Shown: piece after piece, positions 1 to 64,000 of the stretch
How positions within the stretch are numbered: position 1 is the first letter of the stretch
How the letters are laid out: every line of letters starts with the position of its first letter
Assembly: GCA_036276755.1 (NCBI GenBank)
Contig: DASUOG010000005.1
Coordinates: 13,777-77,776, forward strand
DNA: 64,000 nucleotides
Direction: 5' to 3'
Source of the DNA: Candidatus Saccharimonadales bacterium
GTDB lineage: Bacteria; Patescibacteriota; Saccharimonadia; Saccharimonadales; 2-12-FULL-41-12
Made by a program: the position numbers and the translations under genes
Notes under the pieces: model-generated
The model's input: only the letters and a program-made list of their open reading frames with translations
The model's database searches: none
Told to the model about the DNA's origin: nothing

Positions 1-275
1 ACAGCTACCGGGCTTTTGTTGAAGACAAAAACGACCAAGCTCCCGAACATCTGTCGAAAGAGTTCGTCCGCAGCTGGCTGATGCGAGAAGGTTTCTCAGG
101 CAAGAAAGGACAGGAAGTGCCCGTACTTAGCGATGAATTCATCAACGAAATATCCGAACGCTACATACAGCTTTATGAGAAAATGACGGGTAAGGATTTT
201 GTAAAGCAAGCACAAACCGATATTGTTAAGAGGATAAACGATAATGTTAACAAAGCTATCGAGGAATTGAACTGA
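1..275 (+). CDS. purC: SAICAR synthetase (PurC), C-terminal fragment; gene starts upstream of window
   Basis: Frame is open from nt 3 to stop at 273-275. C-terminal motifs KEFVRSWL and SERYIQLYEKMTGKDF resemble the PurC C-terminus. purB starts 2 nt later. Confidence 0.6.
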   Translation, partial: SYRAFVEDKNDQAPEHLSKEFVRSWLMREGFSGKKGQEVPVLSDEFINEISERYIQLYEKMTGKDFVKQAQTDIVKRINDNVNKAIEELN

Positions 276-276
276 T

Positions 277-1674
277 ATGTTGAAGCGATTCGAGTTACCT
301 GAAGCAAACCATCCCGGTTACGGCACAATCGACCCCTTGGACAACCGTTATTTCGATGCCGCAGTTGCTAAATATTTATCGGAACAATCGCGGGTAATCT
401 ATCAGGCTTATATGGAAAGCGCGCTGGCGCACACTCTGGCGGAATTCGGTATTTGTACCCAGGAAATCGCTGAAGAGATCGAAGCGGCAGCCCGAAAAAT
501 GGATATAGACAAAGTTTATCAGGAAGAAAAAATTACCAGACACGACATCAAGGCCTTGGTGAACACCATCAAAGCTGAGATTTCGGACAAGTCGAAACCG
601 TATGTGCATTTCGGCGCTACATCATATGACATCATTGCTAATTCCCAGGTACTTCAACTGCGGGATGTTACTGACGACGTGGTTCTTCCCCGTTTGCGGG
701 AATTAATAAAGACGCTAGCCGATCTGGCTGAGAAATATGCCGATACGCCGCAGATCGGCCGGACGCACGGTCAGCATGGCGTGCCTATAACTTTCGGCTT
801 CGCTGTCGCCGAATATGTATACCGTTTGAGCGGAACTTATGCTGCCTTAGATGACCTTTCCTCGGCACTACGGGGTAAATTTTCCGGGGCGGTCGGCGCT
901 TACAACGCACTTGATGTTTTTGTCGATGAGCCTCTACGCTTTGAAGAGTCGGTGCTTGCAAAAGCAGGCCTGAAACCGGCCGGTTATTCTACGCAGATCG
1001 CTCCGCCGGAGCAAATTATCAGGCTGGTTGATGAATACGCTATTTTAGCCGGAATCATGGCTAATCTGGGCCATGATATGCGAGCGTTACAACGGAGCGA
1101 AATCGCGGAAATAAGAGAGAAGTTTAGCGAAGGACAAGCCGGTTCCTCAACCATGGCGCACAAACGCAACCCGTGGAATTTTGAGAATGTTGTAAGCATG
1201 CATAAGCAAGTCCTATCGCAAATGGTCAATGCCAACTTGAACATAGCCAGTGAACATCAACGCGACCTGACCGATTCCGCCTCTTCAAGATTTTATGTGC
1301 TGGTACCGGCGATAACTGCCAGTATGATCACGCGTTTGCAAAAGGTCATGGGTAATATTGAAGTCGACGATCAGGCCATGCGACGTAACCTTGACCAAAG
1401 CAAAGGAGCGATAGCCGCTGAGCCGCTTTATCTGCTGCTTGAGAAGTACGGACATGTCTCGGCGCATGAAGTAGCTAAGAAACTGTCTCAGCAGAGCCTA
1501 AAGACCGGTACATCATTATATGACATCGTTTCCAATGATTCTGAAATAGCCGGATTCTGGGAGAAATTCACAGCAGATGAAAAAGCATTGATAAAGGACC
1601 CAGCAAAAAATTATCTCGGTCTGGCTGCTGAAAAAACCCGGCGGATAATCAGAGACACCCCAGTCATAAATTGA
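277..1674 (+). CDS. purB: adenylosuccinate lyase
   Basis: 465 aa. Fumarate-lyase family signature GSSTMAHKRNP and GRTHGQHGVPITFG. Confidence 0.9.
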   Translation: MLKRFELPEANHPGYGTIDPLDNRYFDAAVAKYLSEQSRVIYQAYMESALAHTLAEFGICTQEIAEEIEAAARKMDIDKVYQEEKITRHDIKALVNTIKAEISDKSKPYVHFGATSYDIIANSQVLQLRDVTDDVVLPRLRELIKTLADLAEKYADTPQIGRTHGQHGVPITFGFAVAEYVYRLSGTYAALDDLSSALRGKFSGAVGAYNALDVFVDEPLRFEESVLAKAGLKPAGYSTQIAPPEQIIRLVDEYAILAGIMANLGHDMRALQRSEIAEIREKFSEGQAGSSTMAHKRNPWNFENVVSMHKQVLSQMVNANLNIASEHQRDLTDSASSRFYVLVPAITASMITRLQKVMGNIEVDDQAMRRNLDQSKGAIAAEPLYLLLEKYGHVSAHEVAKKLSQQSLKTGTSLYDIVSNDSEIAGFWEKFTADEKALIKDPAKNYLGLAAEKTRRIIRDTPVIN

Positions 1675-1705
1675 CAATAAGCATAAAAACTTATACAATA
1701 TTCAC

Positions 1706-2476
1706 ATGACTTCAAGAGAGTTCGAGGACAGGGTTTTCGGCGTTGTCGATAATGTTAGAAAACTGGCTACAGACGTGTGGAGTAATATCTTGCATCCGCA
1801 CGACGAGTCTTTTCTGGAAGTGGGGATTGATGAGCCGAAAGAATTCACCGTATCGTTAGAAGAAGGTGGAAACAGCCGATTTTTACCGGCCTTAGCTATA
1901 GCCGCGGCCGCAGTTAACTCAGATCCGAACGTTGAGCCAGCCGATGCCTTCGAACAATTCAAGACGACCTTAGAAGAGCGAGGCCGGCCTTTGTCGCGAA
2001 GCGATAAACCGCTCTCGACCAGCAATACTATAGATGCGATTTACGATCAAGAAGGCACTCCGGAATATTTGGAAGGGGTCTACATCGATTCACGTCGCAA
2101 CCGAAACCGCGATCTGGCCCGCGTTGAAAGGGAGCTGACGATTCCGCTATCTCGCGAAAAGTCGGTGTTGCTTATGCCCTTTGACCGCAAGCGGGTGTTT
2201 AAAACCCCCAGCGACTTGCCGGAAGAAGTAATAAGGACTCCCATCTGGGGCGTAGTATTCGGAGCTTATATGCCGACTGACGAGATGCAGATTGCAACGC
2301 GGCCTATGTCCACTATGTACAGGGTGGCTTTTCCAGTCCCTCTAGGCGAAGAAGGACGGGAAGAAGTCAGGCCATTAGAATTACCGGCTATTATTATTTC
2401 TAATACGCTTTCGAATGAAGAAGTTATGCGGGGCCATGAAAACATGACCCATATTGTCTACAATCAGAGAGACTAG
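1706..2476 (+). CDS. hypothetical protein
   Basis: 256-aa ORF with no recognisable motif. Its 3' end overlaps the carB 3' end by 4 nt (convergent). Confidence 0.35.
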   Translation: MTSREFEDRVFGVVDNVRKLATDVWSNILHPHDESFLEVGIDEPKEFTVSLEEGGNSRFLPALAIAAAAVNSDPNVEPADAFEQFKTTLEERGRPLSRSDKPLSTSNTIDAIYDQEGTPEYLEGVYIDSRRNRNRDLARVERELTIPLSREKSVLLMPFDRKRVFKTPSDLPEEVIRTPIWGVVFGAYMPTDEMQIATRPMSTMYRVAFPVPLGEEGREEVRPLELPAIIISNTLSNEEVMRGHENMTHIVYNQRD

Positions 2477-5400
2477 CTATACTCATCCCAGGATTTGACG
2501 GCGATATGTTGCAGTTTTTTCTGGCCAAGGCATCTTAGGAGCAGCCTGGCCGTCTCGGCATTGGTCATCAGCGGGATATGATGGTCTATCGTCAACCGGC
2601 GTATCTCATAAGCATCCTGTGCCCTTTCATCAGCATGGTATGGAACACATACCACAAGATCCAACTTGCGTTTAGCGATATATTCGGCCAGCGAATGTGT
2701 TTTATGTTCTTTGATTTTGCTCAGTTGCTTGGATGGTATGCCGTGGTCGCGCAGGAATTTGTGCGTACCGGGGGTGGCGAAAAGTTTATAGCCTTGCTGA
2801 TGCAGTTCGGACAGCTCGTCGATGAATTTGAATTTCTGCTCATCCGGCAGACTGATACAGATATTTTTGCCGGTGATTTCCTGGTCAGTAGCCAGCCAGG
2901 ATTTATAAAATGCTTCGGTGAGGTTATTGCCGAAGCAGGCTACTTCACCGGTGGAAGCCATCTCCACGGTCGCTACGGGATCGGCCCCCTTAAGCCTATT
3001 GTATGAAAATTGCGGACTTTTTACCGCTACGTAATCTAAATCAAGCGTGTTATAGGTTGCTGATTCATCCAGTTCGTCTAAGATGGCCTCTGTTGCCAGC
3101 TGGATAAAATTATGTTTGGTAACTTTGGAAACGAACGGGAAACTGCGAGAGGCCCGCACGTTGCACTCGATGACCTTAATCTGGTTCTTCTTGGCTAGAA
3201 ATTGGATATTAAAGGGTCCGGTGATGTTCAACGCCTTGATGATCTTGGCCGTTATGCGGTTGGTCCTACGGATGGTTTCCAGATATAGATACTGAGCCGG
3301 CAGGGCCACCGTCGCATCACCGGAATGAACTCCGGCGTTTTCGATATGTTCGCTGATCGCATAGACCACTAGCTTGCCGTCCTTGGCGACCCCGTCGATC
3401 TCAATCTCTTTGGCGTGGGTGATGAAATCGGATATCACCACCGGATGTTCAGGCGATAAATCGGCGGCTTTTTGTAGGTAATGTTTCATTTCCTTATCCG
3501 AGTAGACGATGCTCATCGCTCCGCCCGAGAGTACATAAGACGGCCGGATAAGTACCGGATACTCTACCCTCTGGGCAAACTGTTTGGCTTTTTGCAGAGT
3601 CGTCACTTCCTGCCACTCGGGCTGGTCGATGCCGAGCTCTTGCAGCATGCTTGAGAACAACTGCCGGTTTTCGGCGTTGTTGATATCTTTCGGATCCGTG
3701 CCTAATACCTTGAAGCCGCCCCCAGACAGCCTCGGCGCCAGATTGTTGGCTATCTGGCCGCCTACGGAAACCACTATCGGCCGGTTTTTTTCAAATTCGG
3801 CGATGTCGGCTACCCGTTCATACGTTAGTTCGTCAAAATAAAGCCGGTCCGATATGTCGAAGTCCGTTGATACCGTTTCCGGATTTGAATTGATGATTAT
3901 CGTGCCATAAGCGTGTTTCTTGAGTGTTCTTACGGTATTTACGGCACACCAGTCGAATTCCACAGAGGAGCCGATGGAATAAGGCCCGGAACCGAGTGTT
4001 ATGATGCTGTTTTCAAGCGGTTCTACATCATCAAATGTGCCGTTATAGGTGAGGTAAAGATAATTCGTCTCGGCTGAAAATTCACCGGCCAGAGTGTCGA
4101 TGAGTTTGACCGAAGGGCGTATACCGTAACGTTTCCTTAATGCCCTGACCTTATTCTCCTCAGAACCGACAAGCTGTCCTATCGTTTTATCAGAAAAACC
4201 TTGCCTCTTAGCCTTAGTGAGCAGTTCCTTACCGATCAGGCTTGCCTGTTTAAGCTCGGTTTCGGATTTATAAACTTGATAAACCTGACTTAAGAACCAG
4301 TTGTCAATGTTGCTTAAACGATTAACGTCAGCGACGGTCTTCCCTTGCTTAAAAGCATGGTAGATAGCGAATATCCTGCGGTAAGTAGGGTTTTTTATCT
4401 CGTCCGTGTAATTCCGCGCGAACTCATGGGGCGTCATACTCAGTCCGTCGCAGCCGGTGTTCTGCATGCGGATGGCTTTTTGCAAGGCTTCCGGGAATGA
4501 GCGTGCCAGAGCCATCACCTCGCCGACGCTTTTCATTTCCGAACCGATCCGGAAGTCGGAATTCTTCAGCTTGGTCAAATCCCACCGGGGCATCTTGACC
4601 GCTATATAATCAAGCGCCGGCTCGAAGAATGCCGAAGTCTGACCGGTTACCAGGTTTCTGAGTTCATGAAGTTTCCTGCCTAATATAAGTTTGGTAGCGA
4701 CATACGCCAGAGGATAGCCGGTAGCCTTGGAAGCTAAGGCGCTGGAGCGGCTAAGCCGGGCATTCACTTCTATCACCCGGTATTCTCCCGTTTTTGAATC
4801 CAGCGCGTATTGGATGTTGCATTCACCGACTATCTTAAGATGTCTGATGGTCTTGATCGCTATTTCCCGCAGCATATGATACTCATGGTTGGTCAGGGTC
4901 TGGGATGGCGCTACTACAATGCTTTCACCGGTATGTACGCCCATCGGGTCGAGGTTCTCCATGTTACAGACCGTGACGCTGTTGCCGCCACTGTCTCGCA
5001 CGACTTCGTACTCTATTTCTTTCCAACCCTCCAGATATTCTTCAATCAATACCTGGTTGACCTTATGGAATGCTTCATTGCATCTTTGTTTGAGTTCCTT
5101 CTCGTTGTTGACCTTGCCCGAACCCAAGCCCCCTAGGCTGAAACCGGAGCGCATCATCACCGGATAACCTATGGCCCTGGCTGCCTTGACGGCTTCCCGA
5201 GTCGAGTACGTAGCCTTGCTGAGAGGTGTTTTGACACCGATCTTATCAAGCTCTTTTTTAAACAGGTCGCGGTCCTCGGTGATTTGTATAGACTTTATGG
5301 AAGTACCTAAGGGTCTGACCTTGTATCGGCGCAGAACGCCCCTTTCATGGAGCTGCAGGCCAAGGTTCAAAGCCGTCTGCCCGCCGAAGCTGAGAAGTAT

Positions 5401-5637
5401 ACCGTCCGGCTTTTCTTTTTTGATTATCGCTTCGGCATATTCAGGACTGAGCGGCAGGAAGTACACTTTGTCGGCCATCTCGGAGTCTGTCTGCACCGTC
5501 GCGATGTTCGGGTTGATCAGGACGGTCTTTATGCCCTCTTCTTTGAGGGCCTTTATAGCCTGTGACCCAGAGTAGTCGAACTCGCCGGCCTGGCCGATCT
5601 TCAATCCGCCACTGCCTAAAATTAATACCTTTTTCAT
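2473..5637 (-). CDS. carB: carbamoyl-phosphate synthase large subunit
   Basis: 1054 aa. N-terminus MKKVLILGSGGLKIGQAGEFDYSG; duplicated ATP-grasp halves typical of CarB. Confidence 0.95.
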   Translation of the reverse strand: MKKVLILGSGGLKIGQAGEFDYSGSQAIKALKEEGIKTVLINPNIATVQTDSEMADKVYFLPLSPEYAEAIIKKEKPDGILLSFGGQTALNLGLQLHERGVLRRYKVRPLGTSIKSIQITEDRDLFKKELDKIGVKTPLSKATYSTREAVKAARAIGYPVMMRSGFSLGGLGSGKVNNEKELKQRCNEAFHKVNQVLIEEYLEGWKEIEYEVVRDSGGNSVTVCNMENLDPMGVHTGESIVVAPSQTLTNHEYHMLREIAIKTIRHLKIVGECNIQYALDSKTGEYRVIEVNARLSRSSALASKATGYPLAYVATKLILGRKLHELRNLVTGQTSAFFEPALDYIAVKMPRWDLTKLKNSDFRIGSEMKSVGEVMALARSFPEALQKAIRMQNTGCDGLSMTPHEFARNYTDEIKNPTYRRIFAIYHAFKQGKTVADVNRLSNIDNWFLSQVYQVYKSETELKQASLIGKELLTKAKRQGFSDKTIGQLVGSEENKVRALRKRYGIRPSVKLIDTLAGEFSAETNYLYLTYNGTFDDVEPLENSIITLGSGPYSIGSSVEFDWCAVNTVRTLKKHAYGTIIINSNPETVSTDFDISDRLYFDELTYERVADIAEFEKNRPIVVSVGGQIANNLAPRLSGGGFKVLGTDPKDINNAENRQLFSSMLQELGIDQPEWQEVTTLQKAKQFAQRVEYPVLIRPSYVLSGGAMSIVYSDKEMKHYLQKAADLSPEHPVVISDFITHAKEIEIDGVAKDGKLVVYAISEHIENAGVHSGDATVALPAQYLYLETIRRTNRITAKIIKALNITGPFNIQFLAKKNQIKVIECNVRASRSFPFVSKVTKHNFIQLATEAILDELDESATYNTLDLDYVAVKSPQFSYNRLKGADPVATVEMASTGEVACFGNNLTEAFYKSWLATDQEITGKNICISLPDEQKFKFIDELSELHQQGYKLFATPGTHKFLRDHGIPSKQLSKIKEHKTHSLAEYIAKRKLDLVVCVPYHADERAQDAYEIRRLTIDHHIPLMTNAETARLLLRCLGQKKLQHIAVKSWDEYS

Positions 5638-5758
5638 TTTGCGGCTACCCTATTATAATTTTCGGGTTCTTCCCCTTTGCAATCCTCCCACGAACTTCCA
5701 CGGTAGTCATTCATTGGTCCTTTCCGAAGAGCTGGCCGAAAATGTAAAAGCTTTCTGG

Positions 5759-6895
5759 TCATAGCATCTCCACAAATTTATCGAACAACCATGCCGTATC
5801 GGTCGGTCCCGGTGCCGCCTCCGGATGGAATTGGACGGAGAAAAATGGTTTGGATTTATGCATTATGCCCTCGACCGAACCGTCGTTTAAGTTACTGAAA
5901 TACACCCGCCATTCCTTGGGCAGAGAGCGTTCATCTACCGCGTAGCCGTGATTCTGACTGGTTACGTAGCATTTCCCGCTTTCGTTATCGATGCAAGGCT
6001 GGTTATGGCCGCGGTGGCCGAATTTCAATTTATAGGTCCAAGCGCCGGCCGCCAGCGACATAAGCTGGCTGCCCAAGCAAATACCCATGACCGGCTTATT
6101 GTTTTTGAAAAGTTTTTTTATGTTCTTGATGGATTGTTTATAATCGGCCGGATCGCCCGGTCCGTTCGACAAGAACACACCGTCATAATCATCGGTAGAG
6201 AAATCATAATCATAAGGGACGCGCAAGACGTTCAGCTTTCTCGAAGTCAGCGACCTAACTATATTCTCTTTGGCTCCGCAATCCAGTAACATTATGGTTT
6301 TGCCAGCGCCGGGGATCTTATACAGTTTTGGCCGGCCGATTGACACTAAGGGCTTTTTCGGTTTGAAATCCCTGATCGGCTTTTTCGAAGATGTGATTAC
6401 TCCGTTGACCACACCCCTACTGCGCAGATGCCCGGTCAGGGCCCGGGTGTCCACATCAAAGATTACCGGCACCCTCTGGTCTTTGAGCCATTCCAGGAAC
6501 GATCCCTGGGATCGCGGATGGCTCCAGTCTTCAACCAGTTCTGCCAGGACGACTCCGCGAGCATGTATCTTTTCCGACTCCCAGGCTTCTTCATGTACGC
6601 CGTAGTTGCCGATCAAAGGATAGGTGAAAGTAAGTATTTGCTCGCAGTATGAAGGATCCGTCAACGATTCAACGTAACCGGTCATACCGGTGTTGAATAC
6701 TACTTCGCCCGGTTTTGAATCGGTTTGCCATACAGGTACGCGGCCGTGGAACCTGGATCCGTCTTCCAGCATTAGCTGGGCGGGCTTCGATTTAAAAAAA
6801 TCGCCCCCGGGGCGACTTATTATTTTACCGCTAGCTTTTTTGATTGTTTGGCTCACACTCCGATATACACTATCAAGCAAACCCTTCCTGCGCAA
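5759..6895 (-). CDS. carA: carbamoyl-phosphate synthase small subunit (glutamine amidotransferase)
   Basis: 378 aa. Class I glutamine amidotransferase motif GICLGSQ (catalytic Cys) and FHPEA (catalytic His/Glu) in the C-terminal half. Adjacent to carB. Confidence 0.9.
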   Translation of the reverse strand: MRRKGLLDSVYRSVSQTIKKASGKIISRPGGDFFKSKPAQLMLEDGSRFHGRVPVWQTDSKPGEVVFNTGMTGYVESLTDPSYCEQILTFTYPLIGNYGVHEEAWESEKIHARGVVLAELVEDWSHPRSQGSFLEWLKDQRVPVIFDVDTRALTGHLRSRGVVNGVITSSKKPIRDFKPKKPLVSIGRPKLYKIPGAGKTIMLLDCGAKENIVRSLTSRKLNVLRVPYDYDFSTDDYDGVFLSNGPGDPADYKQSIKNIKKLFKNNKPVMGICLGSQLMSLAAGAWTYKLKFGHRGHNQPCIDNESGKCYVTSQNHGYAVDERSLPKEWRVYFSNLNDGSVEGIMHKSKPFFSVQFHPEAAPGPTDTAWLFDKFVEML

Positions 6896-6898
6896 GTA

Positions 6899-7453
6899 CT
6901 ATTCGCGCGACTTTAAAAGCTTGGCAAGCAAACCGGCTATAAACAACATACTCAAGGAGTAAAAACCGACTTCGCCGTACAGCTCGACTTTATAACCTTC
7001 GTTAAAATTCAATATGAAATAACTGATCGCGCTCAACGAGTAAGCGGCTATGCAAAGTATTGCCGTAGCATACAGGGCGCTGCGGCTAAGCAACAGTCCG
7101 GAAACTATAATCGGTATGATGAACAAAAAGACCGCCCGGCTTGCCATGCCTCGCTGGGTATAAACGCTGAATGAGGCCAAAGCCACATCGGCTAAAATCA
7201 TCAACAATAATAACAATTTATGCATCAGAGCATGCCTTGATCTTGAGTGAGCCAAATACCATATGACACTGTTTACGACCAGCAGTGCCGAGATGACCAC
7301 CCATCGGTATAAGACATAATCCGGGGTAATCAATTGCGATGTGTCATAAAGTATTGTCTGAACGATCAATAATATTATGAACAAGAAATGCAGCTGGCTA
7401 AATACAATCAGCCCTTTTCGCAAATTAACCGGTGATTGTTTATTTTTAGACAT
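6899..7453 (-). CDS. hypothetical polytopic membrane protein
   Basis: 184 aa with about five hydrophobic helices. Same strand and close spacing with the next two genes. Confidence 0.5.
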   Translation of the reverse strand: MSKNKQSPVNLRKGLIVFSQLHFLFIILLIVQTILYDTSQLITPDYVLYRWVVISALLVVNSVIWYLAHSRSRHALMHKLLLLLMILADVALASFSVYTQRGMASRAVFLFIIPIIVSGLLLSRSALYATAILCIAAYSLSAISYFILNFNEGYKVELYGEVGFYSLSMLFIAGLLAKLLKSRE

Positions 7454-7504
7454 AAGAATAACTAAGCAAAAGCATTATACAATAGCCCGTTTAATACTGC
7501 TATG

Positions 7505-7900
7505 TCAGTCCATGAGCCTTGACAGCAACGTCAAGATAATCGTGACGACAACGCTTATTCTCAAAGAACCGTTGATCAGACGTTTGGCACACGCCCGGTC
7601 AAGCCGACGCTTATCGCGGCTTATCACATCCTGGGTCTGCCCAACCTCGCCGGACATGTTATATTTACCGGCCTTTGCATAGCCGGTAGCGAATTTATGC
7701 CTGGCTTCATTTAACCCATGTATCGATATGAATACCGGTACCAGCATACTTAAATAAAGCAGGATAGGCACGTTGAAGAAAACCAGCATTATATAAAGCG
7801 CTGTCCCTACGGCCGCTGATCCGTAACCTACTACCTTTCGCCGATAATTTATCTCTTCCTTACCGATATTAACTGAACCGGCTTTATACTGAGATGCCAT
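7505..7900 (-). CDS. hypothetical small membrane protein
   Basis: 131 aa with two or three predicted transmembrane helices. Confidence 0.45.
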   Translation of the reverse strand: MASQYKAGSVNIGKEEINYRRKVVGYGSAAVGTALYIMLVFFNVPILLYLSMLVPVFISIHGLNEARHKFATGYAKAGKYNMSGEVGQTQDVISRDKRRLDRACAKRLINGSLRISVVVTIILTLLSRLMD

Positions 7901-7915
7901 GCCCCCGGACCGCTT

Positions 7916-8485
7916 TTATTTTTTATCTTGACTGCCTTTTAAGGCGGCTTCGACCACATCTCTTGGCAATGATGCAGCTGATAACAAGGCATTGCGAACG
8001 GTGTCCGCGGTGTCTCCACCTACCGAACTGGCCGCCGAAACCACACCACCGACAGCCGCTTTTGCGGCTTCTGAGGTATCCGCGCCGACTTCGCCGGCTG
8101 CCTTGATGGCTCCCTGTACCGCCGACACGGCTGCCGCTCCTACATCCCCGCCTGTTTCGGCAGTGGCGCTTATCGTACCTTCGGCTGCCCCTCTTATACC
8201 TTCAATCACATCCCCGCCGACTTGGCTGACACCATTTACGACGCTGCTCATAGTATTAAAAGCCGTATCTGACAATGAAACACCGACCTTGCCCGCGCCC
8301 TTAATGGCTCCGTCGGCGACCGATGCGATAGCCTCCACAGTGCTGCCACCGACATCCCCGGAAGATTGTATGACATTGATTACCTGGTCCTTTACGGTTG
8401 TCGTAACGGCATCGAGCACGTTGTCCACACCTTCTACCGCGGCAACGACCGCATCAGTAGTTTCGTTTATTATTTTTGCCAACAT
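7916..8485 (-). CDS. Ala/Gly/Val-rich tandem-repeat protein of unknown function
   Basis: 189 aa with no signal peptide. At least four degenerate ~22-aa repeats of the form GGD-V-x-A-x-x-GAIKAAG-x-VG. GC-rich coding region whose antisense frames are also open. Confidence 0.55.
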   Translation of the reverse strand: MLAKIINETTDAVVAAVEGVDNVLDAVTTTVKDQVINVIQSSGDVGGSTVEAIASVADGAIKGAGKVGVSLSDTAFNTMSSVVNGVSQVGGDVIEGIRGAAEGTISATAETGGDVGAAAVSAVQGAIKAAGEVGADTSEAAKAAVGGVVSAASSVGGDTADTVRNALLSAASLPRDVVEAALKGSQDKK

Positions 8486-8767
8486 ATCAACTCCTTATTA
8501 TGTTAATGCTAAACATAAACACAATAACATAATCGGTAGTTTTTTTACCGTTATCTGCGCAATTTAGTATATACTTTGTAAGTTATTTAGCTGCTCGCCT
8601 GAACAAAAGTCAGTTAGAATAAATAGTCTGACAACAGGCCTATTGTTGGTTTACAGACAAATTAAGAAGTTTATTATTGCAATACACTTGCTAATAATTT
8701 CTTTTAATGGTAAAATAAGTCAAATTAAAATTTGTTAGGAAATTTTCAAGGTTAGGAGAACACTTAT

Positions 8768-9670
8768 ATGAAGATAACGGTGGTTGGCGCGGGGTTTGTC
8801 GGAGAGGCCACAGGTAAAGGGCTGTCCAAACATAAGAATGAAATCGTATTCATCGATGTGGATGAAGAAATCATCAAGTCACATCGTAAGAGCGGTTTCG
8901 CGGCTTATACCCCGGAAAATTACAATAAAATTGAAAGCGACATAACGATGTTTTGCGTGCCTACTCCTACGAATGGGGGGGGTATACAGCTTGATTACCT
9001 TAAGCACGCAGTTACTGATTTTGCTAAACGCTTGGCCCGGCACGATAAATATCATGTGGGAGTTATCCGTTCAACCGTTCCTCCCGGTACTACCCGCGAC
9101 ATCGTCCTGCCTCTTATAGAAAAGTATTCGAAGAAAAAAGCCGGCAAGGATTTCGGCTTGGTCATGCAGCCGGAATACCTAAGGGAAGCGACTGCTACCG
9201 AAGATTTTGAAAGACCCTGGTTTATTCTGATCGGAGAGCTGGATAAAAAAAGCGGTGATGTGATCGAAAGGATTTATAAGCCGTTTGACGCCCCGATCGA
9301 AAGAAGCAGTTTAGAAGAAGCTGAGATGCAGAAATATATCCATAACGTATTCAATGCAGTTAAAATAGCTTTCTTCAATGAGATGCGCATCGCGATCAAT
9401 AAGAAAGGCTGGGATCAAGAAAAGATTTTTCTGGCGACGGCGGAAAGTTGTGAAGGTATTTGGAATCCCCTTTACGGGCTCAGGGATTTCGGACCTTTTG
9501 ACGGTTCCTGCCTGCCGAAGGATTGCCGGGCTCTTTTGGAATGGGCCGAGGCCAACGGGTTTGATTTCGGTATCGTAAAATCCGTCATAAAACAAAACCT
9601 ATACCACGAAAAAATCATGGGGCTCAATAAAAAGGTCAGGGTTAATTATTTAGCTAACATTCATGTTTAG
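8768..9670 (+). CDS. nucleotide-sugar 6-dehydrogenase (UDP-glucose/GDP-mannose dehydrogenase family), short form
   Basis: N-terminal Rossmann motif ITVVGAGFVGE. Catalytic-cysteine motif FDGSCLPKD (family consensus GGxCxPKD). Only 300 aa, so the C-terminal nucleotide-sugar-binding domain appears absent. RBS AGGAG lies upstream. Confidence 0.75.
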   Translation: MKITVVGAGFVGEATGKGLSKHKNEIVFIDVDEEIIKSHRKSGFAAYTPENYNKIESDITMFCVPTPTNGGGIQLDYLKHAVTDFAKRLARHDKYHVGVIRSTVPPGTTRDIVLPLIEKYSKKKAGKDFGLVMQPEYLREATATEDFERPWFILIGELDKKSGDVIERIYKPFDAPIERSSLEEAEMQKYIHNVFNAVKIAFFNEMRIAINKKGWDQEKIFLATAESCEGIWNPLYGLRDFGPFDGSCLPKDCRALLEWAEANGFDFGIVKSVIKQNLYHEKIMGLNKKVRVNYLANIHV

Positions 9671-9676
9671 ACGGTC

Positions 9677-11272
9677 ATGTTAAAGACTCTTTTGATTTAT
9701 TTGCCGCTTTCAATCATCGGCCTGTGGCGCTGGACTTTCTGGCTTATACGAGTGGCCGGAGCGCGCATGTACCGGCCGCGTTACACCAGATGGCCTCATG
9801 GTAAGGCGAAATTGAGCGTGAGCGTCGTGACGCCGGTCTATAACGAGGACGAAAAGTTGTTTAAGATGGCGGTGGATTCATGGATAAACAACGGGGTCAA
9901 TGAAATAATTGCCGTCATCGATAAAGCGAACAAAAAGCTGATTACAGATTTCCATCGTCGTTACGGGAAGGTACCGCAAGTAAAGACAAAGCTTATCGTA
10001 ACCCCGAAAAAGGGCAAGCGCGCGGCTTTATGCGACGGAATTATGCATGCCAAGGGCGATATAATCGTTCTAGCAGACTCGGACACTATATGGGATAAAG
10101 ACGTGGTTAGGAACACACTGCCCCATTTTCTAGATGAAGGCATAGGCGGTGCAACAGTAACCCAGAGGATATCCAACCCGCATACGCTGAGCAATGTCCT
10201 GTTCGATATCCTGCTATGGACCCGCTATAAAGAAGAGGTGCCTTTCATGCTTGGGCTTGGCAGGGTCTTTAACACATTGTCCGGTCGGACAGCTTTTTAT
10301 AGGCGGGAAGCCCTGCTGAATGACGAATACGACAACCTCCACGACCTTAGACATGAGAAGTTTTTCAGAACAAGAGGAGTATCCGGTGACGACAAGCGGT
10401 TGACGCATCTGATTTTAGAACAAGGCTGGCACATATCCTTCGTTAACAATGCCACGGTATATACTGCCGGCCTGAACAATATGAAATCTTTTTTGAAACA
10501 GCGCTTGCGGTGGGTACGTAACTCATGGCGGGCCGATTTAAGGGCGCTCAAACGCGGCTGGGTCATGCAACACCCGGTCTTAGCCATCCATATGATAGAC
10601 AGGTTTATCCAGCCTTTCTTCATGCTCTTAGGGCCGGTGGCGTTTGTTACTGCCATAATCATTCAACAGTGGCCGGTGGCCATTATCCTCGGCCTGTGGT
10701 GGCTCATCAGCCGTCTTATCCGACTGTTCGGCTATTTCAGACTGTATCCGAGAAGGCTTGTCTATCTGCCGGCGTATATCATATACAGCTATATAAATGC
10801 CCTTACCAAGATCTACGCCCTTGCAACCCTGCTAGAACAAGGCTGGGTAACGCGCTGGCACAAAAGCCGTATGAAAAAGCATATACTTAGGAAGGTAACT
10901 ACGCCGATGGTCGGAATGGCGGCACTGGTGCTTTTGCTAACCGGCCTGCTCAACTTCGTAAAACAAGTTAACGTCGAATCAGGTGCCAGTCTTGATATTC
11001 CGCCAGCTGTCAATGCGGCCGAATTCAGTTTCGATGAACAGGAACTGGTTTTTATAGGCATTCCTACGCAACCTGAGCTTCCGAACGGCGCGGTACTACC
11101 GACGGAAGTGAAGACCTATGTCATCAGGCCCGGAGATACCATCAATAGTTTATCGGCGAAATTCGGTATGAGCATCCCGGACATCAAACGTTTGAATGGA
11201 ATCAGCGATCCCGATAAAATTTCTGCCGGGCAGACTATTCTTTATTATAAAAACGCAGGTGTTTCAGAATGA
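9677..11272 (+). CDS. processive family-2 glycosyltransferase (HAS/NodC/Alg8-like synthase) with C-terminal LysM domain
   Basis: N-terminal TM helix then VVTPVYNED. LADSDTIWDKD (DxD motif). QRLRW processivity motif. C-terminal TM bundle. C-terminal LysM sequence YVIRPGDTINSLSAKFGMSIPDIKRLNGI. Confidence 0.8.
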   Translation: MLKTLLIYLPLSIIGLWRWTFWLIRVAGARMYRPRYTRWPHGKAKLSVSVVTPVYNEDEKLFKMAVDSWINNGVNEIIAVIDKANKKLITDFHRRYGKVPQVKTKLIVTPKKGKRAALCDGIMHAKGDIIVLADSDTIWDKDVVRNTLPHFLDEGIGGATVTQRISNPHTLSNVLFDILLWTRYKEEVPFMLGLGRVFNTLSGRTAFYRREALLNDEYDNLHDLRHEKFFRTRGVSGDDKRLTHLILEQGWHISFVNNATVYTAGLNNMKSFLKQRLRWVRNSWRADLRALKRGWVMQHPVLAIHMIDRFIQPFFMLLGPVAFVTAIIIQQWPVAIILGLWWLISRLIRLFGYFRLYPRRLVYLPAYIIYSYINALTKIYALATLLEQGWVTRWHKSRMKKHILRKVTTPMVGMAALVLLLTGLLNFVKQVNVESGASLDIPPAVNAAEFSFDEQELVFIGIPTQPELPNGAVLPTEVKTYVIRPGDTINSLSAKFGMSIPDIKRLNGISDPDKISAGQTILYYKNAGVSE

Positions 11273-12858
11273 TTAAGAACAAGAATGGCAAGCGGAGAAC
11301 TTTTCGCAGAAACCTCAAGCCGACGATGGTTATCATATTCATTCCCGTGTTGCTGGCCATGTTCGTGTTCTACTATATCTTCAGTGACAGCTTCAAAGCT
11401 TATCTGGCCCAACGCGGCAGTGAAAGACTCATTACCGAAAACTGGCCGGTAGCGAGAGATACGCTGGCGGCAGAACAGCCTAATTACGAACCAAAAAACG
11501 CTTATTATAAGATGAAGGAACGTCAGGATCTTACTTGGGCAGCCGAGCATTTCGGGGTCAGCCTTGCGGAGCTGAAAAAGCTCAACCCGGGCTCTATAGT
11601 TTACGGCACGACGATTATCGTTCCCCCTGTGCAAAAACCACTGAGTGAAGAGCCAAATCTCTCTAATTCTTTAGGTAGAGCCCAAGTCAGAGTGGATAAG
11701 AACGGCTTCATACAAGTCGTAAACGAATTCAGCAATGAGGAAATTAATCTGACCGTTCCCAAACTTGCTAGTCTGCTGGCCTCGCAAAACGCCATAGAAA
11801 AAGTCGGCGATAAGCACTACCGAGTACTGAAACCTATTTATTTGTTAGATAACTTCAGACTTGATATAACTTCTGATACGGTTGAAAAACTTGAACTTTA
11901 CAGCGGCCCCGACTTTGATACCACATGTCTCTGTTTTGAAAATTCAGCGATACTTATCAAGGACGTTGAAATAACCTCATACGATCCTAGCACCAAAGGT
12001 CCGGATACCGAACATAAGGACGGCCGAAGCTTCATAAGAGCTTTGAAGTCGAGTCGCATGGACGTGCTAAACAGCCGGATAACTTATCTGGGAGAAGGAC
12101 TTTATGACAAAAATAACCGCAAACCGATCATGGAAAACGGCGGCACGTACGGGATATCCTGGAGAATTCCTGACGGTACGCTTGGCAGTGAGATAGCGAC
12201 CGGCTGGGTTGAAAACAGCACGTTCGAAAAGAACCATTTCGGCGCCTATACCTTCGGTGTGTCCGGAATGATGTGGCGTGGTAATACCTTCGTGCATAAC
12301 GATGTGTATGGCCTGGACCCGCATGATGACAGCAATAGTGCTACAGTTGTCAATAACAAGTTCCTCGAGAACGGCAAGCATGGCTTCATCGTTTCAAAGC
12401 GTTGCAACTTCAATGTCATACGCAATAATATCTCCAGTGGTAATAAATTGCATGGCTTTATGCTTCACCAGGATTCCGTGCATAACCTGATCGAAAACAA
12501 TATAGCCGAGCGCAATACCGACAATTTTGTCATCTATGCTTCCAGCTTCAATGCCATCAGAGACAACAAAAGCTATGACGCCTCAGGCAGCCATGTACGT
12601 ATCAATGAATCCTCAAAACAAAACTACGTCATAAACAATGAATTCCATGGTGGGAACAAAGGGGTGTATATTTACGGTAACAGCCTTAACGTCCTTGTAG
12701 TTGGCAATAAGTTCGCGAATAATAAAGAAGCTGTCGTCACGCGGGGCGCTCGTAACGTGATAATCGTAGACAACTTTATAAGAAGAGTAAGCTATAATAT
12801 ATCTCCCGGAGATAGGGTTATTTTCGGGCCGAACGATGTTAACCGCAGCTTACAATAG
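11269..12858 (+). CDS. membrane-anchored right-handed parallel beta-helix protein (polysaccharide epimerase/lyase-like) with N-terminal LysM-like module
   Basis: ATGA start/stop overlap with the upstream GT2 gene. N-terminal TM helix and a LysM-like segment (LTWAAEHFGVSLAELKKLNPGSIVY). The C-terminal half has reiterated N-x-x-x-N-N beta-helix (PbH1) repeats, e.g. NNKFLENGKHGF, RNNISSGNKLHGF, IENNIAERNTDNF, NNEFHGGNKGVYIY, VVGNKFANNKEAV. Confidence 0.7.
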   Translation: MIKNKNGKRRTFRRNLKPTMVIIFIPVLLAMFVFYYIFSDSFKAYLAQRGSERLITENWPVARDTLAAEQPNYEPKNAYYKMKERQDLTWAAEHFGVSLAELKKLNPGSIVYGTTIIVPPVQKPLSEEPNLSNSLGRAQVRVDKNGFIQVVNEFSNEEINLTVPKLASLLASQNAIEKVGDKHYRVLKPIYLLDNFRLDITSDTVEKLELYSGPDFDTTCLCFENSAILIKDVEITSYDPSTKGPDTEHKDGRSFIRALKSSRMDVLNSRITYLGEGLYDKNNRKPIMENGGTYGISWRIPDGTLGSEIATGWVENSTFEKNHFGAYTFGVSGMMWRGNTFVHNDVYGLDPHDDSNSATVVNNKFLENGKHGFIVSKRCNFNVIRNNISSGNKLHGFMLHQDSVHNLIENNIAERNTDNFVIYASSFNAIRDNKSYDASGSHVRINESSKQNYVINNEFHGGNKGVYIYGNSLNVLVVGNKFANNKEAVVTRGARNVIIVDNFIRRVSYNISPGDRVIFGPNDVNRSLQ

Positions 12859-12909
12859 TTGTGAATTATTATATCCCCCCCAAGTGTTCGGATATTTTAG
12901 GATAGTTTT

Positions 12910-13854
12910 ATGTTCTCAAAGATTACACATAACTTGAGCCGTGGCTTAAACAGAGGGTTACTGCAAAACTTTCGTCGCAGGATGTCCAGCAAGAAAGCTG
13001 TGATGATTATCGTTTTGGTTTTTTTAGGCGTTTTTATAACCGGTTATCTGACTTCTGCAGACAAGCCGGAAACTTCCAGCATGTCCGGAGAGGATGCTTA
13101 TACGAACGAAACAAGCAATAATACGGCTTCAGAGGAACCCAACGCGGGTGTCCAACCGGGTACATCGGCGGTTTCAAGCCGGATCCCTCCAGCCCTCACG
13201 CCGGCGCGGATAATCAATTTGAATAACTGGAAACTGACCCTACCGATAAACACCGGATATTCAGGCAATCCGGATGAGATTAAGCAACCCGCGTTGACAA
13301 AATTCACTAAACCTCCCTATTTCCGGGTAAACAGCGCGAAAAATGGCGTGATATTCAGAGCTCACACCGGCGGGGCTACTACCTCAAATTCAGGCTATCC
13401 GCGTTCCGAACTGCGCGAGATGCGAAACAACGGCAGACTCAAAGCCAGCTGGTACGGCGGCAGAGGCTCGCATACCATGACCATCCGCCAGGCTATAACT
13501 CATCTGCCCCGTGTCAAACCTCATGTGGTCGCCGGTCAGATACATGATGCCTCGGATGACGTGATGATGATCAGGCTGGAACGCAAACATTTGTTCGTGG
13601 AGTCCGACGGTGACAACGTAGGTACTTTGGACAAGAATTATTCCCTAGGCAAAGCATTCACCGTGAAGGTACACGTCTATAAGGGCAAGATAACCGTGTA
13701 TTACAACGGATCAAGGAAGGTCTCCTTAAGCGGCAAAGGTTCCGGTTATTACTTTAAAGCCGGATGTTACACGCAAAGCAATCCAAGCAAAGGCGACAGC
13801 CCCAGCGATTACGGCGAAGTGACCATTTACTCATTAAACATCCGCCACACATAA
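12910..13854 (+). CDS. polysaccharide lyase family 7 (alginate-lyase-like) protein, membrane-anchored
   Basis: Contains the three conserved PL7 blocks RSELRE, QIHD and YFKAGCYTQ in the expected order. N-terminal signal-anchor helix. Confidence 0.75.
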   Translation: MFSKITHNLSRGLNRGLLQNFRRRMSSKKAVMIIVLVFLGVFITGYLTSADKPETSSMSGEDAYTNETSNNTASEEPNAGVQPGTSAVSSRIPPALTPARIINLNNWKLTLPINTGYSGNPDEIKQPALTKFTKPPYFRVNSAKNGVIFRAHTGGATTSNSGYPRSELREMRNNGRLKASWYGGRGSHTMTIRQAITHLPRVKPHVVAGQIHDASDDVMMIRLERKHLFVESDGDNVGTLDKNYSLGKAFTVKVHVYKGKITVYYNGSRKVSLSGKGSGYYFKAGCYTQSNPSKGDSPSDYGEVTIYSLNIRHT

Positions 13855-14004
13855 GCCTAAAACAAAAACAACAGGGGTAAGCATAAGCATAAAATATATT
13901 TGCATTATTGTAAATTTCACACTTTTATTTATTTTACCGGAGTATTATAGTTCCACCACAAGGTATGGTTGGGGACCTGTAAGGTAAATATAAGGAGGGA
14001 CAAA

Positions 14005-14532
14005 ATGCAAAAAGTCAAAAAGACAATCAAGACTGCACTGGCTAGCTTACTGCTTGCAGGTGCTTTTGCCGTGCCGGCATCCGCCAGCACAACCAATACA
14101 AATACTACTACTGTAGATAGCAACAATTCTACGGACAAAAGCAAAACATACAATCTCGAAGAATGTGCCGGGATTGTTAATACTACCGTCAACCAAGAAC
14201 AAGACGTTGACGCCGATAACGAGCAGGATAACGACGCTGATAGCGCCGGCCTTATCAATATCGGTAACGATCCTGAACAAGACAACGAAGGCAGCGCATC
14301 CGCTAACGGAAGCCAGTCTTCGAGCGTCAACTTCAGCCCGGACTGCAGCGAAGTTACTAACGTAACCAACGTAAACGAGTCCCAGGTCAGCAAGACCCCT
14401 TCGGGTGGTGTTGACTCCGGAGCCGGCGGTGCATCCGAAGCTGTAGCAACCAGCTCTATCTTGGGTCTTATCGGCTCGGTAGCAGCTCTTGGTGCAGGAG
14501 CAGTATTACGCCTTCGCGGTGTAGAGCTTTAA
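14005..14532 (+). CDS. secreted acidic low-complexity protein with C-terminal hydrophobic anchor; probable sortase substrate
   Basis: AGGAGG RBS lies 7 nt before the ATG at 14005; the ORF-track start at 13969 is rejected. Signal peptide MQKVKKTIKTALASLLLAGAFAVPASA. D/N/S/T-rich body. C-terminus has a hydrophobic stretch followed by RLRGVEL. No canonical LPXTG is present. A sortase gene lies immediately downstream. Confidence 0.6.
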   Translation: MQKVKKTIKTALASLLLAGAFAVPASASTTNTNTTTVDSNNSTDKSKTYNLEECAGIVNTTVNQEQDVDADNEQDNDADSAGLINIGNDPEQDNEGSASANGSQSSSVNFSPDCSEVTNVTNVNESQVSKTPSGGVDSGAGGASEAVATSSILGLIGSVAALGAGAVLRLRGVEL

Positions 14533-14553
14533 GCGAGGGAAAAAAGGATAGCA

Positions 14554-15447
14554 GTGTTTCAACTGTTCTCGCAAAAAGGCAAAAGTGGACGGACCTCTAA
14601 AAAGGACCGTCCGCTTTTAAAATCTACTAAAACCGTCAAGCTGCGTATTTTCAAACGACGCGTTTTGAGTTTCGGCTTTTATAAATCAAGGAAACCGGCC
14701 GTAGGGCGGATCGATAAAACAACTAAATTTATTATTAGTTTCTATTTGTTTTCCAGGTTTATAGAAGCCAGAATTTCTTATAAAAAATACCCGTATCAAG
14801 GGTTGCGCTACACCAATAGCCTCAATCCGCTTCATTTGATATCGATAATATTGTTATTTGCCGGTATCGGGGGAATGATCTATTTCGGATTTGACATAAA
14901 CAAACCGTATGAGATAAAGCCTGTGAGTTTGGCAGTACCTGTGTTTGAACAAGCCGAACAAAAACCGGCGATCCGACAAGGCCTTCCCTTCTCCAAACCC
15001 AAACATATCAAGATCGACCGCGTCGGTATCGACTATCCGGTCATGGAAGTCGGTCAGAAAAAGGACGGAACCATGGAAACTCCGCCGCTTTTTAAAGACG
15101 TAACCGGCTGGTACAAACACGGTCCCAGCCCGGGTGAAGTCGGCCCCGCTATAATCGTCGGCCATGTCGATACCTACAAGGGGCCGTCAGTCTTCTGGCG
15201 TTTGCGTGAGCTTAAAAGCGGCGATGTCATAACCGTAACCCGCGAAGATAAATCAGTAGTCAGGTTTAAAGTAACCGGCCTGCAACAATTTGAGCAAAAC
15301 AACTTTCCTACCAAGAAGGTATACGGCAATACTAAGGGTTCTGAACTCAGGCTGATAACCTGCGGCGGTACGTTTAACAAACAGACCCTGCGTTACTCGG
15401 AAAACACGGTAGTGTTTGCCACAATTATCAACCATAACAACACATAA
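14554..15447 (+). CDS. sortase family transpeptidase (class E/F-like)
   Basis: N-terminal TM anchor. Catalytic His in AIIVGHVDT, TLxTC motif as LRLITCGG, and the conserved Arg in RYSENTVVFA. Confidence 0.8.
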   Translation: MFQLFSQKGKSGRTSKKDRPLLKSTKTVKLRIFKRRVLSFGFYKSRKPAVGRIDKTTKFIISFYLFSRFIEARISYKKYPYQGLRYTNSLNPLHLISIILLFAGIGGMIYFGFDINKPYEIKPVSLAVPVFEQAEQKPAIRQGLPFSKPKHIKIDRVGIDYPVMEVGQKKDGTMETPPLFKDVTGWYKHGPSPGEVGPAIIVGHVDTYKGPSVFWRLRELKSGDVITVTREDKSVVRFKVTGLQQFEQNNFPTKKVYGNTKGSELRLITCGGTFNKQTLRYSENTVVFATIINHNNT

Positions 15448-15461
15448 GCGTTACTTAATAT

Positions 15462-16175
15462 CTAGCGCCAAGGGTCCGGTTCGTCGCGATAAAGCCCTCC
15501 TCCGGGCGTACTGATAAATCCGTCATCGGCCCTAAGCCAGGCAGGCTCCGGTTCCGGATGGTTCCACATTTCATCGATTTCCCATTTGCTCTTTACTTCA
15601 CTACCATTGATGGTCGCTACGGCTGATAATGCCAAACCGCTGCCGGAAATCTCTTTTGCTAACGCTTGCTCATCCAAGCCGGGCAAGCCTCGTCCAAGGG
15701 CGACATTAAGCCTTCTATCGGAATTATGGCTGTCTAGGACCGGGGCATCGACTTGGCTTATACCTCTTGTGCCAACCCCTATTTCTTCTATGCTTGCGGA
15801 ATCCACTACACCGGAAATAACCATTATTCCCCCTCCCGTCCTGACAATTCCGGGTTTTTCATACGGTATTTCCTTTAGCGGTTTCTGACTTATGCCGCTG
15901 AACCTTACGGTTACAAAGCCGTTATCATCAATGTTATCGAAGCCGTATCGTATCATCAGTTCTATAGCTTCCGGGCTAAGGCCTCTCAGCTCTCGGGTAA
16001 ATTCGTTTGGCAGCGGGCGCCTGCGCCTAGGCTCTTTCCTTGCCGGGTCCTTGCCTTCTACCTTGGCCTCAATCGCTTCCCAGTCTATGGGCGCGTGTTT
16101 TCTTCCATGGCTTGGCTTTCCCGGCCTTCTACCTCTGTTAGTGCTGTGTTTCCTGCTATTGTTTTTTCTCGGCAT
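15462..16175 (-). CDS. hypothetical protein with highly basic N-terminal tail
   Basis: 237 aa. N-terminal 60 aa are rich in R/K/P (RKHSTNRGRRPGKPSHGRKH). No recognisable catalytic motif. Confidence 0.4.
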   Translation of the reverse strand: MPRKNNSRKHSTNRGRRPGKPSHGRKHAPIDWEAIEAKVEGKDPARKEPRRRRPLPNEFTRELRGLSPEAIELMIRYGFDNIDDNGFVTVRFSGISQKPLKEIPYEKPGIVRTGGGIMVISGVVDSASIEEIGVGTRGISQVDAPVLDSHNSDRRLNVALGRGLPGLDEQALAKEISGSGLALSAVATINGSEVKSKWEIDEMWNHPEPEPAWLRADDGFISTPGGGLYRDEPDPWR

Positions 16176-16306
16176 AATCTGACTAAATTTGCTTTATTAT
16201 ACACTTTATATACTAACTTGTGAAATAGTGCAAATTAGCTTCAATAAATGTTTCTTGCTGGAATGGTAGGATTTTCGTCGACCGGACCGGTTGCCAATTA
16301 TTATTC

Positions 16307-16380
16307 TGGCTTCCGGGCTTGGACTCGAACCAAGATTGCTGGGACCAAAACCCAGTGTCCTACCATTAGACGACCCGGAA
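16307..16380 (-). tRNA. tRNA-Gln (anticodon TTG)
   Basis: Reverse complement folds as a cloverleaf. Acceptor ttccggg/cccggaa, anticodon stem ctggg/cccag with loop ttTTGgt, T-arm cttgg-ttcgagt-ccaag, and an encoded CCA. Confidence 0.85.
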
Positions 16381-16436
16381 CCATTTAGGCGATGTGCGGT
16401 CAATATTGTAGCAGTTTTGCTAAAATAAGCTAAGTT

Positions 16437-17270
16437 ATGCGCAAGCTAGAATATGCCGGCAATCGGCAAACAAAAACGCGGAGAACGCACAAAATATCAG
16501 TGGTTATCCTGGCAGTGCTTATCGCAGGCATAACATTCGTGGTGATGCATAGGCAGGCTACCGCACCCGAACCACGTGCACCAGTGCAAACCAGTACAAA
16601 TATGCCAAAAACAGATATGGGTCGTAAAGGGTTTAAAACCTTCAGCGGCAAGGAATTTGCAAGACTTTACGATTCGTTCGTGTACCCGAACACGCTGATG
16701 ATCAACGAGGATACTCCTATAACAGGTAATGCAGAGGCGGACAGTAAGTTAAGAGAACTAGCCGAAAAACGCGGTTATAAACTGCGCAGTGCGCCGGTAA
16801 CCGATACCTTCGTTGAAATTCAAACGGACATGCTTCTGCAAAGGCTGGCTGCCTTGGACTGGACAAAGCTGAATAACCGTGCCAAAAAAGCCGGGTTAAA
16901 CCTGCTACTTACCGACGCTTACCGGTCCGCCAAGGACCAGAGAGCTATTTTCTTGCAACGGATAAAGAGCATCCCTGTCGAATCCATCGCCAGCGGAGAA
17001 GCCGATGCCCGCATAAACGGTGTGCTGGCAACCACTGCTTTGCCCGGCTATTCGCGGCACCATACAGGCTACAGCGTCGATATAGCTTGCAAAAATGACC
17101 CTGCAGTCAAGTTCGAGGATTCCAAATGCTTCCTCTGGCTTAGTAAGAACAATTATTCCAATGCCAAAAAATCGGGCTGGATTCCCAGCTATCCCGAAGG
17201 TGCCGGACGGCAAGGTCCTGACCCCGAGGCATGGGAGTATGTATGGGTGGGAACGGACGCGCTTAAATAA
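16437..17270 (+). CDS. D-alanyl-D-alanine carboxypeptidase, VanY/M15 peptidase family
   Basis: Signal-anchor helix. M15 family zinc motifs SRHHTGYSVD (SxHxxGxAxD) and a C-terminal EAWEY region (EPWH-like). Confidence 0.75.
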   Translation: MRKLEYAGNRQTKTRRTHKISVVILAVLIAGITFVVMHRQATAPEPRAPVQTSTNMPKTDMGRKGFKTFSGKEFARLYDSFVYPNTLMINEDTPITGNAEADSKLRELAEKRGYKLRSAPVTDTFVEIQTDMLLQRLAALDWTKLNNRAKKAGLNLLLTDAYRSAKDQRAIFLQRIKSIPVESIASGEADARINGVLATTALPGYSRHHTGYSVDIACKNDPAVKFEDSKCFLWLSKNNYSNAKKSGWIPSYPEGAGRQGPDPEAWEYVWVGTDALK

Positions 17271-17315
17271 ACCGTTTATGATTGCTTAAATTTGAATTTG
17301 TTAATATTTTATTAG

Positions 17316-18230
17316 TTGATGACACCAAACCAAAATAATATAACCGCGCTGAACATCCACCGGTTAAGAGGCAGGATGCTGCGTTTGCCGGCGCCTAAGA
17401 ACAAGAAGCGCGAAATATTGCTGGTTTACGGACACCATGCGAGTTTAGAGCGTATGTTCGGTATTGCCGCAAACCTTAACCGACACGGGGCAATAACCAT
17501 TCCCGACCTGCCCGGCTTCGGTGGGATGGAAAGCTTTTACAGAATCGGGTTACAGCCGAGTCTAGATAATTATGCCGATTACCTGGCCGCATTTATAAAG
17601 CTTCGCTATAAAAAACGAAAGATAACCATCATCGCCATGTCTTTTTCCTTCTTGATAGTTACCAGGATGTTGCAGAAGTACCCGGACATCGCTAAAAGAG
17701 TCGACCTGCTCGTAAGTTCCGTGGGATTTGTGCATCACGAAGATTTCAGCCTGCCGAAATACCAGCAGATCGGACTAAGGATCATGGGAACCGTCTTCCA
17801 GCACAAACTGCCGGCGTTTCTTATGCGCTATACGATTCTGCAGGGGTTAGTCATCAAGGCTTTTTATAGCTTCATCGGTGTCAGCCACAGTAAAATGCAG
17901 GATGCCGGCGACAAAAATGTAAAGAAACAAAGGATAAAGGCCGAAATAAAGTTATGGCACATCAACGACTTAAGAACCCGCATGAAGACAATCGCCGATA
18001 TGTTCAAAGTGAATCTGTGCGACAAAACGATCGACTTGCCGGTGCATCATGTTCATGTCGATGGGGATAGGTTTTTGAACAACAGGGTGGTCGAACAGCA
18101 TATGCGTATCATCTACAAGGATTTCATCGGGCTTCAAACGGATATCAAAGGACATATGCCCTCAATCGTCGCAACTGCCGAAGATGCCGAGCCGTTCGTA
18201 CCGAAAAAACTGAAGAAACTGTTAAAATAA
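17316..18230 (+). CDS. alpha/beta-hydrolase fold protein
   Basis: LLVYGHHASLE and DLPGFGGME are typical of alpha/beta hydrolase N-terminal regions. 304 aa. Confidence 0.45.
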   Translation: MMTPNQNNITALNIHRLRGRMLRLPAPKNKKREILLVYGHHASLERMFGIAANLNRHGAITIPDLPGFGGMESFYRIGLQPSLDNYADYLAAFIKLRYKKRKITIIAMSFSFLIVTRMLQKYPDIAKRVDLLVSSVGFVHHEDFSLPKYQQIGLRIMGTVFQHKLPAFLMRYTILQGLVIKAFYSFIGVSHSKMQDAGDKNVKKQRIKAEIKLWHINDLRTRMKTIADMFKVNLCDKTIDLPVHHVHVDGDRFLNNRVVEQHMRIIYKDFIGLQTDIKGHMPSIVATAEDAEPFVPKKLKKLLK

Positions 18231-18242
18231 ACTGAGCTTGAT

Positions 18243-19376
18243 ATGAAAATCGGTATCGTATGTCCATACAATATATTCAAGGGCGGCGGCGTACAGGAGT
18301 ATGCTCTCGGCTTACGCAACAGCTTGGTCGCTAACGGTCATAAGGCTTTTGTGATTACCCCGCAGCCTATGGATTATGACGGGCCGAAAGTACCGGGTAT
18401 CATCATGATCGGCGGCGCGGCCCCGATCAGATCATTCCACACATCCGCTCAGGTTTCCGCCTCGGTCGACACCGATGCCCTGGAGGCGGTCTTACGCGAA
18501 CAAAATTTTGATATCCTGCATTTTCATGAGCCTTGGGTACCGATGCTGTCCCGTCAAATACTATCGAGATCGGACGCCATCCATATAGCGACCTTTCACG
18601 CCGCGATGAGTGAGAGATGGACTGCAAGAACCTTGGAGAGGGTCATAACCCCCTACACCAAATCAATCCTCAAATATCTGGACGTATTGACGGCCGTATC
18701 ACCGGTCGCGACCAATTATATAAAAACCCTTACGCACCGTAAAATTTATATTATTCCCAACGCCATAGATATTGAGAAATACCAGCAGAAAGACAAGCAA
18801 GCGGCCAATCCGCAAAAGAACAAGAAGACCATACTCTATGTCGGAAGATTAGAAAAAAGAAAAGCCGTAAAGTATTTGATCCAGGCTTTTGGCGCGATAA
18901 ATCAGGTGCACAAACGCTACCATCTCATCATCGCGGGAGAAGGTCCCGACCGGGACAGGCTGGAAGAACAGATCAAGGAGTCCGATATCAACAACGTCAC
19001 ATTCCTTGGCCACATAGATGAGGCGGAAAAAATCAATTTGCTGCAGAGCTGCGATGTCTTCTGCTCCCCGGCCATGTACGGAGAAAGTTTCGGTATAGTG
19101 CTTCTGGAAGCAATGGCAGCGGGCTGCGTAACCGTCGCCGGTGCCAATGCCGGATACGAAAGCGTATTGACCGGCAGCGGTCAGATTTCACTGGTCAATC
19201 CTAAGGACACCAAGGATTTCGCAAGACGGCTTCTGCTTATGGCTTCCGACGACGGCTTAAGGCAACATTGGCTGGGTTGGGCCGAAAACGAGGTCAGTAA
19301 ATACAGCTATCAGAACATAGTGAACCAATACATGAAGCTTTATGAGCTGGCCTATACCAAAAAACACCATGAATAA
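18243..19376 (+). CDS. glycosyltransferase family 4 (GT-B fold)
   Basis: EX7E motif region GESFGIVLLEAMAAGCVTVA in the C-terminal half. 377 aa. Confidence 0.8.
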   Translation: MKIGIVCPYNIFKGGGVQEYALGLRNSLVANGHKAFVITPQPMDYDGPKVPGIIMIGGAAPIRSFHTSAQVSASVDTDALEAVLREQNFDILHFHEPWVPMLSRQILSRSDAIHIATFHAAMSERWTARTLERVITPYTKSILKYLDVLTAVSPVATNYIKTLTHRKIYIIPNAIDIEKYQQKDKQAANPQKNKKTILYVGRLEKRKAVKYLIQAFGAINQVHKRYHLIIAGEGPDRDRLEEQIKESDINNVTFLGHIDEAEKINLLQSCDVFCSPAMYGESFGIVLLEAMAAGCVTVAGANAGYESVLTGSGQISLVNPKDTKDFARRLLLMASDDGLRQHWLGWAENEVSKYSYQNIVNQYMKLYELAYTKKHHE

Positions 19377-20490
19377 GTTAAAAATAGCTTTTGTTATAGA
19401 TGACGGCATGGACAGGCCCGACGGTGTACAGCAATATGTTCTAACGCTTGGCAGGTGGTTTAAGCGGCAAGGCCATAGCGTACGATACCTCACGGGTGAA
19501 ACTTCACGGCAAGATATAAAAGATGTTATCCCGCTTGCCAGGAACCTGTCCGTGCGATTCAACGGTAACAGTTTGACCACCCCCTTGCGGGCTTCGGGCT
19601 CAAAGATCAAAAAAGTGCTTGATGAAGAACGATTCGACATAATTCATGTACAAATTCCTCATAGTCCGTTCATGGCAGCCAGAGTCGTGCGGAGGGCTCA
19701 CAAAAACTCAATCGTAATAGGCACCTTCCATGTACTTCCCACCGGCAGATTACAGCGGGCAGGGACCAAACTGCTCGGTCTTGTTCTCAAATATAACCTG
19801 AAAAAGTTCGATATGTTCTTAAGCGTGTCCAAGCCGGCTAAACGTTTCGCCAAAAAAGCGTTCGGTATAAACAGCACGGTACTGCCGAACCCTGTTGAGA
19901 CAACCAGATTCAAAAAAAATACAAAAACGCGTGATAACAAGAGCGTCAGTATATTATTTTTGGGTCGCCTGGTGCCCAGGAAAGGCTGCATGCAGCTAAT
20001 AAAAGCTGTTGAGATCCTTCTGCAGGCCGATTTAGCTGCGGATATAAAATTGGATATCTGCGGTAGTGGCAATCAAAAAAACGCTGTTGAAAAGTACATA
20101 CAAGCAAGAGACGATCTGAAAAAAATAACAGTCATGCACGGTTTCGTCAGTGAAAAAAAGAAGGCCGAACTTTTAGCCAATGCCGATTTCGCAGTATTTC
20201 CCTCTTTGTCCGGTGAGAGCTTCGGGATAGTGCTGATTGAAGCCATGGCTGCCGAAACCGGCGCGGTATTGGCCGGGAACAACCCGGGTTATTCAAGTGT
20301 GCTCTCGAGTGTTCCGGACAGCTTGTTCGATCCGAAAAACCCTCGGGAGCTGAGTGATAAATTGCTTGAGCTTATCAAAAGCAAAAAGAAATTCGACTCT
20401 ATGCATAACAGGCAACAAAGCTTAGTGAAGAAATTTGATGTAGAAAGAATCGGTACTAAACTGCTGGATATATACACAGCGAAAGCTTAA
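19369..20490 (+). CDS. glycosyltransferase family 4 (GT-B fold), second copy
   Basis: GESFGIVLIEAMAAETGAVLAG. Start chosen at the ATGAATAA overlap with the upstream gene (MNKLKIAFVIDDG) rather than the ORF-track start at 19342. Confidence 0.75.
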   Translation: MNKLKIAFVIDDGMDRPDGVQQYVLTLGRWFKRQGHSVRYLTGETSRQDIKDVIPLARNLSVRFNGNSLTTPLRASGSKIKKVLDEERFDIIHVQIPHSPFMAARVVRRAHKNSIVIGTFHVLPTGRLQRAGTKLLGLVLKYNLKKFDMFLSVSKPAKRFAKKAFGINSTVLPNPVETTRFKKNTKTRDNKSVSILFLGRLVPRKGCMQLIKAVEILLQADLAADIKLDICGSGNQKNAVEKYIQARDDLKKITVMHGFVSEKKKAELLANADFAVFPSLSGESFGIVLIEAMAAETGAVLAGNNPGYSSVLSSVPDSLFDPKNPRELSDKLLELIKSKKKFDSMHNRQQSLVKKFDVERIGTKLLDIYTAKA

Positions 20491-20531
20491 CAGCTTGCAC
20501 TAATCTTACCAATAGGTCAAAATATTGATGA

Positions 20532-21611
20532 ATGAGTACGGAAAAAAATAAGCACATCACGATAAGCGTGGAGTCGCGCACTATAGTACGTGTGATATTG
20601 ATAGTTTTCGGTACGCTCCTGCTGCTTGCATTTCTGAAGGTCATCGCCCATGCCTTGGTGCTTATATTTTTTGCTTTCTTTTTGGCTCTTGCATTGAATC
20701 CGGCAGTCAGCTGGATTGCCCAACGCTTACGAAGCGGCAGCCGGGTAAGGGCTACCGGCTTGGCATATTTAGTGGTACTTACCCTGCTTATTACATTCTT
20801 TGTGTTGGTGATCCCGCCGCTTATCAGACAGACCGTTGAATTTCTGCAAGATGTTCCCCAGACCATCAGCAGTCTTACGGCTGAAGATTCCGCTTTCGGC
20901 CGATTTATTGAACGGAACAATCTGGAAGGCCAGTTAAACAGTCTGGCGGAAGATTTCGGCAACAGGTTCAAAGATGTGAGAGAGCCGATACTCTCAACCG
21001 CAAGTGCGGTCGGTACGGCATTCATAAGTACGATCACCGTATTGGTTCTTACCTTTATGATGCTGGTGGAAGGGCCGGCCTGGTTTGACAAATTAGTCGC
21101 TATGCAACCCAAGCCCAAGCGAGAAGCCAGAAAAAAACTGGCCAAAAAACTTTATAAGGTAGTTACGAATTACGTAAACGGTCAGGTCATCGTGGCATTT
21201 ATAGCAGGCTCATTCGCTCTGATAGCACTGATTATCGCTAGCAATATTTATGGTGTTTCGATCAATGCCGTAGCGCTGGCGGCGATCATAATGCTGTTCG
21301 GATTGCTGCCGTTGATCGGTGCTACCATTGGCGCCGTGATCGTGGTCTTGGCCTGTTTATTGCAGTCGGTCGCTCTGGCGATCACCATGGCCATCTTCTT
21401 CATTATTTACCAGCAAATAGAGAACCTGACCATTCAGCCATATGTACAGTCCAAGACTAACAGTCTGACGCCACTCATAGTATTCACGGCAGCTCTGATA
21501 GGAGTAAGCGTCGGCGGAATACTAGGAGCTTTCATAGCCATACCTACCGCCGGCTGTATCAAGATATTCATTGCGGATTATTATTCCAAACGTCTGGAAA
21601 CTTACAAATAG
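20532..21611 (+). CDS. AI-2E family transporter (PerM/YhhT-like permease)
   Basis: 359 aa with 7–8 TM helices. N-terminal pattern LIFFAFFLALALNPAVSWI is typical of the UPF0118/AI-2E family. Confidence 0.65.
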   Translation: MSTEKNKHITISVESRTIVRVILIVFGTLLLLAFLKVIAHALVLIFFAFFLALALNPAVSWIAQRLRSGSRVRATGLAYLVVLTLLITFFVLVIPPLIRQTVEFLQDVPQTISSLTAEDSAFGRFIERNNLEGQLNSLAEDFGNRFKDVREPILSTASAVGTAFISTITVLVLTFMMLVEGPAWFDKLVAMQPKPKREARKKLAKKLYKVVTNYVNGQVIVAFIAGSFALIALIIASNIYGVSINAVALAAIIMLFGLLPLIGATIGAVIVVLACLLQSVALAITMAIFFIIYQQIENLTIQPYVQSKTNSLTPLIVFTAALIGVSVGGILGAFIAIPTAGCIKIFIADYYSKRLETYK

Positions 21612-21612
21612 C

Positions 21613-23016
21613 CTAATCTGTCATTCTAAACCACAGGGAACTTCTACCGACGTCATCCAAGCCGATGTTCTGATGTTTTAACCGGCTTCTTAGGTTATCG
21701 GCCACTTGCCAATCCCCTTGTTCTCTGGCATTTATACGTTCGGTAATAAGCCTCTTTTGTTCTGCCGTTATGTCGACAGAAGTTAAAAGTTCGAAACCGA
21801 ACAAGTCGTCCAGCCATTTCAGAAATTTAATAAATTCATCTTTGTTTTGTGATATCTCTTTGCCGAATTCTTGTACATATCGGGCTAGGTATGAGACCCC
21901 TAACGATGTATTTAAATTATCGGCAAGCGCTTGCTCGATCTCTCCTCTTAGCCGCGTCAGGCCTTTTGTCGTTTCGGTGTGGGCATCGTTTCCAAGCTGA
22001 AACCTTAAGTCCGCGGCAGCTTGAAGTTCCAGCCGCTTTCTTCTGGCTTCTTCCAGCGCCAGCCAGGTAAAATTCGCCTCGTTCCGGTAATTACTGTTTA
22101 AAACGAACATGCGGAAATCTTTGCCGTTGAATCCTTTATTTTTCAAGTCCTCTATCGTGTAGCCGTTATCCAGGCTTTTGGAAATCTTCTGGCCGTTTAT
22201 CTTAAGATGGTTGTTGTGTACCCAGTACCGGGATAACGGCTGATTTGTAACCGATTCCGATTGAGCTATCTCGTTTGTATGGTGGATCGGGATATGCTCT
22301 ATGCCGCCGGCATGGATATCGATAGTCTGTCCTAGTTCGCTAAGAATAATCGCCGAGCATTCCAGATGCCAGCCGGGAAAACCTCTGCCCCAGGGGCTAT
22401 CCCATTCCATGTCGCGTTTTTTATCCTTTGGAGAGAACTTCCATAGCGCGAAATCGGTCGGGTGTCTTTTGCCGCCCATAGATATTCTGGCGCCGGTTTT
22501 TTGACCTTTTATATCCAGTTTGGCCATCTTTCCATAGTCCTTCACCGTCGTGCTGTCAAAATACACACCGTCAGCCGTGATGTAGGTATGTCCCGCCGTT
22601 TCCAGCTTTTTTATCACATCTATCTGCTTATCTATATAATCCGTAGCCCTGACTATCTTTTCCTTTGGAATCGAGATATTGAAATAGTCCAGCCCGCCAA
22701 TGAAATATCCACTGTAATGTTCGGCTATTTGCCATGCTGTCTTGGCTTCTTTGCGGGCGGTTTTTTCCAGCTTGTCTTCGCCCTCATCGGCATCACTTAC
22801 CAAGTGGCCGACATCGGTTATATTCATTACCCAATCGACTTCATAACCTTCGCTGCGCAGAGTTCTGGCCAGGATGTCGTATCGGATAAACGAAGCCCAG
22901 TTACCTATGGTCGGTTTTTCATAAACCGTCGGTCCGCAACTATAATATTTAACTTTTTTATCAGCCGGAACCTTAAACGGTTCTTTTGTTCTCGAGGCCG
23001 TGTTATATATCTGCAT
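21613..23016 (-). CDS. cysS: cysteinyl-tRNA synthetase
   Basis: Class I aminoacyl-tRNA synthetase. CGPTVYE near the N-terminus, PGWHLECSA zinc/cysteine-binding motif, and KISKS (KMSKS variant). Confidence 0.9.
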   Translation of the reverse strand: MQIYNTASRTKEPFKVPADKKVKYYSCGPTVYEKPTIGNWASFIRYDILARTLRSEGYEVDWVMNITDVGHLVSDADEGEDKLEKTARKEAKTAWQIAEHYSGYFIGGLDYFNISIPKEKIVRATDYIDKQIDVIKKLETAGHTYITADGVYFDSTTVKDYGKMAKLDIKGQKTGARISMGGKRHPTDFALWKFSPKDKKRDMEWDSPWGRGFPGWHLECSAIILSELGQTIDIHAGGIEHIPIHHTNEIAQSESVTNQPLSRYWVHNNHLKINGQKISKSLDNGYTIEDLKNKGFNGKDFRMFVLNSNYRNEANFTWLALEEARRKRLELQAAADLRFQLGNDAHTETTKGLTRLRGEIEQALADNLNTSLGVSYLARYVQEFGKEISQNKDEFIKFLKWLDDLFGFELLTSVDITAEQKRLITERINAREQGDWQVADNLRSRLKHQNIGLDDVGRSSLWFRMTD

Positions 23017-24013
23017 CGTTCGTTGCTTTGAGTTTATTTAATTCATCTTCTATATGGTTAGCGCATTTGGATAATATGTCTTTGAACTCACTGCCGTCGG
23101 TAACCCGGAAACCGCTGGCGTAAGGATGTCCGCCGCCGCCGAATTGCTCGGCTACGGCATCGCACAAGGGATACCCGTAATTAGAACGCAATTTAGCAGT
23201 GATCCTGCCATCCGGATAGTGCTTAAAGGCGACAGCGACTTTAACTTTTTCAACTTGGCGCATCTCATCGATAACCAGCATGGAGGGATTGTACAACGGA
23301 CTGTACTTTTCAATCTCTGCCCACGGTATGCTTATATAAGCGACCTGCCCTTCAAGGAGATACTCTACCCTTTTTAATAAATCGCCCTTGTAGCTTAGAA
23401 GTTCGGGCTGTTTTTTCTGGAACACCTTGCGTTTTGAATCCAGCTCCGCTAGACTCACCCCTCCTTCTATCAGATCGGCAATTATTCTTACGCTGGTAGG
23501 AGTGGTGCTCTCACTAATCAGACCCAGGCTATCGCTAAGTATAGAATTGACAATATATTCTTTGGCGTCCAGCGGCAGCGGCCATTTATTTTGCTTGCAC
23601 AGCCCATATATCAACTCACCCGTTGAAACCGCCTCTTTGATAATAGAGGTCGTGGCAAAATCTATAGTAGGTTCCGTGATATGGTGGTCAATTATGATAC
23701 AAGGTTTGGACTTCAGCCACTTGATGTCGCCGGTCTTTTGCAGGTTCTCAAGCAACAATATAGAACCGGTATCCACTATTATGGAAAGATCAAATTCATG
23801 CGGAAGGCTCTTTACCACCCTGTCCCAGCCCTTCATGAACCGCAAGTAAGACGGAATATCCACGCCGCAATACATAACAGGCTTTTTGCCCATCTCGATA
23901 AAGACGGCTTCTAAAGCCAGCGATGAGGCAAGGCTGTCGCCGTCAGGATTGTCAGCCTGGATGATTACTATGCTATTCGCGGATTCGATAAGCGACTGAG
24001 GGGTCTTTTTCAC
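23003..24013 (-). CDS. nrnA: DHH-family phosphoesterase (NrnA-like oligoribonuclease/pAp phosphatase)
   Basis: DHH motif IIIDHHITEP. C-terminal DHHA1 motif GGGHPYASGF. Confidence 0.8.
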   Translation of the reverse strand: MKKTPQSLIESANSIVIIQADNPDGDSLASSLALEAVFIEMGKKPVMYCGVDIPSYLRFMKGWDRVVKSLPHEFDLSIIVDTGSILLLENLQKTGDIKWLKSKPCIIIDHHITEPTIDFATTSIIKEAVSTGELIYGLCKQNKWPLPLDAKEYIVNSILSDSLGLISESTTPTSVRIIADLIEGGVSLAELDSKRKVFQKKQPELLSYKGDLLKRVEYLLEGQVAYISIPWAEIEKYSPLYNPSMLVIDEMRQVEKVKVAVAFKHYPDGRITAKLRSNYGYPLCDAVAEQFGGGGHPYASGFRVTDGSEFKDILSKCANHIEDELNKLKATNDADI

Positions 24014-24609
24014 ACGGTTCTCCTACCTTCGAATGCTTTGGACAAGGTTATCTGGTCGGCATATTCGATATCCAAGCCGATGGGCAGCCCCTGGGCAAGC
24101 CGGCTGACCCGCACCTTCATCCCGGATAATTGTTTTTGGATATAATGGGCGGTCGATTCACCTTCTATACTGGCATTGGTAGCGATCACCACTTCCCCTA
24201 CCTTGTCGGAGCGGACCCGTTTTATAAGTTCCGGTATGTGCAAGGCTTCCGGCGTAAGGTTGTCTATAGGGGAAATCAGGCCGCCTAACACGTGGTACGT
24301 GCCATTGAATGCATTGGTGTTTTCCAGGGCTACCACATCAAAGTTATCCTCGACCACGGCCACGATAGTCTTGTCCCTGCCCGTATCGCTATAGATGGGT
24401 GAGACCTTTTCGTCCTTGTCTATCAGTTCGTACGTTATCGGACAAACCTTTATATTCGCCTTCAGATTCCCTATGGAGGAAGCCAAACCGTCTAGGGTGC
24501 TCGTTTCAGCCTTGAATAAGTAATAAGCGTAGCGTTCGGCCGTTCTGGGACCTACGCCCGGTAGTTCCTTTAATGCATCTATCAAATCAGTTAAAGCTTT
24601 GGGAAGCAT
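24010..24609 (-). CDS. recR: recombination protein RecR
   Basis: N-terminal helix-hairpin-helix LKELPGVGPRTAERYAYYL, with Toprim and C-terminal regions. The usual C4 zinc finger is degenerate; only one Cys remains. Confidence 0.85.
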   Translation of the reverse strand: MLPKALTDLIDALKELPGVGPRTAERYAYYLFKAETSTLDGLASSIGNLKANIKVCPITYELIDKDEKVSPIYSDTGRDKTIVAVVEDNFDVVALENTNAFNGTYHVLGGLISPIDNLTPEALHIPELIKRVRSDKVGEVVIATNASIEGESTAHYIQKQLSGMKVRVSRLAQGLPIGLDIEYADQITLSKAFEGRRTV

Positions 24610-24627
24610 ATTGCGGCATAATTCTAG

Positions 24628-24921
24628 TTATAGCCCCAGGTTGCCGAGCATACCCATCATCGGCTGCATCTTTTCCGCGGCATATTTCTGGCTTTGGGTT
24701 ATGGCATTCTTGACCGCTTCTTCGACCCACTTTTCAAGTTCGCCGATGTCATCAAGGTCGACTCTTTCCGGATCGATATGTATCTTCTTGATTTTCTGTT
24801 CGCCGTTAATCTCAACTGTAACAGCTTCATCCCCGGCAGAAACGGTTATGATTTCCTTTTTAAGTTCTTTTTGGACTTTTTTGACTTTCATCAACATTTT
24901 AGCCTGGTCAAACCTACTCAT
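24628..24921 (-). CDS. ybaB: nucleoid-associated protein YbaB/EbfC
   Basis: 97 aa. Pattern MLMKVKKVQKELKK...GEQKIKKIHIDPE...MMGMLGNLGL and the position next to recR/dnaX are both typical of YbaB. Confidence 0.85.
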   Translation of the reverse strand: MSRFDQAKMLMKVKKVQKELKKEIITVSAGDEAVTVEINGEQKIKKIHIDPERVDLDDIGELEKWVEEAVKNAITQSQKYAAEKMQPMMGMLGNLGL

Positions 24922-24954
24922 ATATGACTCCTTTATCTATTTAATTGTAGCAGA

Positions 24955-26325
24955 TTAGCTTTCGAATATCCTTTGGTATTCCTCAGTTTCCGGCCAGCCG
25001 ATGAAGTATCGTTCGGTATGGTAGCTGCATATCAAAAACATGCCGAGTAGTATTATCGCTATCCCGAGCAACCGGGCCAGAGGATTGTTCGGGAATATGC
25101 TCATCCATTGTTCTATCAGGTAGGCAATACCTACGGCTATGATTATGTAAATCAGGGGCAGAAGAACTGATATATATGTAATACCGTTAACAGCGATCAA
25201 CAAGATAGCCAGAATTATGGATGAAAATATAATTTTTTTGCCCACGGGATGGCTTTTAGTCCGAATAAGGTATACCAGGCCGGCCAGCAAAAAAATTGCC
25301 GAAACGAAATCGATTATAGGGGTTTTATAAAGCCAGATCGAATAGTCATTGATGCCGTTGATAAACAGCTGGCCCGGTAACTCGGCCAAAGTAGCTTTCA
25401 TGGTGCCAAGAGAAGGCAGGCTGCCTACCTCCGCCCCGGCCAGTTTTATCAGCTGTGTAGAACTATCTAGAGACAGATAATTTATAACCAAGGCCATATA
25501 CGAAACGATTACCGACATGAACAGCACAGCCGGCAGGATAATATTCTTTATGCTTTTCTTTTCTTTAAGATAGTATAGCCCGATACTTGCCGCTATCAAG
25601 AAAAGCCATACGGCCCCCGGCACGAACAACAATTGCGCTAGTAAGATTGCTCCTATGACCGTGATGGCCAGTGAATTCGTGCGTAACACCAGGCTGCCGC
25701 AGTACAAAAGTACAGGTACCAAAGCTGCCGCCAGGACCGCAACGCCGTCTTGTCGGGCCTGGAGCAATAGCCAGGTTGAGCTTGCATAAGCCAAAAGTGT
25801 CAACACAGCCGTACGTTTGTTAATCCACCTAGCTACCAGCTTATAAAAACAAAACAGCGAGAACAGCAAAACAGCAACGGAGAGCAACCTTGCTTCCAGC
25901 TGTCCGGCCAAGTGCAGTTTGGCCAGGCCTATTAACAGCAATTTCATAGGCATATAATCCGCCGATTCTATGTCTGAAAGATGTTCATATGTTTTGGATG
26001 CGCCGTCATCGGACATAAGCGCCGGAAAATTCTCAAGATCGAACAGGTAGATTCCCAGTATAAAGACAGGTATGACCATGTACAATATCCTGTCTCTGAT
26101 CCAGCCTAACGTGCCGGCAATGGATAACCGGCGCTTATCCGCAGGTCCTTTAACCTTCTCCGGAGCCTGTTTTTTGGCAGATTCGGGTTTATTATCGGTT
26201 TTTGTGGACTCTTTTTCAGCTTGAGGTTTTTGTGTGATGCCGTCTATCGTCGAAACCGGCTGTATCTTACGGGGCAATACACCCCCCATACTTAAGATAA
26301 CCGGTCTTTTTTGCTTTTTCACCAT
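24955..26325 (-). CDS. polytopic membrane protein (possible GT-C-type glycosyltransferase)
   Basis: 456 aa. Hydrophilic Lys-rich N-terminus followed by at least 10 TM helices. A DLE/DD-containing first loop is only weakly reminiscent of ArnT/PMT-type enzymes. Confidence 0.4.
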   Translation of the reverse strand: MVKKQKRPVILSMGGVLPRKIQPVSTIDGITQKPQAEKESTKTDNKPESAKKQAPEKVKGPADKRRLSIAGTLGWIRDRILYMVIPVFILGIYLFDLENFPALMSDDGASKTYEHLSDIESADYMPMKLLLIGLAKLHLAGQLEARLLSVAVLLFSLFCFYKLVARWINKRTAVLTLLAYASSTWLLLQARQDGVAVLAAALVPVLLYCGSLVLRTNSLAITVIGAILLAQLLFVPGAVWLFLIAASIGLYYLKEKKSIKNIILPAVLFMSVIVSYMALVINYLSLDSSTQLIKLAGAEVGSLPSLGTMKATLAELPGQLFINGINDYSIWLYKTPIIDFVSAIFLLAGLVYLIRTKSHPVGKKIIFSSIILAILLIAVNGITYISVLLPLIYIIIAVGIAYLIEQWMSIFPNNPLARLLGIAIILLGMFLICSYHTERYFIGWPETEEYQRIFES

Positions 26326-26358
26326 GGATGTCAGTCTATTTTAACAGAATCGCCGGCA

Positions 26359-27723
26359 TTATGTATCAAATGGGGTCGAGTGTCTTTTGGACAGGCTTCT
26401 AAAGCGTTGTTTTTCCCTGTCAAAGTAGAGCTCGATAGCCCCAATGGGGCCGTTACGATGTTTTTTGATAAATATATCGGTTAAATTTTTTCTGTCCGTC
26501 TCAGGATTATAATAATCTTCCCGATACATAAAGGCGACCACATCGGCATCCTGTTCGATAGATCCGGATTCCCGCAAGTCCGCCAGTTGAGGTATCTGCG
26601 GGTGACGGCTTTCAACAGAACGGCTTAGCTGGCTGATCGCAATAAGCGGCACGTTGAGCTCTCTCGCAATACCCTTAAGTCCTCTCGATATCTCAGATAT
26701 TTCCTGAACCCGGTTTCCGCCATCGCCTGAAAACCGCGTACCGCCGCTCATCAGCTGAAGATAATCCACGATAATCAGACCGAGCGGCCGCTTATGAGCT
26801 TCACGTCTGGCCTTAGTACGCAGGTCGCTTACCGTTATGCCCGGACTGTCATCTATATAGATCGGTGCTTCGCTGAGCGAACCCATGGCGTGGCCTATTT
26901 TTTCAAAATCGGCGTCCGTGAGGTTACCGGTGCGTAGGTTCCACGCGTCCACTCCGGCTTCGGCGGCCAGCAAACGATCCACCAGCTGTTCCTTGCTCAT
27001 CTCTAAACTGAACAGTAGGACCGGTTGAGCAGCATTGACGGCTACATTGTGGGCGAAATTAAGCGACAGTGCGGTCTTGCCCATACTGGGCCTGGCCGCC
27101 AGAATGAACAAATCGCTTCTTTGGAAACCAGCTAAGATGTTATCGAGATCTTTAAATCCGGTCGGTATGCCGCGGATCGTACCTTTGTCCTTATGTAACT
27201 CGTCCAGCCGTTCAAAGCTTTCGCTAAGGATGTTCTCCAAACTCACGACATCTTGCTTGATGCGGGTACTGCTTACATCGAAAAGCTTACTCTCGGCCGT
27301 TTCTATAAGATCCTGAACGCTGTCGTTTTCATTAAAACCCAAAGCTATTATGTCCTGGCTGGCACGGATTATCCGCCGACGGACGGCCTTTGACGAAACT
27401 ATTTGCGCATATTCCACTACATGTGCCGCGGAAGGCACAAAATTAGTAAGCTCTGTCAGATACTCCGCGCCGCCGACCAATTTCAAATTATCATCGCCTT
27501 TGAGCTTGTTCGACAAGGTTAAGACATCTATGGGGCTGTGCTCGCCGTACAATGATTTAAGCGCACCGTAGATTATGCGGTTTTTTTCATCATAAAAATC
27601 ATCTTCCCGGATAACATCGGCGATTTTTACGATAGCATCACTATCGATCAGTATGGAGCCCAGCAGGCTGGCCTCGGCTTCAAGGTTGTGCGGCGGTATT
27701 TTAGGTTGGTCGGATTTAACCAT
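26359..27723 (-). CDS. dnaB: replicative DNA helicase
   Basis: N-terminus PPHNLEAEASLLGSIL. Walker A ARPSMGKT and RecA-like C-terminal domain. Confidence 0.95.
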   Translation of the reverse strand: MVKSDQPKIPPHNLEAEASLLGSILIDSDAIVKIADVIREDDFYDEKNRIIYGALKSLYGEHSPIDVLTLSNKLKGDDNLKLVGGAEYLTELTNFVPSAAHVVEYAQIVSSKAVRRRIIRASQDIIALGFNENDSVQDLIETAESKLFDVSSTRIKQDVVSLENILSESFERLDELHKDKGTIRGIPTGFKDLDNILAGFQRSDLFILAARPSMGKTALSLNFAHNVAVNAAQPVLLFSLEMSKEQLVDRLLAAEAGVDAWNLRTGNLTDADFEKIGHAMGSLSEAPIYIDDSPGITVSDLRTKARREAHKRPLGLIIVDYLQLMSGGTRFSGDGGNRVQEISEISRGLKGIARELNVPLIAISQLSRSVESRHPQIPQLADLRESGSIEQDADVVAFMYREDYYNPETDRKNLTDIFIKKHRNGPIGAIELYFDREKQRFRSLSKRHSTPFDT

Positions 27724-27729
27724 CGGTAT

Positions 27730-29127
27730 CTAAGATTCTAGCACTTCGCTTGGACCAAAAATATTGCTTATGCTTTCTACAGAGTCACCGGCGGGTTGGC
27801 TTTTATCACTCCGGTCCGTATTGGCTTGCTTTAAAAACAATTTTACTTCTATGAAATTATCATCTAATTGCTTTAGGGCTTTTTTGACCAGCAAATGATT
27901 CTTCTCGATTGCCATTTGTTTGTAGTGGAACGGGAATTTAAAGTAGAGCTCCAACACGCCGTCGGCATACTTAGCTTCAGCCATACGGGCAATTGAATAC
28001 AGAGAACCATTGTTGTTTTTCAAGCTATCCAGGGCATCCTGCCACAAGTCTTGCCTTGATGGGTCAGCTTTAGGATTCGAAGGGTTTGGCCCGGTTTTGA
28101 TTTCGTTCGCCGGCCGGACCTTAGGACTATCACTACCTTGTTGTTTCAATGTGTCAGCTTTTTTATCGCCGACAGCAGACAATAAAGCCAGCTCGAGCGC
28201 TAAAGCGCTGTTGGCATAATTATCTATTGCCAAAAGGTCTTTGATGATAGTGACTATGCCTTGCCTGTCAATGCCCGGGCTTTTATCATTCAACAAGCAG
28301 TCGCGCAAATAACCGACCAATTGCCGGGCTATCTGGTTATTGGAAGCACCCGAACCACGCAACTTATCAATACCTTTTATGACTTGTTTGGAATCGGATG
28401 CAGCCACACTGTCTATTAATCCGGCTATCTCCTTTTTGGGGCTCAAGCCGAGTATCCGGGCGACATATTCGGTCTTGATAGTCTTGGCACTGTTTCTAAA
28501 CTGGTCCAAAAGTGAAATTGCATCCCGGAAACTTCCATCGGCATTCTCGGCGATTACATCAAGCGCGCTGTCTTCAATGTCGATAGATTCTTTTTTGGCT
28601 ATTTTATCAAGGTGTTTTTTGATGTCAGATACCGATATGCCTGAGAATGCGAACCTTATGCAGCGGCTGGTTATGGTGTCGGGAACTTTATGGAAATCAG
28701 TAGTGGCCAGTACAAACACGGCGTGCTCGGGTGGTTCCTCAAGTGTCTTTAACAATGCATTGAACGCTTCTTTGGTAAGCATGTGTACTTCATCGATGAT
28801 ATATACCTTGTATTTCAGTGCCGACGGAGTGATGTTAACCTTCTCGCGTAATTCCCGTATCTCGTCTATCCGCCGGTTCGAAGCGGCATCTATTTCGATT
28901 ATATCGCTGTATATTTGTTCGTCGGAATAATCCAACCCGTTGATCGCAAACGCGAACAAACGTGCTACGGATGTCTTGCCGACGCCTCTCGGCCCCGTAA
29001 ACAGATAGGCGTGGGCGAAAGAATTGTTTTTAATCGAGTTTACCAGCGTAGTGGTTATATGCTCCTGGCCTATCACCTCTTTGAATGATTTTGAACGATA
29101 TTTTCTATATAAAGCACCTGCTGACAT
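27730..29127 (-). CDS. dnaX: DNA polymerase III subunit gamma/tau (clamp-loader ATPase), short form lacking the zinc module
   Basis: VIGQEHITTTL...YLFTGPRGVGKTSVARLFA, Walker B IIDEVHML, sensor LEEPPEHAVFVLATTD and SRC motif TSRCIRF. The 4-Cys zinc module between Walker A and IEIDAAS is absent. Confidence 0.9.
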   Translation of the reverse strand: MSAGALYRKYRSKSFKEVIGQEHITTTLVNSIKNNSFAHAYLFTGPRGVGKTSVARLFAFAINGLDYSDEQIYSDIIEIDAASNRRIDEIRELREKVNITPSALKYKVYIIDEVHMLTKEAFNALLKTLEEPPEHAVFVLATTDFHKVPDTITSRCIRFAFSGISVSDIKKHLDKIAKKESIDIEDSALDVIAENADGSFRDAISLLDQFRNSAKTIKTEYVARILGLSPKKEIAGLIDSVAASDSKQVIKGIDKLRGSGASNNQIARQLVGYLRDCLLNDKSPGIDRQGIVTIIKDLLAIDNYANSALALELALLSAVGDKKADTLKQQGSDSPKVRPANEIKTGPNPSNPKADPSRQDLWQDALDSLKNNNGSLYSIARMAEAKYADGVLELYFKFPFHYKQMAIEKNHLLVKKALKQLDDNFIEVKLFLKQANTDRSDKSQPAGDSVESISNIFGPSEVLES

Positions 29128-29176
29128 AGACTATATTATACGCCTTTTTATCTTATAAACGAGTTATGGACCGGGT

Positions 29177-29686
29177 TTAGAGGGCGGCTTCCAGGGCAGC
29201 CCACTCCGTGTCCTTGTCATCCTGTGGAACGTTCACGCTGACCTGATCACCCGGTTTGGCCTTAAAATAGGTAACACTGGCTAAAAGCACCCTGTATTGC
29301 TTGTCACCGGCCTTCACATAATAATGACCGTCTTTTAGTTCCAGTTTTCCGACGACTTGTTTTCTCGGTATTGGACCGATCTGCTTATACATGAAGGCGC
29401 CGTCTTCTGAAATAGTAAGTTTCAATATATCGCCCTGGACCAGTTTGGACTTGCTGGCGTAGTTAGCCGGTACCGGGTAAGTCTTGCCGTCGCTGCCTAC
29501 CATGTTCTGCCCGTCGAATACACCCTCTATGACCTTGCCGATATTTTCTTCTACCGCCGCGTTTGTAGCTTCCGGGTCTTCACCAAGCAAGCTTAGGATC
29601 AGCTCCTTAGCTGCGGCAAGACTGGTCTCCGCCTCGGAAATCAAGGTACGGAGTCGTTTTACTTGTTTATCAGGTACATCTGCCAT
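29177..29686 (-). CDS. hypothetical protein
   Basis: 169-aa soluble ORF with no recognisable motif. Confidence 0.35.
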   Translation of the reverse strand: MADVPDKQVKRLRTLISEAETSLAAAKELILSLLGEDPEATNAAVEENIGKVIEGVFDGQNMVGSDGKTYPVPANYASKSKLVQGDILKLTISEDGAFMYKQIGPIPRKQVVGKLELKDGHYYVKAGDKQYRVLLASVTYFKAKPGDQVSVNVPQDDKDTEWAALEAAL

Positions 29687-29805
29687 TTTTTACCGTTTGT
29701 TTTAGCCTCTATTTATTCGGTTCGTTATCCCACTTACTGCGGTTACAGTAGCACCTTTAACCCACCTAAGTCAAAGTGTCAAGGGCTAACTGTGGAAAAT
29801 TACTT

Positions 29806-30558
29806 TTATTCTTGTTCGTCAGGGACTTCAAGCATATAGCCTATACCGAATAAGGTTTTTAAAAGTTCTTCTTTCCCATAAACCTTCAGCTTGGTTCTCA
29901 CTTTCCCCACCATAACCCTTAGTGACGAGGTATCGTGTATCACGCCTGTTTCTCCCCATATGGCAGCATATAACTCTTCAGTCGTACAGGCTTGATTGCG
30001 CCTATCGGACAAGAATTTCAAAAATTGTCTTTCTTTGGAAGTGAATCGTTCCTCGGTAACTCCACCGGACACACTTATGTTACCCAGCTCATCCACAAAA
30101 AGATCCTGCACCTGTAAGATATCTTCTGTATATCTTGTCAGTAGCCATAACTCAAATACACTTTTGGTCCTAGCCAATTGAAAAACCGTTTCATTTCTTA
30201 ATTCCTCTACCAATATGACTTTTTCTCCACTTGGTGTACGTAAAACTGGTATGTCGAAGCTATGCACCGCCAGATCTCCTAGGACGGCTACGGCATTTAA
30301 TCTGTGAGCGTGGTCGCTATATATTTTTTCAACTTCAAATTCCGACGATAGCCATATAACCGTTTGGTCTTCTGCAAGACCGTCTAAACGGCTTAGAGAA
30401 TTAGCTGGGATACCTATGCGACCCCGATCGGTTACATCAACATCACACTCCAAACTCATAAGAGGTTGTCCTAGATTGCTGAGTTGAAACCCCATTGGCC
30501 GACGATCCAATCCTGGCAAATCAATCGCATCATAAACTTCTGCAGGCGATACGCTCAT
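29806..30558 (-). CDS. transcriptional regulator with C-terminal OmpR/PhoB-type winged helix (no receiver domain)
   Basis: C-terminal ~90 aa match the trans_reg_C pattern (ERQFLKFL...TTEELYAAIWG...LRVMVGKVRTKL...LKTLFGIGYML). The N-terminal 150 aa are unrelated to CheY-like receivers. Confidence 0.55.
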   Translation of the reverse strand: MSVSPAEVYDAIDLPGLDRRPMGFQLSNLGQPLMSLECDVDVTDRGRIGIPANSLSRLDGLAEDQTVIWLSSEFEVEKIYSDHAHRLNAVAVLGDLAVHSFDIPVLRTPSGEKVILVEELRNETVFQLARTKSVFELWLLTRYTEDILQVQDLFVDELGNISVSGGVTEERFTSKERQFLKFLSDRRNQACTTEELYAAIWGETGVIHDTSSLRVMVGKVRTKLKVYGKEELLKTLFGIGYMLEVPDEQE

Positions 30559-30678
30559 TCCCCGTATTCTAGTTTAGGATACACAGCTAAACAAAAGCGT
30601 TGTTATGACAACTCCACAGTAGCTCCCATAAATGCCAGGGAATATTTATGTCGACACGAGCGAAGCGTCCGTGGTTTT

Positions 30679-31158
30679 TTAGTTCAACTCTACTGTAGCA
30701 CCGGCCTCTTCTAGAGCCTTCTTTGCCGCTTCGGCGTCTTCTTTAGGCACCTTTTCCTTGATGACCTTAGGGGCTCCGTCGACCAGTGCTTTGGCTTCGC
30801 CAAGTCCCAGACCGGTTATGTCCTTGACGGCCTTGATGACGGCGACCTTTTGACCGCCTACGTCCTTCAGATTGATGTCGTATTCGTTTTTGGCTTCTTC
30901 GGCCGGAGCCTCTGCGCCTTCACCACCGGCTACCGGAGCTGCAACTGCCGCTACGGGAGCAGCCGCGCTTACACCCCAGTATTCTTCCAGAAACTTTACG
31001 AATTTACTGATTTCAAGCGCACTCATTTTGTCGAGTTGCTTGGTTATGTCGGCAAATTCCTTGGGAACCTCTACCTTTTTGGATTCTTTTGTTGAGTCTT
31101 CGGATTTGCTTTCTTCTTTCTTTTCTTCCGGTTTAGTATCTTTCGTTTCTGCTGTCAT
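30679..31158 (-). CDS. rplL: 50S ribosomal protein L7/L12 with extended acidic/Lys-rich N-terminus
   Basis: C-terminal domain [38 protein letters not shown]...[13 protein letters not shown]. About 40 extra N-terminal residues. Confidence 0.95.
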
Positions 31159-31172
31159 AGTTATCTCCTTTA

Positions 31173-31703
31173 TTAACTTATAGTTTCAGCGCGCGCATTC
31201 AACACCTGGAGCACGCCCTTGATGTTGCCGCTCAGTACGGTTACAAACCCTCTCTGCGGCCCGCTGAGCACACTGAGCAACTGCGCACGTAACTGTTCCT
31301 TGTTAGGCAAGGCGGCCAATTGTTTGACGTCCTCGGCTTCCAGGAATTGTCCGTCCATAGTAAGCGCTCCGACAAATTCCAAGGTTTTGTTTGCATTGGC
31401 AAATTTGGCCAAAGCTTGCGCAGGTGCCACTTCATCATCACTGTTGAAGGCATAAACAAGCTGGGAAGTCAGCTTAGCGGTGTCTATATCCTTGTACCTG
31501 GATGAAGATTGTAAGGCCTTGATGACCAAACGGTTCTTTATGACCTTGACGCTGGTACCGTTCGCTTTAGCTTGTTTGCGCAAGTTCTGCATTTGCTTAA
31601 CGCTGGTGCCTTGGTAATCAGCAATTACCGTCAGCTTCGAAGACTCCAGTAATTCGCTTACCTGACTTACTATTTCTTCTTTCTTAGCTTTCGTTAAAGC
31701 CAT
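31173..31703 (-). CDS. rplJ: 50S ribosomal protein L10
   Basis: [19 protein letters not shown]...[18 protein letters not shown]. Directly upstream of rplL. Confidence 0.95.
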
Positions 31704-31899
31704 TTTGATATTCCTTGTTTAGTTTACCTTGGCAGGCTTCGACCTTAGCCGCCAGAAAGTTACCATTAAAAAATCTTTGGCGTGGAACCAAAGACTTATA
31801 ACAAAGCTTTATTTGCCTCGGCGACATTTTCAAGCGATTAAATCGACGTCGCTGTCTTTGGGTAACTATCGACTATAATAACAGATTGAGCCTGTTAAT
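31704..31899 (-). promoter_or_regulatory. rplJ leader region (probable L10-L12 autoregulatory leader / promoter)
   Basis: 196-nt untranslated gap upstream of rplJ with predicted stem-loops (e.g. ccaaagatttttt/aaaaaatctttgg). Position is equivalent to the L10 leader of other bacteria. Confidence 0.35.
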
Positions 31900-34191
31900 T
31901 CAACTTTTATCAAGTTGTGCGAGTTTCTTCTTAGTGTAACGTTCGGCGGCCAGGCGTGTCAGCTCCGGATCATCGCTCATATTGACAAATTTCATGCCTT
32001 CAGCGATCAGGGGATGCTTTTCCGCCACCATATCAAACATTGTCTTGGCAATTTTTCTATAAGCCGGGTGTCCCGCTGAACCGGTTCTTAGCTCTAAAAA
32101 GTGATAAGCCTCCCGGGCGTTGAAAGTCATTTTCCAGCGCATCCGATGGCCCAAAAGTGTCGCATATTGAGCTTCCTGTTCGTAACCGTTTTTCTGCATC
32201 AGACTGTATAATCGCAGGCTTAGATCGAAGCACTTTTCGAATTCGTCACTCAATCCGGCATCTTGGACCAGTTTAGGAACTTCATAGCCGTAACGTGGCG
32301 TGAGCATCTGCCAAGTCAGATCATCTACCATGCGATGTCTCTGCAGATCGCGGAAAATGCCGTAATCGCACAAGATGTCCCATGAATAATGTATTTTTTC
32401 AAACGCCCGGCCCGGCTTGTGACGACGGTTGAATCTTTCGCCGATATAGCTTTGGACGACTTTTTTCTTCTTATTTACCGGCCATTTATCGACTTCTTTC
32501 CTCAGTTCGGTCAATGAAAGGGAACTATGTTCATATAATATATCGGCAGCTATATCCAATTCGTTATGCGGCCAAACACTGACCAGTCTTACGGGTTCGC
32601 TATCTCCACTGATCCTCGATGGCAATAATTCATCGGCTAGAGCCTTGGTATTTTCTCTGGCAAATGCTCTGTAGCCCATTGCCAGGATGCCGCGTTCGTT
32701 AATGTCGACTCTTTCCAAAAACGCCGGTATGGTCTTGCGCGCTTCAACCAGTAGTTTCCTGCCTACCTCGTGCGCTTCAGCCAGATTGTCGCTTAGCAAA
32801 TGCATGATTAGGCTTTCTAAGGCCTGTCCCGATGCGAATATACCGACGGTTGATTTGGTAGCTACCGGCAGGACCGCCCTGGCGGCATCACAAGCCTGGG
32901 CCCTGGTCGCGCCTTTCCAGGCAACGTCGCGCTCACTCTCCGGTACGCCGGAGGTGCTTCTAACGTAATCCGTAAGTTTGGCTACCATGTATGAATAAAT
33001 ACCAAAAATCTTGTCCAGTGCCTCGTTATAAGCCTTTTCAACGTCTTTTTTAAGGTAAGGTAGCCGATGATAACGGTAATTTCCGTGCTCATCTTTTTTA
33101 TCAAAATAGATATAACGCGTTGATTGTTCAAGGTAGGAGGCCAGCCTGCCCCACTCCAGCTTTTTTGTCAGCAGGTTGCTGGCATTCTCTACTACAACGT
33201 GTTGGCCGACCAGCTGCTGAACCGAATCATCGCCATATGCGGTTATGACCTTTTTAAGTAAGCGTTCGTCCTTGGCTTCCGGACTACTGAATTCGTCCAA
33301 GATAGTTACTCTCATATCATCGCCGCGCCGGCTTAACCGGGCCATGGCAGCAGCTATCGTCTGCGAAGGAAGTCTAGTGGTGAAGGCATACACGTCATCT
33401 TGGGTATTGGTCAGAAAGGATTTCAGATATTCGTGCCCTTCGGGTGTGATCCGGGGCGGGGACTCGGTTTTGTCCAAATAGGGGTTACCCTCGTTTTTAC
33501 CTATCTTTTTTTTTAGTTTGTTGCCGTCCGGCAAGAAAACCAGCATGGTTTCCCACAACTGGTCATTGATGATCTTGGTATTTAAAATTTTGCCCGAGCG
33601 CGTGCAGTCTATCTGCTTAAAGTCCTTGGGAAACAACTGGCATAAGTTATCATAAACTTCTACCGATTTTCTAAGATGCTCCAGGCTGCTTTCGTGAATA
33701 TCTTTTGAATTACCCCTTTTGTCGACATTTCTTATCGCTATCTCAGGCGGCACGCGCAGAACAAAAGATATATCAGGCCGCGGTATTTTAAACATCTCGT
33801 ATTCTATCTGGTCCAACCATATAAAGAACCCGCGCCTTTGCTCGGCGTTGTCGAACAGAACGCCCTGGTGAGCCATATTCGACCCACTAAACCTGTCCGC
33901 GACCACTACTTTGCCTTCGGTAAGGGCCTTTTTGATACGCGCCGCGGAATGAAACCGGTCTAGAGCAAAAAACATCGAGGCAGTATACGGTCCGACTGTT
34001 GCGGGGGACCCTAAGTTACCGGCCAGATATTCCTTGATGAAATAGCTGGAAGGCTTGTTGTATTGCGGGAACTGCAAGGCTTCTACTTTGTAGCCGTTAT
34101 TTTGGAGCCTTTCAACAATAAGTTTGAACTGGGTGGATTTGCCTGACCCGTTGGTACCTTCTAAAACGATGAATGCCCCTTGGCTTCGCAT
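31900..34191 (-). CDS. tmk-thyX: fusion protein: thymidylate kinase (Tmk) domain + two tandem ThyX-like (flavin-dependent thymidylate synthase) domains
   Basis: N-terminal 210 aa: P-loop FIVLEGTNGSGKSTQ and LID motif DRFSGSNMAHQG (Tmk family). Residues ~300–520: ThyX block WGRLASYLEQSTRY (compare RHRxASYxxQSxRY) and ARAVLPVATKSTV...NLAEAHEVGRKL. Residues ~560–763: RHR motif LQRHRM...PRY and ATLLGHRMRWKMTFNAREAYHFLELR, i.e. a second ThyX core. Confidence 0.75.
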   Translation of the reverse strand: MRSQGAFIVLEGTNGSGKSTQFKLIVERLQNNGYKVEALQFPQYNKPSSYFIKEYLAGNLGSPATVGPYTASMFFALDRFHSAARIKKALTEGKVVVADRFSGSNMAHQGVLFDNAEQRRGFFIWLDQIEYEMFKIPRPDISFVLRVPPEIAIRNVDKRGNSKDIHESSLEHLRKSVEVYDNLCQLFPKDFKQIDCTRSGKILNTKIINDQLWETMLVFLPDGNKLKKKIGKNEGNPYLDKTESPPRITPEGHEYLKSFLTNTQDDVYAFTTRLPSQTIAAAMARLSRRGDDMRVTILDEFSSPEAKDERLLKKVITAYGDDSVQQLVGQHVVVENASNLLTKKLEWGRLASYLEQSTRYIYFDKKDEHGNYRYHRLPYLKKDVEKAYNEALDKIFGIYSYMVAKLTDYVRSTSGVPESERDVAWKGATRAQACDAARAVLPVATKSTVGIFASGQALESLIMHLLSDNLAEAHEVGRKLLVEARKTIPAFLERVDINERGILAMGYRAFARENTKALADELLPSRISGDSEPVRLVSVWPHNELDIAADILYEHSSLSLTELRKEVDKWPVNKKKKVVQSYIGERFNRRHKPGRAFEKIHYSWDILCDYGIFRDLQRHRMVDDLTWQMLTPRYGYEVPKLVQDAGLSDEFEKCFDLSLRLYSLMQKNGYEQEAQYATLLGHRMRWKMTFNAREAYHFLELRTGSAGHPAYRKIAKTMFDMVAEKHPLIAEGMKFVNMSDDPELTRLAAERYTKKKLAQLDKS

Positions 34192-34250
34192 ATATTCACC
34201 CCAGTCTTATATTACAGCCCACCGGTTAATGGAATAATTATAACTTACAT

Positions 34251-34751
34251 TTAAGCAAATTGCCGTCCGACGATATTTTTCAGGTGTTTTTTGTTGTATA
34301 GTTTATGGCTGTTTTTTTCCAGATAAACTTTTTTGATACCCGCTGCTAAAATAGCATTCCAGCAGGGTTCGCAAGCCCACCAATGCCCCCATAGATACAG
34401 TTCCCCGTCGCTCAGATCCTTTTTTGGATGATTGTGTAGGGCATCCACGATAGCCCGGGGTTCGCTGTGGTTTTTCGGATGACAGCCTTCGCAAAGTTCG
34501 TATCGCTGACCGGTAGGTATACCTTTTTTTACCCGCTCGCAGCCGAATTTATCGTGATAATCACTGCCGTTGGCGCCTCTGCCGATTATCTTCCCCTCAA
34601 GCACTATCACGGAGGCGGTAGGCATGGTCCGATCCAGCGAATTGCTCCTAGCAAATTCCCTGGCCGCACTCATGAACTTATTATCCCCATCGACGTAGTA
34701 AATGGTTTCGTCCTTCGGGATGAACGGATATTTTATTTCAGATTTTGCCAT
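34251..34751 (-). CDS. dCMP deaminase (cytidine/deoxycytidylate deaminase zinc-binding family)
   Basis: Zinc-binding and catalytic motif HSEPRA (H-x-E) and CEPCWNAI (PCxxC). 166 aa. Confidence 0.8.
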   Translation of the reverse strand: MAKSEIKYPFIPKDETIYYVDGDNKFMSAAREFARSNSLDRTMPTASVIVLEGKIIGRGANGSDYHDKFGCERVKKGIPTGQRYELCEGCHPKNHSEPRAIVDALHNHPKKDLSDGELYLWGHWWACEPCWNAILAAGIKKVYLEKNSHKLYNKKHLKNIVGRQFA

Positions 34752-34794
34752 TAACTCTAGTAATTATAAGGATTCTTATCTATAATCACAAGAA

Positions 34795-35631
34795 ATGGCG
34801 AGATTTGATTTTATCTACAGGTCTGTACTGGAAGACCTGATGAATAAGGGGGTGAAGGAAGTAAACAAGCGAACTGGGCATGAAACTAAGGCGCTTCCCG
34901 GAATCAGTTTTTCTATAGACTTGGAAAAAGACGGTTTTCCGCTGCTTGCCTTGAGAAAAATACCCGTAAAATTGTTCATTGCCGAGCAAGTCTGGTTCAT
35001 ATCAGGCAGTAGAAAACCGGAGATATTTTTACGAGACTATACGAAGATTTGGGATGATTTCACTAACCCGGGCGATGTAGTAACCGTAGCATACGGCTAT
35101 CGCTGGCGCAGGCATTTCGGACGCGACCAGCTGGGTAGCCTTGTTAAACTACTGGAAGAGGACAAGTCTTCCAGGCACGGGGTCATAGTAACCTGGGATC
35201 CGGCCAGTGACGGCCTGGGCGGCGTCAGCAAAAGCAACGTACCCTGTCCATTTACGTTCACGGTCAATGTAATAGGCGGTCGGTTGAATCTTATGAACGT
35301 GGTGCGCTCGAACGATATGATCCTAGGTTTTCCGCATGATGTGGCCGGTTTTGCTCTTTTGCAATGCATTTTGGCCCAAAAACTTGGAGTAAAGCCGGGA
35401 ATTTATACGCATACTATAGCGAACGCTCATATTTACGACACCCACTATCACGCCGCCGAAGAACTTATAAAACGTCCGGTTGACTCTGAACCGATAAAGT
35501 TAGAATTGCCCGAAAATAGCTTTGAGAGATCTGAACAAAAAGACCACGGGCTGGTAGATGAAATCTATGCCAGTTTGACTGCAAATTATAAGCCCGGTAA
35601 TAAATTAAAAGACTTGAAAATAATCTTATGA
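34795..35631 (+). CDS. ThyA-family paralog (thymidylate synthase / dCMP hydroxymethylase fold) with Asp at the pyrimidine-specificity position; predicted dCMP (or CMP) C5-methylase/hydroxymethylase
   Basis: Aligns along its length with ThyA. Conserved blocks: KIWDDF (folate-binding Trp), YGYRWRRHFG (Arg pair), catalytic Cys in VPCPFTF, SND...GFPHDV (Asp in place of ThyA Asn177), and AHIY. Confidence 0.8.
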   Translation: MARFDFIYRSVLEDLMNKGVKEVNKRTGHETKALPGISFSIDLEKDGFPLLALRKIPVKLFIAEQVWFISGSRKPEIFLRDYTKIWDDFTNPGDVVTVAYGYRWRRHFGRDQLGSLVKLLEEDKSSRHGVIVTWDPASDGLGGVSKSNVPCPFTFTVNVIGGRLNLMNVVRSNDMILGFPHDVAGFALLQCILAQKLGVKPGIYTHTIANAHIYDTHYHAAEELIKRPVDSEPIKLELPENSFERSEQKDHGLVDEIYASLTANYKPGNKLKDLKIIL

Positions 35632-35653
35632 GGAACATATAGTAGGTAACCAT

Positions 35654-36298
35654 ATGTCTGTTCTAACACGCGAAGATATCCTGAAGTACGTCAAAGAGGG
35701 CGGTCTCGGTTTTAAACCCGGACTCGATTCGTTCCAATTGCAAGCACACTCGGTAGACCTGAGGCTCGGTTTTACGTTTTTAGTACCGAAATCATGGTAT
35801 GTCAGCAAAGCGGGCCGCGAACAGATCCACATGGACTTTTATGCCGCTAACAAAAAAGAACACTTCGACATAGTCGAGCTGGAGCAAGGCCAATTCTTCG
35901 ACTTGCTTCCGGATGAGCACATATTGGTCTCGTCCTTGGAATCTGTCAAATTGCCGGCTGATCTTATGGGGGTAATGTATCCGCGGTCATCCACCAACAG
36001 GAAAGGTATTTCAGTTGATCAGACAGGTATAATCGACAGCGGTTATGAAGGCCAGCTGGTGATCCCGATACGCAATAATACCCAATCGCAAACCGTAAGG
36101 TTATATCCCGGTGAGCGTTTTTGCCAGATCGTTTTCCAACGTTTGAGCGGGGAGGTCAAAGCCCGAAAAAGCCGCTACCACCGAAAGGACATAATCGAAG
36201 GCGTAGACGTGGACAGTCTGGAAAATGAACGCGAAAAAGAAATCAAATTAATAACAAAAGGCGACATCAAAGAGCTTAAGAAGAGCTACCCGGTCTGA
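35654..36298 (+). CDS. dCTP deaminase/dUTPase-superfamily protein lacking the deaminase catalytic Glu (probable dUTPase/dCTPase)
   Basis: Strong similarity to Dcd (HSVDLRLG, VKLPADLMGVMYPRSSTNRKGI, GIIDSGYEGQLVIPIRN). The E. coli Dcd catalytic E138 position aligns to Pro. Confidence 0.7.
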   Translation: MSVLTREDILKYVKEGGLGFKPGLDSFQLQAHSVDLRLGFTFLVPKSWYVSKAGREQIHMDFYAANKKEHFDIVELEQGQFFDLLPDEHILVSSLESVKLPADLMGVMYPRSSTNRKGISVDQTGIIDSGYEGQLVIPIRNNTQSQTVRLYPGERFCQIVFQRLSGEVKARKSRYHRKDIIEGVDVDSLENEREKEIKLITKGDIKELKKSYPV

Positions 36299-36305
36299 AC
36301 CGGCA

Positions 36306-37271
36306 CTACAGCTTGGACGGATCGATAGCTATAGACGGACCCATGGTAGTTGCAGCATAAATTGAACGTATAAAAGCGCCTTTTACCGATGAAGGCTTGT
36401 TTTGCTTAACCGATCCGACGAGTTCGTCCGCGTTTTGCTTGAGCTTCCCGCCACCGAAACTGACCTTACCGACACCGATATGGATAATGCCATTGCCGTC
36501 TACCCGGTACTCTACTTTGCCGGCTTTTGATTGCTCGACGGCTTTTGCCACGTCCGCAGTCACCGTACCGCTCTTCGGATTAGGCATAAGTCCTTTGGGT
36601 CCTAAGATACGTGCATACTTGGCCAATTTGACCATAAGGTTCGGCATAGCTATCAAAACATCGAAGTCGGTTAATCCCTTGTCCAGCATCGCCAGAACTT
36701 CATCTTCGCCGGCGATATCGGCACCTTTAGCCTTGGCTTTTTTGGCATTGGTTTCATCGGCGAATACCGCCACCTTGACGGTTTTGCCGCTTCCGGCGGG
36801 CAATACCACGCTGTCACGTATGTTCTGATCAGCTTGCTTCGGATCGACATTCAGCCTGATGTGCAGTTCTACCGTAGCATCAAAATTCGCAGTAGACGTT
36901 TTGCATGCCAGCTCCAGAGCGTCCGCTAGGTTGTACTCCTTGTCTTTTTCAATCAGTTCGGCTGATTTGCGGTATTTCTTGCCTTTTCTTTCAAGCTTCG
37001 AACGCGGTGGTTTCTGCTGAGGTTTTTTCTCTTTGGCTGAAGGCTCAGATGACTGTGCGGTTTTACGGTCTTCTTTAGCGGTTTTTTCTTCGGTTTCACG
37101 GACCGCCGTGGCGCTTCGCTTGCCGGCTTTTGCCGTCTTTTGCTCTTCTTTTGGCTCTTCAGCCTCAGACTGGGCTTTTTCAACTGCAATTTTCTTTTTG
37201 GCTTCTTGTTTCTCTTCGTCTGCTGCCTGCTGTTTGCTGCCTGCAATTGTCTTTTTGGTCTCTTCTGCCAT
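36306..37271 (-). CDS. rplA: 50S ribosomal protein L1 with ~95-aa Lys/Glu/Ala-rich N-terminal extension
   Basis: Canonical L1 core (VELHIRLNVDPKQADQ...PKGLMPNPKSGTVT). Start placed at the internal ATG (MAEETKK), which is preceded by AAGGAG, rather than the GTG at 37319. Confidence 0.9.
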   Translation of the reverse strand: MAEETKKTIAGSKQQAADEEKQEAKKKIAVEKAQSEAEEPKEEQKTAKAGKRSATAVRETEEKTAKEDRKTAQSSEPSAKEKKPQQKPPRSKLERKGKKYRKSAELIEKDKEYNLADALELACKTSTANFDATVELHIRLNVDPKQADQNIRDSVVLPAGSGKTVKVAVFADETNAKKAKAKGADIAGEDEVLAMLDKGLTDFDVLIAMPNLMVKLAKYARILGPKGLMPNPKSGTVTADVAKAVEQSKAGKVEYRVDGNGIIHIGVGKVSFGGGKLKQNADELVGSVKQNKPSSVKGAFIRSIYAATTMGPSIAIDPSKL

Positions 37272-37329
37272 GATCACTCCTTTCGTGGTGCAGACGTCCG
37301 CCAGCTGGCGGACTCCCACAAAAAATTAA

Positions 37330-37755
37330 TTATTCTACTTCTATGCCCATACTGCGAGCCGTACCGGCGACCATTTTCTTTACGGCGTCAATATCGTCGG
37401 TATTCATATCCTTAGCCTTATTCTCGGCGATGGCGGTTAAGTCGGCATCTGATAATTTTTTATCGATTTTTTCAGTGTTCGGACGCCCGGAACCTTTTTG
37501 GATACCCAGTTTAGCCCTTATTTGTTCGTCAACCGGTTCACTAACGACTCTGAATTCCATACTTCTATCGTCATAAATCGTTATGTGGGCGGTTAAAATG
37601 CCTTTCATCTCTTTGGTCTGTTCATTGAATGGGTTGATAAAGTCCATCATGTTGACTCCGTACTGTCCCAAGGTACTGCCTACCGGCGGCGCGGCACTGG
37701 CTTTGCCCGCCGGTACACGCATCTTTAAATTTGCTTTTATTTCTTTCTCAGCCAT
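37330..37755 (-). CDS. rplK: 50S ribosomal protein L11
   Basis: MAEKEIKANLKMRVPAGKASAAPPVGSTLGQYGVNMMDF. Confidence 0.95.
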   Translation of the reverse strand: MAEKEIKANLKMRVPAGKASAAPPVGSTLGQYGVNMMDFINPFNEQTKEMKGILTAHITIYDDRSMEFRVVSEPVDEQIRAKLGIQKGSGRPNTEKIDKKLSDADLTAIAENKAKDMNTDDIDAVKKMVAGTARSMGIEVE

Positions 37756-37764
37756 GACTATCTC

Positions 37765-38307
37765 CTAAACCTTCTTTACCTGTAGCGTGTCCAGTTCTAC
37801 CGGTGTTTCACGGCCGAACATATTAACCAGCACTTTAAGCTTGCCTTTAGTGGCATCTATCTCGTTGATAGACCCGTCGAAGCCCTTGAACGGACCGTCG
37901 ATTATATTGACGACCTCGCCTTCCTTGAGGTCTATCTTATGCTTTGGCTGCTCAAGGCCCATACGCTTGCGTATCTTATCCAGTTCATCCTTGCTTATGG
38001 GCGTGGGGTCGATGCCCGTCCCTACAAAACCGGTAACGTTCGGTGTGTTGCGGACTATATACCAGGCATCCTCGGTAAGTTTCATATGCACCAACACATA
38101 GCCTTGGAAAATGCGTTTTTCGACAATCTTGCGCTTACCGTTTTTTATCTCTATCATCTTTTCCTTAGGTACCAATACTTCAAAAATCTTATCGGCCATA
38201 TCCAGACTTTCGGCACGCTGGCGGATGCTTTCGGCGACTTTTTCTTCATAACCGCTGTAGGTATGGATGGCATACCAGTTTTTGGTTTCGTCGTATCTTT
38301 TTGCCAT
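37765..38307 (-). CDS. nusG: transcription termination/antitermination factor NusG
   Basis: WYAIHTYSGYEEKV NGN domain and C-terminal KOW (GDRVRI...). Conserved position after secE. Confidence 0.9.
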   Translation of the reverse strand: MAKRYDETKNWYAIHTYSGYEEKVAESIRQRAESLDMADKIFEVLVPKEKMIEIKNGKRKIVEKRIFQGYVLVHMKLTEDAWYIVRNTPNVTGFVGTGIDPTPISKDELDKIRKRMGLEQPKHKIDLKEGEVVNIIDGPFKGFDGSINEIDATKGKLKVLVNMFGRETPVELDTLQVKKV

Positions 38308-38329
38308 TGCTATACTCCTTACGCTTTGG

Positions 38330-38722
38330 TTATTTAATTATTATCTGCTTGAACAGTTTATCGAGCACGAAGTCCAATCCGGCGATAAAAACGGCAAAAA
38401 TAGCCGAAAAAACGAATACTGCGAACGTCAATCGTATAGTTTCCCTGCGTCCCGGCCATGTGGTCAGACGAAGCTCCTGCCAGGCGCCTTTCAGATACCG
38501 GGGGACGGCGAACAACAATCTGTCTAAAAACCGGCCTAAACGGTTGTCCGGCAGCCTGACGAATCGATTTCTTTTCTTGCCGCCACCCGAACGTATTTTC
38601 TTGATCGGTGCGAATCGTCGTTCTTTCGCGGTCTTTTTCTCACCACGCTTTTTAGAAGCGGCCAATTCACGCATAGAAGGTGCCCTAGCTGGTTGCTTTG
38701 ATGGTTTCTTCTTTCTTGCCAT
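38330..38722 (-). CDS. secE: preprotein translocase subunit SecE with long basic N-terminal extension
   Basis: C-terminal WQELRLTTWPGRRET followed by a single TM helix. About 70 aa of Arg/Lys-rich N-terminus. Confidence 0.8.
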   Translation of the reverse strand: MARKKKPSKQPARAPSMRELAASKKRGEKKTAKERRFAPIKKIRSGGGKKRNRFVRLPDNRLGRFLDRLLFAVPRYLKGAWQELRLTTWPGRRETIRLTFAVFVFSAIFAVFIAGLDFVLDKLFKQIIIK

Positions 38723-38817
38723 ATTCCCCTTGAATTTAAAAAACTACCATCGAGGTAGTTGTTGTGCGTCACTTGTCAATATACTTTATTAGGTTCCCCT
38801 TGTCAACAGAGAGAGGG

Positions 38818-40437
38818 TTATTTCAGGTTCGGTATCTTCACCGTGAATACGGAACCTTTGTTAAGTTCGCTTTTTAAATCTATCTCGGCATTCATCAACC
38901 TTGCAAGTTTAATGGTTACATATAAGCCCAGTCCGGTGCCGTTAGTCGCTCTCGTCCGATAATCCTCGCTGCGGAAAAACTTATCGAACACCTTTTCCTG
39001 GTCGCCTTTGCTTATGCCGATCCCGGTATCGGCTACTTCGAATACGACACCGGATGAATATGGCTTGGCCGATAGGGTAATGGTACCTTTCTCCGTATAT
39101 TTGATGGCATTGGTAATGAGGTTTTGTAAAATTTCCCGCAGATAGAGCTTGCTGGAGGTAAGGTCCTTCAGCGTATCGTCCATATTGACCCTAAGTTGTA
39201 AACCTTTGTTTTCAACTTCCGGTCGATAATCTACATCGAGTTCGCCAATGAGCTCACGGCAATCTATATCTTCGATCTCCAAATCAAGTTTCTCCCGTTC
39301 GGCACGTGATAACGTCGCCAGATCGTTGATCATCTTGCTCAAGAACAACACCTGATCATGGGCTTGCTTTAAGGCCTCCCGGACCTGCTTATCTCCGGAT
39401 TTTTTGACCAGGAATTCGGCGTTGCCGACTTCGCCCTCGGCAATAGCGATGGGCGTTCTGAGCTCGTGGCTGACCACACTTATAAATTCATCCCTTTCCT
39501 CTTCCAACGATTTTTCACGGGTTATATCACGAAACAGCACGACGAATCCTTCGCTGCCCTGCCTGCCGAAGCCCAGATGAACCGGGGCAACGCTCAAGTA
39601 CAGGTTGATCACGCTGCCGTCGGAATACCTAAGTTTATAATCCCTGTTGACGACCTGGGATTTGGTCTCTCTGATGAATTTATTGATATCAACCTGCTGG
39701 TTATTGTGATCCATAAATCTACCTATATCGGCGAAGGTTTTGCCGTGCAGGTCTATATTTAAATCCAGAATATTAAGGGCGGAACCGTTATATAGCGCGA
39801 TACGTCCGGATTCATCAGTCGCGATTACACCGTCTACCATGCTGTTGATAAGGCTGCCTAACCTTTCGGAAACAAGTTTTTCGCTTAATTGGCTGGCATT
39901 CAGCTGTTTGATGCTACGGTTGAACAAATCCCAGATTGATGAGACGAACATGCTGATGAGACCCACGAATACGGTAGCCGTGGCTATCGTAATGACGTCT
40001 CCCTGGGAAAGGTTATGTTGCTCTTTGATGACCCAAATGGTCACGCTAAGCGCAAAAATACCATATAAACCGTATGAGACCAGGTGCCTTACATAGATCG
40101 TAGTGGCGATGATCAGATATAACCATGCCAGGAAAACCATAGGTGTCAAAAAGCCGACTATAAAAACGCTTAATACGCCCCCCACGACGGCAAAAGAGAA
40201 GTTATAAGACAGGACCTTCTTCAGCGTGTACGGGTTCCAAAAATACTGAACAAAACCCATCAATACAAAAAAGACGAAACCGAACCAAAAGGCCGGATAA
40301 GAAAAAGAATAAGTAGCTAGGACGTCCCGCTCAACAAGAACCAGCAGAACAGCGACGGCCAACGAAAAGATCAAACCGACGGTTCTATCTTGTTTTACTA
40401 CTTTTTTGTCTAAGAAAAATAATTTTTCCGGGTCCAT
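38818..40437 (-). CDS. sensor histidine kinase (membrane, PAS, HisKA, HATPase_c)
   Basis: H-box SHELRTPIAIA. G-box GTGLGLYVTIKLARLM. About six N-terminal TM helices. No response regulator gene adjacent. Confidence 0.85.
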   Translation of the reverse strand: MDPEKLFFLDKKVVKQDRTVGLIFSLAVAVLLVLVERDVLATYSFSYPAFWFGFVFFVLMGFVQYFWNPYTLKKVLSYNFSFAVVGGVLSVFIVGFLTPMVFLAWLYLIIATTIYVRHLVSYGLYGIFALSVTIWVIKEQHNLSQGDVITIATATVFVGLISMFVSSIWDLFNRSIKQLNASQLSEKLVSERLGSLINSMVDGVIATDESGRIALYNGSALNILDLNIDLHGKTFADIGRFMDHNNQQVDINKFIRETKSQVVNRDYKLRYSDGSVINLYLSVAPVHLGFGRQGSEGFVVLFRDITREKSLEEERDEFISVVSHELRTPIAIAEGEVGNAEFLVKKSGDKQVREALKQAHDQVLFLSKMINDLATLSRAEREKLDLEIEDIDCRELIGELDVDYRPEVENKGLQLRVNMDDTLKDLTSSKLYLREILQNLITNAIKYTEKGTITLSAKPYSSGVVFEVADTGIGISKGDQEKVFDKFFRSEDYRTRATNGTGLGLYVTIKLARLMNAEIDLKSELNKGSVFTVKIPNLK

Positions 40438-40480
40438 TTATCTATATACTCGATTGGCTTATGCTTATTATAGCCGAATC

Positions 40481-41176
40481 TTAGGAAATCTTTGCGTAAT
40501 TGTAGTTTCGGATAGCCCTTCGGCGATTTTTATAGTCGGGAAGCATGGACTCTACTTCCTGCCAAAATCCCTTGCTGTGGTTGAGGTGTTTAAGATGAGC
40601 CAGTTCATGGACAATTACGTATTCTATTAGATCCTCCGGTAACCTCATTAAAGAAAGGTTGAATGTTATCTTTTTGTCCTGGTTGCAGCTACCCCATCTT
40701 GATTTTAAGTTTTTTATTCTTACCTCATCCATCTCAAGCTTTGCAGCCGTGGCTTTTTGACGCGTAAGCGGTATGAGAATCCTGGTTGCCTCGCTTCTTA
40801 AAAATGCCGTTATTTGCCTGTCTATCGTCTTTTGCACCTTTGAATCGTCCAGGCCTCTTGGAACATATACGTGTAAAAAACTTTCGCGGGCCTCATATGC
40901 GGCGTATCTTCTGTCATGAACGTGGAGCTTCAATCTGAGGTTCTCCATAACGGCCTGGCCGTCCTTCCAGCCAAGCTCCATGCTGTCGCGGTGCTTACTT
41001 ATCCAATCCTTTTTGCTGCGCAAATATCCAAGACCAGCGGCCTTAGGTACATACCATGGGATACTGAGACGCACGCCGCCGCGTCTGTCTATAGATAACC
41101 TAATGTAGCGCAAACCCCGCCTGCGAAAAATCTTTACGTTGCCTATTCCTTCGACGTTGATTTCGGATAAAGCCAC
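40481..41176 (-). CDS. YgjP/DUF45-family metal-dependent hydrolase (M48-like, HExxH)
   Basis: WGSCNQDKKITFNLSLMRLPEDLIEYVIVHELAHLKHLNH matches the DUF45/SprT-like zinc-peptidase core. Confidence 0.65.
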   Translation of the reverse strand: MALSEINVEGIGNVKIFRRRGLRYIRLSIDRRGGVRLSIPWYVPKAAGLGYLRSKKDWISKHRDSMELGWKDGQAVMENLRLKLHVHDRRYAAYEARESFLHVYVPRGLDDSKVQKTIDRQITAFLRSEATRILIPLTRQKATAAKLEMDEVRIKNLKSRWGSCNQDKKITFNLSLMRLPEDLIEYVIVHELAHLKHLNHSKGFWQEVESMLPDYKNRRRAIRNYNYAKIS

Positions 41177-41182
41177 GGCTAT

Positions 41183-41851
41183 TTAGCGAATCGAGATATC
41201 CCGGCGCTTGATATCTTCTCTGCCGCGCATGGATTGCGGTATAAGATTCACCAGTTCAGGGCGTATTTTTCTGACTATAATCTGGCTATGCGTCAGGACT
41301 TTTAGCTCTTCAAGTTTTTTAAAGACGGCATTTTTTTGAGTACTGAAGGTATGCTTACCGCTGATAACGACATATTCTTCATCATCCGGGTTCTGGCTGT
41401 TGTTCACGACCGACTCGAATTCAGCCCGGGTATAGCTTTTAGCATACCGGTCGTTGACCTTTCTTTTATCCCGCTTCCGAAGCCGGTCAAAGGCGGTATC
41501 TGCGTCTATCTGCAACCACGCCATCACCAGCTTGGCATTATTGGCATAAGCCAGGTTCCTGATTTTTCTTCTGTCCGATCTCCTGGGGACGGACACGTCC
41601 AGCAAGACGTTGAAGCCCGATGCCAGGAATTCCTTGGTCATGTATTCCACCAGCGCTTCGTATACTTCCGGGGTGTCTATGCCCTTTCTTTTGAGCTTAC
41701 CCCCGAGCTCAGTCCTTATCTTGTCCGAGTGTATGTGGATGGTATTGTTTATCTCCTTGGCAAATTGCCTGGCAAAGGTTGATTTTCCTGATCCGGGATA
41801 GCCATACAGAATTAGAATAAAAGGTTTTTTTACTTGAATCTTGCTCTGCAT
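41183..41851 (-). CDS. P-loop kinase (AAA_33/zeta-toxin-like nucleotide kinase fold)
   Basis: Walker A ILYGYPGSGKST. Walker B-like VLLDVSVPRRSDR. 222 aa. Confidence 0.5.
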   Translation of the reverse strand: MQSKIQVKKPFILILYGYPGSGKSTFARQFAKEINNTIHIHSDKIRTELGGKLKRKGIDTPEVYEALVEYMTKEFLASGFNVLLDVSVPRRSDRRKIRNLAYANNAKLVMAWLQIDADTAFDRLRKRDKRKVNDRYAKSYTRAEFESVVNNSQNPDDEEYVVISGKHTFSTQKNAVFKKLEELKVLTHSQIIVRKIRPELVNLIPQSMRGREDIKRRDISIR

Positions 41852-42013
41852 ATTAAGATATTTTATAACAACTTCAACAAAATATTAAGACATGCCCCGG
41901 TTTAGTTTGAGTTTGTTACAATTGTTATTGCGTTAACTCGTAGGGGCAAGCTGTCAGTGGCCAGTACGCAGACCTCTGAGTCCGCACCTTTACAATATTC
42001 GTATCTTTTTGAT

Positions 42014-42090
42014 AGGAGTGTAGCTCAGTTGGCTAGAGCGACGGTCTCCAAAACCGTAGGTCGGGGGTTCGATTCCCTCCACTCCTGCCA
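42014..42090 (+). tRNA. tRNA-Trp (anticodon CCA)
   Basis: aggagtg/cactcct acceptor, D-arm gctc-agttggcta-gagc, anticodon stem acggt/accgt with loop ctCCAaa, T-arm ggggg-ttcgatt-ccctc, and encoded CCA. Confidence 0.85.
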
Positions 42091-42229
42091 AAAAGGTGCG
42101 TGATTAGTCTTGACACATATGCCTTAATACAAAAAACCAACGGTGTTATGTCAATATTCATACAGCATTCATCGGTGATTTTTGTTAAATAGTCTATAAT
42201 ATAACTACAAGTCGGCGGAGGTAGCAGTC

Positions 42230-42955
42230 ATGAAGGAAAGGAAAACTGCACGCAAGAGCCAGGCATCCAGAGTCAAGCACTTGCGTCCAAGGTCCTTAAC
42301 TTATTACCTGAAAGCTACCAAAGCCACGAAGAAGATCGGCTCGATAGCCACTAATGGATTCTTCCAAGTACGGGACTTTCTTGTTAAAGAAATTCCCCTG
42401 CCGTCAGCCCGTGATATTACCGGTTCGCTTACCGGTTTTTTTAATAGATCTCCAGTACTTAGCGGCCGCACTGAAACGGCTTCCGCAAAACAACCATCCG
42501 AAAAAAACGGCAACAAAAAAAATAATAACAGTTTTGAAGACGATGATTTAGAAACGATAGTCAAAAATTCCAACGAAGTTTTAGCTGAAGCGACTACCGT
42601 TTTTCCCTTTACCTTGTTCCCTGATACGGTTACCGTTGACAGGACCAAGCTTACCATCACCCAACGCACGTTTTTCTGGTCCGGCAAGGTAACGACCATC
42701 CATATAGAGGATGTGTTGAATATCTCGGCGAACGTCGGGCCGTTATTCGGCTCGTTGACCATCGCTATAAAGGGCCTGACCTCGGAAGACCACTACTCGA
42801 TAAATTACTTCTGGCGCAAGGACGCCATACACCTAAAACACATAATCCAGGGACATATGATGGCCCAACATGATAAGATCGATTACCGGCATCTGGAACA
42901 TCAGAAACTAATAAGAACTCTCCTAGAGCTGGGCCAAGACTCAAACCCCGAATAA
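42230..42955 (+). CDS. hypothetical protein (basic N-terminus, possible bacterial PH-like C-terminal domain)
   Basis: 241-aa ORF with a canonical start. No catalytic motifs recognised. Confidence 0.35.
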   Translation: MKERKTARKSQASRVKHLRPRSLTYYLKATKATKKIGSIATNGFFQVRDFLVKEIPLPSARDITGSLTGFFNRSPVLSGRTETASAKQPSEKNGNKKNNNSFEDDDLETIVKNSNEVLAEATTVFPFTLFPDTVTVDRTKLTITQRTFFWSGKVTTIHIEDVLNISANVGPLFGSLTIAIKGLTSEDHYSINYFWRKDAIHLKHIIQGHMMAQHDKIDYRHLEHQKLIRTLLELGQDSNPE

Positions 42956-42962
42956 AGTAAGT

Positions 42963-43169
42963 TTATTTTTTACGCGGCTTGACTTCGTTACGCCCCAGGT
43001 TCTTCTTGGTTTCAACGTAGAGGACATGTTTGCGGGCTATCGGATCATATTTGCGAAGCTGTAACTTATCCGGCGTATTCATAGCATTTTTACGGGTATA
43101 ATAAGTACGATGTCCGGTCTCTTCGGACACTAAGCCGACCAATTTTCGCTTATCACTTTTCTTTGCCAT
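42963..43169 (-). CDS. rpmG: 50S ribosomal protein L33 (non-zinc form)
   Basis: MAKKSDKRKLVGLVSEETGHRTYYTRKNAMNTPDKLQLRKYDPIARKHVLYVE matches L33 with no Cys residues. The ORF-track start at 43220 runs into a tRNA fragment, so the start is placed at the MAKK ATG. Confidence 0.8.
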   Translation of the reverse strand: MAKKSDKRKLVGLVSEETGHRTYYTRKNAMNTPDKLQLRKYDPIARKHVLYVETKKNLGRNEVKPRKK

Positions 43170-43211
43170 ACGAATTAAAATCTTATCAAAAATGTTTACA
43201 TCTGTAAATAC

Positions 43212-43236
43212 TGGAGCCACCTGTCGGATTCGAACC
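43212..43236 (-). repeat. 25-nt duplicate of the 3' end (T-loop to CCA) of the adjacent tRNA-Thr
   Basis: tggagccacctgtcggattcgaacc is identical at 43212-43236 and 43291-43315. The first copy has no upstream tRNA body. Confidence 0.8.
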
Positions 43237-43261
43237 CATAACAGTTCGGGGAACTGTTATG
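43237..43261. repeat. perfect 11-bp inverted repeat with 3-nt spacer (cataacagttc ggg gaactgttatg)
   Basis: Read directly from the sequence. Lies between the two copies of the tRNA 3' segment. Confidence 0.8.
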
Positions 43262-43290
43262 TCGACGCGAGCGAAGCGTCGCTCGTTTTG

Positions 43291-43367
43291 TGGAGCCACC
43301 TGTCGGATTCGAACCGACGACCTACTGTTTACAAAACAGCCGCTCTAACCAGCTGAGCTAAGGTGGC
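43291..43367 (-). tRNA. tRNA-Thr (anticodon TGT)
   Basis: Reverse complement gccacct-ta-gctc...gctgt-ttTGTaa-acagt...gtcgg-ttcgaat-ccgac-aggtggc-t-cca folds as a cloverleaf. Confidence 0.85.
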
Positions 43368-43435
43368 AAATACTTTTAACAGTAGTAAATTGTAGCAAAA
43401 ACAGAGGAAATTTGCTAATATGCCTTAGTCCTGAC

Positions 43436-43510
<75 letters not shown>

Positions 43511-43648
43511 CGGCACTTTTATATATAATTTTACAAGCGTAGACAAAGTCTGTTTGTAAAATTAAGACGAAAAGCCGGTCAAGGCTGGTCAAAGATAAGC
43601 AGAAACATTTTGTGCGCGTCTTTGCAAGCCATCACCGAGCTTTGACGA

Positions 43649-43734
43649 GCAGGGTTAGTGAAGCGGTCAAACACGTCAGACTGTAAATCTGATGGCTTAT
43701 GCCTTCGTAGGTTCGAATCCTACACCCTGCACCA
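43649..43734 (+). tRNA. tRNA-Tyr (anticodon GTA), class II with long variable arm
   Basis: gcagggt/accctgc acceptor, anticodon stem tcaga/tctga with loop ctGTAaa, a ~14-nt variable arm, T-arm gtagg-ttcgaat-cctac, and CCA. Confidence 0.8.
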
Positions 43735-43817
43735 CGTCCAAACTAATAACAACCTCGCCAGAATTTGCGCAATCCAGTGGCACAAATTTTGCGGGGTTAT
43801 ATATTGTTTCTCCTTTT

Positions 43818-43857
43818 CCGAACAAAATATCTCTCATTTTGTTCGGTTATTATAAAG
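43818..43857 (+). terminator. rho-independent terminator-like hairpin (perfect 11-bp stem, 7-nt loop, then T-rich tract)
   Basis: CCGAACAAAAT-atctctc-ATTTTGTTCGG followed by ttattataaag. Lies downstream of tRNA-Tyr and between it and the convergent glnA. Confidence 0.5.
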
Positions 43858-43897
43858 TTGCGAAACGTATGCGAATCCTGCACTCTGCACTGTTCGT

Positions 43898-45322
43898 TTA
43901 GAATATGCTCCAAAGGTGCTGATTCGTCACTTCGTGGTGGTAGAGGATTTCAGCTTCTTTGATTATTTCACCCAGTTCCTTCGGGTTGCGGTGTGCAGTT
44001 GCTACTTTGTACTCCAGATATTTGTCTTTGCTCGTCTTGCCCATAATGTCGGTAGTAAACCGACTGGTTCTGAACTGCCTTATCGCATCATTGATATTAC
44101 TTGGTAAAAATTTAAGCCGCTGGCGTTTGCCGGCCGGCCGGGGCTTTTTATCCTCTACGGCTATTTTCATCACCATATAAAGCAGTAGGTAGGGGTTGGC
44201 GTCGGGGGAAACGGACCGGATCTCAATCCTTGCCGAACGCTCATTCCCCAACGGGACCCGTACCATGGAACCCCGGTCATTTGCCGAAGCTTTGATCTGG
44301 TTGGGCGCTTCATAATTCGGATCTAGCCGCCGGTACGAATTCACGCTTGAATTCAAAACCAAGGATATTTCCGGTGCACGTTTGAGAATCTTGGCTATCA
44401 AGTCCCAACCGAATTCCGATAGATTATCCAGACCGGATTTGTCATATAGTATGTTCCTGCCGTTCTTTGCAAGCGAGAAGTTAGTATGCATCCCGTTCCC
44501 GTTCAGTCCCTGGATAGGTTTAGGCAGGAAAGTAGCCGTCATCCCCAGGCTATGAGCCACTTGCCGACAAACCAATTTGTACAGTAATACCTGGTCGCAA
44601 GCCCTCACTACATCAGTGTAGGAAAAGTTGCTTTCAAACTGCGAAGGTGCGACTTCCGGATGGTCCTTTTCATTTTGGAATCCCATAGCTCGTAGTATGT
44701 CCGCTACCCTATCAATGAATACTCTTAATTTATCCAGAGGCAAGGCATTGAAATAACCCCCGGTCGTCATCAGCTCGAAGCCTTTGTGCCGGTTATAATG
44801 CTGCTCAGCATCCAGCCCGTTCAGCACGAATCCCTCTATTTCCGGCGCCATGAAGCCTTCCAGGCCGTTGGAAGATTTTATTCTCTTGGCGTAGTCCTGC
44901 AATCTTCCCCTAAAATCCGATTCGTAAGGCTTCAAATCTTTGTCCGCTATATTAGCGAACACCGCCACTTTGCCCGGTCCGAAAACATCCGATGGCAAAT
45001 AAGTAAGACTAGTCCAGTCTATGCTCAAACGCAAGTCAGACTCATGTAATTCGCTGAAGCCCCGGATAGATGAACCGTCGAAGGTAAGATTGTCCAATGA
45101 TTTAAGAAAAAATTTCTTGTCGTAATCAAGCATGTGCAGACGGCCTTCGATGTTGGCAAAGCAAACGGTCACGGCTTTGATACGTAATTCTTTCTTCAAG
45201 TTTGCTATATTAATCTTTTTTGCTTGATCGGGATCGGAAATACCGCGAGCTTTTAAATTTAATTCCTCTAGCTCGTTGTAAGAAAGCTCTAAGAAATCTT
45301 TCATTTGACTTTGCTGTTGCAT
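43898..45322 (-). CDS. glnA: glutamine synthetase
   Basis: PKPIQGLNGNGMHTNFSL (GS ATP-binding region consensus KP..G.NGSG.H.H.S). HPEVAPSQFE. 474 aa. Confidence 0.8.
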   Translation of the reverse strand: MQQQSQMKDFLELSYNELEELNLKARGISDPDQAKKINIANLKKELRIKAVTVCFANIEGRLHMLDYDKKFFLKSLDNLTFDGSSIRGFSELHESDLRLSIDWTSLTYLPSDVFGPGKVAVFANIADKDLKPYESDFRGRLQDYAKRIKSSNGLEGFMAPEIEGFVLNGLDAEQHYNRHKGFELMTTGGYFNALPLDKLRVFIDRVADILRAMGFQNEKDHPEVAPSQFESNFSYTDVVRACDQVLLYKLVCRQVAHSLGMTATFLPKPIQGLNGNGMHTNFSLAKNGRNILYDKSGLDNLSEFGWDLIAKILKRAPEISLVLNSSVNSYRRLDPNYEAPNQIKASANDRGSMVRVPLGNERSARIEIRSVSPDANPYLLLYMVMKIAVEDKKPRPAGKRQRLKFLPSNINDAIRQFRTSRFTTDIMGKTSKDKYLEYKVATAHRNPKELGEIIKEAEILYHHEVTNQHLWSIF

Positions 45323-45506
45323 TTTTAAACCCTCTCGTTAGCTAATCAAGCTTAATTTATTTAATACACACATGCTATGTCAAAGAATTAAATTTAATCC
45401 TTAAATTTTCACTATAAAACAGGTTCGCCTATCACTTATATGGCATAAACATGGTAAATTCTGTAAAAAACAGCTATATTTTTCTATTAAGTTATAATAA
45501 AACATC

Positions 45507-45770
45507 ATGGATAGAGAGAGACGACCGAAATATATTGATCATACCCTGTTAAGGTTAGTAGCCTTCATGCACTTGGTGGTGGGCAGTATAATCCTGATAA
45601 TCAGCGGGGTGGTATTATTCGCGCTGCCGGCATTCGCATTTTATTTGACTTTCCTCGCCGGGTTTTATTTTTTTCTGCCGGGTGTCATCATTACCTTCGG
45701 GCTGGTAGGCCGAAGGTCGGCCAGAACTTGGTCAAGGATGATGATTCCGGTTTGGAAATGGCTGCAATAG
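45507..45770 (+). CDS. hypothetical small membrane protein
   Basis: 87 aa with two hydrophobic helices. Confidence 0.3.
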   Translation: MDRERRPKYIDHTLLRLVAFMHLVVGSIILIISGVVLFALPAFAFYLTFLAGFYFFLPGVIITFGLVGRRSARTWSRMMIPVWKWLQ

Positions 45771-45812
45771 TCCCTAGAAGATGAGATATTCCCTCCTATA
45801 AGCGTTAGCGTC

Positions 45813-46484
45813 CTAAATGACTACTCTTTTGGCGCGCTGAACGCGGAATCTTTTCTTGCTGCCCGTAGAAGTTATCAATTTTGACAGCTTATCTTCCAGC
45901 AAATCAGCCTTTTCTTGTTCGTTGGTTTTTCTATACCCTTGTATCAGCAGTTTATAAGACTCCTTAGTAGGTTCTATCTCAACAGCTTTTTCCAGATGGT
46001 TTACCATCTGCTTGTTGTTCCCCAGATACTCCAAGGCTTTAGCCAGAGCTATATGTCTCGCGGCCATGCTGTCCTCTAATTTCAATGCTTCTTCAAAGGC
46101 AGTGGCCGCACGCTCGTAATTTTCGGTTTCATAATATACCAGGCCCAGATTATGCAGGCTGGGCGCCGAGGGCTCGATGCTACAGGCGATTTCAAAACAA
46201 TCTATGGCATCTTTGAACTCCTTTTGCTTGGCGTATAAGATACCAAGACGGTTATAAGCGGCAGCATTCTTCTCATCTATCTTCAAGATTGCCAGCAGCG
46301 CTTTTTCGGCTCTGACCAAGCGGTTCTCCCGCATGCCCTGGTGAACTATGTCCCACAATCTGCCGATACGACCGCTTATTTTATGCGGCAAATCTACCGA
46401 TTCACTTTCGTCGATTTGAAAGGCTCGTAATGCCAAGCCTGCAAATATGAGCAATAATAATAATTCGTACATAAACTCTACCAA
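45813..46484 (-). CDS. tetratricopeptide-repeat (TPR) protein with N-terminal signal anchor
   Basis: Several TPR-like 34-aa units (AAYNRLGILYAKQKEFKDAIDCFEIA..., LHNLGLVYYETENYERAATAFEEALKL...). Confidence 0.65.
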   Translation of the reverse strand: MVEFMYELLLLLIFAGLALRAFQIDESESVDLPHKISGRIGRLWDIVHQGMRENRLVRAEKALLAILKIDEKNAAAYNRLGILYAKQKEFKDAIDCFEIACSIEPSAPSLHNLGLVYYETENYERAATAFEEALKLEDSMAARHIALAKALEYLGNNKQMVNHLEKAVEIEPTKESYKLLIQGYRKTNEQEKADLLEDKLSKLITSTGSKKRFRVQRAKRVVI

Positions 46485-46503
46485 TTATAACATTTATCAG
46501 ATA

Positions 46504-47361
46504 TCAAAGATTGTAAAATACATTCGTTAAGAGTAGTTTCTGGTTCACGTTATATCTCTGTGAGCTCCGGGCCGTATTGATTCTTTTAAGTTGTTCCAGC
46601 AGCCTCTTGTCAAAGTGGTTATATTTATCGATCTGATTCTTCATAACGGTTTCCAGCACCTTGCAAAGCGATTCTAAATATAAATCCATATCGAATTCCT
46701 TGTCTTTCACCAGCCTGTCGATTTCTGCCAGACGCTCGAATCTATCGGCTTTGAGCATGGTTTTTATGCTGGAGATAGTATCCACCATCGGGTGTTCATC
46801 GTAATTTTTCAGCAGCTTTATAGTCATAGCCGGTTTGCCACCGCTTAACAAATATGCCTTTTGGACGACTTCTTCGCGGTACTTGTTATGGAAAAACTCA
46901 TTGGCTTGCTTGAGACTGATGGGTAGTACTGCGATCCAGGACAGTCTGGAAACCGTTGTAGGCAAAAGACTGCTTTTGGCATCGGTTGTAATTATTATCA
47001 CGGTGTCAGCCGGCGGTTCTTCAAGCGATTTGAGCATAGCGTTTTGTGCTTCGACGCCGAATTTTTCGAACGACCAGAACAAAAGACATCTTTTTATCCG
47101 CGGTTTGCCGGGTATCTTGAGCCGCAGGAATCTTATTGCCTCACGGACTTCTTCGATACCGGATTTTTCACAGTCGATTGTTAGGACGTGCGGATAATTT
47201 TCTAAATTTTCCACCCCCAGGAATCGCCGAGCTATGTAAAGAGCGAGGTATTTTCGGCCGCTTTCCTTTTCTCCTTGCAGACCGATAGCGTGGGGTTGGC
47301 TTGCGACAATCCTCCCCGTCGTTTCTTCCGTAGCCGGATTGATTAATAAATCAGTCATCAT
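46504..47361 (-). CDS. holB: DNA polymerase III delta-prime subunit-like clamp-loader protein
   Basis: AAA+-like N-terminal domain and sensor motif AQNAMLKSLEEPP. 285 aa. Confidence 0.65.
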   Translation of the reverse strand: MMTDLLINPATEETTGRIVASQPHAIGLQGEKESGRKYLALYIARRFLGVENLENYPHVLTIDCEKSGIEEVREAIRFLRLKIPGKPRIKRCLLFWSFEKFGVEAQNAMLKSLEEPPADTVIIITTDAKSSLLPTTVSRLSWIAVLPISLKQANEFFHNKYREEVVQKAYLLSGGKPAMTIKLLKNYDEHPMVDTISSIKTMLKADRFERLAEIDRLVKDKEFDMDLYLESLCKVLETVMKNQIDKYNHFDKRLLEQLKRINTARSSQRYNVNQKLLLTNVFYNL

Positions 47362-47362
47362 C

Positions 47363-48211
47363 TTATATTTTAGGTTGGCTAAAACCGGCCGGCAAGTCCG
47401 AACTGAATGTCATGAGCTCATTATTATCAGGCAGCCCTATCGACAGCTCGCGGGCATGCAAATATAGCCTGTCCGCCTTGGCCCCGCCATAAAAGTCATC
47501 ACCGAGTATCGGACGCTTCATGTGTTTAAGGTGTACCCTGAGCTGGTGTGTCCGGCCGGTTTTAGGCGATAGTTCCAACAGGCTATAGACAACTCCTTCT
47601 TTGGTAAATGTTTTGATAGTCTTATAAGCGGTTTTAGCCGGCTTGCCGCCGCTTGACACCTTAAAGAACTTAGGATCTTTCGGGTTGCGTTCGATAGGTA
47701 TGTCTATGATGGCTTCCCTGGGTTCAATCAAGCCTTGTACAAGCGCGATGTATTTTTTGGAAACCTTGCGCGCCCCGAACTGTTTTTGCAAGAATTGCAT
47801 CGCCCTAGGGTTTTTAGCACAAATCATAACCCCGCTTGTACCCCTGTCCAACCGGTGTACTATACCGGCGCGGTTATTGTCCTTTTTAAAACCGCTTGTT
47901 TTGGGCCATAACCAGGATGCTATGGTACTTTCTTCGCTGAAAGCACCTTTTGAATGTGATAAAACTCCGGCAGGCTTATCAACGACTACGCAGTTATCAT
48001 CCTCGTAGATAATATTCAGCCGGAGCTTGCTGGCTTTTGACGGTTCTTTCTGCTCAATCTGCACTGGACTGTTTTCGTCCACTCTGGTCGCTGACTTTTT
48101 CTTAAGTAATCCGCCGACCTTTACCCTGCCGGCTTTTATCAGGTTCGTCGCCGAAGAACGGCTCACCCCAAGTTTTTTTGCTACCAAATAATCCAACCTT
48201 AGTTTGCGCAA
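47363..48211 (-). CDS. rluD: RluA-family pseudouridine synthase with N-terminal S4 domain (RluD/RluC-like)
   Basis: Catalytic motif HRLDRGTSGVMICAKN. N-terminal S4-like RLDYLVAKKLGVSRSSATNLIKAGRVKVGG. Confidence 0.8.
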   Translation of the reverse strand: MRKLRLDYLVAKKLGVSRSSATNLIKAGRVKVGGLLKKKSATRVDENSPVQIEQKEPSKASKLRLNIIYEDDNCVVVDKPAGVLSHSKGAFSEESTIASWLWPKTSGFKKDNNRAGIVHRLDRGTSGVMICAKNPRAMQFLQKQFGARKVSKKYIALVQGLIEPREAIIDIPIERNPKDPKFFKVSSGGKPAKTAYKTIKTFTKEGVVYSLLELSPKTGRTHQLRVHLKHMKRPILGDDFYGGAKADRLYLHARELSIGLPDNNELMTFSSDLPAGFSQPKI

Positions 48212-48216
48212 GCTTC

Positions 48217-49260
48217 CTACCTTAAACCTACGGCTTTTTGTACTTTTAGCAGGGTATTGTTGGCCCGAACACTCATCAGTTTTTCAGATTCAATCAACTT
48301 GGTCTGTACATCTTCCTCTTTTATATCCGCCAGTTGGGATTGGAAACTTCTTAAGAATTCAGCTACCGCATCAGCCACCGTCTGCTTGAATTGGCCGTAC
48401 TTGGTCTGTCCGGCGAATTCCGCTTCGGCTTCGCTGACCGTTTTGCCTTTTATAAGACCGTATATCTCGATAAGATTAGAGACACCGGGCTGATTATCCG
48501 GGTCGAATCGGACTTTGTTAATGCTGTCGGTAGTCGCGGACATTATCTTTTTGCCGGCGGCTTCCGGATCGTCAAGCAGAAATATCACGCCCTTGTCGGA
48601 CTCCGCACTTTTACTCATCTTCTTATCCGGCCGAACCAGGTCTTTGATCCGAAGTCCCTGGTCCTTGGCGAAGAATTTATGTTGTTCCTTGACCGGTTTG
48701 GGAACCACAAAAATATCACCGAATCTGTTATTGATGCGCTGGGCGATATCGCGGGTAAATTCCAAATGCTGGGTCTGGTCATCGCCGACCGGCACATAGT
48801 CCGCTCCATAAAGCAGAATATCCACCGCCATCATGACCGGATAATTAAACAGTCCGGCCGAAACTTCATTCGTTCCATCCTTCTTATCTTTGAACTGAGT
48901 CATGCGGCTCATTTCGCCAAAACCGGTGAAGCAACTGAGTATCCACATCAATTCGGAATGGGCCGGTATGTAGCTTTGCCTATAGAGTTGCACGTCCGGG
49001 TCAGCCAAAGGCAACCCGGCCGCTACGAAAGTTTTCAGATTGGTCATTATCTGTTTCTGCAAACTTGGATAGTCAATCTCGGTGGTTATACTGTGGAGGT
49101 CCGGGACGAACAGATTTATCTGGTAATCTTTCGTCTTGCTCCTGGCCATATCGACCATAGGCAAAAGCGCACCGAAATAATTGCCGATGTGCAATTCATT
49201 ATTGGCCCTAAGCCCGGTTAAGATTACAGGTTTACTCATTATCTTATAACTATTATACAT
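48217..49260 (-). CDS. trpS: tryptophanyl-tRNA synthetase
   Basis: Class I HIGH-type motif TGLRANNELHIGNYFG and KMSKS. 347 aa. Confidence 0.85.
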   Translation of the reverse strand: MYNSYKIMSKPVILTGLRANNELHIGNYFGALLPMVDMARSKTKDYQINLFVPDLHSITTEIDYPSLQKQIMTNLKTFVAAGLPLADPDVQLYRQSYIPAHSELMWILSCFTGFGEMSRMTQFKDKKDGTNEVSAGLFNYPVMMAVDILLYGADYVPVGDDQTQHLEFTRDIAQRINNRFGDIFVVPKPVKEQHKFFAKDQGLRIKDLVRPDKKMSKSAESDKGVIFLLDDPEAAGKKIMSATTDSINKVRFDPDNQPGVSNLIEIYGLIKGKTVSEAEAEFAGQTKYGQFKQTVADAVAEFLRSFQSQLADIKEEDVQTKLIESEKLMSVRANNTLLKVQKAVGLR

Positions 49261-49262
49261 AA

Positions 49263-49967
49263 CTATCTAAAGAGTTCGCCGAGAGATAGCTGTCCGGTAT
49301 AAGCGGCCGTACCCAATATCACTCCGTCTACTTCGGCTTCCGCCAAATCGTATATGTCCTCGTTGCTCCTTATACCGCCGCTTGCAATCATTTCTATCTC
49401 AACTATCCCGGCCAAGTCAAAACACTTGACAACGTTAGGGCCTTGCAAACGCCCCTCTCGGTTAACATCGGTATAGATAATTCCTCCTGCTCCGTCCTCC
49501 TCCGCCATAATGGCCGCTTCGTAGAGATTTAATCCCGTACTCTGTTGCCAGCCATGAGAGACCACTTCGTCATCTTTAGCATCTATCGCTACTATTACAT
49601 TTTTACCGAAGTTAGAAGCCGCCTCTTTGAGCCAACCGGGTTGTAAAAGCGCTCGCGTGGAGGTCACCACTTTCTCCGCGCCGGCATTTAACAACTCGTC
49701 TATATCACTCATTTGACGCAAGCCACCGCCGACCTGAAAGCTAACTCCTGGATTAGCTGCCAGGATATCCTTTATGAGGGCGATATTGCTTCCGGCTTCA
49801 AGTGCCCTGTCCAAGTCTACGATATGCAAACGCCTGGCGCCCTGTTCGATAAAGCGGGCGGCTTGAGCCAGAGGATCGTCGATCCTTAGCGTTTCTTTAC
49901 TTACATCGCCGCCTACCAGCTGTACGCAAGAACCTCCCCGTAGGTCTATAGCGGGGATAACTTGCAT
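49263..49967 (-). CDS. hisA: HisA/PriA-family (beta/alpha)8 isomerase (ProFAR isomerase-like)
   Basis: VIPAIDLRGGSCVQL, VDLDRA, QVGGGLR, IASGGIRSNEDIY and the C-terminal GVILGTAAY region. Confidence 0.7.
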   Translation of the reverse strand: MQVIPAIDLRGGSCVQLVGGDVSKETLRIDDPLAQAARFIEQGARRLHIVDLDRALEAGSNIALIKDILAANPGVSFQVGGGLRQMSDIDELLNAGAEKVVTSTRALLQPGWLKEAASNFGKNVIVAIDAKDDEVVSHGWQQSTGLNLYEAAIMAEEDGAGGIIYTDVNREGRLQGPNVVKCFDLAGIVEIEMIASGGIRSNEDIYDLAEAEVDGVILGTAAYTGQLSLGELFR

Positions 49968-49984
49968 GCATGCTTTCCGGTTAT

Positions 49985-50377
49985 TTATCGCTTGGTGTAC
50001 TGGCGTTTCTTGCGGGCACCTTTTAGGCCGAACTTCTTGCGTTCTTTTTCCCGCGGATCGCGGCCTAACAGTTCAGCACGTCTGAGGGTATTTTTGAAAT
50101 CAGGATTCAGCTCTACCAAAGCCTTTGCTATACCTAGACGGATAGCGCCGATCTGACCGGCATGACCGCCGCCGCTGACCTTTACGCTGATGTCGTATTT
50201 GTTCTCTTGCTCGAGAGCGATGAAAGGCTTATCCAGCTCATGAAGCAAAAGCTGGCTGGCTGCGAAGTACTCCTCCGCCGGTTTGTCATTGACGCTTATT
50301 ACACCTTTGCCTTTTTTCAGCCTTACTCTGGCGGTTGAACTTTTTCTTCTGCCGAGTCCGTAAAAGTAATCTTTCAT
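49985..50377 (-). CDS. rpsI: 30S ribosomal protein S9
   Basis: C-terminus GARKKRQYTKR. Confidence 0.95.
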   Translation of the reverse strand: MKDYFYGLGRRKSSTARVRLKKGKGVISVNDKPAEEYFAASQLLLHELDKPFIALEQENKYDISVKVSGGGHAGQIGAIRLGIAKALVELNPDFKNTLRRAELLGRDPREKERKKFGLKGARKKRQYTKR

Positions 50378-50820
50378 TGCTTGCCTTTCTTCAGATCGAA
50401 CTGCTGTGGGTTTTGTGCGGAATGTTTATGATTTTCATCCTTATAAACCTTGAGTCTGGACAACCTACCGTCTCTTAGTTTGTTATCCGGAAGCATGCCG
50501 CGCACGGCATCCGCTATCACTTTTGTAGAATCTTTATCAATCCTTTCCTGAAGGCTGAGTTCCCGTAGATTGCCGGGGTATCCGGAGTGTCTATAGTATT
50601 TCTTATCCGCGAGCTTGTTACCCGTCACCTTAAGTTTGTCGGAGTTGATAACTATGACGAAATCGCCGCAATCTATGTGCTTGGTAAACATAGGCTTACC
50701 CTTGCCCATCAAAAGCTGGGCAATCCGGGTAGCCAGCCTGCCGAGCGTCAGTTCGCCGGCGTCCAGGATATACCAGTCCCTTTGGATATCGGTTGGTTTC
50801 GCAGAGTAGGTCTTAGTCAT
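50374..50820 (-). CDS. rplM: 50S ribosomal protein L13
   Basis: DWYILDAGELTLGRLATRIAQLLMGK. Confidence 0.95.
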   Translation of the reverse strand: MTKTYSAKPTDIQRDWYILDAGELTLGRLATRIAQLLMGKGKPMFTKHIDCGDFVIVINSDKLKVTGNKLADKKYYRHSGYPGNLRELSLQERIDKDSTKVIADAVRGMLPDNKLRDGRLSRLKVYKDENHKHSAQNPQQFDLKKGKQ

Positions 50821-51290
50821 TTTTTAGCTCCGGATTTCTTGGCGGTTGCTTTTTTAGGAGCGGTTTTCTTTGCGGTCGCGGGTTTTTTAACGGTTGCAGG
50901 TTTTTCGGGCTTGGGCCGGGGCTTCGCGGTAAGATCGTCGACGAAACTTACCTTTGCCAGCTGAGCATTATCTCCTCGGCGCGCGCGGGTCCTGGCTATC
51001 TTCAGATGTCCGCTTGAACGGTCGGATAGCTTGGGCGCTATTTCATCAACCAGTTTGTGAGCCGATTCGACGGTTTGCAGCCTGGCGATAATTATCCTGC
51101 GATTGTGCAAGCCGCCTTTCTTCGCTTTGGTTATCAGTTTTTCGGTATACGGCACCAGTTCCTTGGCCTTTTGCTCGGTGGTTTCTATAGACTCATGGAC
51201 AATGAGCGTATCAGCCAAGCCCTTAAGCAGTGCTCGGCGCTGATCGCGCTCACGGCCGAACTTGCGGCCTTTGTATCCGTGCCTGTGCAT
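50817..51290 (-). CDS. rplQ: 50S ribosomal protein L17 with Lys/Ala-rich C-terminal tail
   Basis: MHRHGYKGRKFGRERDQRRALLKGLA. Confidence 0.95.
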   Translation of the reverse strand: MHRHGYKGRKFGRERDQRRALLKGLADTLIVHESIETTEQKAKELVPYTEKLITKAKKGGLHNRRIIIARLQTVESAHKLVDEIAPKLSDRSSGHLKIARTRARRGDNAQLAKVSFVDDLTAKPRPKPEKPATVKKPATAKKTAPKKATAKKSGAKK

Positions 51291-52238
51291 CTAAAATTCC
51301 ATCTCCGCCATTTTTTCTTTGACTTCATCGAGCGCTTTGCTGCCGAAGCCTTTTAGTTCGCGAAGTTCGACGTCGCTTAAAGCGAACAAATCTTTGAGGG
51401 TATGAATGTCATTGTTAACAAGTGCGTTGGTAGTTCTTGCGGAAAGATTCAGATCTTCTATGGATGTCATCAGTGCCGGTGAGTCATCCGTAACGGCCGA
51501 ATCGGCGGAAGTTTCTTCCGTTGAGCTTAAAGGAGCGCCCTGTTCAACCCTGGTCTGTCCGGCCAGCGCCGTGTATTGATTGACCAATATCGCCGCCGCT
51601 TCTTCAAAAGCATCGCGCGGAGTTATAGTTCCGTCGGTTTCAACAGTTAGAATGAGCTTATCCAAATCGGTCATCTGACCCACGCGGGTATTTTCCACTT
51701 TGTAACGGACTCGTAAGACGGGACTGAATATGGAATCAATGGCTATCATGTCAGATAAGACCTTCTTGTTATTCGATTCATCGATGGCACGATAACCCCG
51801 TCCTTTTTCGACTACTATATCCATATTTATGCTGGCCGAGGCACTGTCAATATGAGCAATGACATGGCTCTTGTTGACTATCTCGACATCGGCATTCGTC
51901 TGGATGTCTTTGGCCGTAACGGGACCGGATCCCTTCTTGCTCAGCCGGATGGTCTGCGGATCATCGGAAAAGACTCGGAATCGTACACCTTTCAGATTAA
52001 GAATAATCTCGACTATATCTTCCTTCACACCGGGCAGAGTGGTGAATTCATGGCTGGCGCCGTCGACTTTAAAAGCAGTAATAGCCGCACCGGCGATCGA
52101 AGATAACAAGACCCTTCTTAAGCTGTTGCCCAGCGTCATACCATAACCGCTGTGTAAAGGTTCGATTGCGAACGTTGAATGATTCTTGCCATGGTCTTCG
52201 GTCTTTACGACACCCGGTACATGTATATTTTTTGACAT
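51291..52238 (-). CDS. rpoA: DNA-directed RNA polymerase alpha subunit
   Basis: N-terminal domain (GYGMTLGNSLRRVLLSSI) and C-terminal domain (LNLSARTTNALVNNDIHTLKDL). Confidence 0.95.
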   Translation of the reverse strand: MSKNIHVPGVVKTEDHGKNHSTFAIEPLHSGYGMTLGNSLRRVLLSSIAGAAITAFKVDGASHEFTTLPGVKEDIVEIILNLKGVRFRVFSDDPQTIRLSKKGSGPVTAKDIQTNADVEIVNKSHVIAHIDSASASINMDIVVEKGRGYRAIDESNNKKVLSDMIAIDSIFSPVLRVRYKVENTRVGQMTDLDKLILTVETDGTITPRDAFEEAAAILVNQYTALAGQTRVEQGAPLSSTEETSADSAVTDDSPALMTSIEDLNLSARTTNALVNNDIHTLKDLFALSDVELRELKGFGSKALDEVKEKMAEMEF

Positions 52239-52255
52239 ATTTTCCTCGTCTCCTT

Positions 52256-52870
52256 CTAACGTGAGTAAAACTCAACTATTAATTGCTCATTTATATCCGG
52301 TTCCGCATCTTCGCGATTAGGGGTACCGGTGATATTGATCTCAAACTTTTTCCTGTCAACCTTCAACCAGCCTGGTATTTCGCTCGGGGCAGGACTGACA
52401 TCGTCCAAATGTTTGAAATATTCGGATTTTTTAGACTTGTCCCTAAGCTTTAAAACGTCGTTGGGTTTCAGCCTTATGGACGGGATGTCGACACGGCGGC
52501 CGTTCAGCATGAAATGTCCATGGGTAACCAACTGCCGCGCGGCGCGGCGGCTGGGCGCCAGGCCGGAGCGGTAAACTGCGTTATCCATCCTTTGTTCTAG
52601 CAGCTTCAGCAATATCTGACCTGACTCGCCTTTGGCATGCGCCGATTCATTCATCAAATTTCTGAACTGCTTTTCCAAAAGACCATAAAGCCGCTTGACT
52701 TTTTGCTTTTCTCTTAGCTGCAGCGAATATTGGCTTGGTTTGCTACGGTATCCTCTGGTCTGTTGTCCGGGAGGTGTAGAGCGCTTGACAAGGGCTTTAT
52801 GCGCCTTGGGGTGCAAGGCATAGCCTTCGCGGCGGCTCATCTTAACTATAGAGCTTCTGTCTCTTGCCAT
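52256..52870 (-). CDS. rpsD: 30S ribosomal protein S4
   Basis: MARDRSSIVKMSRREG; S4 domain. Confidence 0.95.
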   Translation of the reverse strand: MARDRSSIVKMSRREGYALHPKAHKALVKRSTPPGQQTRGYRSKPSQYSLQLREKQKVKRLYGLLEKQFRNLMNESAHAKGESGQILLKLLEQRMDNAVYRSGLAPSRRAARQLVTHGHFMLNGRRVDIPSIRLKPNDVLKLRDKSKKSEYFKHLDDVSPAPSEIPGWLKVDRKKFEINITGTPNREDAEPDINEQLIVEFYSR

Positions 52871-53278
52871 TTAAACTCTCCTCGCCTTCCTGGGCCGAAC
52901 TCCACCGTGCGGTATACCGGTAACATCCTGGATCGATTCGACTGCTATATTAGCTGCCATCAGCGCCCTTACCGCAGAATCCCGGCCTAACCCCACGCCC
53001 TTTATGAAAACGTCCGCTTTGCTGAACCCGAAACGCTGTTTAGCGTCCTCAATAGCTTTCTCCGCAGCTACCTGGGCCGCGTAAGCCGTGCCCTTCTTGC
53101 TGCCGCGGAAACCACAGCTTCCAGCGCTTGAACTCGTCAGAGCGCCGCCTTTCGAATCGGTGACGGTAACTATCGTATTATTGAATGTAGCAAGCACATG
53201 CACTTGGCCGGTCGGCACACTGCGCTTAACTTTCTTTTTCTTTGGTTTTACAGTCTTGGTAGTAGTATCTTCAGCCAT
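52871..53278 (-). CDS. rpsK: 30S ribosomal protein S11
   Basis: GVVHVLATFNNTIVTVTD...GFRGSKKGTAYAAQ. Confidence 0.95.
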   Translation of the reverse strand: MAEDTTTKTVKPKKKKVKRSVPTGQVHVLATFNNTIVTVTDSKGGALTSSSAGSCGFRGSKKGTAYAAQVAAEKAIEDAKQRFGFSKADVFIKGVGLGRDSAVRALMAANIAVESIQDVTGIPHGGVRPRKARRV

Positions 53279-53289
53279 AATTTTACTTC

Positions 53290-53676
53290 TTAAGTCTTAG
53301 CCGGCACTTTCTTGGCGGTCCCGCCTATAGTCACCTTCTTACCTCGTCTGGTGCGCGCATTGGTCTTGGTTCTCTGTCCACGTGATGGGAGATTGAACTT
53401 ATGGCGACCGCCGCGATAAGAATTTATATCCCTGAGCCGTTTGATATTGCCGGTAACAATCCTTTGAAGTTCGCCTTCTACTACGTAATCATTGCTGATA
53501 ATTTCAGAAATCTTGCTGATCTCGCCGTCCGTCAGATTTTTTACCCGCACCGTCTTATCTATCTTGGCCTTATCCAGGATATCGTCAGCGTTTTTCTTGC
53601 CGATGCCATAGATGTACTGCAGGGCCGTATGAACCTGTTTTTCGTTCGGTATTGTGATACCCGCTATCCTTGCCAT
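53290..53676 (-). CDS. rpsM: 30S ribosomal protein S13
   Basis: MARIAGITIPNEKQVHTALQYIYGIG. Confidence 0.95.
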   Translation of the reverse strand: MARIAGITIPNEKQVHTALQYIYGIGKKNADDILDKAKIDKTVRVKNLTDGEISKISEIISNDYVVEGELQRIVTGNIKRLRDINSYRGGRHKFNLPSRGQRTKTNARTRRGKKVTIGGTAKKVPAKT

Positions 53677-53684
53677 AAAGTAAA

Positions 53685-53810
53685 CTAGCCCTGCCTTTGC
53701 TTATGCTTGGGTTTATGCTTGTTGATGACATATAATCGGCCCTTGCGGCGGACTATTTTGTCATCCGAACTGATTTTTTTCACACTAGCACGTACTTTCA
53801 TACGGATCAT
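53685..53810 (-). CDS. rpmJ: 50S ribosomal protein L36, cysteine-free (non-zinc) variant
   Basis: Translates as [41 protein letters not shown], i.e. the L36 consensus with CxxC/CxxxxH replaced. AAGGAG precedes the start. Not in the ORF track (41 aa). Confidence 0.8.
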
Positions 53811-53844
53811 GACTCCTTAAGTGCATGACACACTGCTTAAATTG

Positions 53845-54066
53845 TTAGGTCTTGCGATACGTGATTCTGCCCTTCGTAAGATCGTAAGGTGTCAACTCGA
53901 CCGTAACGCTGTCCCCGGGAACGATGCGTATGTAGTTCTTACGCATTTTTCCGGCGACATGAGCTATGATTTGATGGCCATTTTCGAGCTCTACCTTGAA
54001 CTGCGTTCCAGGCAAGGTCTCTACAATCGTACCTGTAAGCTCAATTACTTCCTTATTCTTGACCAT
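53845..54066 (-). CDS. infA: translation initiation factor IF-1
   Basis: [65 protein letters not shown]. Confidence 0.95.
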
Positions 54067-54122
54067 AAATTATAACTAGAAGCCTATCTTATCAAACACT
54101 AGTGAATATTGCAACACTTTTG

Positions 54123-55592
54123 TTATTTTCTACGCCTGAATAAACGGCGCTTTGCCTTTTCTTCAGCTTCTACTTCTTGGAAGAAGTCGCCTCCGTCATA
54201 TTGGCTGTAGGTTATCATCAATGCTTGTGATTCGACCTTCCTCAACGTCTCAAGCGATACGGAGACCAGTATAAGCACGCTGGTACCGCCGATCGCCAAG
54301 TTATTGCCTAAGAATACTTCGCCGGCTATCGGCACTACCGCTAAGAGAGCTATGGCTATACCGCCGAACAAGGTAAGCCTGTTAACTACCTTCGATAAAT
54401 ATTTTTCGGTCTGAGGTCCCGATCTGACGTCAGCTATAAAACCGCCCTGTTTTTGAAGGTTCTCGGATATATCTTTGGCATTGAAGGTGATGTTCGTATA
54501 AAAGAAGGTAAATAAGAACACCAGGGCAAAATAAGTTACAGGGTAAATATAAGAATGCCAATCAGCGGCCACAAAAGTCTGAGCCGATGGTGTCTGGAAC
54601 CACGTTACCAGGTTGCTGCCGAGTTGCTGCAACTCGACTGATTGATTGCTGGTCAGAATCTGACCGATAAAAGTAGGTACGCTCAAAAAGGCTACCGCGA
54701 ATATAATCGGTACGACACCGGCTCCGATCAGCTTGACCGGCAACACCGTGGTAACGCCGCCGTATGTCCTATTGCCCTGGATGCGTTTGGCATAATGCAC
54801 GGTAAGCCGTCTGGCCGCCTCGTTGAGTTTGACCACCGCCACTATAGCCAATATCACGGATATGGCTATTATGCCGAACACCTTCAGTGCGCCAAAATCA
54901 ATCGGAATCTGATAATTCAACAGGTTATACTTCTGGTCTCCGTTAAACACACCCCCTACCAGCGCAGCCAAAGAAGCGGGCAGTGTACTGACTATACCTA
55001 CGGTTATCAATAGCGATATACCGTTGCCTATATTCTGCTCGGTTATCAATTCTCCCAACCACATCAATATCATCGAACCGCCGGTTAATGCGGCGACCAT
55101 CAGCACCCATTGCATTAATGAGCTGTTAGCCGTAATGTCACCCAGTCCGGATAATTGGCTGGCTTGTTGTTTTACTAAATAAATCGCACCCACCGACTGC
55201 ATTATCGCCAAAGGCAGGGTTAGCATACGGGTCATCTGATTTATTTTCTTACGTCCGTATTCGCCCTCTTTATTCAATGTTTCAAGCTTGGGTACCGCTC
55301 TGGTCAGCAGCTGCATTATGATGCTGGCGTTAATATATGGGCCAAGCCCTACCAGCATGATGGAAAAATTAGCCAGCGCGCCACCGGATAGTACGTTGAG
55401 GAAACTCAGAAATTGAGGAGTATCGCTGGACGTGAATAATGATTCTAAAACCTGGCGGACGTTCTGCGGATCGCTGATAGGTATCGGGATGTGGGCGAGG
55501 ATCCTAAATATTATGACGATGCCGAGCACTGCCAAAATTTTTTTGCGCATATCGGCGTCGGCTAACGACTTCCAGATCAGTTTCCAGTTCAT
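54123..55592 (-). CDS. secY: preprotein translocase subunit SecY
   Basis: 489 aa, 10 TM helices. Conserved GGxAxxS-type region and position after rplO. Confidence 0.9.
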   Translation of the reverse strand: MNWKLIWKSLADADMRKKILAVLGIVIIFRILAHIPIPISDPQNVRQVLESLFTSSDTPQFLSFLNVLSGGALANFSIMLVGLGPYINASIIMQLLTRAVPKLETLNKEGEYGRKKINQMTRMLTLPLAIMQSVGAIYLVKQQASQLSGLGDITANSSLMQWVLMVAALTGGSMILMWLGELITEQNIGNGISLLITVGIVSTLPASLAALVGGVFNGDQKYNLLNYQIPIDFGALKVFGIIAISVILAIVAVVKLNEAARRLTVHYAKRIQGNRTYGGVTTVLPVKLIGAGVVPIIFAVAFLSVPTFIGQILTSNQSVELQQLGSNLVTWFQTPSAQTFVAADWHSYIYPVTYFALVFLFTFFYTNITFNAKDISENLQKQGGFIADVRSGPQTEKYLSKVVNRLTLFGGIAIALLAVVPIAGEVFLGNNLAIGGTSVLILVSVSLETLRKVESQALMITYSQYDGGDFFQEVEAEEKAKRRLFRRRK

Positions 55593-55632
55593 CCGATTTT
55601 AATTACCCTCACTTTTAAACAAGTATACAGTA

Positions 55633-56100
55633 TTATTTCTTCGTGTTTTTCTTAGGACGTTTCAGTTGGTCGGCCCGTTCAAATTTCCCGCCCGCTTTGA
55701 CAACCATTTTGACGGCGGCTTCGCTTGCCGAAGTCAGACTAACCTCTATCTTTTTCTTTAAATCACCGTTGACTATAAGTTTTACTTTAGTATAAGGATT
55801 GTCAATTATCCCGGCTTCGGCTAAAACCTTGGAGTCTATCTTTGATTTGCCCAAGGCCTCCAGCTGTCCGGTATACACTACCGCAGGCTTAGCGCGATGC
55901 GATTTAAAGCCGCGTAATTTGGGCAAGCGCATATAAAGCGGCAATTGTCCGCCTTCGAATCCAGGGCGTACCCCGCCGCTTTTGCGGGCACCTTGGCCTT
56001 TGGTACCACGTCCGGCGGTTTTGCCTTTGCCGGCGGCAATGCCCCGGCCTACTCGAGTTGGTTTCTTTTGCCTGGTCGTCTTAAGTTCGTTTACCTTCAT
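55633..56100 (-). CDS. rplO: 50S ribosomal protein L15
   Basis: Gly/Arg-rich N-terminus (GRGIAAGKGKTAGRGTKGQ). Confidence 0.9.
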   Translation of the reverse strand: MKVNELKTTRQKKPTRVGRGIAAGKGKTAGRGTKGQGARKSGGVRPGFEGGQLPLYMRLPKLRGFKSHRAKPAVVYTGQLEALGKSKIDSKVLAEAGIIDNPYTKVKLIVNGDLKKKIEVSLTSASEAAVKMVVKAGGKFERADQLKRPKKNTKK

Positions 56101-56663
56101 TTGCTATCCTTTGATTTGCTTTTGACGGGCGGTTTCGTCTTAGCCGCAGTCTTTTTAGTAGTACTGCCGGCTTTTCTGGTTACCCACTTTTCCGCAGGCT
56201 GCATGCTTTTTAATGCTTTTAGCGTAGCGTATGCGGCATTGACCTTATTGGTAGAACCAAGCGATTTGGATAAAGCATTGTTGACACCGCCAACCTCAAG
56301 GAGCGTTCTGACCACCCCGCCGGCGATCAAGCCTGTTCCCGGTCCGGCAGGTTTGATAAGTATAAGCGCGCCGCCTACTTTGGCTTGCACTTCATGCGGT
56401 AACGTCCCGTTATACAAGGAAAGTGTGGTCAAATCTTTTTTCGCGGCTTCGACGGCCTTGGTCACGGCGGAAGTTACGTCCGCGCCTTTAGCGGTAGCTA
56501 CGCCTACCCTGCTTTTTTTGTCGCCCACTACAACAAGCGCCCTAAATCTGAAGCGCCGACCGCCTTTTACCACCCGGGCTACGCGGTCTATATGCAGTAC
56601 TCGTTCCTCAAACTGCTTTTCCTCCATACCGGTCTTCACATCCCTCATTCTAGCGTTTGCCAT
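56097..56663 (-). CDS. rpsE: 30S ribosomal protein S5 with Lys-rich C-terminal tail
   Basis: RVARVVKGGRRFRFRALVVVGD; overlaps the rplO start by 4 nt. Confidence 0.95.
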   Translation of the reverse strand: MANARMRDVKTGMEEKQFEERVLHIDRVARVVKGGRRFRFRALVVVGDKKSRVGVATAKGADVTSAVTKAVEAAKKDLTTLSLYNGTLPHEVQAKVGGALILIKPAGPGTGLIAGGVVRTLLEVGGVNNALSKSLGSTNKVNAAYATLKALKSMQPAEKWVTRKAGSTTKKTAAKTKPPVKSKSKDSK

Positions 56664-57016
56664 TATATCTCTAGTCCTTCCTCGCGAGCCGCGTCGGCCA
56701 GCGCCTTTATCCTGCCGTGGTACAACTTATTTCCCCTGTCGAGAGTAACCTTGGTTATCTTCTTGGCTTTGGATTTCTTGGCCAGTTCCTTGCCCACCAT
56801 GACAGCCTTATCCGCCATAGTGCCTTTAGCGTCGGTCCCAGTGGTCGTGACCGAAATTATTGTTTTATTGGCAGCATCATCAATTATTTGCGCCGAAACA
56901 TTCCTGTTACTTATAAAAACTGACAGCCGGGGCAATGTCGATACGCTTTTGAGCGTTTTCCTCACCCGGTGCTTGCGCCTTATTGCGTTGGTTCTTTTTG
57001 AGTCTAGCCTATTCAT
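56663..57016 (-). CDS. rplR: 50S ribosomal protein L18
   Basis: RLSVFISNRNVSAQIIDD...AKEEGLEI. Confidence 0.9.
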   Translation of the reverse strand: MNRLDSKRTNAIRRKHRVRKTLKSVSTLPRLSVFISNRNVSAQIIDDAANKTIISVTTTGTDAKGTMADKAVMVGKELAKKSKAKKITKVTLDRGNKLYHGRIKALADAAREEGLEI

Positions 57017-57556
57017 TTACTTTTCCTTGCCTGATTTGCCGCTCTTGCGGATTATTCTTTCATCGGCGTATTTAATACCTTTGCCCTTATAAGGTTCCGG
57101 TTTTTTAAGGGCGCGGATTTCCGCGGCTACCTGTCCCACTTGCTGACGGTTAATACCGCTGACGGTTATGATATTCTGCTCAACCTTTATCTCTATGCCT
57201 TCGGGGACTTTGTACACTACTTCATGCGACAAGCCCAGGTTCAGTCTAAGGTCTTGTCCGGCCAAATTGATCCTATAGCCGATACCATTTACTTCCAGCT
57301 TCTTCTCAAATCCTTGGCTTACACCAGTAACCATGTTCTGGACCAAAGAACGCATCAAACCGTGTTTTGATCTTGATTCGCGCTCATCGTTAGCTGCCTC
57401 TAAAACCAGTTCGTCATCTTGTTGTTTGATGTTAACCCCCGGCATGGTAAATTGCGTCAACGAGCCTTTTGAGCCGTTGACGGTAACTGTGTCGTGGTCA
57501 ATAGTAACTGTGACCCCCGACGGTATTTTGACTGGTACTTTGCCTACTCTACTCAT
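57017..57556 (-). CDS. rplF: 50S ribosomal protein L6
   Basis: MSRVGKVPVKIPSGVTVTI. Confidence 0.95.
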   Translation of the reverse strand: MSRVGKVPVKIPSGVTVTIDHDTVTVNGSKGSLTQFTMPGVNIKQQDDELVLEAANDERESRSKHGLMRSLVQNMVTGVSQGFEKKLEVNGIGYRINLAGQDLRLNLGLSHEVVYKVPEGIEIKVEQNIITVSGINRQQVGQVAAEIRALKKPEPYKGKGIKYADERIIRKSGKSGKEK

Positions 57557-57566
57557 AAACGTTCTT

Positions 57567-57977
57567 TTAATAAACCTCGCATATTAACTCGCCGCCAATT
57601 TTGGCCTTTTTTGCTTCGTCGCCCGTCATCATGCCCTTCGAGGTCGAAATAATCACGATACCGCGGCCTCTTTTGACTACCGGTATGTCCTTCGATTTGG
57701 CATAAAGCCTTCTGCCCGGACGGCTCAGCCTAGTAATCTCTGTGATACGGGCATTCTCTTTCTCGCTGTTGATCAGGATCAATATCTTCTTTTCCGTACC
57801 GTCGCCTTCAACCTTCACCTCGTCGATGAAATTTGCCTTTTGCAACAACCTTGCTACCGATTGTTTGATACTAGAATACGGCAAGTCAACTTCGTTCCTG
57901 CCTACCGCTATGGCGTTACGGATTCTTGTCAGCATATCTGAAATTGGATCTGTTGAAACCATATGGACTCTTACCAA
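57567..57977 (-). CDS. rpsH: 30S ribosomal protein S8
   Basis: [13 protein letters not shown]. Confidence 0.95.
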
Positions 57978-58240
57978 CTTCCCTTAGTTACGCCCGGTAT
58001 TTCGCCTTTTGAAGCATGTTCCCGGAAAGATATTCTGGATAATCCGAAGGTCCGCATATATGCTCTGGGCCGGCCGGTTTCATGGCACCGGTTCTTTAGA
58101 CGGGTCGGCGATGAATTTCGGGGTAGCAAATGTAGCCCGACATAATCGCCGGCTTGTTTTAATTCTGCGCGTCTTTCGGCATACTTGGCTATCATTTTCT
58201 TACGTTTTTCATCCCTATTTACGATAGATTTTTTCGCCAT
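57971..58240 (-). CDS. rpsN: 30S ribosomal protein S14, long non-zinc form
   Basis: [20 protein letters not shown]...; 89 aa with no CxxC pairs. Confidence 0.9.
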
Positions 58241-58242
58241 GG

Positions 58243-58866
58243 TTAGCTCTCCTTTCCCGGACCACCTTTTGGCTTCTCAAAAGGCATTCCGAATTTAGTT
58301 AATAAGGCTTTATTATGCTCCACATTATCCGAATCCGTAACGATTATGACCTGCAAGCCGTGAGATACCGTAGTCTCTTCAAATGATAACTCCGGAAATA
58401 TCGATTGCTCCGTCAAACCGATGCTGTAGTTGCCCTGACCGTCGAACGATTTGAGGCTTACGCCATGGAAATCCCTAAGCCGCGGCAATACGATGTTTAT
58501 CAGCCTGTCCAGGAATTCATACATCCTGACGTCTCTTAAGGTAACCTTGAGACCGACCTTGTTGCCCTCCCTGAGCTTAAAAGAAGCGATGCTCATGCGG
58601 GCATAAGTCTCACTCGGTTTTTGCCCGGTAATCTTAAGCAGTGTATTGTTCGCGGCTTCAAACGCCCTCTTATCATCCTTCGCTCTTCCCAAACCGATAT
58701 TGATAACTATTTTTTCCAGTTTCGGTACCTGGTAAATGTTATCCAGCTTAAGCTCTTCCTTCAGCTCCGAAACATATTTATTGACATACAGATCCTTAAG
58801 CCTGGCTGTTTGCGGGAGCGCGATCTTGGTCTGTTTGGTGTCTTTCGTGTCAGTCGCCGGGGTCAT
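58243..58866 (-). CDS. rplE: 50S ribosomal protein L5
   Basis: Conserved L5 core. Position between rpsN and rplX. Confidence 0.9.
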
Positions 58867-59210
58867 TTGATCTCCTTTCCGGAACGTTTATAGATGCGCA
58901 CTTTGTTGCCGGGTTTGGTGAACGTATATCCTATGCGGCTGGGTTTTTTGCCGGTCGGGTCGATAATCGCCACTTTGCTAACCCAGATCGGCTTGGTAAC
59001 TTCGATTATGCCGCCTTGCGGATATTGCCGGTTGGGCTTGACCGATTTTTTAACGACATTTATTCCTTCGACGGTCACCTTGTTCTCAAGCGGATGAACG
59101 TTCTGAATCACACCGGTCTCGCCTTTGTATTTGCCGGACAAAACGACGACCTTGTCGCCTTTTTTCAATCGGATTTTATATGCCGGTTTGCTTTGTAATT
59201 TTTTGCTCAT
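58863..59210 (-). CDS. rplX: 50S ribosomal protein L24
   Basis: KIRLKKGDKVVVLSGKYKGETG; KOW domain. Confidence 0.9.
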   Translation of the reverse strand: MSKKLQSKPAYKIRLKKGDKVVVLSGKYKGETGVIQNVHPLENKVTVEGINVVKKSVKPNRQYPQGGIIEVTKPIWVSKVAIIDPTGKKPSRIGYTFTKPGNKVRIYKRSGKEIK

Positions 59211-59578
59211 TACAGTACCTCCGGCGCAAGACTGATTATCTTATTGTAGCCTTTGTCGCGTAACTCCCGTGGTACAGGTCCGAAAATACGGGTGGCCTTG
59301 GGTAGTTTGTCTTCACCGATTACTACAGCGGCATTGTCATCAAAAACTATGGATGAACCGTCGCGCCTATTGATCGAATTGCGGGTACGTACGATAACGG
59401 CTCTGACCACGGACTTCTTTTTGACATTTCCATTCGGACTGGCTTGCTTAACGGACGCGACTATCACGTCGCCCACACGGGCATAACGCCGTCTGGTACC
59501 GCCAAGCACCCGTATGCACAGCAGTTCTTTGGCGCCGCTGTTATCACAAACGCTCACGCGTGATTCCTGCTGTATCAT
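59210..59578 (-). CDS. rplN: 50S ribosomal protein L14
   Basis: [27 protein letters not shown]. Confidence 0.95.
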
Positions 59579-59991
59579 TTGGCATCCTCCTTTGGCGGTT
59601 CTTCGGTCTTGCGATTTGAATCTTGAGATTTTTTATGAGAAGTTTTTTTACTTATGTCCTTAACCTCACGTTTTGTATCTTTCCCGTCTTTCTTGGGTTC
59701 ATCCGGAGTTCCGTTTTCGGTTTCCAGAGCTTTCAAATCTTCTTGCGTCAGGGTGGCTCTTTCTAAAATCTTGTCCAGCTTGAATCGTTTGCGCGCCGAG
59801 ATAGGACGGGTCTCAACTATTCTGACCCGATCGCCGACTTTGCAAGAATTCTCTTCGTCATGAGCCATGAATTTTTTGGTAACGGTGTATTGCTTCTTAT
59901 ACAAAGGGTGGGTTTTTCGGGTATTCACAGCAATGACCGCGGTCTTGTCCGGGGCTGTGGAAGTAACTTCACCGATCAGTGTCTTTCCCAT
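59575..59991 (-). CDS. rpsQ: 30S ribosomal protein S17 with ~55-aa Lys/Asp-rich C-terminal extension
   Basis: S17 core ([32 protein letters not shown]...) followed by a low-complexity tail. Confidence 0.9.
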
Positions 59992-60195
59992 TTAAATCTT
60001 CTCCTTTTGTAATTGTTCACTCATAACCGTCAACATCCTTGCCAGATTTTTCCGCTTGTCGCGAATCATCCTGACGTTGGTATTTTCACCTATATGTACG
60101 CTGCGGCGCAGTTCGGCGATCTCTTGCCGAGTTTGCTCGATATTCTTAACCAACTGCGCGGTATCCATCTTTCTGACTTCAGCGATCTTCATCAT
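59992..60195 (-). CDS. rpmC: 50S ribosomal protein L29
   Basis: 67 aa; EVRKMDTAQLVKNIEQTRQEIAELRR. Confidence 0.9.
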   Translation of the reverse strand: MMKIAEVRKMDTAQLVKNIEQTRQEIAELRRSVHIGENTNVRMIRDKRKNLARMLTVMSEQLQKEKI

Positions 60196-60605
60196 TCACC
60201 CTCCCGTACGATAAATCTTGTCTTAACGGGTAGTTTGTGGCCGGCCAGCCGCATAGCTTCGCGGGCGACTTCTTCGCTTACTCCCTGCATCTCAAAGAGC
60301 ACGGTGCCTTTTCTAACCTTGGCTACAAAATATTCCGGGGAACCCTTGCCGCCGCCCATTTTAAGGCCTAAAGGTTTCTTGGTCACAGGCGTATGGGGAA
60401 AGATGCGTATCCAGATCTTGCCGCCTCGTTTTATATAGCGCGTCATCGCCTGGCGGGCGGACTCTATCTGGCGGCTTGTAACCCGCTCCTGTCCTAAAGA
60501 TTGCAAAGCGTATTGGCCAAAAGCTATCGTGTTGCTGCGGGTAGCCGGACCTTTGATGCGGCCTTTGCGTACTCTCCGGTATTGCAGTTTGTTAGGAATA
60601 AGCAT
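60192..60605 (-). CDS. rplP: 50S ribosomal protein L16
   Basis: MLIPNKLQYRRVRKGRIKG. Confidence 0.95.
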   Translation of the reverse strand: MLIPNKLQYRRVRKGRIKGPATRSNTIAFGQYALQSLGQERVTSRQIESARQAMTRYIKRGGKIWIRIFPHTPVTKKPLGLKMGGGKGSPEYFVAKVRKGTVLFEMQGVSEEVAREAMRLAGHKLPVKTRFIVREGE

Positions 60606-61234
60606 TATACCGCATCCCCTTTATAGATCCACACCTTTACGCCAATGATACCCGCCGGCGTACGGGCTTTCGCTAAGGCATAATCTATATCCGCTCTTAT
60701 GGTATGCAATGGGACACTTCCGGCGACTTCTTTTTCGCGACGACTCATCTCAGCTCCGTTGAGGCGGCCGGCTACCTCTATGCGCACGCCCTTGGCTCCG
60801 GCCCGCATAGTAGCGGCGGCCGATTGTTTGATAGCCCGACGGAAGGATATCCGCCGCTCCAACTGGTGCGCGATATTCTCAGCTACGAGCTTCGCATAAA
60901 GTTCAGCCTTTTTGATCTCTTCGATATTTATCCGCGCGGGCACACCGTAAATTTTCTCAATCTTATCTTTGAGAATCTGCGCGCCGGCTCCACCACGACC
61001 GATGACTACTCCGGCCTTAGCCGTAGTAAGCGTTACGGTTACCAGGTTTGGCGAACGCTCTATGTCAACCTTGTTAATAGCTGCCCGTGGGCCAAGCTCG
61101 GTTTTTATAAGCTGTCGTACTTTTAGGTCCTGCTTCAGGTAACCCGCATATTCCTTTTTGTTTGCGAACCATTTGCTTCGCCACTGCTTATTTACCTGAA
61201 GGCGGAAACTTACCGGATTTACTTTCTGACCCAT
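60605..61234 (-). CDS. rpsC: 30S ribosomal protein S3
   Basis: Start placed at the canonical MGQKVNP ATG (61234), just after the rplV stop. The ORF-track extension to 61300 overlaps rplV. Confidence 0.9.
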   Translation of the reverse strand: MGQKVNPVSFRLQVNKQWRSKWFANKKEYAGYLKQDLKVRQLIKTELGPRAAINKVDIERSPNLVTVTLTTAKAGVVIGRGGAGAQILKDKIEKIYGVPARINIEEIKKAELYAKLVAENIAHQLERRISFRRAIKQSAAATMRAGAKGVRIEVAGRLNGAEMSRREKEVAGSVPLHTIRADIDYALAKARTPAGIIGVKVWIYKGDAV

Positions 61235-61235
61235 G

Positions 61236-61625
61236 TTACTTAGTCTCCTTCTTTTTATCGGTTTTCTTGGCAGCGGGTTTCTTGGGCGGCTTCGGTTCAC
61301 CCTCGACTTCTACGAAGATATGGCTTGATTTCTTCTGGTATGGTAGGGCTCTGCCGTGCGCGGCCGGCCGCCAGCGTTTTAACCGTGGGCCGGGTGTGAC
61401 TGAAATCTTGGAAAGCACCAGTGTAGCGACTTGCAGGTTATGGTTATTTTCGGCATTAGCTTTAGCGCTCTCTATAACTTTTTTTACCGGCAGACTGGCA
61501 TGCCTCGGAGTGTGTTCAAGTATGGTTATCGCATCGCTTACGCTTCTACCGCGTACCAAACCGGCAACCACACCGATTTTCCTCGGACTCATCCTGACTG
61601 ATTTGGCGCTTGCTTTTACAACCAC
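61236..61625 (-). CDS. rplV: 50S ribosomal protein L22 with Lys-rich C-terminal tail
   Basis: L22 core with a KPPKKPAAKKTDKKKETK tail. Confidence 0.9.
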   Translation of the reverse strand: MVVKASAKSVRMSPRKIGVVAGLVRGRSVSDAITILEHTPRHASLPVKKVIESAKANAENNHNLQVATLVLSKISVTPGPRLKRWRPAAHGRALPYQKKSSHIFVEVEGEPKPPKKPAAKKTDKKKETK

Positions 61626-61904
61626 TTAAGACTCCTGTCCTTTCGCGAGCTTACCGCCGTGTTTCCTAAATTTCCGGGTAGGCGCGAATTCGCCAAGCTT
61701 GTGTCCGACCATGTTCTCAGTAATGAATACCGGTATATGGCTCTTGCCGTTATGTACGGCGATGGTCCGGCCGACGAACTCCGGCGGAATAGCGCTGTAT
61801 CTTGCCCAGGTCTTAACCACGGTCCTATCATCCTTACCAAGAACCGAAATTTTCTTGGCAAGTTTCGGGTCTACAAACGGTCCTTTTTTAAGCGATCTAC
61901 TCAT
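61626..61904 (-). CDS. rpsS: 30S ribosomal protein S19
   Basis: [15 protein letters not shown]...[10 protein letters not shown]. Confidence 0.95.
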
Positions 61905-61912
61905 ATTTCAAC

Positions 61913-62767
61913 CTATCTCCTCTTGCCTTTATGGCGGCTTCTTACTATGTATTTATCGGTGCTTTTTCGTCTTCTAGTTTTAAAACCTAAAGTTTTTTGA
62001 CCCCATGGTGTTTTAGGCGCGGCTCCGTGGTTCTTGCCGCCGCCGATTCCGTGCCTACCGCCATCGCCGCCACCGTGCGGGTGGTCTGCTGCGTTCATCA
62101 CGACACCGCGGACGGACGGGCGTATGCCCTTGTGTCGATTTCGACCGGCTTTGCCGACCTTGATATTTTGGTGTTGCTCATTACCGATAACACCTATGGA
62201 TGCCCTGCACTCCAAATTGACAAGTCTGACTTCTCCGCTGGGTAGGCGCAACTGGGCGTAACCGCTGTCCTTGGCCATAAGCCGGGCCCCAGTACCAGCG
62301 CTTCTGACCAGTTGGGCGCCCTTGCCGGGTTCAAGCTCGACAGCGTGCACAACACTGCCGGGAGGTATATTCGCCAGCTTCAAGCGATTCCCGTTTTGGA
62401 TAGGCGCTTCATCGCCAATTTTGACCGTTTTGCCGGGTTTCATAGCCGATGAGGCCAGTATGTAGTGGCTTTTACCCGTCTCGTCCTTGACCCGGGCTAT
62501 CCGGGCACTCCGGTTAGGGTCATATTCGATCTGTTCGACTTTAAGTTTGACATCATGGGCAAACTTGAAATTGACCAAACGATAGAATTTTTTCGCACCG
62601 CCGCCTTTGTGGCGGGTCGTGATACGGCCCTGGTTGTTTCTGCCGCTTTTTTGCTTCTTGACCTTGAGCAATGATTTCAACGGCTTTTTGGCGGTAACAT
62701 CATCGAGATTCTGCGTCGTCATACCGCGGCGCCCCGGAGTAGTGGGGTTGTATGTTCTAATAGCCAC
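61913..62767 (-). CDS. rplB: 50S ribosomal protein L2
   Basis: 284 aa with the conserved GGGKNHGAAPKTPWG-type C-terminus. Confidence 0.95.
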   Translation of the reverse strand: MAIRTYNPTTPGRRGMTTQNLDDVTAKKPLKSLLKVKKQKSGRNNQGRITTRHKGGGAKKFYRLVNFKFAHDVKLKVEQIEYDPNRSARIARVKDETGKSHYILASSAMKPGKTVKIGDEAPIQNGNRLKLANIPPGSVVHAVELEPGKGAQLVRSAGTGARLMAKDSGYAQLRLPSGEVRLVNLECRASIGVIGNEQHQNIKVGKAGRNRHKGIRPSVRGVVMNAADHPHGGGDGGRHGIGGGKNHGAAPKTPWGQKTLGFKTRRRKSTDKYIVRSRHKGKRR

Positions 62768-63265
62768 TTACTTGCTCCTTCCTAGCCGGAATTTTCTCTT
62801 GGGTTTTACTTGCTTGTCCTGCTTGGGGGTCTCATCTACAGACGTGGTTTTCGCTGCTTTTTCTTCGGCTTTCTTAGCCTTTTTTTCAGCCTCTTCGATA
62901 CTGGCAAAGACCGGGATCGACTCGCCGGCTTTTATCCGCACATATGCTTTTTTGATATCGGGTCGCTTGCCCTGTACTATTTTGCGCGAGCCGCCGATCC
63001 TGATCGAACGGGCCTGTTTGCCTTTTATGACCGCTATCCTGACATTTTCGACTTTAACGTCAAACTGCGCGGCGACCGCTCTTGCCACAGTCACCTTGTT
63101 GGCGGTTTTAGGCACATCAAAGGCGTAAGTATTTACTTCTTGGCTTTGGCCGTAGGCCTTTTCGCTCATTCTCGGCTTTAGTGTCAGGGTATTGATTACC
63201 TTTTTGGAAGCCTTGACTGCGGTTTTACCCGCCGGTTGTTTTTCGGTGGTTTTTGCAGAACTCAT
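62768..63265 (-). CDS. rplW: 50S ribosomal protein L23 with N- and C-terminal Lys-rich extensions
   Basis: L23 core (YAFDVPKTANKVTVARAVAAQFDVKVENVRI) within a 165-aa protein. Confidence 0.85.
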   Translation of the reverse strand: MSSAKTTEKQPAGKTAVKASKKVINTLTLKPRMSEKAYGQSQEVNTYAFDVPKTANKVTVARAVAAQFDVKVENVRIAVIKGKQARSIRIGGSRKIVQGKRPDIKKAYVRIKAGESIPVFASIEEAEKKAKKAEEKAAKTTSVDETPKQDKQVKPKRKFRLGRSK

Positions 63266-63936
63266 TTGCCAGCCTCCGTCTTAACAGCGGTCCGCTTCGT
63301 TTTGCTAGCCAGCCATTCCGATATGAGCTCGAGTGAATCCTTGGTAATCACGATTGTATCGGCGTTTAGCAGTCCATAGACGTTCAAGTATCGGGCATTG
63401 ACCAGTTTGACATTGGGCAGGTTGTTTACCGACCTTGCGGTCTTTTCGTCGGTTTCATCGGTGATAATCAGGACTTTCCCTTGGACATCCAATTTATTGA
63501 GCAATTTCACGGCTTTGGCGGTTTTACCGTCTTTGCTATCAAACTTGTCGATGATTTTAATCCTGGACTCACCGGCCGCCAGACTCAGAGCCTGCTTGAC
63601 CGCCAGTCTGTTGGCCTTGCGGTTTGTTTTCTTCGAATAATTTTCTACACCCCTGGGGCCGAAAATTATGCCGCCTCCACGCCAGATGGGGTTATAACGC
63701 GAACCGAAACGAGCCCGGCCGGTGCCTTTTTGCCGCCACGGTTTCTTGGTGCTGCCCTTTACTTCGCCCCTTGTTTTGGTCTTTGCCAAATTAACGCGCC
63801 CATTGTCTAAAAAAGCTCCGTAGGCATACTTTAGCAGCGTATGGTCGGCCACATCCAACCCGAATACCGCTTTGTCCAGCGGAGTCCTGGTGGAGGATTT
63901 GGTACCCGAAGCGGAATATGAAACAGCGTTGGCCAT
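63262..63936 (-). CDS. rplD: 50S ribosomal protein L4
   Basis: KKPWRQKGTGRARFGS...IWRGGGIIFGP. Confidence 0.95.
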   Translation of the reverse strand: MANAVSYSASGTKSSTRTPLDKAVFGLDVADHTLLKYAYGAFLDNGRVNLAKTKTRGEVKGSTKKPWRQKGTGRARFGSRYNPIWRGGGIIFGPRGVENYSKKTNRKANRLAVKQALSLAAGESRIKIIDKFDSKDGKTAKAVKLLNKLDVQGKVLIITDETDEKTARSVNNLPNVKLVNARYLNVYGLLNADTIVITKDSLELISEWLASKTKRTAVKTEAGK

Positions 63937-64000
63937 TATTCAACACCTCTCACGACGATGATGCTTTTTTTGGGACCCGGTACGGCACCTAAGACACCTA
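63936..64000 (-). CDS. rplC: 50S ribosomal protein L3, C-terminal fragment (gene continues beyond window)
   Basis: Open frame ending at a TAA that overlaps the rplD ATG (TAATGG). Tail ...LGAVPGPKKSIIVVRGVE is consistent with the L3 C-terminus and operon order. Confidence 0.6.
   Translation of the reverse strand, partial: GVLGAVPGPKKSIIVVRGVE

Follow-up and report, generated by a model that had tools for sequence, protein, structure and literature searches.

In the 64-kb window, i.e., the whole stretch of DNA analysed here, a thymidylate-synthase-family gene with Asp at the pyrimidine specificity position, hereafter TS(D), is predicted to encode an XP12-type dCMP C5-methyltransferase that yields dihydrofolate (DHF) and belongs, as a conserved ThyA-family enzyme, to a gene cassette of CPR bacteria; we give this reading a probability of roughly 60%. 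The 5-methyl-dCMP that it would make is probably then deaminated to dTMP, in a cellular version of the route of phage XP12. Rather than a stray paralog, TS(D) is the ThyA-family ortholog that many environmental CPR lineages have conserved. We infer its substrate and product, the substrate of its partner deaminase and the role of the adjoining DCD-like (dCTP-deaminase-family) protein from what is observed, namely the residue signature of TS(D), its similarity ranking, the structure of its clade and its synteny. The features discussed are listed in Table 1.

Table 1. Features of the TS(D) locus (positions are those of the window).
Feature	Position	Strand	Remarks
Tmk fused to tandem ThyX-like domain	31900..34191	-	763 aa; 59 bp downstream of the deaminase, co-directional
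CDA-fold zinc deaminase	34251..34751	-	166 aa, HSE...CEPC; candidate 5-methyl-dCMP and/or dCMP deaminase
Divergent intergenic region, deaminase / TS(D)	34752..34794	.	43 bp
TS(D), Asp-type thymidylate-synthase-family gene	34795..35631	+	278 aa; predicted dCMP C5-methyltransferase
Cys151-Pro152 codons	35245..35250	+	nucleophile (Cys146 equivalent), then Pro for His147 of thymidylate synthases; alignments
Val170 codon	35302..35304	+	Gln165 equivalent; hydrophobic, cf. L/I in the XP12 group, M in T4 gp42
Asp182 codon GAT	35338..35340	+	equivalent of E. coli ThyA Asn177 (pyrimidine specificity residue); alignments
C-terminal tail, TS-type	35566..35631	+	ending ...YKPGNKLKDLKIIL (stop); Y265, P267, I276, terminal L278
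DCD-like (dCTP-deaminase-family) gene	35654..36298	+	22 bp downstream of TS(D); TIGR02274 111 bits

The TS(D) ORF is intact from ATG to TGA, and an NCBI protein from Candidatus Saccharimonadales bacterium, named “thymidylate synthase”, matches its product at 100% identity. The product of TS(D) matches Pfam Thymidylat_synt (PF00303) over residues 8-253 with 169.2 bits (E 1.3e-49, cut-off 24.3), and all the strings cited in the sequence-only reading (KIWDDF, YGYRWRRHFG, VPCPFTF, VRSNDMILGFPHDVAGF and AHIY) are present. The general catalytic residues of thymidylate synthases are kept (equivalents of R21, E58, Y94, C146, R166, S167, D169, H207 and Y209); C151, E64, Y100, R171, S172, D174, H212 and Y214 of TS(D) show little or no variation among 200 homologs, and the four tail residues given in Table 1 are invariant across 36 aligned homologs. 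With the AF2 model (pTM 0.84, active-site loops at pLDDT <50), the top Foldseek matches are all full-length thymidylate synthases (E about 1e-19 to 1e-20); the predicted structure confirms a full-length TS fold without discriminating the substrate class, and no XP12-type structure has been solved. Among the family models, the thymidylate synthase equivalog TIGR03284 is exceeded marginally (111.4 against a cut-off of 108.35), NF002497 gives 132 against 327, and NF002496, NF002495 and others also fall far below their cut-offs. The neighbours encode ribosomal proteins, NusG, SecE, DnaB, DnaX, RecR and aminoacyl-tRNA synthetases and the GC content is flat, so a prophage or mobile island was rejected. 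The gene had at first been described as a paralog, a term we abandon: there is no second ThyA-family gene in the 64-kb window, and TS(D) is a conserved ortholog of its lineage.

In thymidylate synthases, Asn177 (E. coli ThyA numbering) recognises the O4 and N3-H of uracil, and Gln165 orients Asn177. TS(D) does carry Asp at this place, as had been proposed from the sequence. Using phmmer against three solved thymidylate synthases, “rsNDmilgfphDvagf” is placed on “rsaDiflgvpfNiasy”, gap-free near the motif; two MAFFT alignments with E. coli ThyA give the identical register at Asp182, anchored by R171/S172/D174 on R166/S167/D169, Cys151 on Cys146 and His212/Tyr214 on His207/Tyr209. A register error was rejected, as all five alignments concur and no gap separates R166/S167/D169 from the Asp, which stays at the specificity position instead of giving way to an Asn. 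The same residue is found in 200/200 aligned homologs, which speaks against chance or drift. Five other changes are linked to it, giving a set of six (W83F, L143N, H147P, Q165V, F176H and N177D, E. coli ThyA numbering), the first four of which correspond to Phe89, Asn148, Pro152 and Val170 of TS(D). Among the 200 homologs, Phe at W83 and Asn at L143 are present in 200/200 and Pro at H147 in 199/200, with Val, Ile or Leu at Q165 and His or Tyr at F176. Over positions 83/127/143/146/147/165/176/177, TS(D) reads FHNCPVHD and the XP12 enzyme FRNCPLYD, whereas 17 Asn-type representatives read W-R-L-C-H (one Cys for His147, one Asn for Trp83) with Gln or Met at 165.

This signature is where our prediction meets its main rival, in which TS(D) is an ordinary thymidylate synthase (dUMP + CH2-THF giving dTMP + DHF) and the Asp is merely tolerated in CPR. 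Canonical ThyA (EC 2.1.1.45; E. coli, L. casei) does share with TS(D) the fold, the dimer-type catalytic residues, the C-terminal tail and the operon linkage with DHFR; all general catalytic residues are intact, the TIGR03284 cut-off is passed, if marginally, and CPR thyA is taken for a thymidylate synthase gene in published work (PMC12455944, PMC11974145). However, Asn177, His147, Gln165, Trp83 and Leu143 are all replaced in TS(D), the “AWPTPDG” insert of canonical ThyA is missing, and the last four of these residues, whose loss accompanies the Asp, are invariant (Gln165 being Gln or Met) almost throughout the 17 Asn-type representatives. According to PMC8670742, which cites work of 1992 (Hardy & Nalivaika 1992; Liu & Santi 1992; Graves et al. 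1992), a thymidylate synthase carrying N177D (E. coli) or N229D (L. casei) becomes a dCMP methylase, and T4 dCH is switched the other way by D179N; in the same paper, positions 177 and 147 separate cytosine-modifying from ordinary TS homologs.

The similarity ranking points the same way, the closest annotated relatives of TS(D) being the XP12-type phage dCMP methyltransferases: BLASTP scores are 188 bits for RcSimone, 179 for Mallos and 169 for XP12, vs 99 for E. coli ThyA and 40 for T4 gp42, and identity is 37-41% with the nearest characterised enzyme, 27% with E. coli ThyA and 22% with T4 gp42. XP12-like Mesyanzhinovviridae are the best tblastn matches among phages. When 1.84 billion representatives were searched exhaustively, the 89 best-ranked were without exception Asp-type, with the first Asn-type at rank 90. 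An NJ tree without support values places the protein in a separate, monophyletic CPR clade that lies inside the Asp-type radiation and apart from T4 gp42.

The closest system is, accordingly, that of the XP12 dCMP C-methyltransferase (EC 2.1.1.54) and its counterparts in Mallos, PaMx74, RcSimone-Hastad and the MetaGPA TS homologs, which resemble TS(D) in the TS fold, Asp at 177, Pro at 147, a hydrophobic residue at 165, Phe at 83, Asn at 143 and the tail. The six-change signature is common to XP12, Mallos and RcSimone, including the Pro at H147, and so are the motifs AYGYRWRxHFGRDQL and WDPAxDGLG....NVPCP; moreover, these three phages have the same trio of TS(D)-type enzyme, deaminase and DHFR as the CPR cassette. 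The two systems differ in that the R127 position is Arg in XP12 and His or Gln in the CPR clade, position 176 is Tyr in the XP12 type and mostly His in CPR, and the XP12-type enzymes are phage-borne while TS(D) is chromosomal and conserved across a bacterial superphylum. The CPR partner deaminase, which is transcribed divergently, comes from a branch of the CDA fold unrelated to that of the phage enzymes, the CPR cassette has a DCD-like partner and Tmk in addition, and the presumed purpose is dTMP supply instead of 5mC-DNA.

Production of 5mdCMP has been demonstrated for the XP12 enzyme and for five metagenomic TS homologs related to it; in phage metagenomes, the adjacency of deaminase and TS marks cytosine-modified genomes (70% vs 6%), and those phage deaminases convert 5mC nucleotides into dT nucleotides (bioRxiv 10.1101/2024.12.05.627091). 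The phage mSCD-B5/XP12 route of the same report is like our proposal for CPR in that an Asp-type TS homolog adjoins a PF00383 deaminase and methylation comes before deamination, bypassing the dUMP-dependent thymidylate synthase; mSCD-B5, however, acts on triphosphates and ssDNA and not on monophosphates, and the CPR deaminase is of a different lineage. Because the Asp switch is real and the closest likeness is to XP12-type dCMP methyltransferases, a cytosine deoxynucleotide is the best-supported substrate of TS(D), in agreement with the sequence-only reading, and the full signature together with the best similarity, both leading to enzymes that make 5mdCMP, weighs against an ordinary thymidylate synthase. 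CMP is argued against by the retention of Ser167.

That reading had spoken of a methylase or a hydroxymethylase; the first is favoured, on the grounds of tail, DHFR linkage in relatives and likeness to XP12, and the second we consider very improbable. It would make TS(D) a dCMP (or CMP) 5-hydroxymethylase of the T4 gp42 or MilA type, releasing 5-hydroxymethyl-(d)CMP and THF. T4 gp42 does have the specificity Asp in our alignment, as has XP12, together with the catalytic Cys, Glu and Tyr, and a deoxycytidylate substrate is predicted for both TS(D) and gp42; MilA and BcmA carry the Asp as well (PMC5175136). But T4 gp42 reaches only 40 bits where the XP12 group reaches 169-188, its signature (V83, D143, T147, N176) is not found in TS(D), and it branches away from the CPR clade in the NJ tree, for which there are no support values. 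T4 dCH, with residues of the V85/D145/T149 type, has THF as its folate product and shows no linkage to DHFR (PMC6400193); it is without the TS C-terminal tail (PMC6400193, PMC5175136), which in TS(D) is present and invariant. The polar Asn at L143 recalls T4 Asp145, implicated in steering to hydration (PMC6400193), although Asn143 also occurs in XP12, a proven methylase. Likewise, the lack of a DHFR gene in the 64-kb window would suit hydroxymethylases, which release THF and need no DHFR (PMC5175136), yet DHFR is linked in 66/80 relatives. As for MilA and BcmA, they have Ala at Ser167, Lys in place of the Arg from the partner subunit and, in addition, a large helical domain at the C-terminus (PMC5175136), whereas TS(D) keeps Ser172 (200/200) and Arg127, has 278 aa with no such domain and does not lie in a nucleoside-antibiotic cluster; nor is there a glucosyl- or carbamoyl-transferase or an hm-dCMP kinase nearby. 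The TS-type tail, the DHFR linkage and the non-T4 signature, taken together, favour a methylase.

We then turn to the cassette, compiled from 80 CPR genomes with TS(D) homologs, among which TS(D) is conserved at 57-82% identity; the gene counts refer to flanks of about 6-10 kb. A divergent CDA-fold deaminase adjoins TS(D) in 71/80 loci (median gap 47 bp in these 71), and any deaminase is found in 76/80; DHFR is present in 66/80, directly after TS(D) in 29, the DCD-like gene in 71/80 and Tmk in 55/80. ThyX is nearby in only 10/80, and most loci have no other TS or ThyX in their flanks. One has to keep in mind that an ordinary thymidylate synthase would sit well in such a setting: the cassette would be a canonical dTTP operon, in which the deaminase and/or the DCD-like protein supply dUMP, TS(D) methylates this, DHFR recycles the folate and Tmk phosphorylates dTMP, and the scarcity of other thymidylate sources nearby would be natural. 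The cassette would look alike for an ordinary dCMP-to-dUMP-to-dTMP operon, so the order of methylation and deamination is not fixed by the context. Its thymidylate-type composition does suggest that the product of TS(D) more likely feeds dTMP than a separate cytosine-modification pathway. The sequence-only reading had reasoned that the adjacent ThyX already covers thymidylate synthesis and that TS(D) must hence have another role; with ThyX near TS(D) in so few CPR genomes and a cassette of this type, that argument does not carry.

On the other hand, several streamlined Saccharimonadales retain both ThyX and TS(D), which does not favour an ordinary thymidylate synthase, and where Saccharimonadales carry ThyX, the conservation of TS(D) equals that of the genes around it (82% identity vs 77-87%), arguing against simple redundancy. 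In the fusion protein of the window, Pfam Thymidylate_kin scores 93 bits and Thy1 129.7 bits in two stretches; NCBIfam thyX gives 61.8, under its cut-off of 87.9, and a phmmer search of the ThyX domain against the PDB returned nothing at E <=0.01. The window has no DHFR gene between TS(D) and the DCD-like gene or anywhere else in its 64 kb, where the best match of an HMM built from 66 CPR DHFRs has an E of 0.29; this is awkward for a DHF-producing TS(D), unless DHFR is encoded elsewhere in the genome. All in all, we regard an Asp-tolerating thymidylate synthase as unlikely, and as the most serious competitor of the dCMP methyltransferase.

The deaminase next to TS(D) matches Pfam dCMP_cyt_deam_1 with 39.9 bits and has invariant H95/E97/C127/C130 plus an equally invariant His/Cys cluster (H66/C71/C87/C90). 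Its best Foldseek matches are dCMP deaminases at a TM of about 0.5, with TadA alike, and phmmer against the PDB gives a weak match only (E 0.017). BLASTP against the XP12-type deaminases is not significant and reveals no kinship beyond the fold; the deaminase of the closest phage-like contig matches weakly (E 0.003). We therefore rejected the assignment as an XP12-type 5mC deaminase, no relationship being detectable by BLASTP, phmmer or Foldseek, and the substrate of the window deaminase cannot be read from homology. As it is co-directional with the Tmk-ThyX gene, it could simply supply dUMP to ThyX. In the divergent region between it and TS(D), a promoter and terminator scan gave matches not above shuffled expectation.

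The DCD-like protein has Pro138 in place of the catalytic Glu138 of dCTP deaminases (E. coli Dcd numbering), in the window as in 66/66 orthologs; this column is the site mutated in PDB entries 1XS4 (E138A) and 2V9X (E138D). With the deaminase Glu lost, it is questionable whether the protein could provide an ordinary thymidylate synthase with dUMP. It retains the motif-III Asp and the PRSS motif, and is possibly a dCTP/dUTP diphosphatase.

If TS(D) works like its homologs thymidylate synthase, T4 dCH and the XP12 enzyme, its Cys151 would attack C6 of dCMP, Asp182 would recognise and protonate the N3/N4 face of the cytosine, and the methylene of CH2-THF would be transferred to C5, after which the closed TS-type tail would permit the folate to donate a hydride, with 5-methyl-dCMP and dihydrofolate as the products. 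The pathway that we propose would start from dCTP or dCDP, with the DCD-like protein perhaps acting as the dCTP diphosphatase that provides dCMP; TS(D) would convert dCMP into 5-methyl-dCMP, the divergently transcribed CDA-fold deaminase would convert this into dTMP, Tmk would phosphorylate dTMP to dTDP, and DHFR would regenerate the folate from dihydrofolate. The order would be that of phage XP12, with the cytosine methylated first and deaminated afterwards, here as cellular thymidylate metabolism. We tentatively suggest that many CPR/Patescibacteria may possess in this way a third cellular thymidylate route, carried jointly by the DCD-like diphosphatase, TS(D), DHFR, the CDA-fold deaminase and Tmk. 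A literature search returned nothing on an Asp-type TS or on 5-methyl-dCMP in CPR. The cultivated Southlakia epibionticum has a 313-aa TS in an analogous cluster; its best structural-domain match is the L. casei TS, so the Tn-seq data for this organism have no bearing on the TS(D) family.

The methylated product might also be phosphorylated and put into DNA, with wholesale or high-level 5-methylcytosine as in phage XP12 and no role as a dTMP intermediate. The enzyme type and the partner set are indeed those of the 5mC phages, and a DCD-like protein devoid of the deaminase Glu could be a dCTPase that depletes dCTP; nothing in the sequence demands such a reading, however, our literature search found no report of globally modified CPR DNA, and the linked Tmk and deaminase fit a conversion to dT nucleotides. 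Most loci have no other thymidylate source nearby, so that 5-methyl-dCMP would be needed for dTMP. Incorporation into DNA is in our view the least probable of the readings, and we retain conversion of 5-methyl-dCMP to dTMP.

Two ways of making thymidylate are recognised, ThyA and ThyX, both of which methylate dUMP. To our knowledge, only phage XP12 and its relatives have so far been found to methylate first and deaminate afterwards, with no cellular example described. Should TS(D) turn out to make dTMP from dUMP after all, no natural thymidylate synthase before it would have been known to function with Asp in place of Asn177, and the textbook specificity rule used to predict phage DNA modifications would need qualification. 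If it is a dCMP methyltransferase and the linked deaminase turns its product into dTMP, a whole superphylum would use a different reaction order for thymidylate; “thyA”, “dCMP deaminase” and “dCTP deaminase” would be mis-assigned in CPR, and metabolic reconstructions would change. The question would arise of how 5-methyl-dCMP is kept out of DNA, and the partner enzymes would be new deaminases of 5-methyl-dC nucleotides, a class that methylation sequencing now employs. In that case, the 5mC pathway of XP12-type phages would be the viral relative of a cellular housekeeping pathway, and the phage 5mC-DNA toolkit would have a cellular source or sink.

The gene under study encodes a thymidylate-synthase (TS)-family protein with Asp at the position of E. 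coli ThyA Asn177 (hereafter TS(D)); against Pfam Thymidylat_synt it scores 169 bits, and NCBI lists a MAG protein of 100% identity (P0001, [quoted passage not shown]). The Asp, already claimed by the sequence-only reading, is borne out: phmmer places RSNDMILGFPHDVAGF of TS(D) gap-free on RSADIFLGVPFNIASY of solved thymidylate synthases, a MAFFT alignment with E. coli ThyA gives the same register, and the residue is invariant in 200 homologs (120 database proteins and 80 genomic loci). The general catalytic set is complete (R26, E64, Y100, R127, C151, R171, S172, D174, H212, and Y214). Judging from these alignments, the Asp belongs to a coordinated six-position signature (E. coli numbering, canonical residue first): Trp83 to Phe, Leu143 to Asn, and Asn177 to Asp in 200/200 homologs, His147 to Pro in 199/200, Gln165 to Val (V/I/L across the 200), and Phe176 to His (mostly His). 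Phages XP12, Mallos, and RcSimone-Hastad encode TS homologs with this signature, which also share with TS(D) the motifs AYGYRWRxHFGRDQL and WDPAxDGLG....NVPCP, and positions 177 and 147 were the best separators of cytosine-modifying from ordinary TS homologs in a metagenomic association study (PMC8670742).

Mutational work cited in PMC8670742 and PMC6400193 has N177D (E. coli) and N229D (L. casei) turning TS into a dCMP methylase, and D179N crippling T4 gp42 (T4 dCH). The latter has no TS C-terminal tail, and its Val85/Asp145 replace TS Trp83/Leu143, so that the site is opened and hydrated and the pterin is rotated away from hydride transfer (PMC6400193). TS(D), in contrast, carries a TS-type tail with invariant final residues, Leu278 at the very end among them, as well as Phe at 83 and Asn at 143, the latter shared with the proven XP12 methylase; it also keeps Ser172, whereas the ribonucleotide preference of MilA/BcmA goes with Ala at Ser167. 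These features favor dCMP to 5-methyl-dCMP plus DHF as the predicted reaction. Of the methylase or hydroxymethylase acting on a cytosine nucleotide proposed earlier, the substrate is supported, and the tail, Phe83, and Asn143 narrow the activity to methylase; a hydroxymethylase, which would release THF and not need DHFR (PMC5175136), is thus improbable.

Similarity points the same way, with BLASTP scores of 188 bits for RcSimone, 179 for Mallos, 169 for XP12, 99 for E. coli ThyA, and 40 for T4 gp42; among 50,697 phage records searched by tblastn, the top matches are XP12-like Mesyanzhinovviridae and related siphoviruses (35–41% identity). When 1.84 billion cluster representatives were searched exhaustively with HMMER, 13,566 relatives came up; ranks 1–89 are all Asp-type or fragments without the site, and a canonical W-R-L-C-H-Q-x-N protein first appears at rank 90. 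A neighbor-joining tree (267 columns, no bootstrap) groups all Asp-types in one clade, with T4 gp42 branching early inside it, CPR sequences monophyletic, and the XP12 group as the other large subclade. A close non-CPR relative (P0248, 45% identical) lies on a phage-like contig also carrying terminase, dUTPase, and CDA-fold deaminase genes. A terminase-bearing, phage-like Logan contig (L085:1761-4154, L086, L087) combines a small P-loop kinase-like ORF with genes for a CDA-fold deaminase, a dUTPase of 137 aa, and an Asp-type TS sharing 45% identity with the CPR enzyme; it may represent a CPR phage or connect the phage form of the cassette with the CPR form.

The TS(D) locus is flanked by L7/L12, L10, L1, L11, NusG, and SecE genes and, further out, by housekeeping genes such as DnaB, DnaX, RecR, and CysRS. 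The window represents core chromosome of a CPR/Patescibacteria member, and a prophage origin was rejected in view of these neighbors and the even GC content. For three sizeable nearby ORFs, Pfam gave no match at E ≤ 1e-4.

Features of the TS(D) region and the DHFR gene of the closest relative (L005)
Feature	Position	Strand	Remarks
TS(D)	34795-35631	+	Intact ORF, 278 aa
Asp182 codon	35338-35340	+	GAT; equivalent of E. coli ThyA Asn177
CDA-fold deaminase	34251-34751	-	
Gap between TS(D) and DCD-like gene	35632-35653		Clean, 22 bp; DHFR absent
DCD-like gene	35654-36298	+	
Tmk-ThyX fusion	31900-34191	-	763 aa; dTMP kinase and tandem ThyX-like domain
ORF without Pfam family	24955-26325	-	456 aa
ORF without Pfam family	29177-29686	-	169 aa
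ORF without Pfam family	42230-42955	+	241 aa
DHFR	L005:4424-4918		

Scanning one genome per GTDB species yielded 80 loci with TS(D) at 57–82% identity, nearly all labelled CPR (Saccharimonadales, Kaiser-, Nomura-, Taylor-, Colwell-, Vogel-, Campbell-, Doudna-, and Moraniibacteria), a few generic “bacterium”, and two Gammaproteobacteria. Those two (L077 and L084, uncultured MAGs) hold a CPR-type cassette with TS(D) 57–60% identical and the deaminase co-oriented and downstream instead of divergent; mis-binning is the assumed cause, a rearranged variant the alternative. The deaminase is present in 76/80 loci (adjacent and divergent in 71, median gap 47 bp), a DCD-family gene in 71 (40 immediately behind TS(D), 24 behind DHFR), DHFR in 66 (29 immediately behind TS(D), 26 behind the DCD-like gene), and Tmk in 55 (24 immediately downstream of the deaminase); XP12, Mallos, and RcSimone share the TS(D)-deaminase-DHFR trio. 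TS(D) is thus a conserved ThyA-family enzyme of these lineages rather than the paralog it was taken for. Its cassette is thymidylate-type and independent of ThyX, the Tmk-ThyX fusion occurring in 10/80 loci (Saccharimonadales only), so the argument that ThyX covers thymidylate and leaves TS(D) another role is not supported.

The deaminase scores only 39.9 bits against PF00383, and its 1,140 homologs appear to be restricted to CPR. The protein retains HxE and CxPC, with HSE for the usual HAE and a WGHWW(A/C)CxPC motif, and an extra invariant cluster (H66/C71/C87/C90) looks like a second metal site; its structure only loosely resembles dCMP deaminases and TadA, and it is unrelated to XP12-type deaminases beyond the fold. 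The DCD-like protein passes TIGR02274 (111 bits, above cut-off) and keeps the PRSS motif, Arg115, the motif-III Asp, and a dUTPase-like motif 4 (PGERFCQIVF). Since the E. coli Dcd catalytic Glu138 is Pro here and in 66/66 CPR orthologs, it is probably no dCTP deaminase; it may be a dCTP/dUTP diphosphatase and so would supply an Asp-type enzyme with its substrate, dCMP. In the two ThyX halves of the fusion, the ThyX motif is degenerate in complementary ways (WGR-LASYLEQ-STRY, then RHR-MVDDLTW-Q...TPRY); the fusion scores 61.8 against NCBIfam thyX (cut-off 87.9) and phmmer found no PDB match. The closest relatives (L005, 82% identical in TS(D), L006, L008, and L082) have DHFR between TS(D) and the DCD-like gene; one further locus (L007) shares the window's DHFR loss, and both genomes have the fusion.

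In E. coli, the XP12 TS homolog and 5/7 related metagenomic homologs made 5mdCMP; adjoining PF00383 deaminases can be 5mC-selective and were proposed to turn 5-methyl-dC into dT nucleotides, which fits old XP12 labelling data, and a deaminase adjoined the TS homolog in 70% of cytosine-modified contigs versus 6% of unmodified ones (bioRxiv 10.1101/2024.12.05.627091). A methylase feeding 5mC into DNA seems, in a thymidylate-type cassette, the least probable reading. We favor, at a probability of about 0.6, an XP12-type dCMP C5-methyltransferase: TS(D) would convert dCMP, possibly released from dCTP by the DCD-like protein, to 5-methyl-dCMP with DHF as co-product; the candidate deaminase would probably produce dTMP for phosphorylation by Tmk, and DHFR would recycle the folate. 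One has to keep in mind that gene context alone does not separate this route from the ordinary dCMP to dUMP to dTMP one, the methylate-then-deaminate order being fixed only by active-site signature and homology; a true thymidylate synthase tolerating Asp, which would suit the ordinary route, is unlikely yet the strongest rival. Against the methyltransferase count the modest identity to characterized enzymes, the lack of any DHFR in the 64-kb window, although L005 has one, and a deaminase co-directional with Tmk-ThyX that could feed ThyX.

Asp-type TS homologs with deaminase and DHFR are known from phages; we found no description of a chromosomal version across CPR, whose literature handles the gene as ordinary thyA, and the CPR version differs in its deaminase lineage and its DCD-like partner without the deaminase Glu. 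The genetically tractable, cultivated oral Saccharibacterium Southlakia epibionticum ML1 has an analogous cluster of Tmk, dCTP deaminase, DHFR, and TS genes (SEML1_0409-0412), all four non-essential in Tn-seq; its TS, of 313 aa, has L. casei TS as best structural-domain match (PMC10633639 supplement). Host-associated Saccharibacteria thus seem to have a TS different from that of environmental lineages.

Follow-up and report, generated by a model that had tools for sequence, protein, structure and literature searches.

Two positions, 177 and 147, separate the cytosine-modifying homologues of thymidylate synthase (TS) from true thymidylate synthases, and the exchange N177D turns a TS into a dCMP methylase (PMC8670742). 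The Xanthomonas phage Xp12 contains 5-methylcytosine (5mC) in place of all cytosine, and its TS makes 5-methyl-dCMP (5mdCMP) in vivo (bioRxiv 10.1101/2024.12.05.627091). In phages, the gene for a TS with Asp177, hereafter TS(Asp177), typically has a PRA-PH pyrophosphatase gene and the gene of a dCMP-family deaminase as neighbours. Many of these deaminases prefer 5mC, and the authors proposed that they form dTMP from 5mdCMP (bioRxiv 10.1101/2024.12.05.627091). The operon of Xp12 has the order PRA-PH pyrophosphatase, TS, dCMP deaminase and DHFR.

The deamination of dCTP is carried out by the dCTP deaminases (Dcd, EC 3.5.4.13), in which the general base Glu138 (E. coli numbering) is located at the bottom of the buried base pocket. 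Here we describe a chromosomal locus in which a gene for a Dcd-fold protein carrying Pro at this position, named DcdP in the following, is located behind a gene for a ThyA-like enzyme.

Genomic location and domain structure of DcdP

The window, i.e., the whole stretch of 64 kb that was analyzed, belongs to the chromosome of a Candidatus Saccharimonadales bacterium (CPR/Patescibacteria). The gene for DcdP is flanked by the L10-L7/L12 block and the L1-L11-NusG-SecE ribosomal gene block, and its GC content of 47% equals that of the window. The locus comprises the following features:

31900..34191, minus strand: dTMP kinase (Tmk, residues 1-207) fused to a long ThyX domain, together 763 aa; follows the deaminase gene downstream
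34251..34751, minus strand: zinc deaminase of the dCMP deaminase family, 166 aa, divergent from the ThyA-like gene; candidate for the deamination of 5-methyl-dCMP (and/or dCMP)
34795..35631, plus strand: ThyA-family enzyme, 278 aa; predicted Xp12-type dCMP C5-methylase
35632..35653, plus strand: spacer of 22 nt between the ThyA-like gene and the gene for DcdP, with an AGGT Shine-Dalgarno-like site
35654..36298, plus strand: DcdP, Dcd-fold protein of 214 aa with ATG start; predicted non-deaminating dCTP(/dUTP) diphosphatase
36209..36295, plus strand: C-terminal extension of DcdP, residues about 186-214; two predicted helices, specific for the subfamily

The distance of 22 nt between the stop codon of the ThyA-like gene (35631) and the start of DcdP, which had been given in an earlier sequence-only reading of this DNA, is correct. 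No terminator-like hairpin was found between the two genes. A sigma-70-like promoter match at 35614-35643, upstream of DcdP, may provide an additional internal promoter. In many relatives the two genes overlap or are 4 nt apart.

The same reading had recognized a Dcd homologue on the basis of three motifs, HSVDLRLG, VKLPADLMGVMYPRSSTNRKGI and GIIDSGYEGQLVIPIRN, all of which are present in DcdP, and the assignment is supported by profile and structure searches. DcdP matches the Pfam profile DCD (PF22769) over its whole length (E=8e-33, positions 1-153 of 153) and the NCBIfam model TIGR02274 (dCTP_deam) with 111 bits at a cut-off of 92.8, while the dUTPase profile PF00692 is matched only partially (positions 26-109 of 129). 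For the AlphaFold2 model (pLDDT 84.6), which has an all-beta core, the best Foldseek matches are E. coli Dcd and M. tuberculosis Dcd-Dut (1xs4, 2qxx, 4a6a). In total, 1320 homologues were obtained by homologue search, and every named close homologue carries the label "dCTP deaminase". A protein identical to DcdP is recorded from a Candidatus Saccharimonadales MAG.

The C-terminal extension, in which Glu196 is invariant and Gly203 near-invariant, has no counterpart in characterised Dcd and Dut enzymes. The Gly-rich motif 5 of canonical Dut (RGxxGFGSTG) was not found in DcdP, whose tail is helical and contains no Gly-rich motif.

Replacement of the deaminase general base by proline

Two codons of the gene are of particular relevance:

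36035..36037, plus strand: Asp128 codon GAC (motif-3 Asp), invariant in the subfamily
36065..36067, plus strand: Pro138 codon CCG, at the position of E. coli Dcd Glu138

The placement of Pro138 opposite the general base, proposed from the sequence alone, was reproduced by two methods. In a phmmer search against the PDB, GWSGCIVLEFYN of E. coli Dcd (1xs1) was aligned without gaps with GYEGQLVIPIRN of DcdP, so that Glu138 and Pro138 are paired, and the B. halodurans Dcd-Dut 4xjc (GFNGQITLELFN) has the same register against DcdP as E. coli Dcd. The same pairing resulted from a MAFFT alignment of 125 Dcd-family representatives, 93 of which have Glu and 22 Pro at position 138, the latter being nearly all among those most similar to DcdP. 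Of the 120 closest DcdP homologues, at least 119 have Pro138, and so does every locus where the motif was captured (79/79). In a neighbor-joining (NJ) tree, calculated without bootstrap, 12 of 13 P-type sequences form a clade of their own, apart from the E-type Dcd and the archaeal dUTPase P45. This clade is distributed through Saccharimonadia and Paceibacteria. The P-type Dcd subfamily is an old, separate and uncharacterised clade within the Dcd/dUTPase superfamily.

A displaced catalytic Glu, which had been named as the observation that would speak against this assignment, could not be detected within the motif, where, as in its vicinity, all other acidic residues vary. Thus, E132 in the GYEG motif of DcdP can be E/Q/S/A/K/T. 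E196 is invariant but located in the distal helical tail and is an improbable candidate for a relocated catalytic Glu. Of the two residues that characterize a bifunctional Dcd-Dut (EC 3.5.4.30), the deaminase Glu (Glu145 in M. jannaschii) and the motif-3 Asp, DcdP has the Asp (D128) and is without the Glu. Furthermore, Ala124 of E. coli Dcd aligns with the invariant Gly125 of DcdP, beside a deletion of one residue. Ala124 is described as a backbone contributor to the deaminase site by Johansson (2005), as cited in the supplement of PMC10733785.

A relationship of DcdP to Dcd2 of Dictyostelium and the CPR relatives of Dcd2, for which complementation of an E. coli dcd mutant is documented (PMC10733785), was considered and rejected. 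In that study, four active-site residues were inspected in 179 sequences; Glu is reported in nearly all of them and a Glu-to-Pro exchange in none (PMC10733785), so its dataset is apparently without P-type sequences. At one locus of the present data set (L010) there is a long Dcd2-like paralogue, which is a different protein from DcdP.

Residue conservation was evaluated in an alignment of 12 P-type members with identities as low as 28%. D35, R37, R111, R116, G125, D128, G133, P138, N141 and E196 are among the invariant residues; Y131 is conserved to at least 90%, and S112/S113 are invariant in a five-sequence alignment. The active-site residues Ser111 and Arg115 of Dcd are thus kept in DcdP (S112/S113 and R116), but they also occur in dUTPases and are therefore not discriminating. 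With its sequence GIIDSGYEGQL, DcdP comes close to motif 3 of the canonical dUTPases, which reads GLIDSDYQGQL in E. coli Dut. From what is known of dUTPases and Dcd-Dut, we take Asp128 to be the motif-3 residue activating the hydrolytic water, and Tyr131 is presumably the deoxyribose-gating Tyr. Since the phosphate-binding residues, Asp128 and Tyr131 are kept and the deaminase base is gone, DcdP looks like a dNTP diphosphatase and not like a deaminase.

The ThyA-like partner

Two codons of the ThyA-like gene are relevant for its classification:

35245-35247, plus strand: codon TGT of the catalytic Cys
35338-35340, plus strand: codon GAT of Asp177 (E. coli numbering)

The enzyme keeps Cys146, Glu58, Tyr94, Arg166, Ser167, Asp169, His207 and Tyr209. 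Asp177 is found in all ThyA-like partners of DcdP loci (77/77) and Pro147 in 74 of 76. Compared to Xp12 TS, the enzyme scores 163 bits at 36.6% identity, whereas any solved TS reaches at most 122 bits. Both proteins have the VPCP and PxD signatures and share the YGYRWRRHFGRDQL block without a difference. In a search with 3404 matching records, Xanthomonas phage Xp12 and Xp12-like phages are among the best phage relatives. The ThyA-like partner is thus predicted from its sequence to be of the cytosine type, using dCMP rather than dUMP as a substrate.

A conserved gene cluster in CPR genomes

The genomic context was analyzed by a synteny scan with one genome per species, in which 296 loci were found and 80 were kept, and about 10 kb around each match were inspected. 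The 80 loci are almost all titled Patescibacteria and belong to Saccharimonadia and to Paceibacteria groups such as Taylor-, Vogel-, Kaiser-, Adler-, Lipton-, Colwell- and Nomurabacteria. The gene order is near-invariant: beside L11/NusG, the dCMP deaminase gene followed by tmk is transcribed in one direction, and the ThyA-like gene followed by that of DcdP in the other. A ThyA-like gene is present in 77 of the 80 loci, the dCMP deaminase in 72, a DHFR-like gene in 57, Tmk in 50 and a canonical Dut in 31; a ThyX fused to Tmk occurs in 9 (the first loci, which are labelled Saccharimonadales). The DHFR-like gene (RibD_C/DHFR_1) lies on the same strand as DcdP, which it either follows directly or separates from the ThyA-like gene. 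The canonical Dut, usually encoded between Tmk and the deaminase, is of the trimeric type with all five motifs and matches PF00692 in full length. Neither a DHFR-like gene nor a canonical Dut nor a MazG/gp56-like gene was found in the 64 kb of the window, whereas the closest relative (L003) has a DHFR-like gene.

Among P-type genes at 28-44% identity, the association with TS(Asp177) or the deaminase is kept at five loci. The order is TS(Asp177), DcdP and deaminase in L084, and TS(Asp177), DHFR and DcdP, with Tmk on the opposite strand, in L093. In L087 and L096, which are phage-like contigs, DcdP is located near TS(Asp177) and the deaminase, and in L095 it adjoins a single 433-aa fusion of deaminase and TS(Asp177). 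No ThyA-like gene was found near the distant P-type genes of L083, L085, L086 and L092; the contigs of L083 and L085 are short, and in L086 DcdP is followed by a cytidylate kinase.

A search of IMG/VR viral contigs yielded E-type Dcd and canonical Duts but no P-type Dcd. A role in anti-phage defence was rejected, as DcdP, the ThyA-like protein and the deaminase have no PADLOC match and the locus is core and syntenic. In Southlakia, a cultured oral Saccharibacterium, the equivalent locus contains Tmk, a 245-aa Dcd paralogue, FolA and a canonical 313-aa ThyA, all of which are non-essential (PMC10633639 supplement), i.e., at least this strain lacks the DcdP cluster.

Proposed pathway and alternative functions

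Based on sequence comparison, DcdP may be a dNTP diphosphatase of the Dcd/dUTPase fold that probably converts dCTP to dCMP and PPi and so forms the entry to a conserved CPR cluster for 5-methyl-dCMP and dTMP; we regard the chances of this assignment as even. DcdP would act as a trimer whose deaminase chemistry was lost by the exchange of Glu138 to Pro, and it might also hydrolyze dUTP or 5-methyl-dCTP (5mdCTP). In the second step, dCMP would be methylated to 5-methyl-dCMP by the Asp177/Pro147 ThyA-like enzyme with methylene-tetrahydrofolate, and the resulting dihydrofolate would be recycled by the DHFR-like enzyme. The divergently transcribed dCMP-family deaminase would then convert 5-methyl-dCMP to dTMP, which Tmk would phosphorylate to dTDP. 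DcdP would thus fill the slot that is held by the PRA-PH pyrophosphatase in the phage module. What we infer in this scheme is which substrates DcdP and the deaminase use, which product the CPR methylase forms and in which direction the flux runs.

The presence of DHFR points to a reductive methylation rather than a hydroxymethylation. A hand-off from a dCTPase via dCMP to C5-modification, as suggested in the sequence-only reading, is backed by the context (Asp177/Pro147, Xp12 relatives, Dut at 31 of 80 loci), but modified cytosine in DNA as its end product is less likely. Due to the conserved dCMP deaminase, the DHFR-like gene and Tmk, dTMP formed via 5-methyl-dCMP is the more likely end product. 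More extremely, uncultured CPR bacteria may build 5-methylcytosine into their DNA from 5-methyl-dCTP.

Several observations stand against this scheme. The characterised Glu-less enzymes of the Dcd family are all dUTPases, and none is a dCTPase. Neither the sequence nor the model of DcdP distinguishes cytosine from uracil in the pocket, and motif 3 is dUTPase-like. In addition, some distant P-type genes occur without a ThyA-like neighbour, the window is without a DHFR-like gene, and the CPR deaminase has no detectable similarity to that of Xp12. The Tmk-ThyX fusion in Saccharimonadales, the window included, implies that a dUMP-dependent route to dTMP also exists there.

Some of these observations would be explained if DcdP were an archaeal-like dUTPase of the Dcd family, providing dUMP for ThyX or ThyA within an ordinary thymidylate operon of Dut, TS, DHFR, dCMP deaminase and Tmk. 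The gene set is that of the textbook dTMP pathway, motif 3 has the Asp and the sugar-gating Tyr of dUTPases, the solved Glu-less enzymes of the family are all dUTPases, the 64-kb window has no canonical Dut, and ThyX is fused to Tmk nearby in Saccharimonadales. Nevertheless, we consider this function unlikely, though a serious alternative. A full-length five-motif Dut is encoded in the cluster at 31 of the 80 loci, so DcdP is not needed there as a dUTPase and the role of a plain cellular dUTPase is improbable for it. A redundant second dUTPase, maintained at 58-87% identity across the radiation, is hard to justify, which makes a distinct substrate of DcdP more likely. The partner TS, with Asp177 and Pro147 nearly throughout, is predicted to use dCMP rather than dUMP, and the P-type clade is placed apart from archaeal P45 in the NJ tree (no bootstrap). 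The coexistence of Dut with a cytosine-type partner would favour dCTP, or 5-methyl-dCTP, over dUTP. For the window itself, in which ThyX is fused to Tmk and the 64 kb contain no canonical Dut, it is for these reasons quite possible that DcdP is a dual dCTPase/dUTPase and resembles T4 gp56 in function.

Improbable, but in line with the same context evidence as dCTP hydrolysis, is a role of DcdP as a sanitiser of the 5-methyl-dCTP pool. It would convert 5mdCTP to 5mdCMP and keep the intermediate out of DNA, as Dut does by the conversion of dUTP to dUMP. The coexistence of DcdP and canonical Dut would be accounted for, and Dcd enzymes accept a 5-methyl pyrimidine, as dTTP is bound in 2qxx and 2j4q. 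However, the source of dCMP would be left unexplained; moreover, the pyrophosphatase of the phage 5mC modules must spare 5mdCTP.

It is very improbable that DcdP still deaminates dCTP (as a Dcd or a Dcd-Dut) by means of a different general base, e.g., Glu196 of the C-terminal extension. The Ser and Arg of the deaminase site (equivalents of S111/R115) are kept, Glu196 is invariant and the NCBIfam dCTP_deam score exceeds its cut-off, but dUTPases show the same conservation of Ser and Arg (PRSG...K motif in the Dut alignment), and the cluster already has a dCMP deaminase. By general structural reasoning, a contact with C4 is unlikely for Glu196, which is about 60 positions off in a helical element of its own. 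Equally hard to credit is a non-catalytic or regulatory nucleotide-binding subunit, such as a dCTP/dTTP sensor docking on the methylase via the helical tail, which would fit the conserved C-terminal helical extension unique to the subfamily and the tight pairing with the ThyA-like gene (overlapping or 4-nt-spaced in many loci), since all residues for triphosphate binding and hydrolysis are invariant, which is unexpected for a mere binding protein.

Returning to the dCTP diphosphatase, its extension to the phyla is more tentative than the assignment of DcdP itself: a large part of the CPR (Saccharimonadia, Paceibacteria) might make thymidylate without dUMP, from dCTP via dCMP and 5-methyl-dCMP to dTMP, with a Glu-less Dcd-fold enzyme as a dedicated dCTPase, although the opposite seems somewhat more probable.

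Implications for annotation and metabolism

In a literature search for a dCMP/5mdCMP thymidylate module in CPR or for a Pro-type Dcd, no paper was found. If the proposed pathway is right, the annotations "dCTP deaminase" (DcdP and its named close homologues) and "thymidylate synthase" (its neighbours) describe the wrong chemistry, and the route to dTTP would be wrongly placed in metabolic reconstructions of CPR bacteria. The 5-methyl-dCMP route would then be a third way to dTMP beside ThyA and ThyX, and the first cellular, chromosomally fixed form of a pathway so far known only from 5mC phages. It would link the nucleotide metabolism of CPR bacteria to the base-modification toolkits of phages and raise the testable question of pre-replicative 5mC in the DNA of uncultured CPR bacteria. 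Should other cultured strains match Southlakia, this would explain why the cluster was never met experimentally. The P-type enzyme would be a natural case of a deaminase scaffold turned into a pure pyrophosphatase and could serve as a dCTP-selective or 5mdCTP-selective dNTPase reagent.

Comparison with known systems

DcdP shares the fold (TM 0.65-0.9) and PF22769 with Dcd (E. coli 1xs1) and Dcd-Dut (M. tuberculosis 2qxx, M. jannaschii 1ogh). Common to these proteins are the N-terminal VDLRLG, RSSxxR and the motif-3 Asp, as well as a related C-terminal lid (SRYH versus GKYQ). In contrast to Dcd and Dcd-Dut, DcdP has an invariant Pro instead of Glu138/Glu145, Tyr instead of Trp/Phe131 and PRSS instead of GRSS, possesses an additional conserved helical tail of about 35 residues and belongs to a separate clade.

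The archaeal-type dUTPases P45 of P. furiosus (9ln0) and that of T. pacificus (8y1w, with dUMP bound) have, like DcdP, the Dcd fold without the deaminase Glu but with the motif-3 Asp and the RSS motif. The statement of the sequence-only reading that Glu-less members of the trimeric fold act as dUTPases holds for these solved structures, whereas T4 gp56, its example of a dCTPase, has another fold. Both archaeal enzymes read GWDGNLTLMLYN, with Met at the Glu138 position. They differ from DcdP in having Met and not Pro, a Dcd-like GW motif and a length of about 155 aa without a tail, and P45 nests among the E-type Dcd in the NJ tree (no bootstrap), away from the P-type clade. Each of the two is the dUTPase of its organism, whereas many CPR genomes with DcdP also have a canonical Dut in the cluster. 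The SIRV1 dUTPase was rejected as a further Glu-less precedent because it keeps the Glu (GQLTIELVG).

T4 gp56 matches PF08761 (dUTPase_2, all-alpha), and in a BLASTP comparison no similarity to DcdP was found; its RB69 homologue matches DCTPP1-type structures (PMC13326640 Table 1). As in the role predicted for DcdP, gp56 and the PRA-PH pyrophosphatase of Xp12 convert dCTP to dCMP beside a cytosine-specific ThyA homologue and a dCMP deaminase. Both gp56 (PF08761) and the Xp12 enzyme (PF01503) are all-alpha proteins of an unrelated fold without sequence similarity to DcdP, and T4 gp56 is a functional analogue only.

The functions of the phage 5mC module (Xp12, PaMx74, MetaGPA contigs), i.e., TS(Asp177), dCMP deaminase, DHFR and NTP pyrophosphatase, are those of the CPR cluster. 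The phage TS shares Pro147/Asp177 and long identical blocks with the CPR ThyA-like enzyme, and a DHFR-like gene is part of the operon, while no similarity is detectable between the CPR deaminase and that of Xp12. The CPR cluster differs from the phage module as a core, syntenic chromosomal locus by L11/NusG, with Tmk (often also Dut) and a pyrophosphatase of the Dcd fold. Within the Dcd/dUTPase superfamily, DcdP is most suitably treated as a new variant, and the cluster is a cellular counterpart of the phage 5mC module.

The ThyA-like partner and variable members of the cluster

DcdP, the Dcd-family protein with Pro at the position of E. coli Glu138, is preceded in the window by a ThyA paralogue.

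34795-35631, + strand, ThyA paralogue with Asp at E. coli position 177, Pro at 147 and the catalytic Cys retained

Asp177, a cytosine-type determinant, was present in the ThyA-like protein of all 77 CPR loci examined. Within the 3′ end of the window's ThyA-like gene lies a sigma-70-like promoter match (35614-35643, + strand; TTGAAA, 18-nt spacer, TATAGT; 10/12), with the DcdP start codon 10 nt downstream.

Two further genes were searched for in this context. A canonical five-motif trimeric dUTPase gene is located in the same cluster in 31 of the 80 CPR loci (range L017-L081), usually flanked by the genes for dTMP kinase (Tmk) and dCMP deaminase, and no such gene was detected in the 64-kb window. 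A DHFR-like (RibD_C/DHFR_1) gene occurs in 57/80 loci, including the closest relative (L003); in most relatives it either separates the ThyA-like gene from DcdP or directly follows DcdP. It is absent throughout the 64-kb window, where the ThyA-like to DcdP interval consists only of a 22-nt spacer. Examples of both genes, together with a second Dcd-family paralogue inserted in the cluster of L010, are the following:

L034 4115-4564, - strand, canonical trimeric dUTPase
L010 5507-6001, + strand, DHFR-like (RibD_C/DHFR_1) gene
L010 3272-3985, - strand, second Dcd-family paralogue, 237 aa, with a Dcd2-like C-terminus

In the 237-aa paralogue, Thr takes the place of Glu138 and Asn that of the motif-3 Asp (GWINPGYINRLTFTVHN). 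At the equivalent place, Southlakia encodes a 245-aa 'dCTP deaminase'.

Tmk-ThyX fusion and neighbouring ribosomal protein genes

31900-34191, - strand, fusion of dTMP kinase and a long ThyX domain, 763 aa
30679-31158, - strand, ribosomal protein L7/L12, 159 aa
36306-37319, - strand, ribosomal protein L1, 337 aa

The ThyX part of the fusion, which matches its profile in two stretches, was detected in nine of the 80 loci; these nine belong to the first loci, those labelled Saccharimonadales. The usual ThyX pattern is RHRxxS...SxRY, from which the RHR motif region of the window domain, RHRMVDDLTWQMLTPRY, departs.

Of the two ribosomal proteins, L1 carries a low-complexity, Lys/Glu/Ala-rich N-terminal extension of about 110 residues, and L7/L12 a similar charged one of about 35 residues.

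Distant and phage-like loci

Some distant genes for P-type Dcd, i.e. DcdP-like proteins with the same Pro, have the neighbours listed here.

L095 6672-7973, - strand, dCMP-family deaminase fused to an Asp177 ThyA homologue, a single 433-aa protein adjoining P-type Dcd
L093 6659-7696, + strand, 345-aa ORF overlapping the DcdP end
L086 6001-7324, + strand, P-type Dcd with the cytidylate kinase gene 4 nt downstream

Most other called genes on the L095 contig are without Pfam hits. The L093 ORF, likewise without a Pfam hit, contains a thymidylate-synthase-like DPSSRR motif and could encode a highly divergent ThyA-fold protein. The L086 P-type Dcd shares 40% identity with the query DcdP, and no ThyA-like gene is located nearby on its contig.

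The contigs L087 and L096 (28 and 47 kb) each encode DcdP, the Asp177 ThyA homologue and dCMP deaminase. A roughly 250-aa ORF comes before these genes; its DHFR_1 match in L087 is weak and sub-threshold, and its L096 counterpart lacks any Pfam hit. With a sheath-initiator hit and a giant Kelch-repeat protein of >2100 aa as phage-like features, these contigs may represent CPR-infecting phages with modified cytosine. Among phage relatives, the ThyA paralogue of the window matched the 5-methyl-dCMP synthase of phage Xp12.
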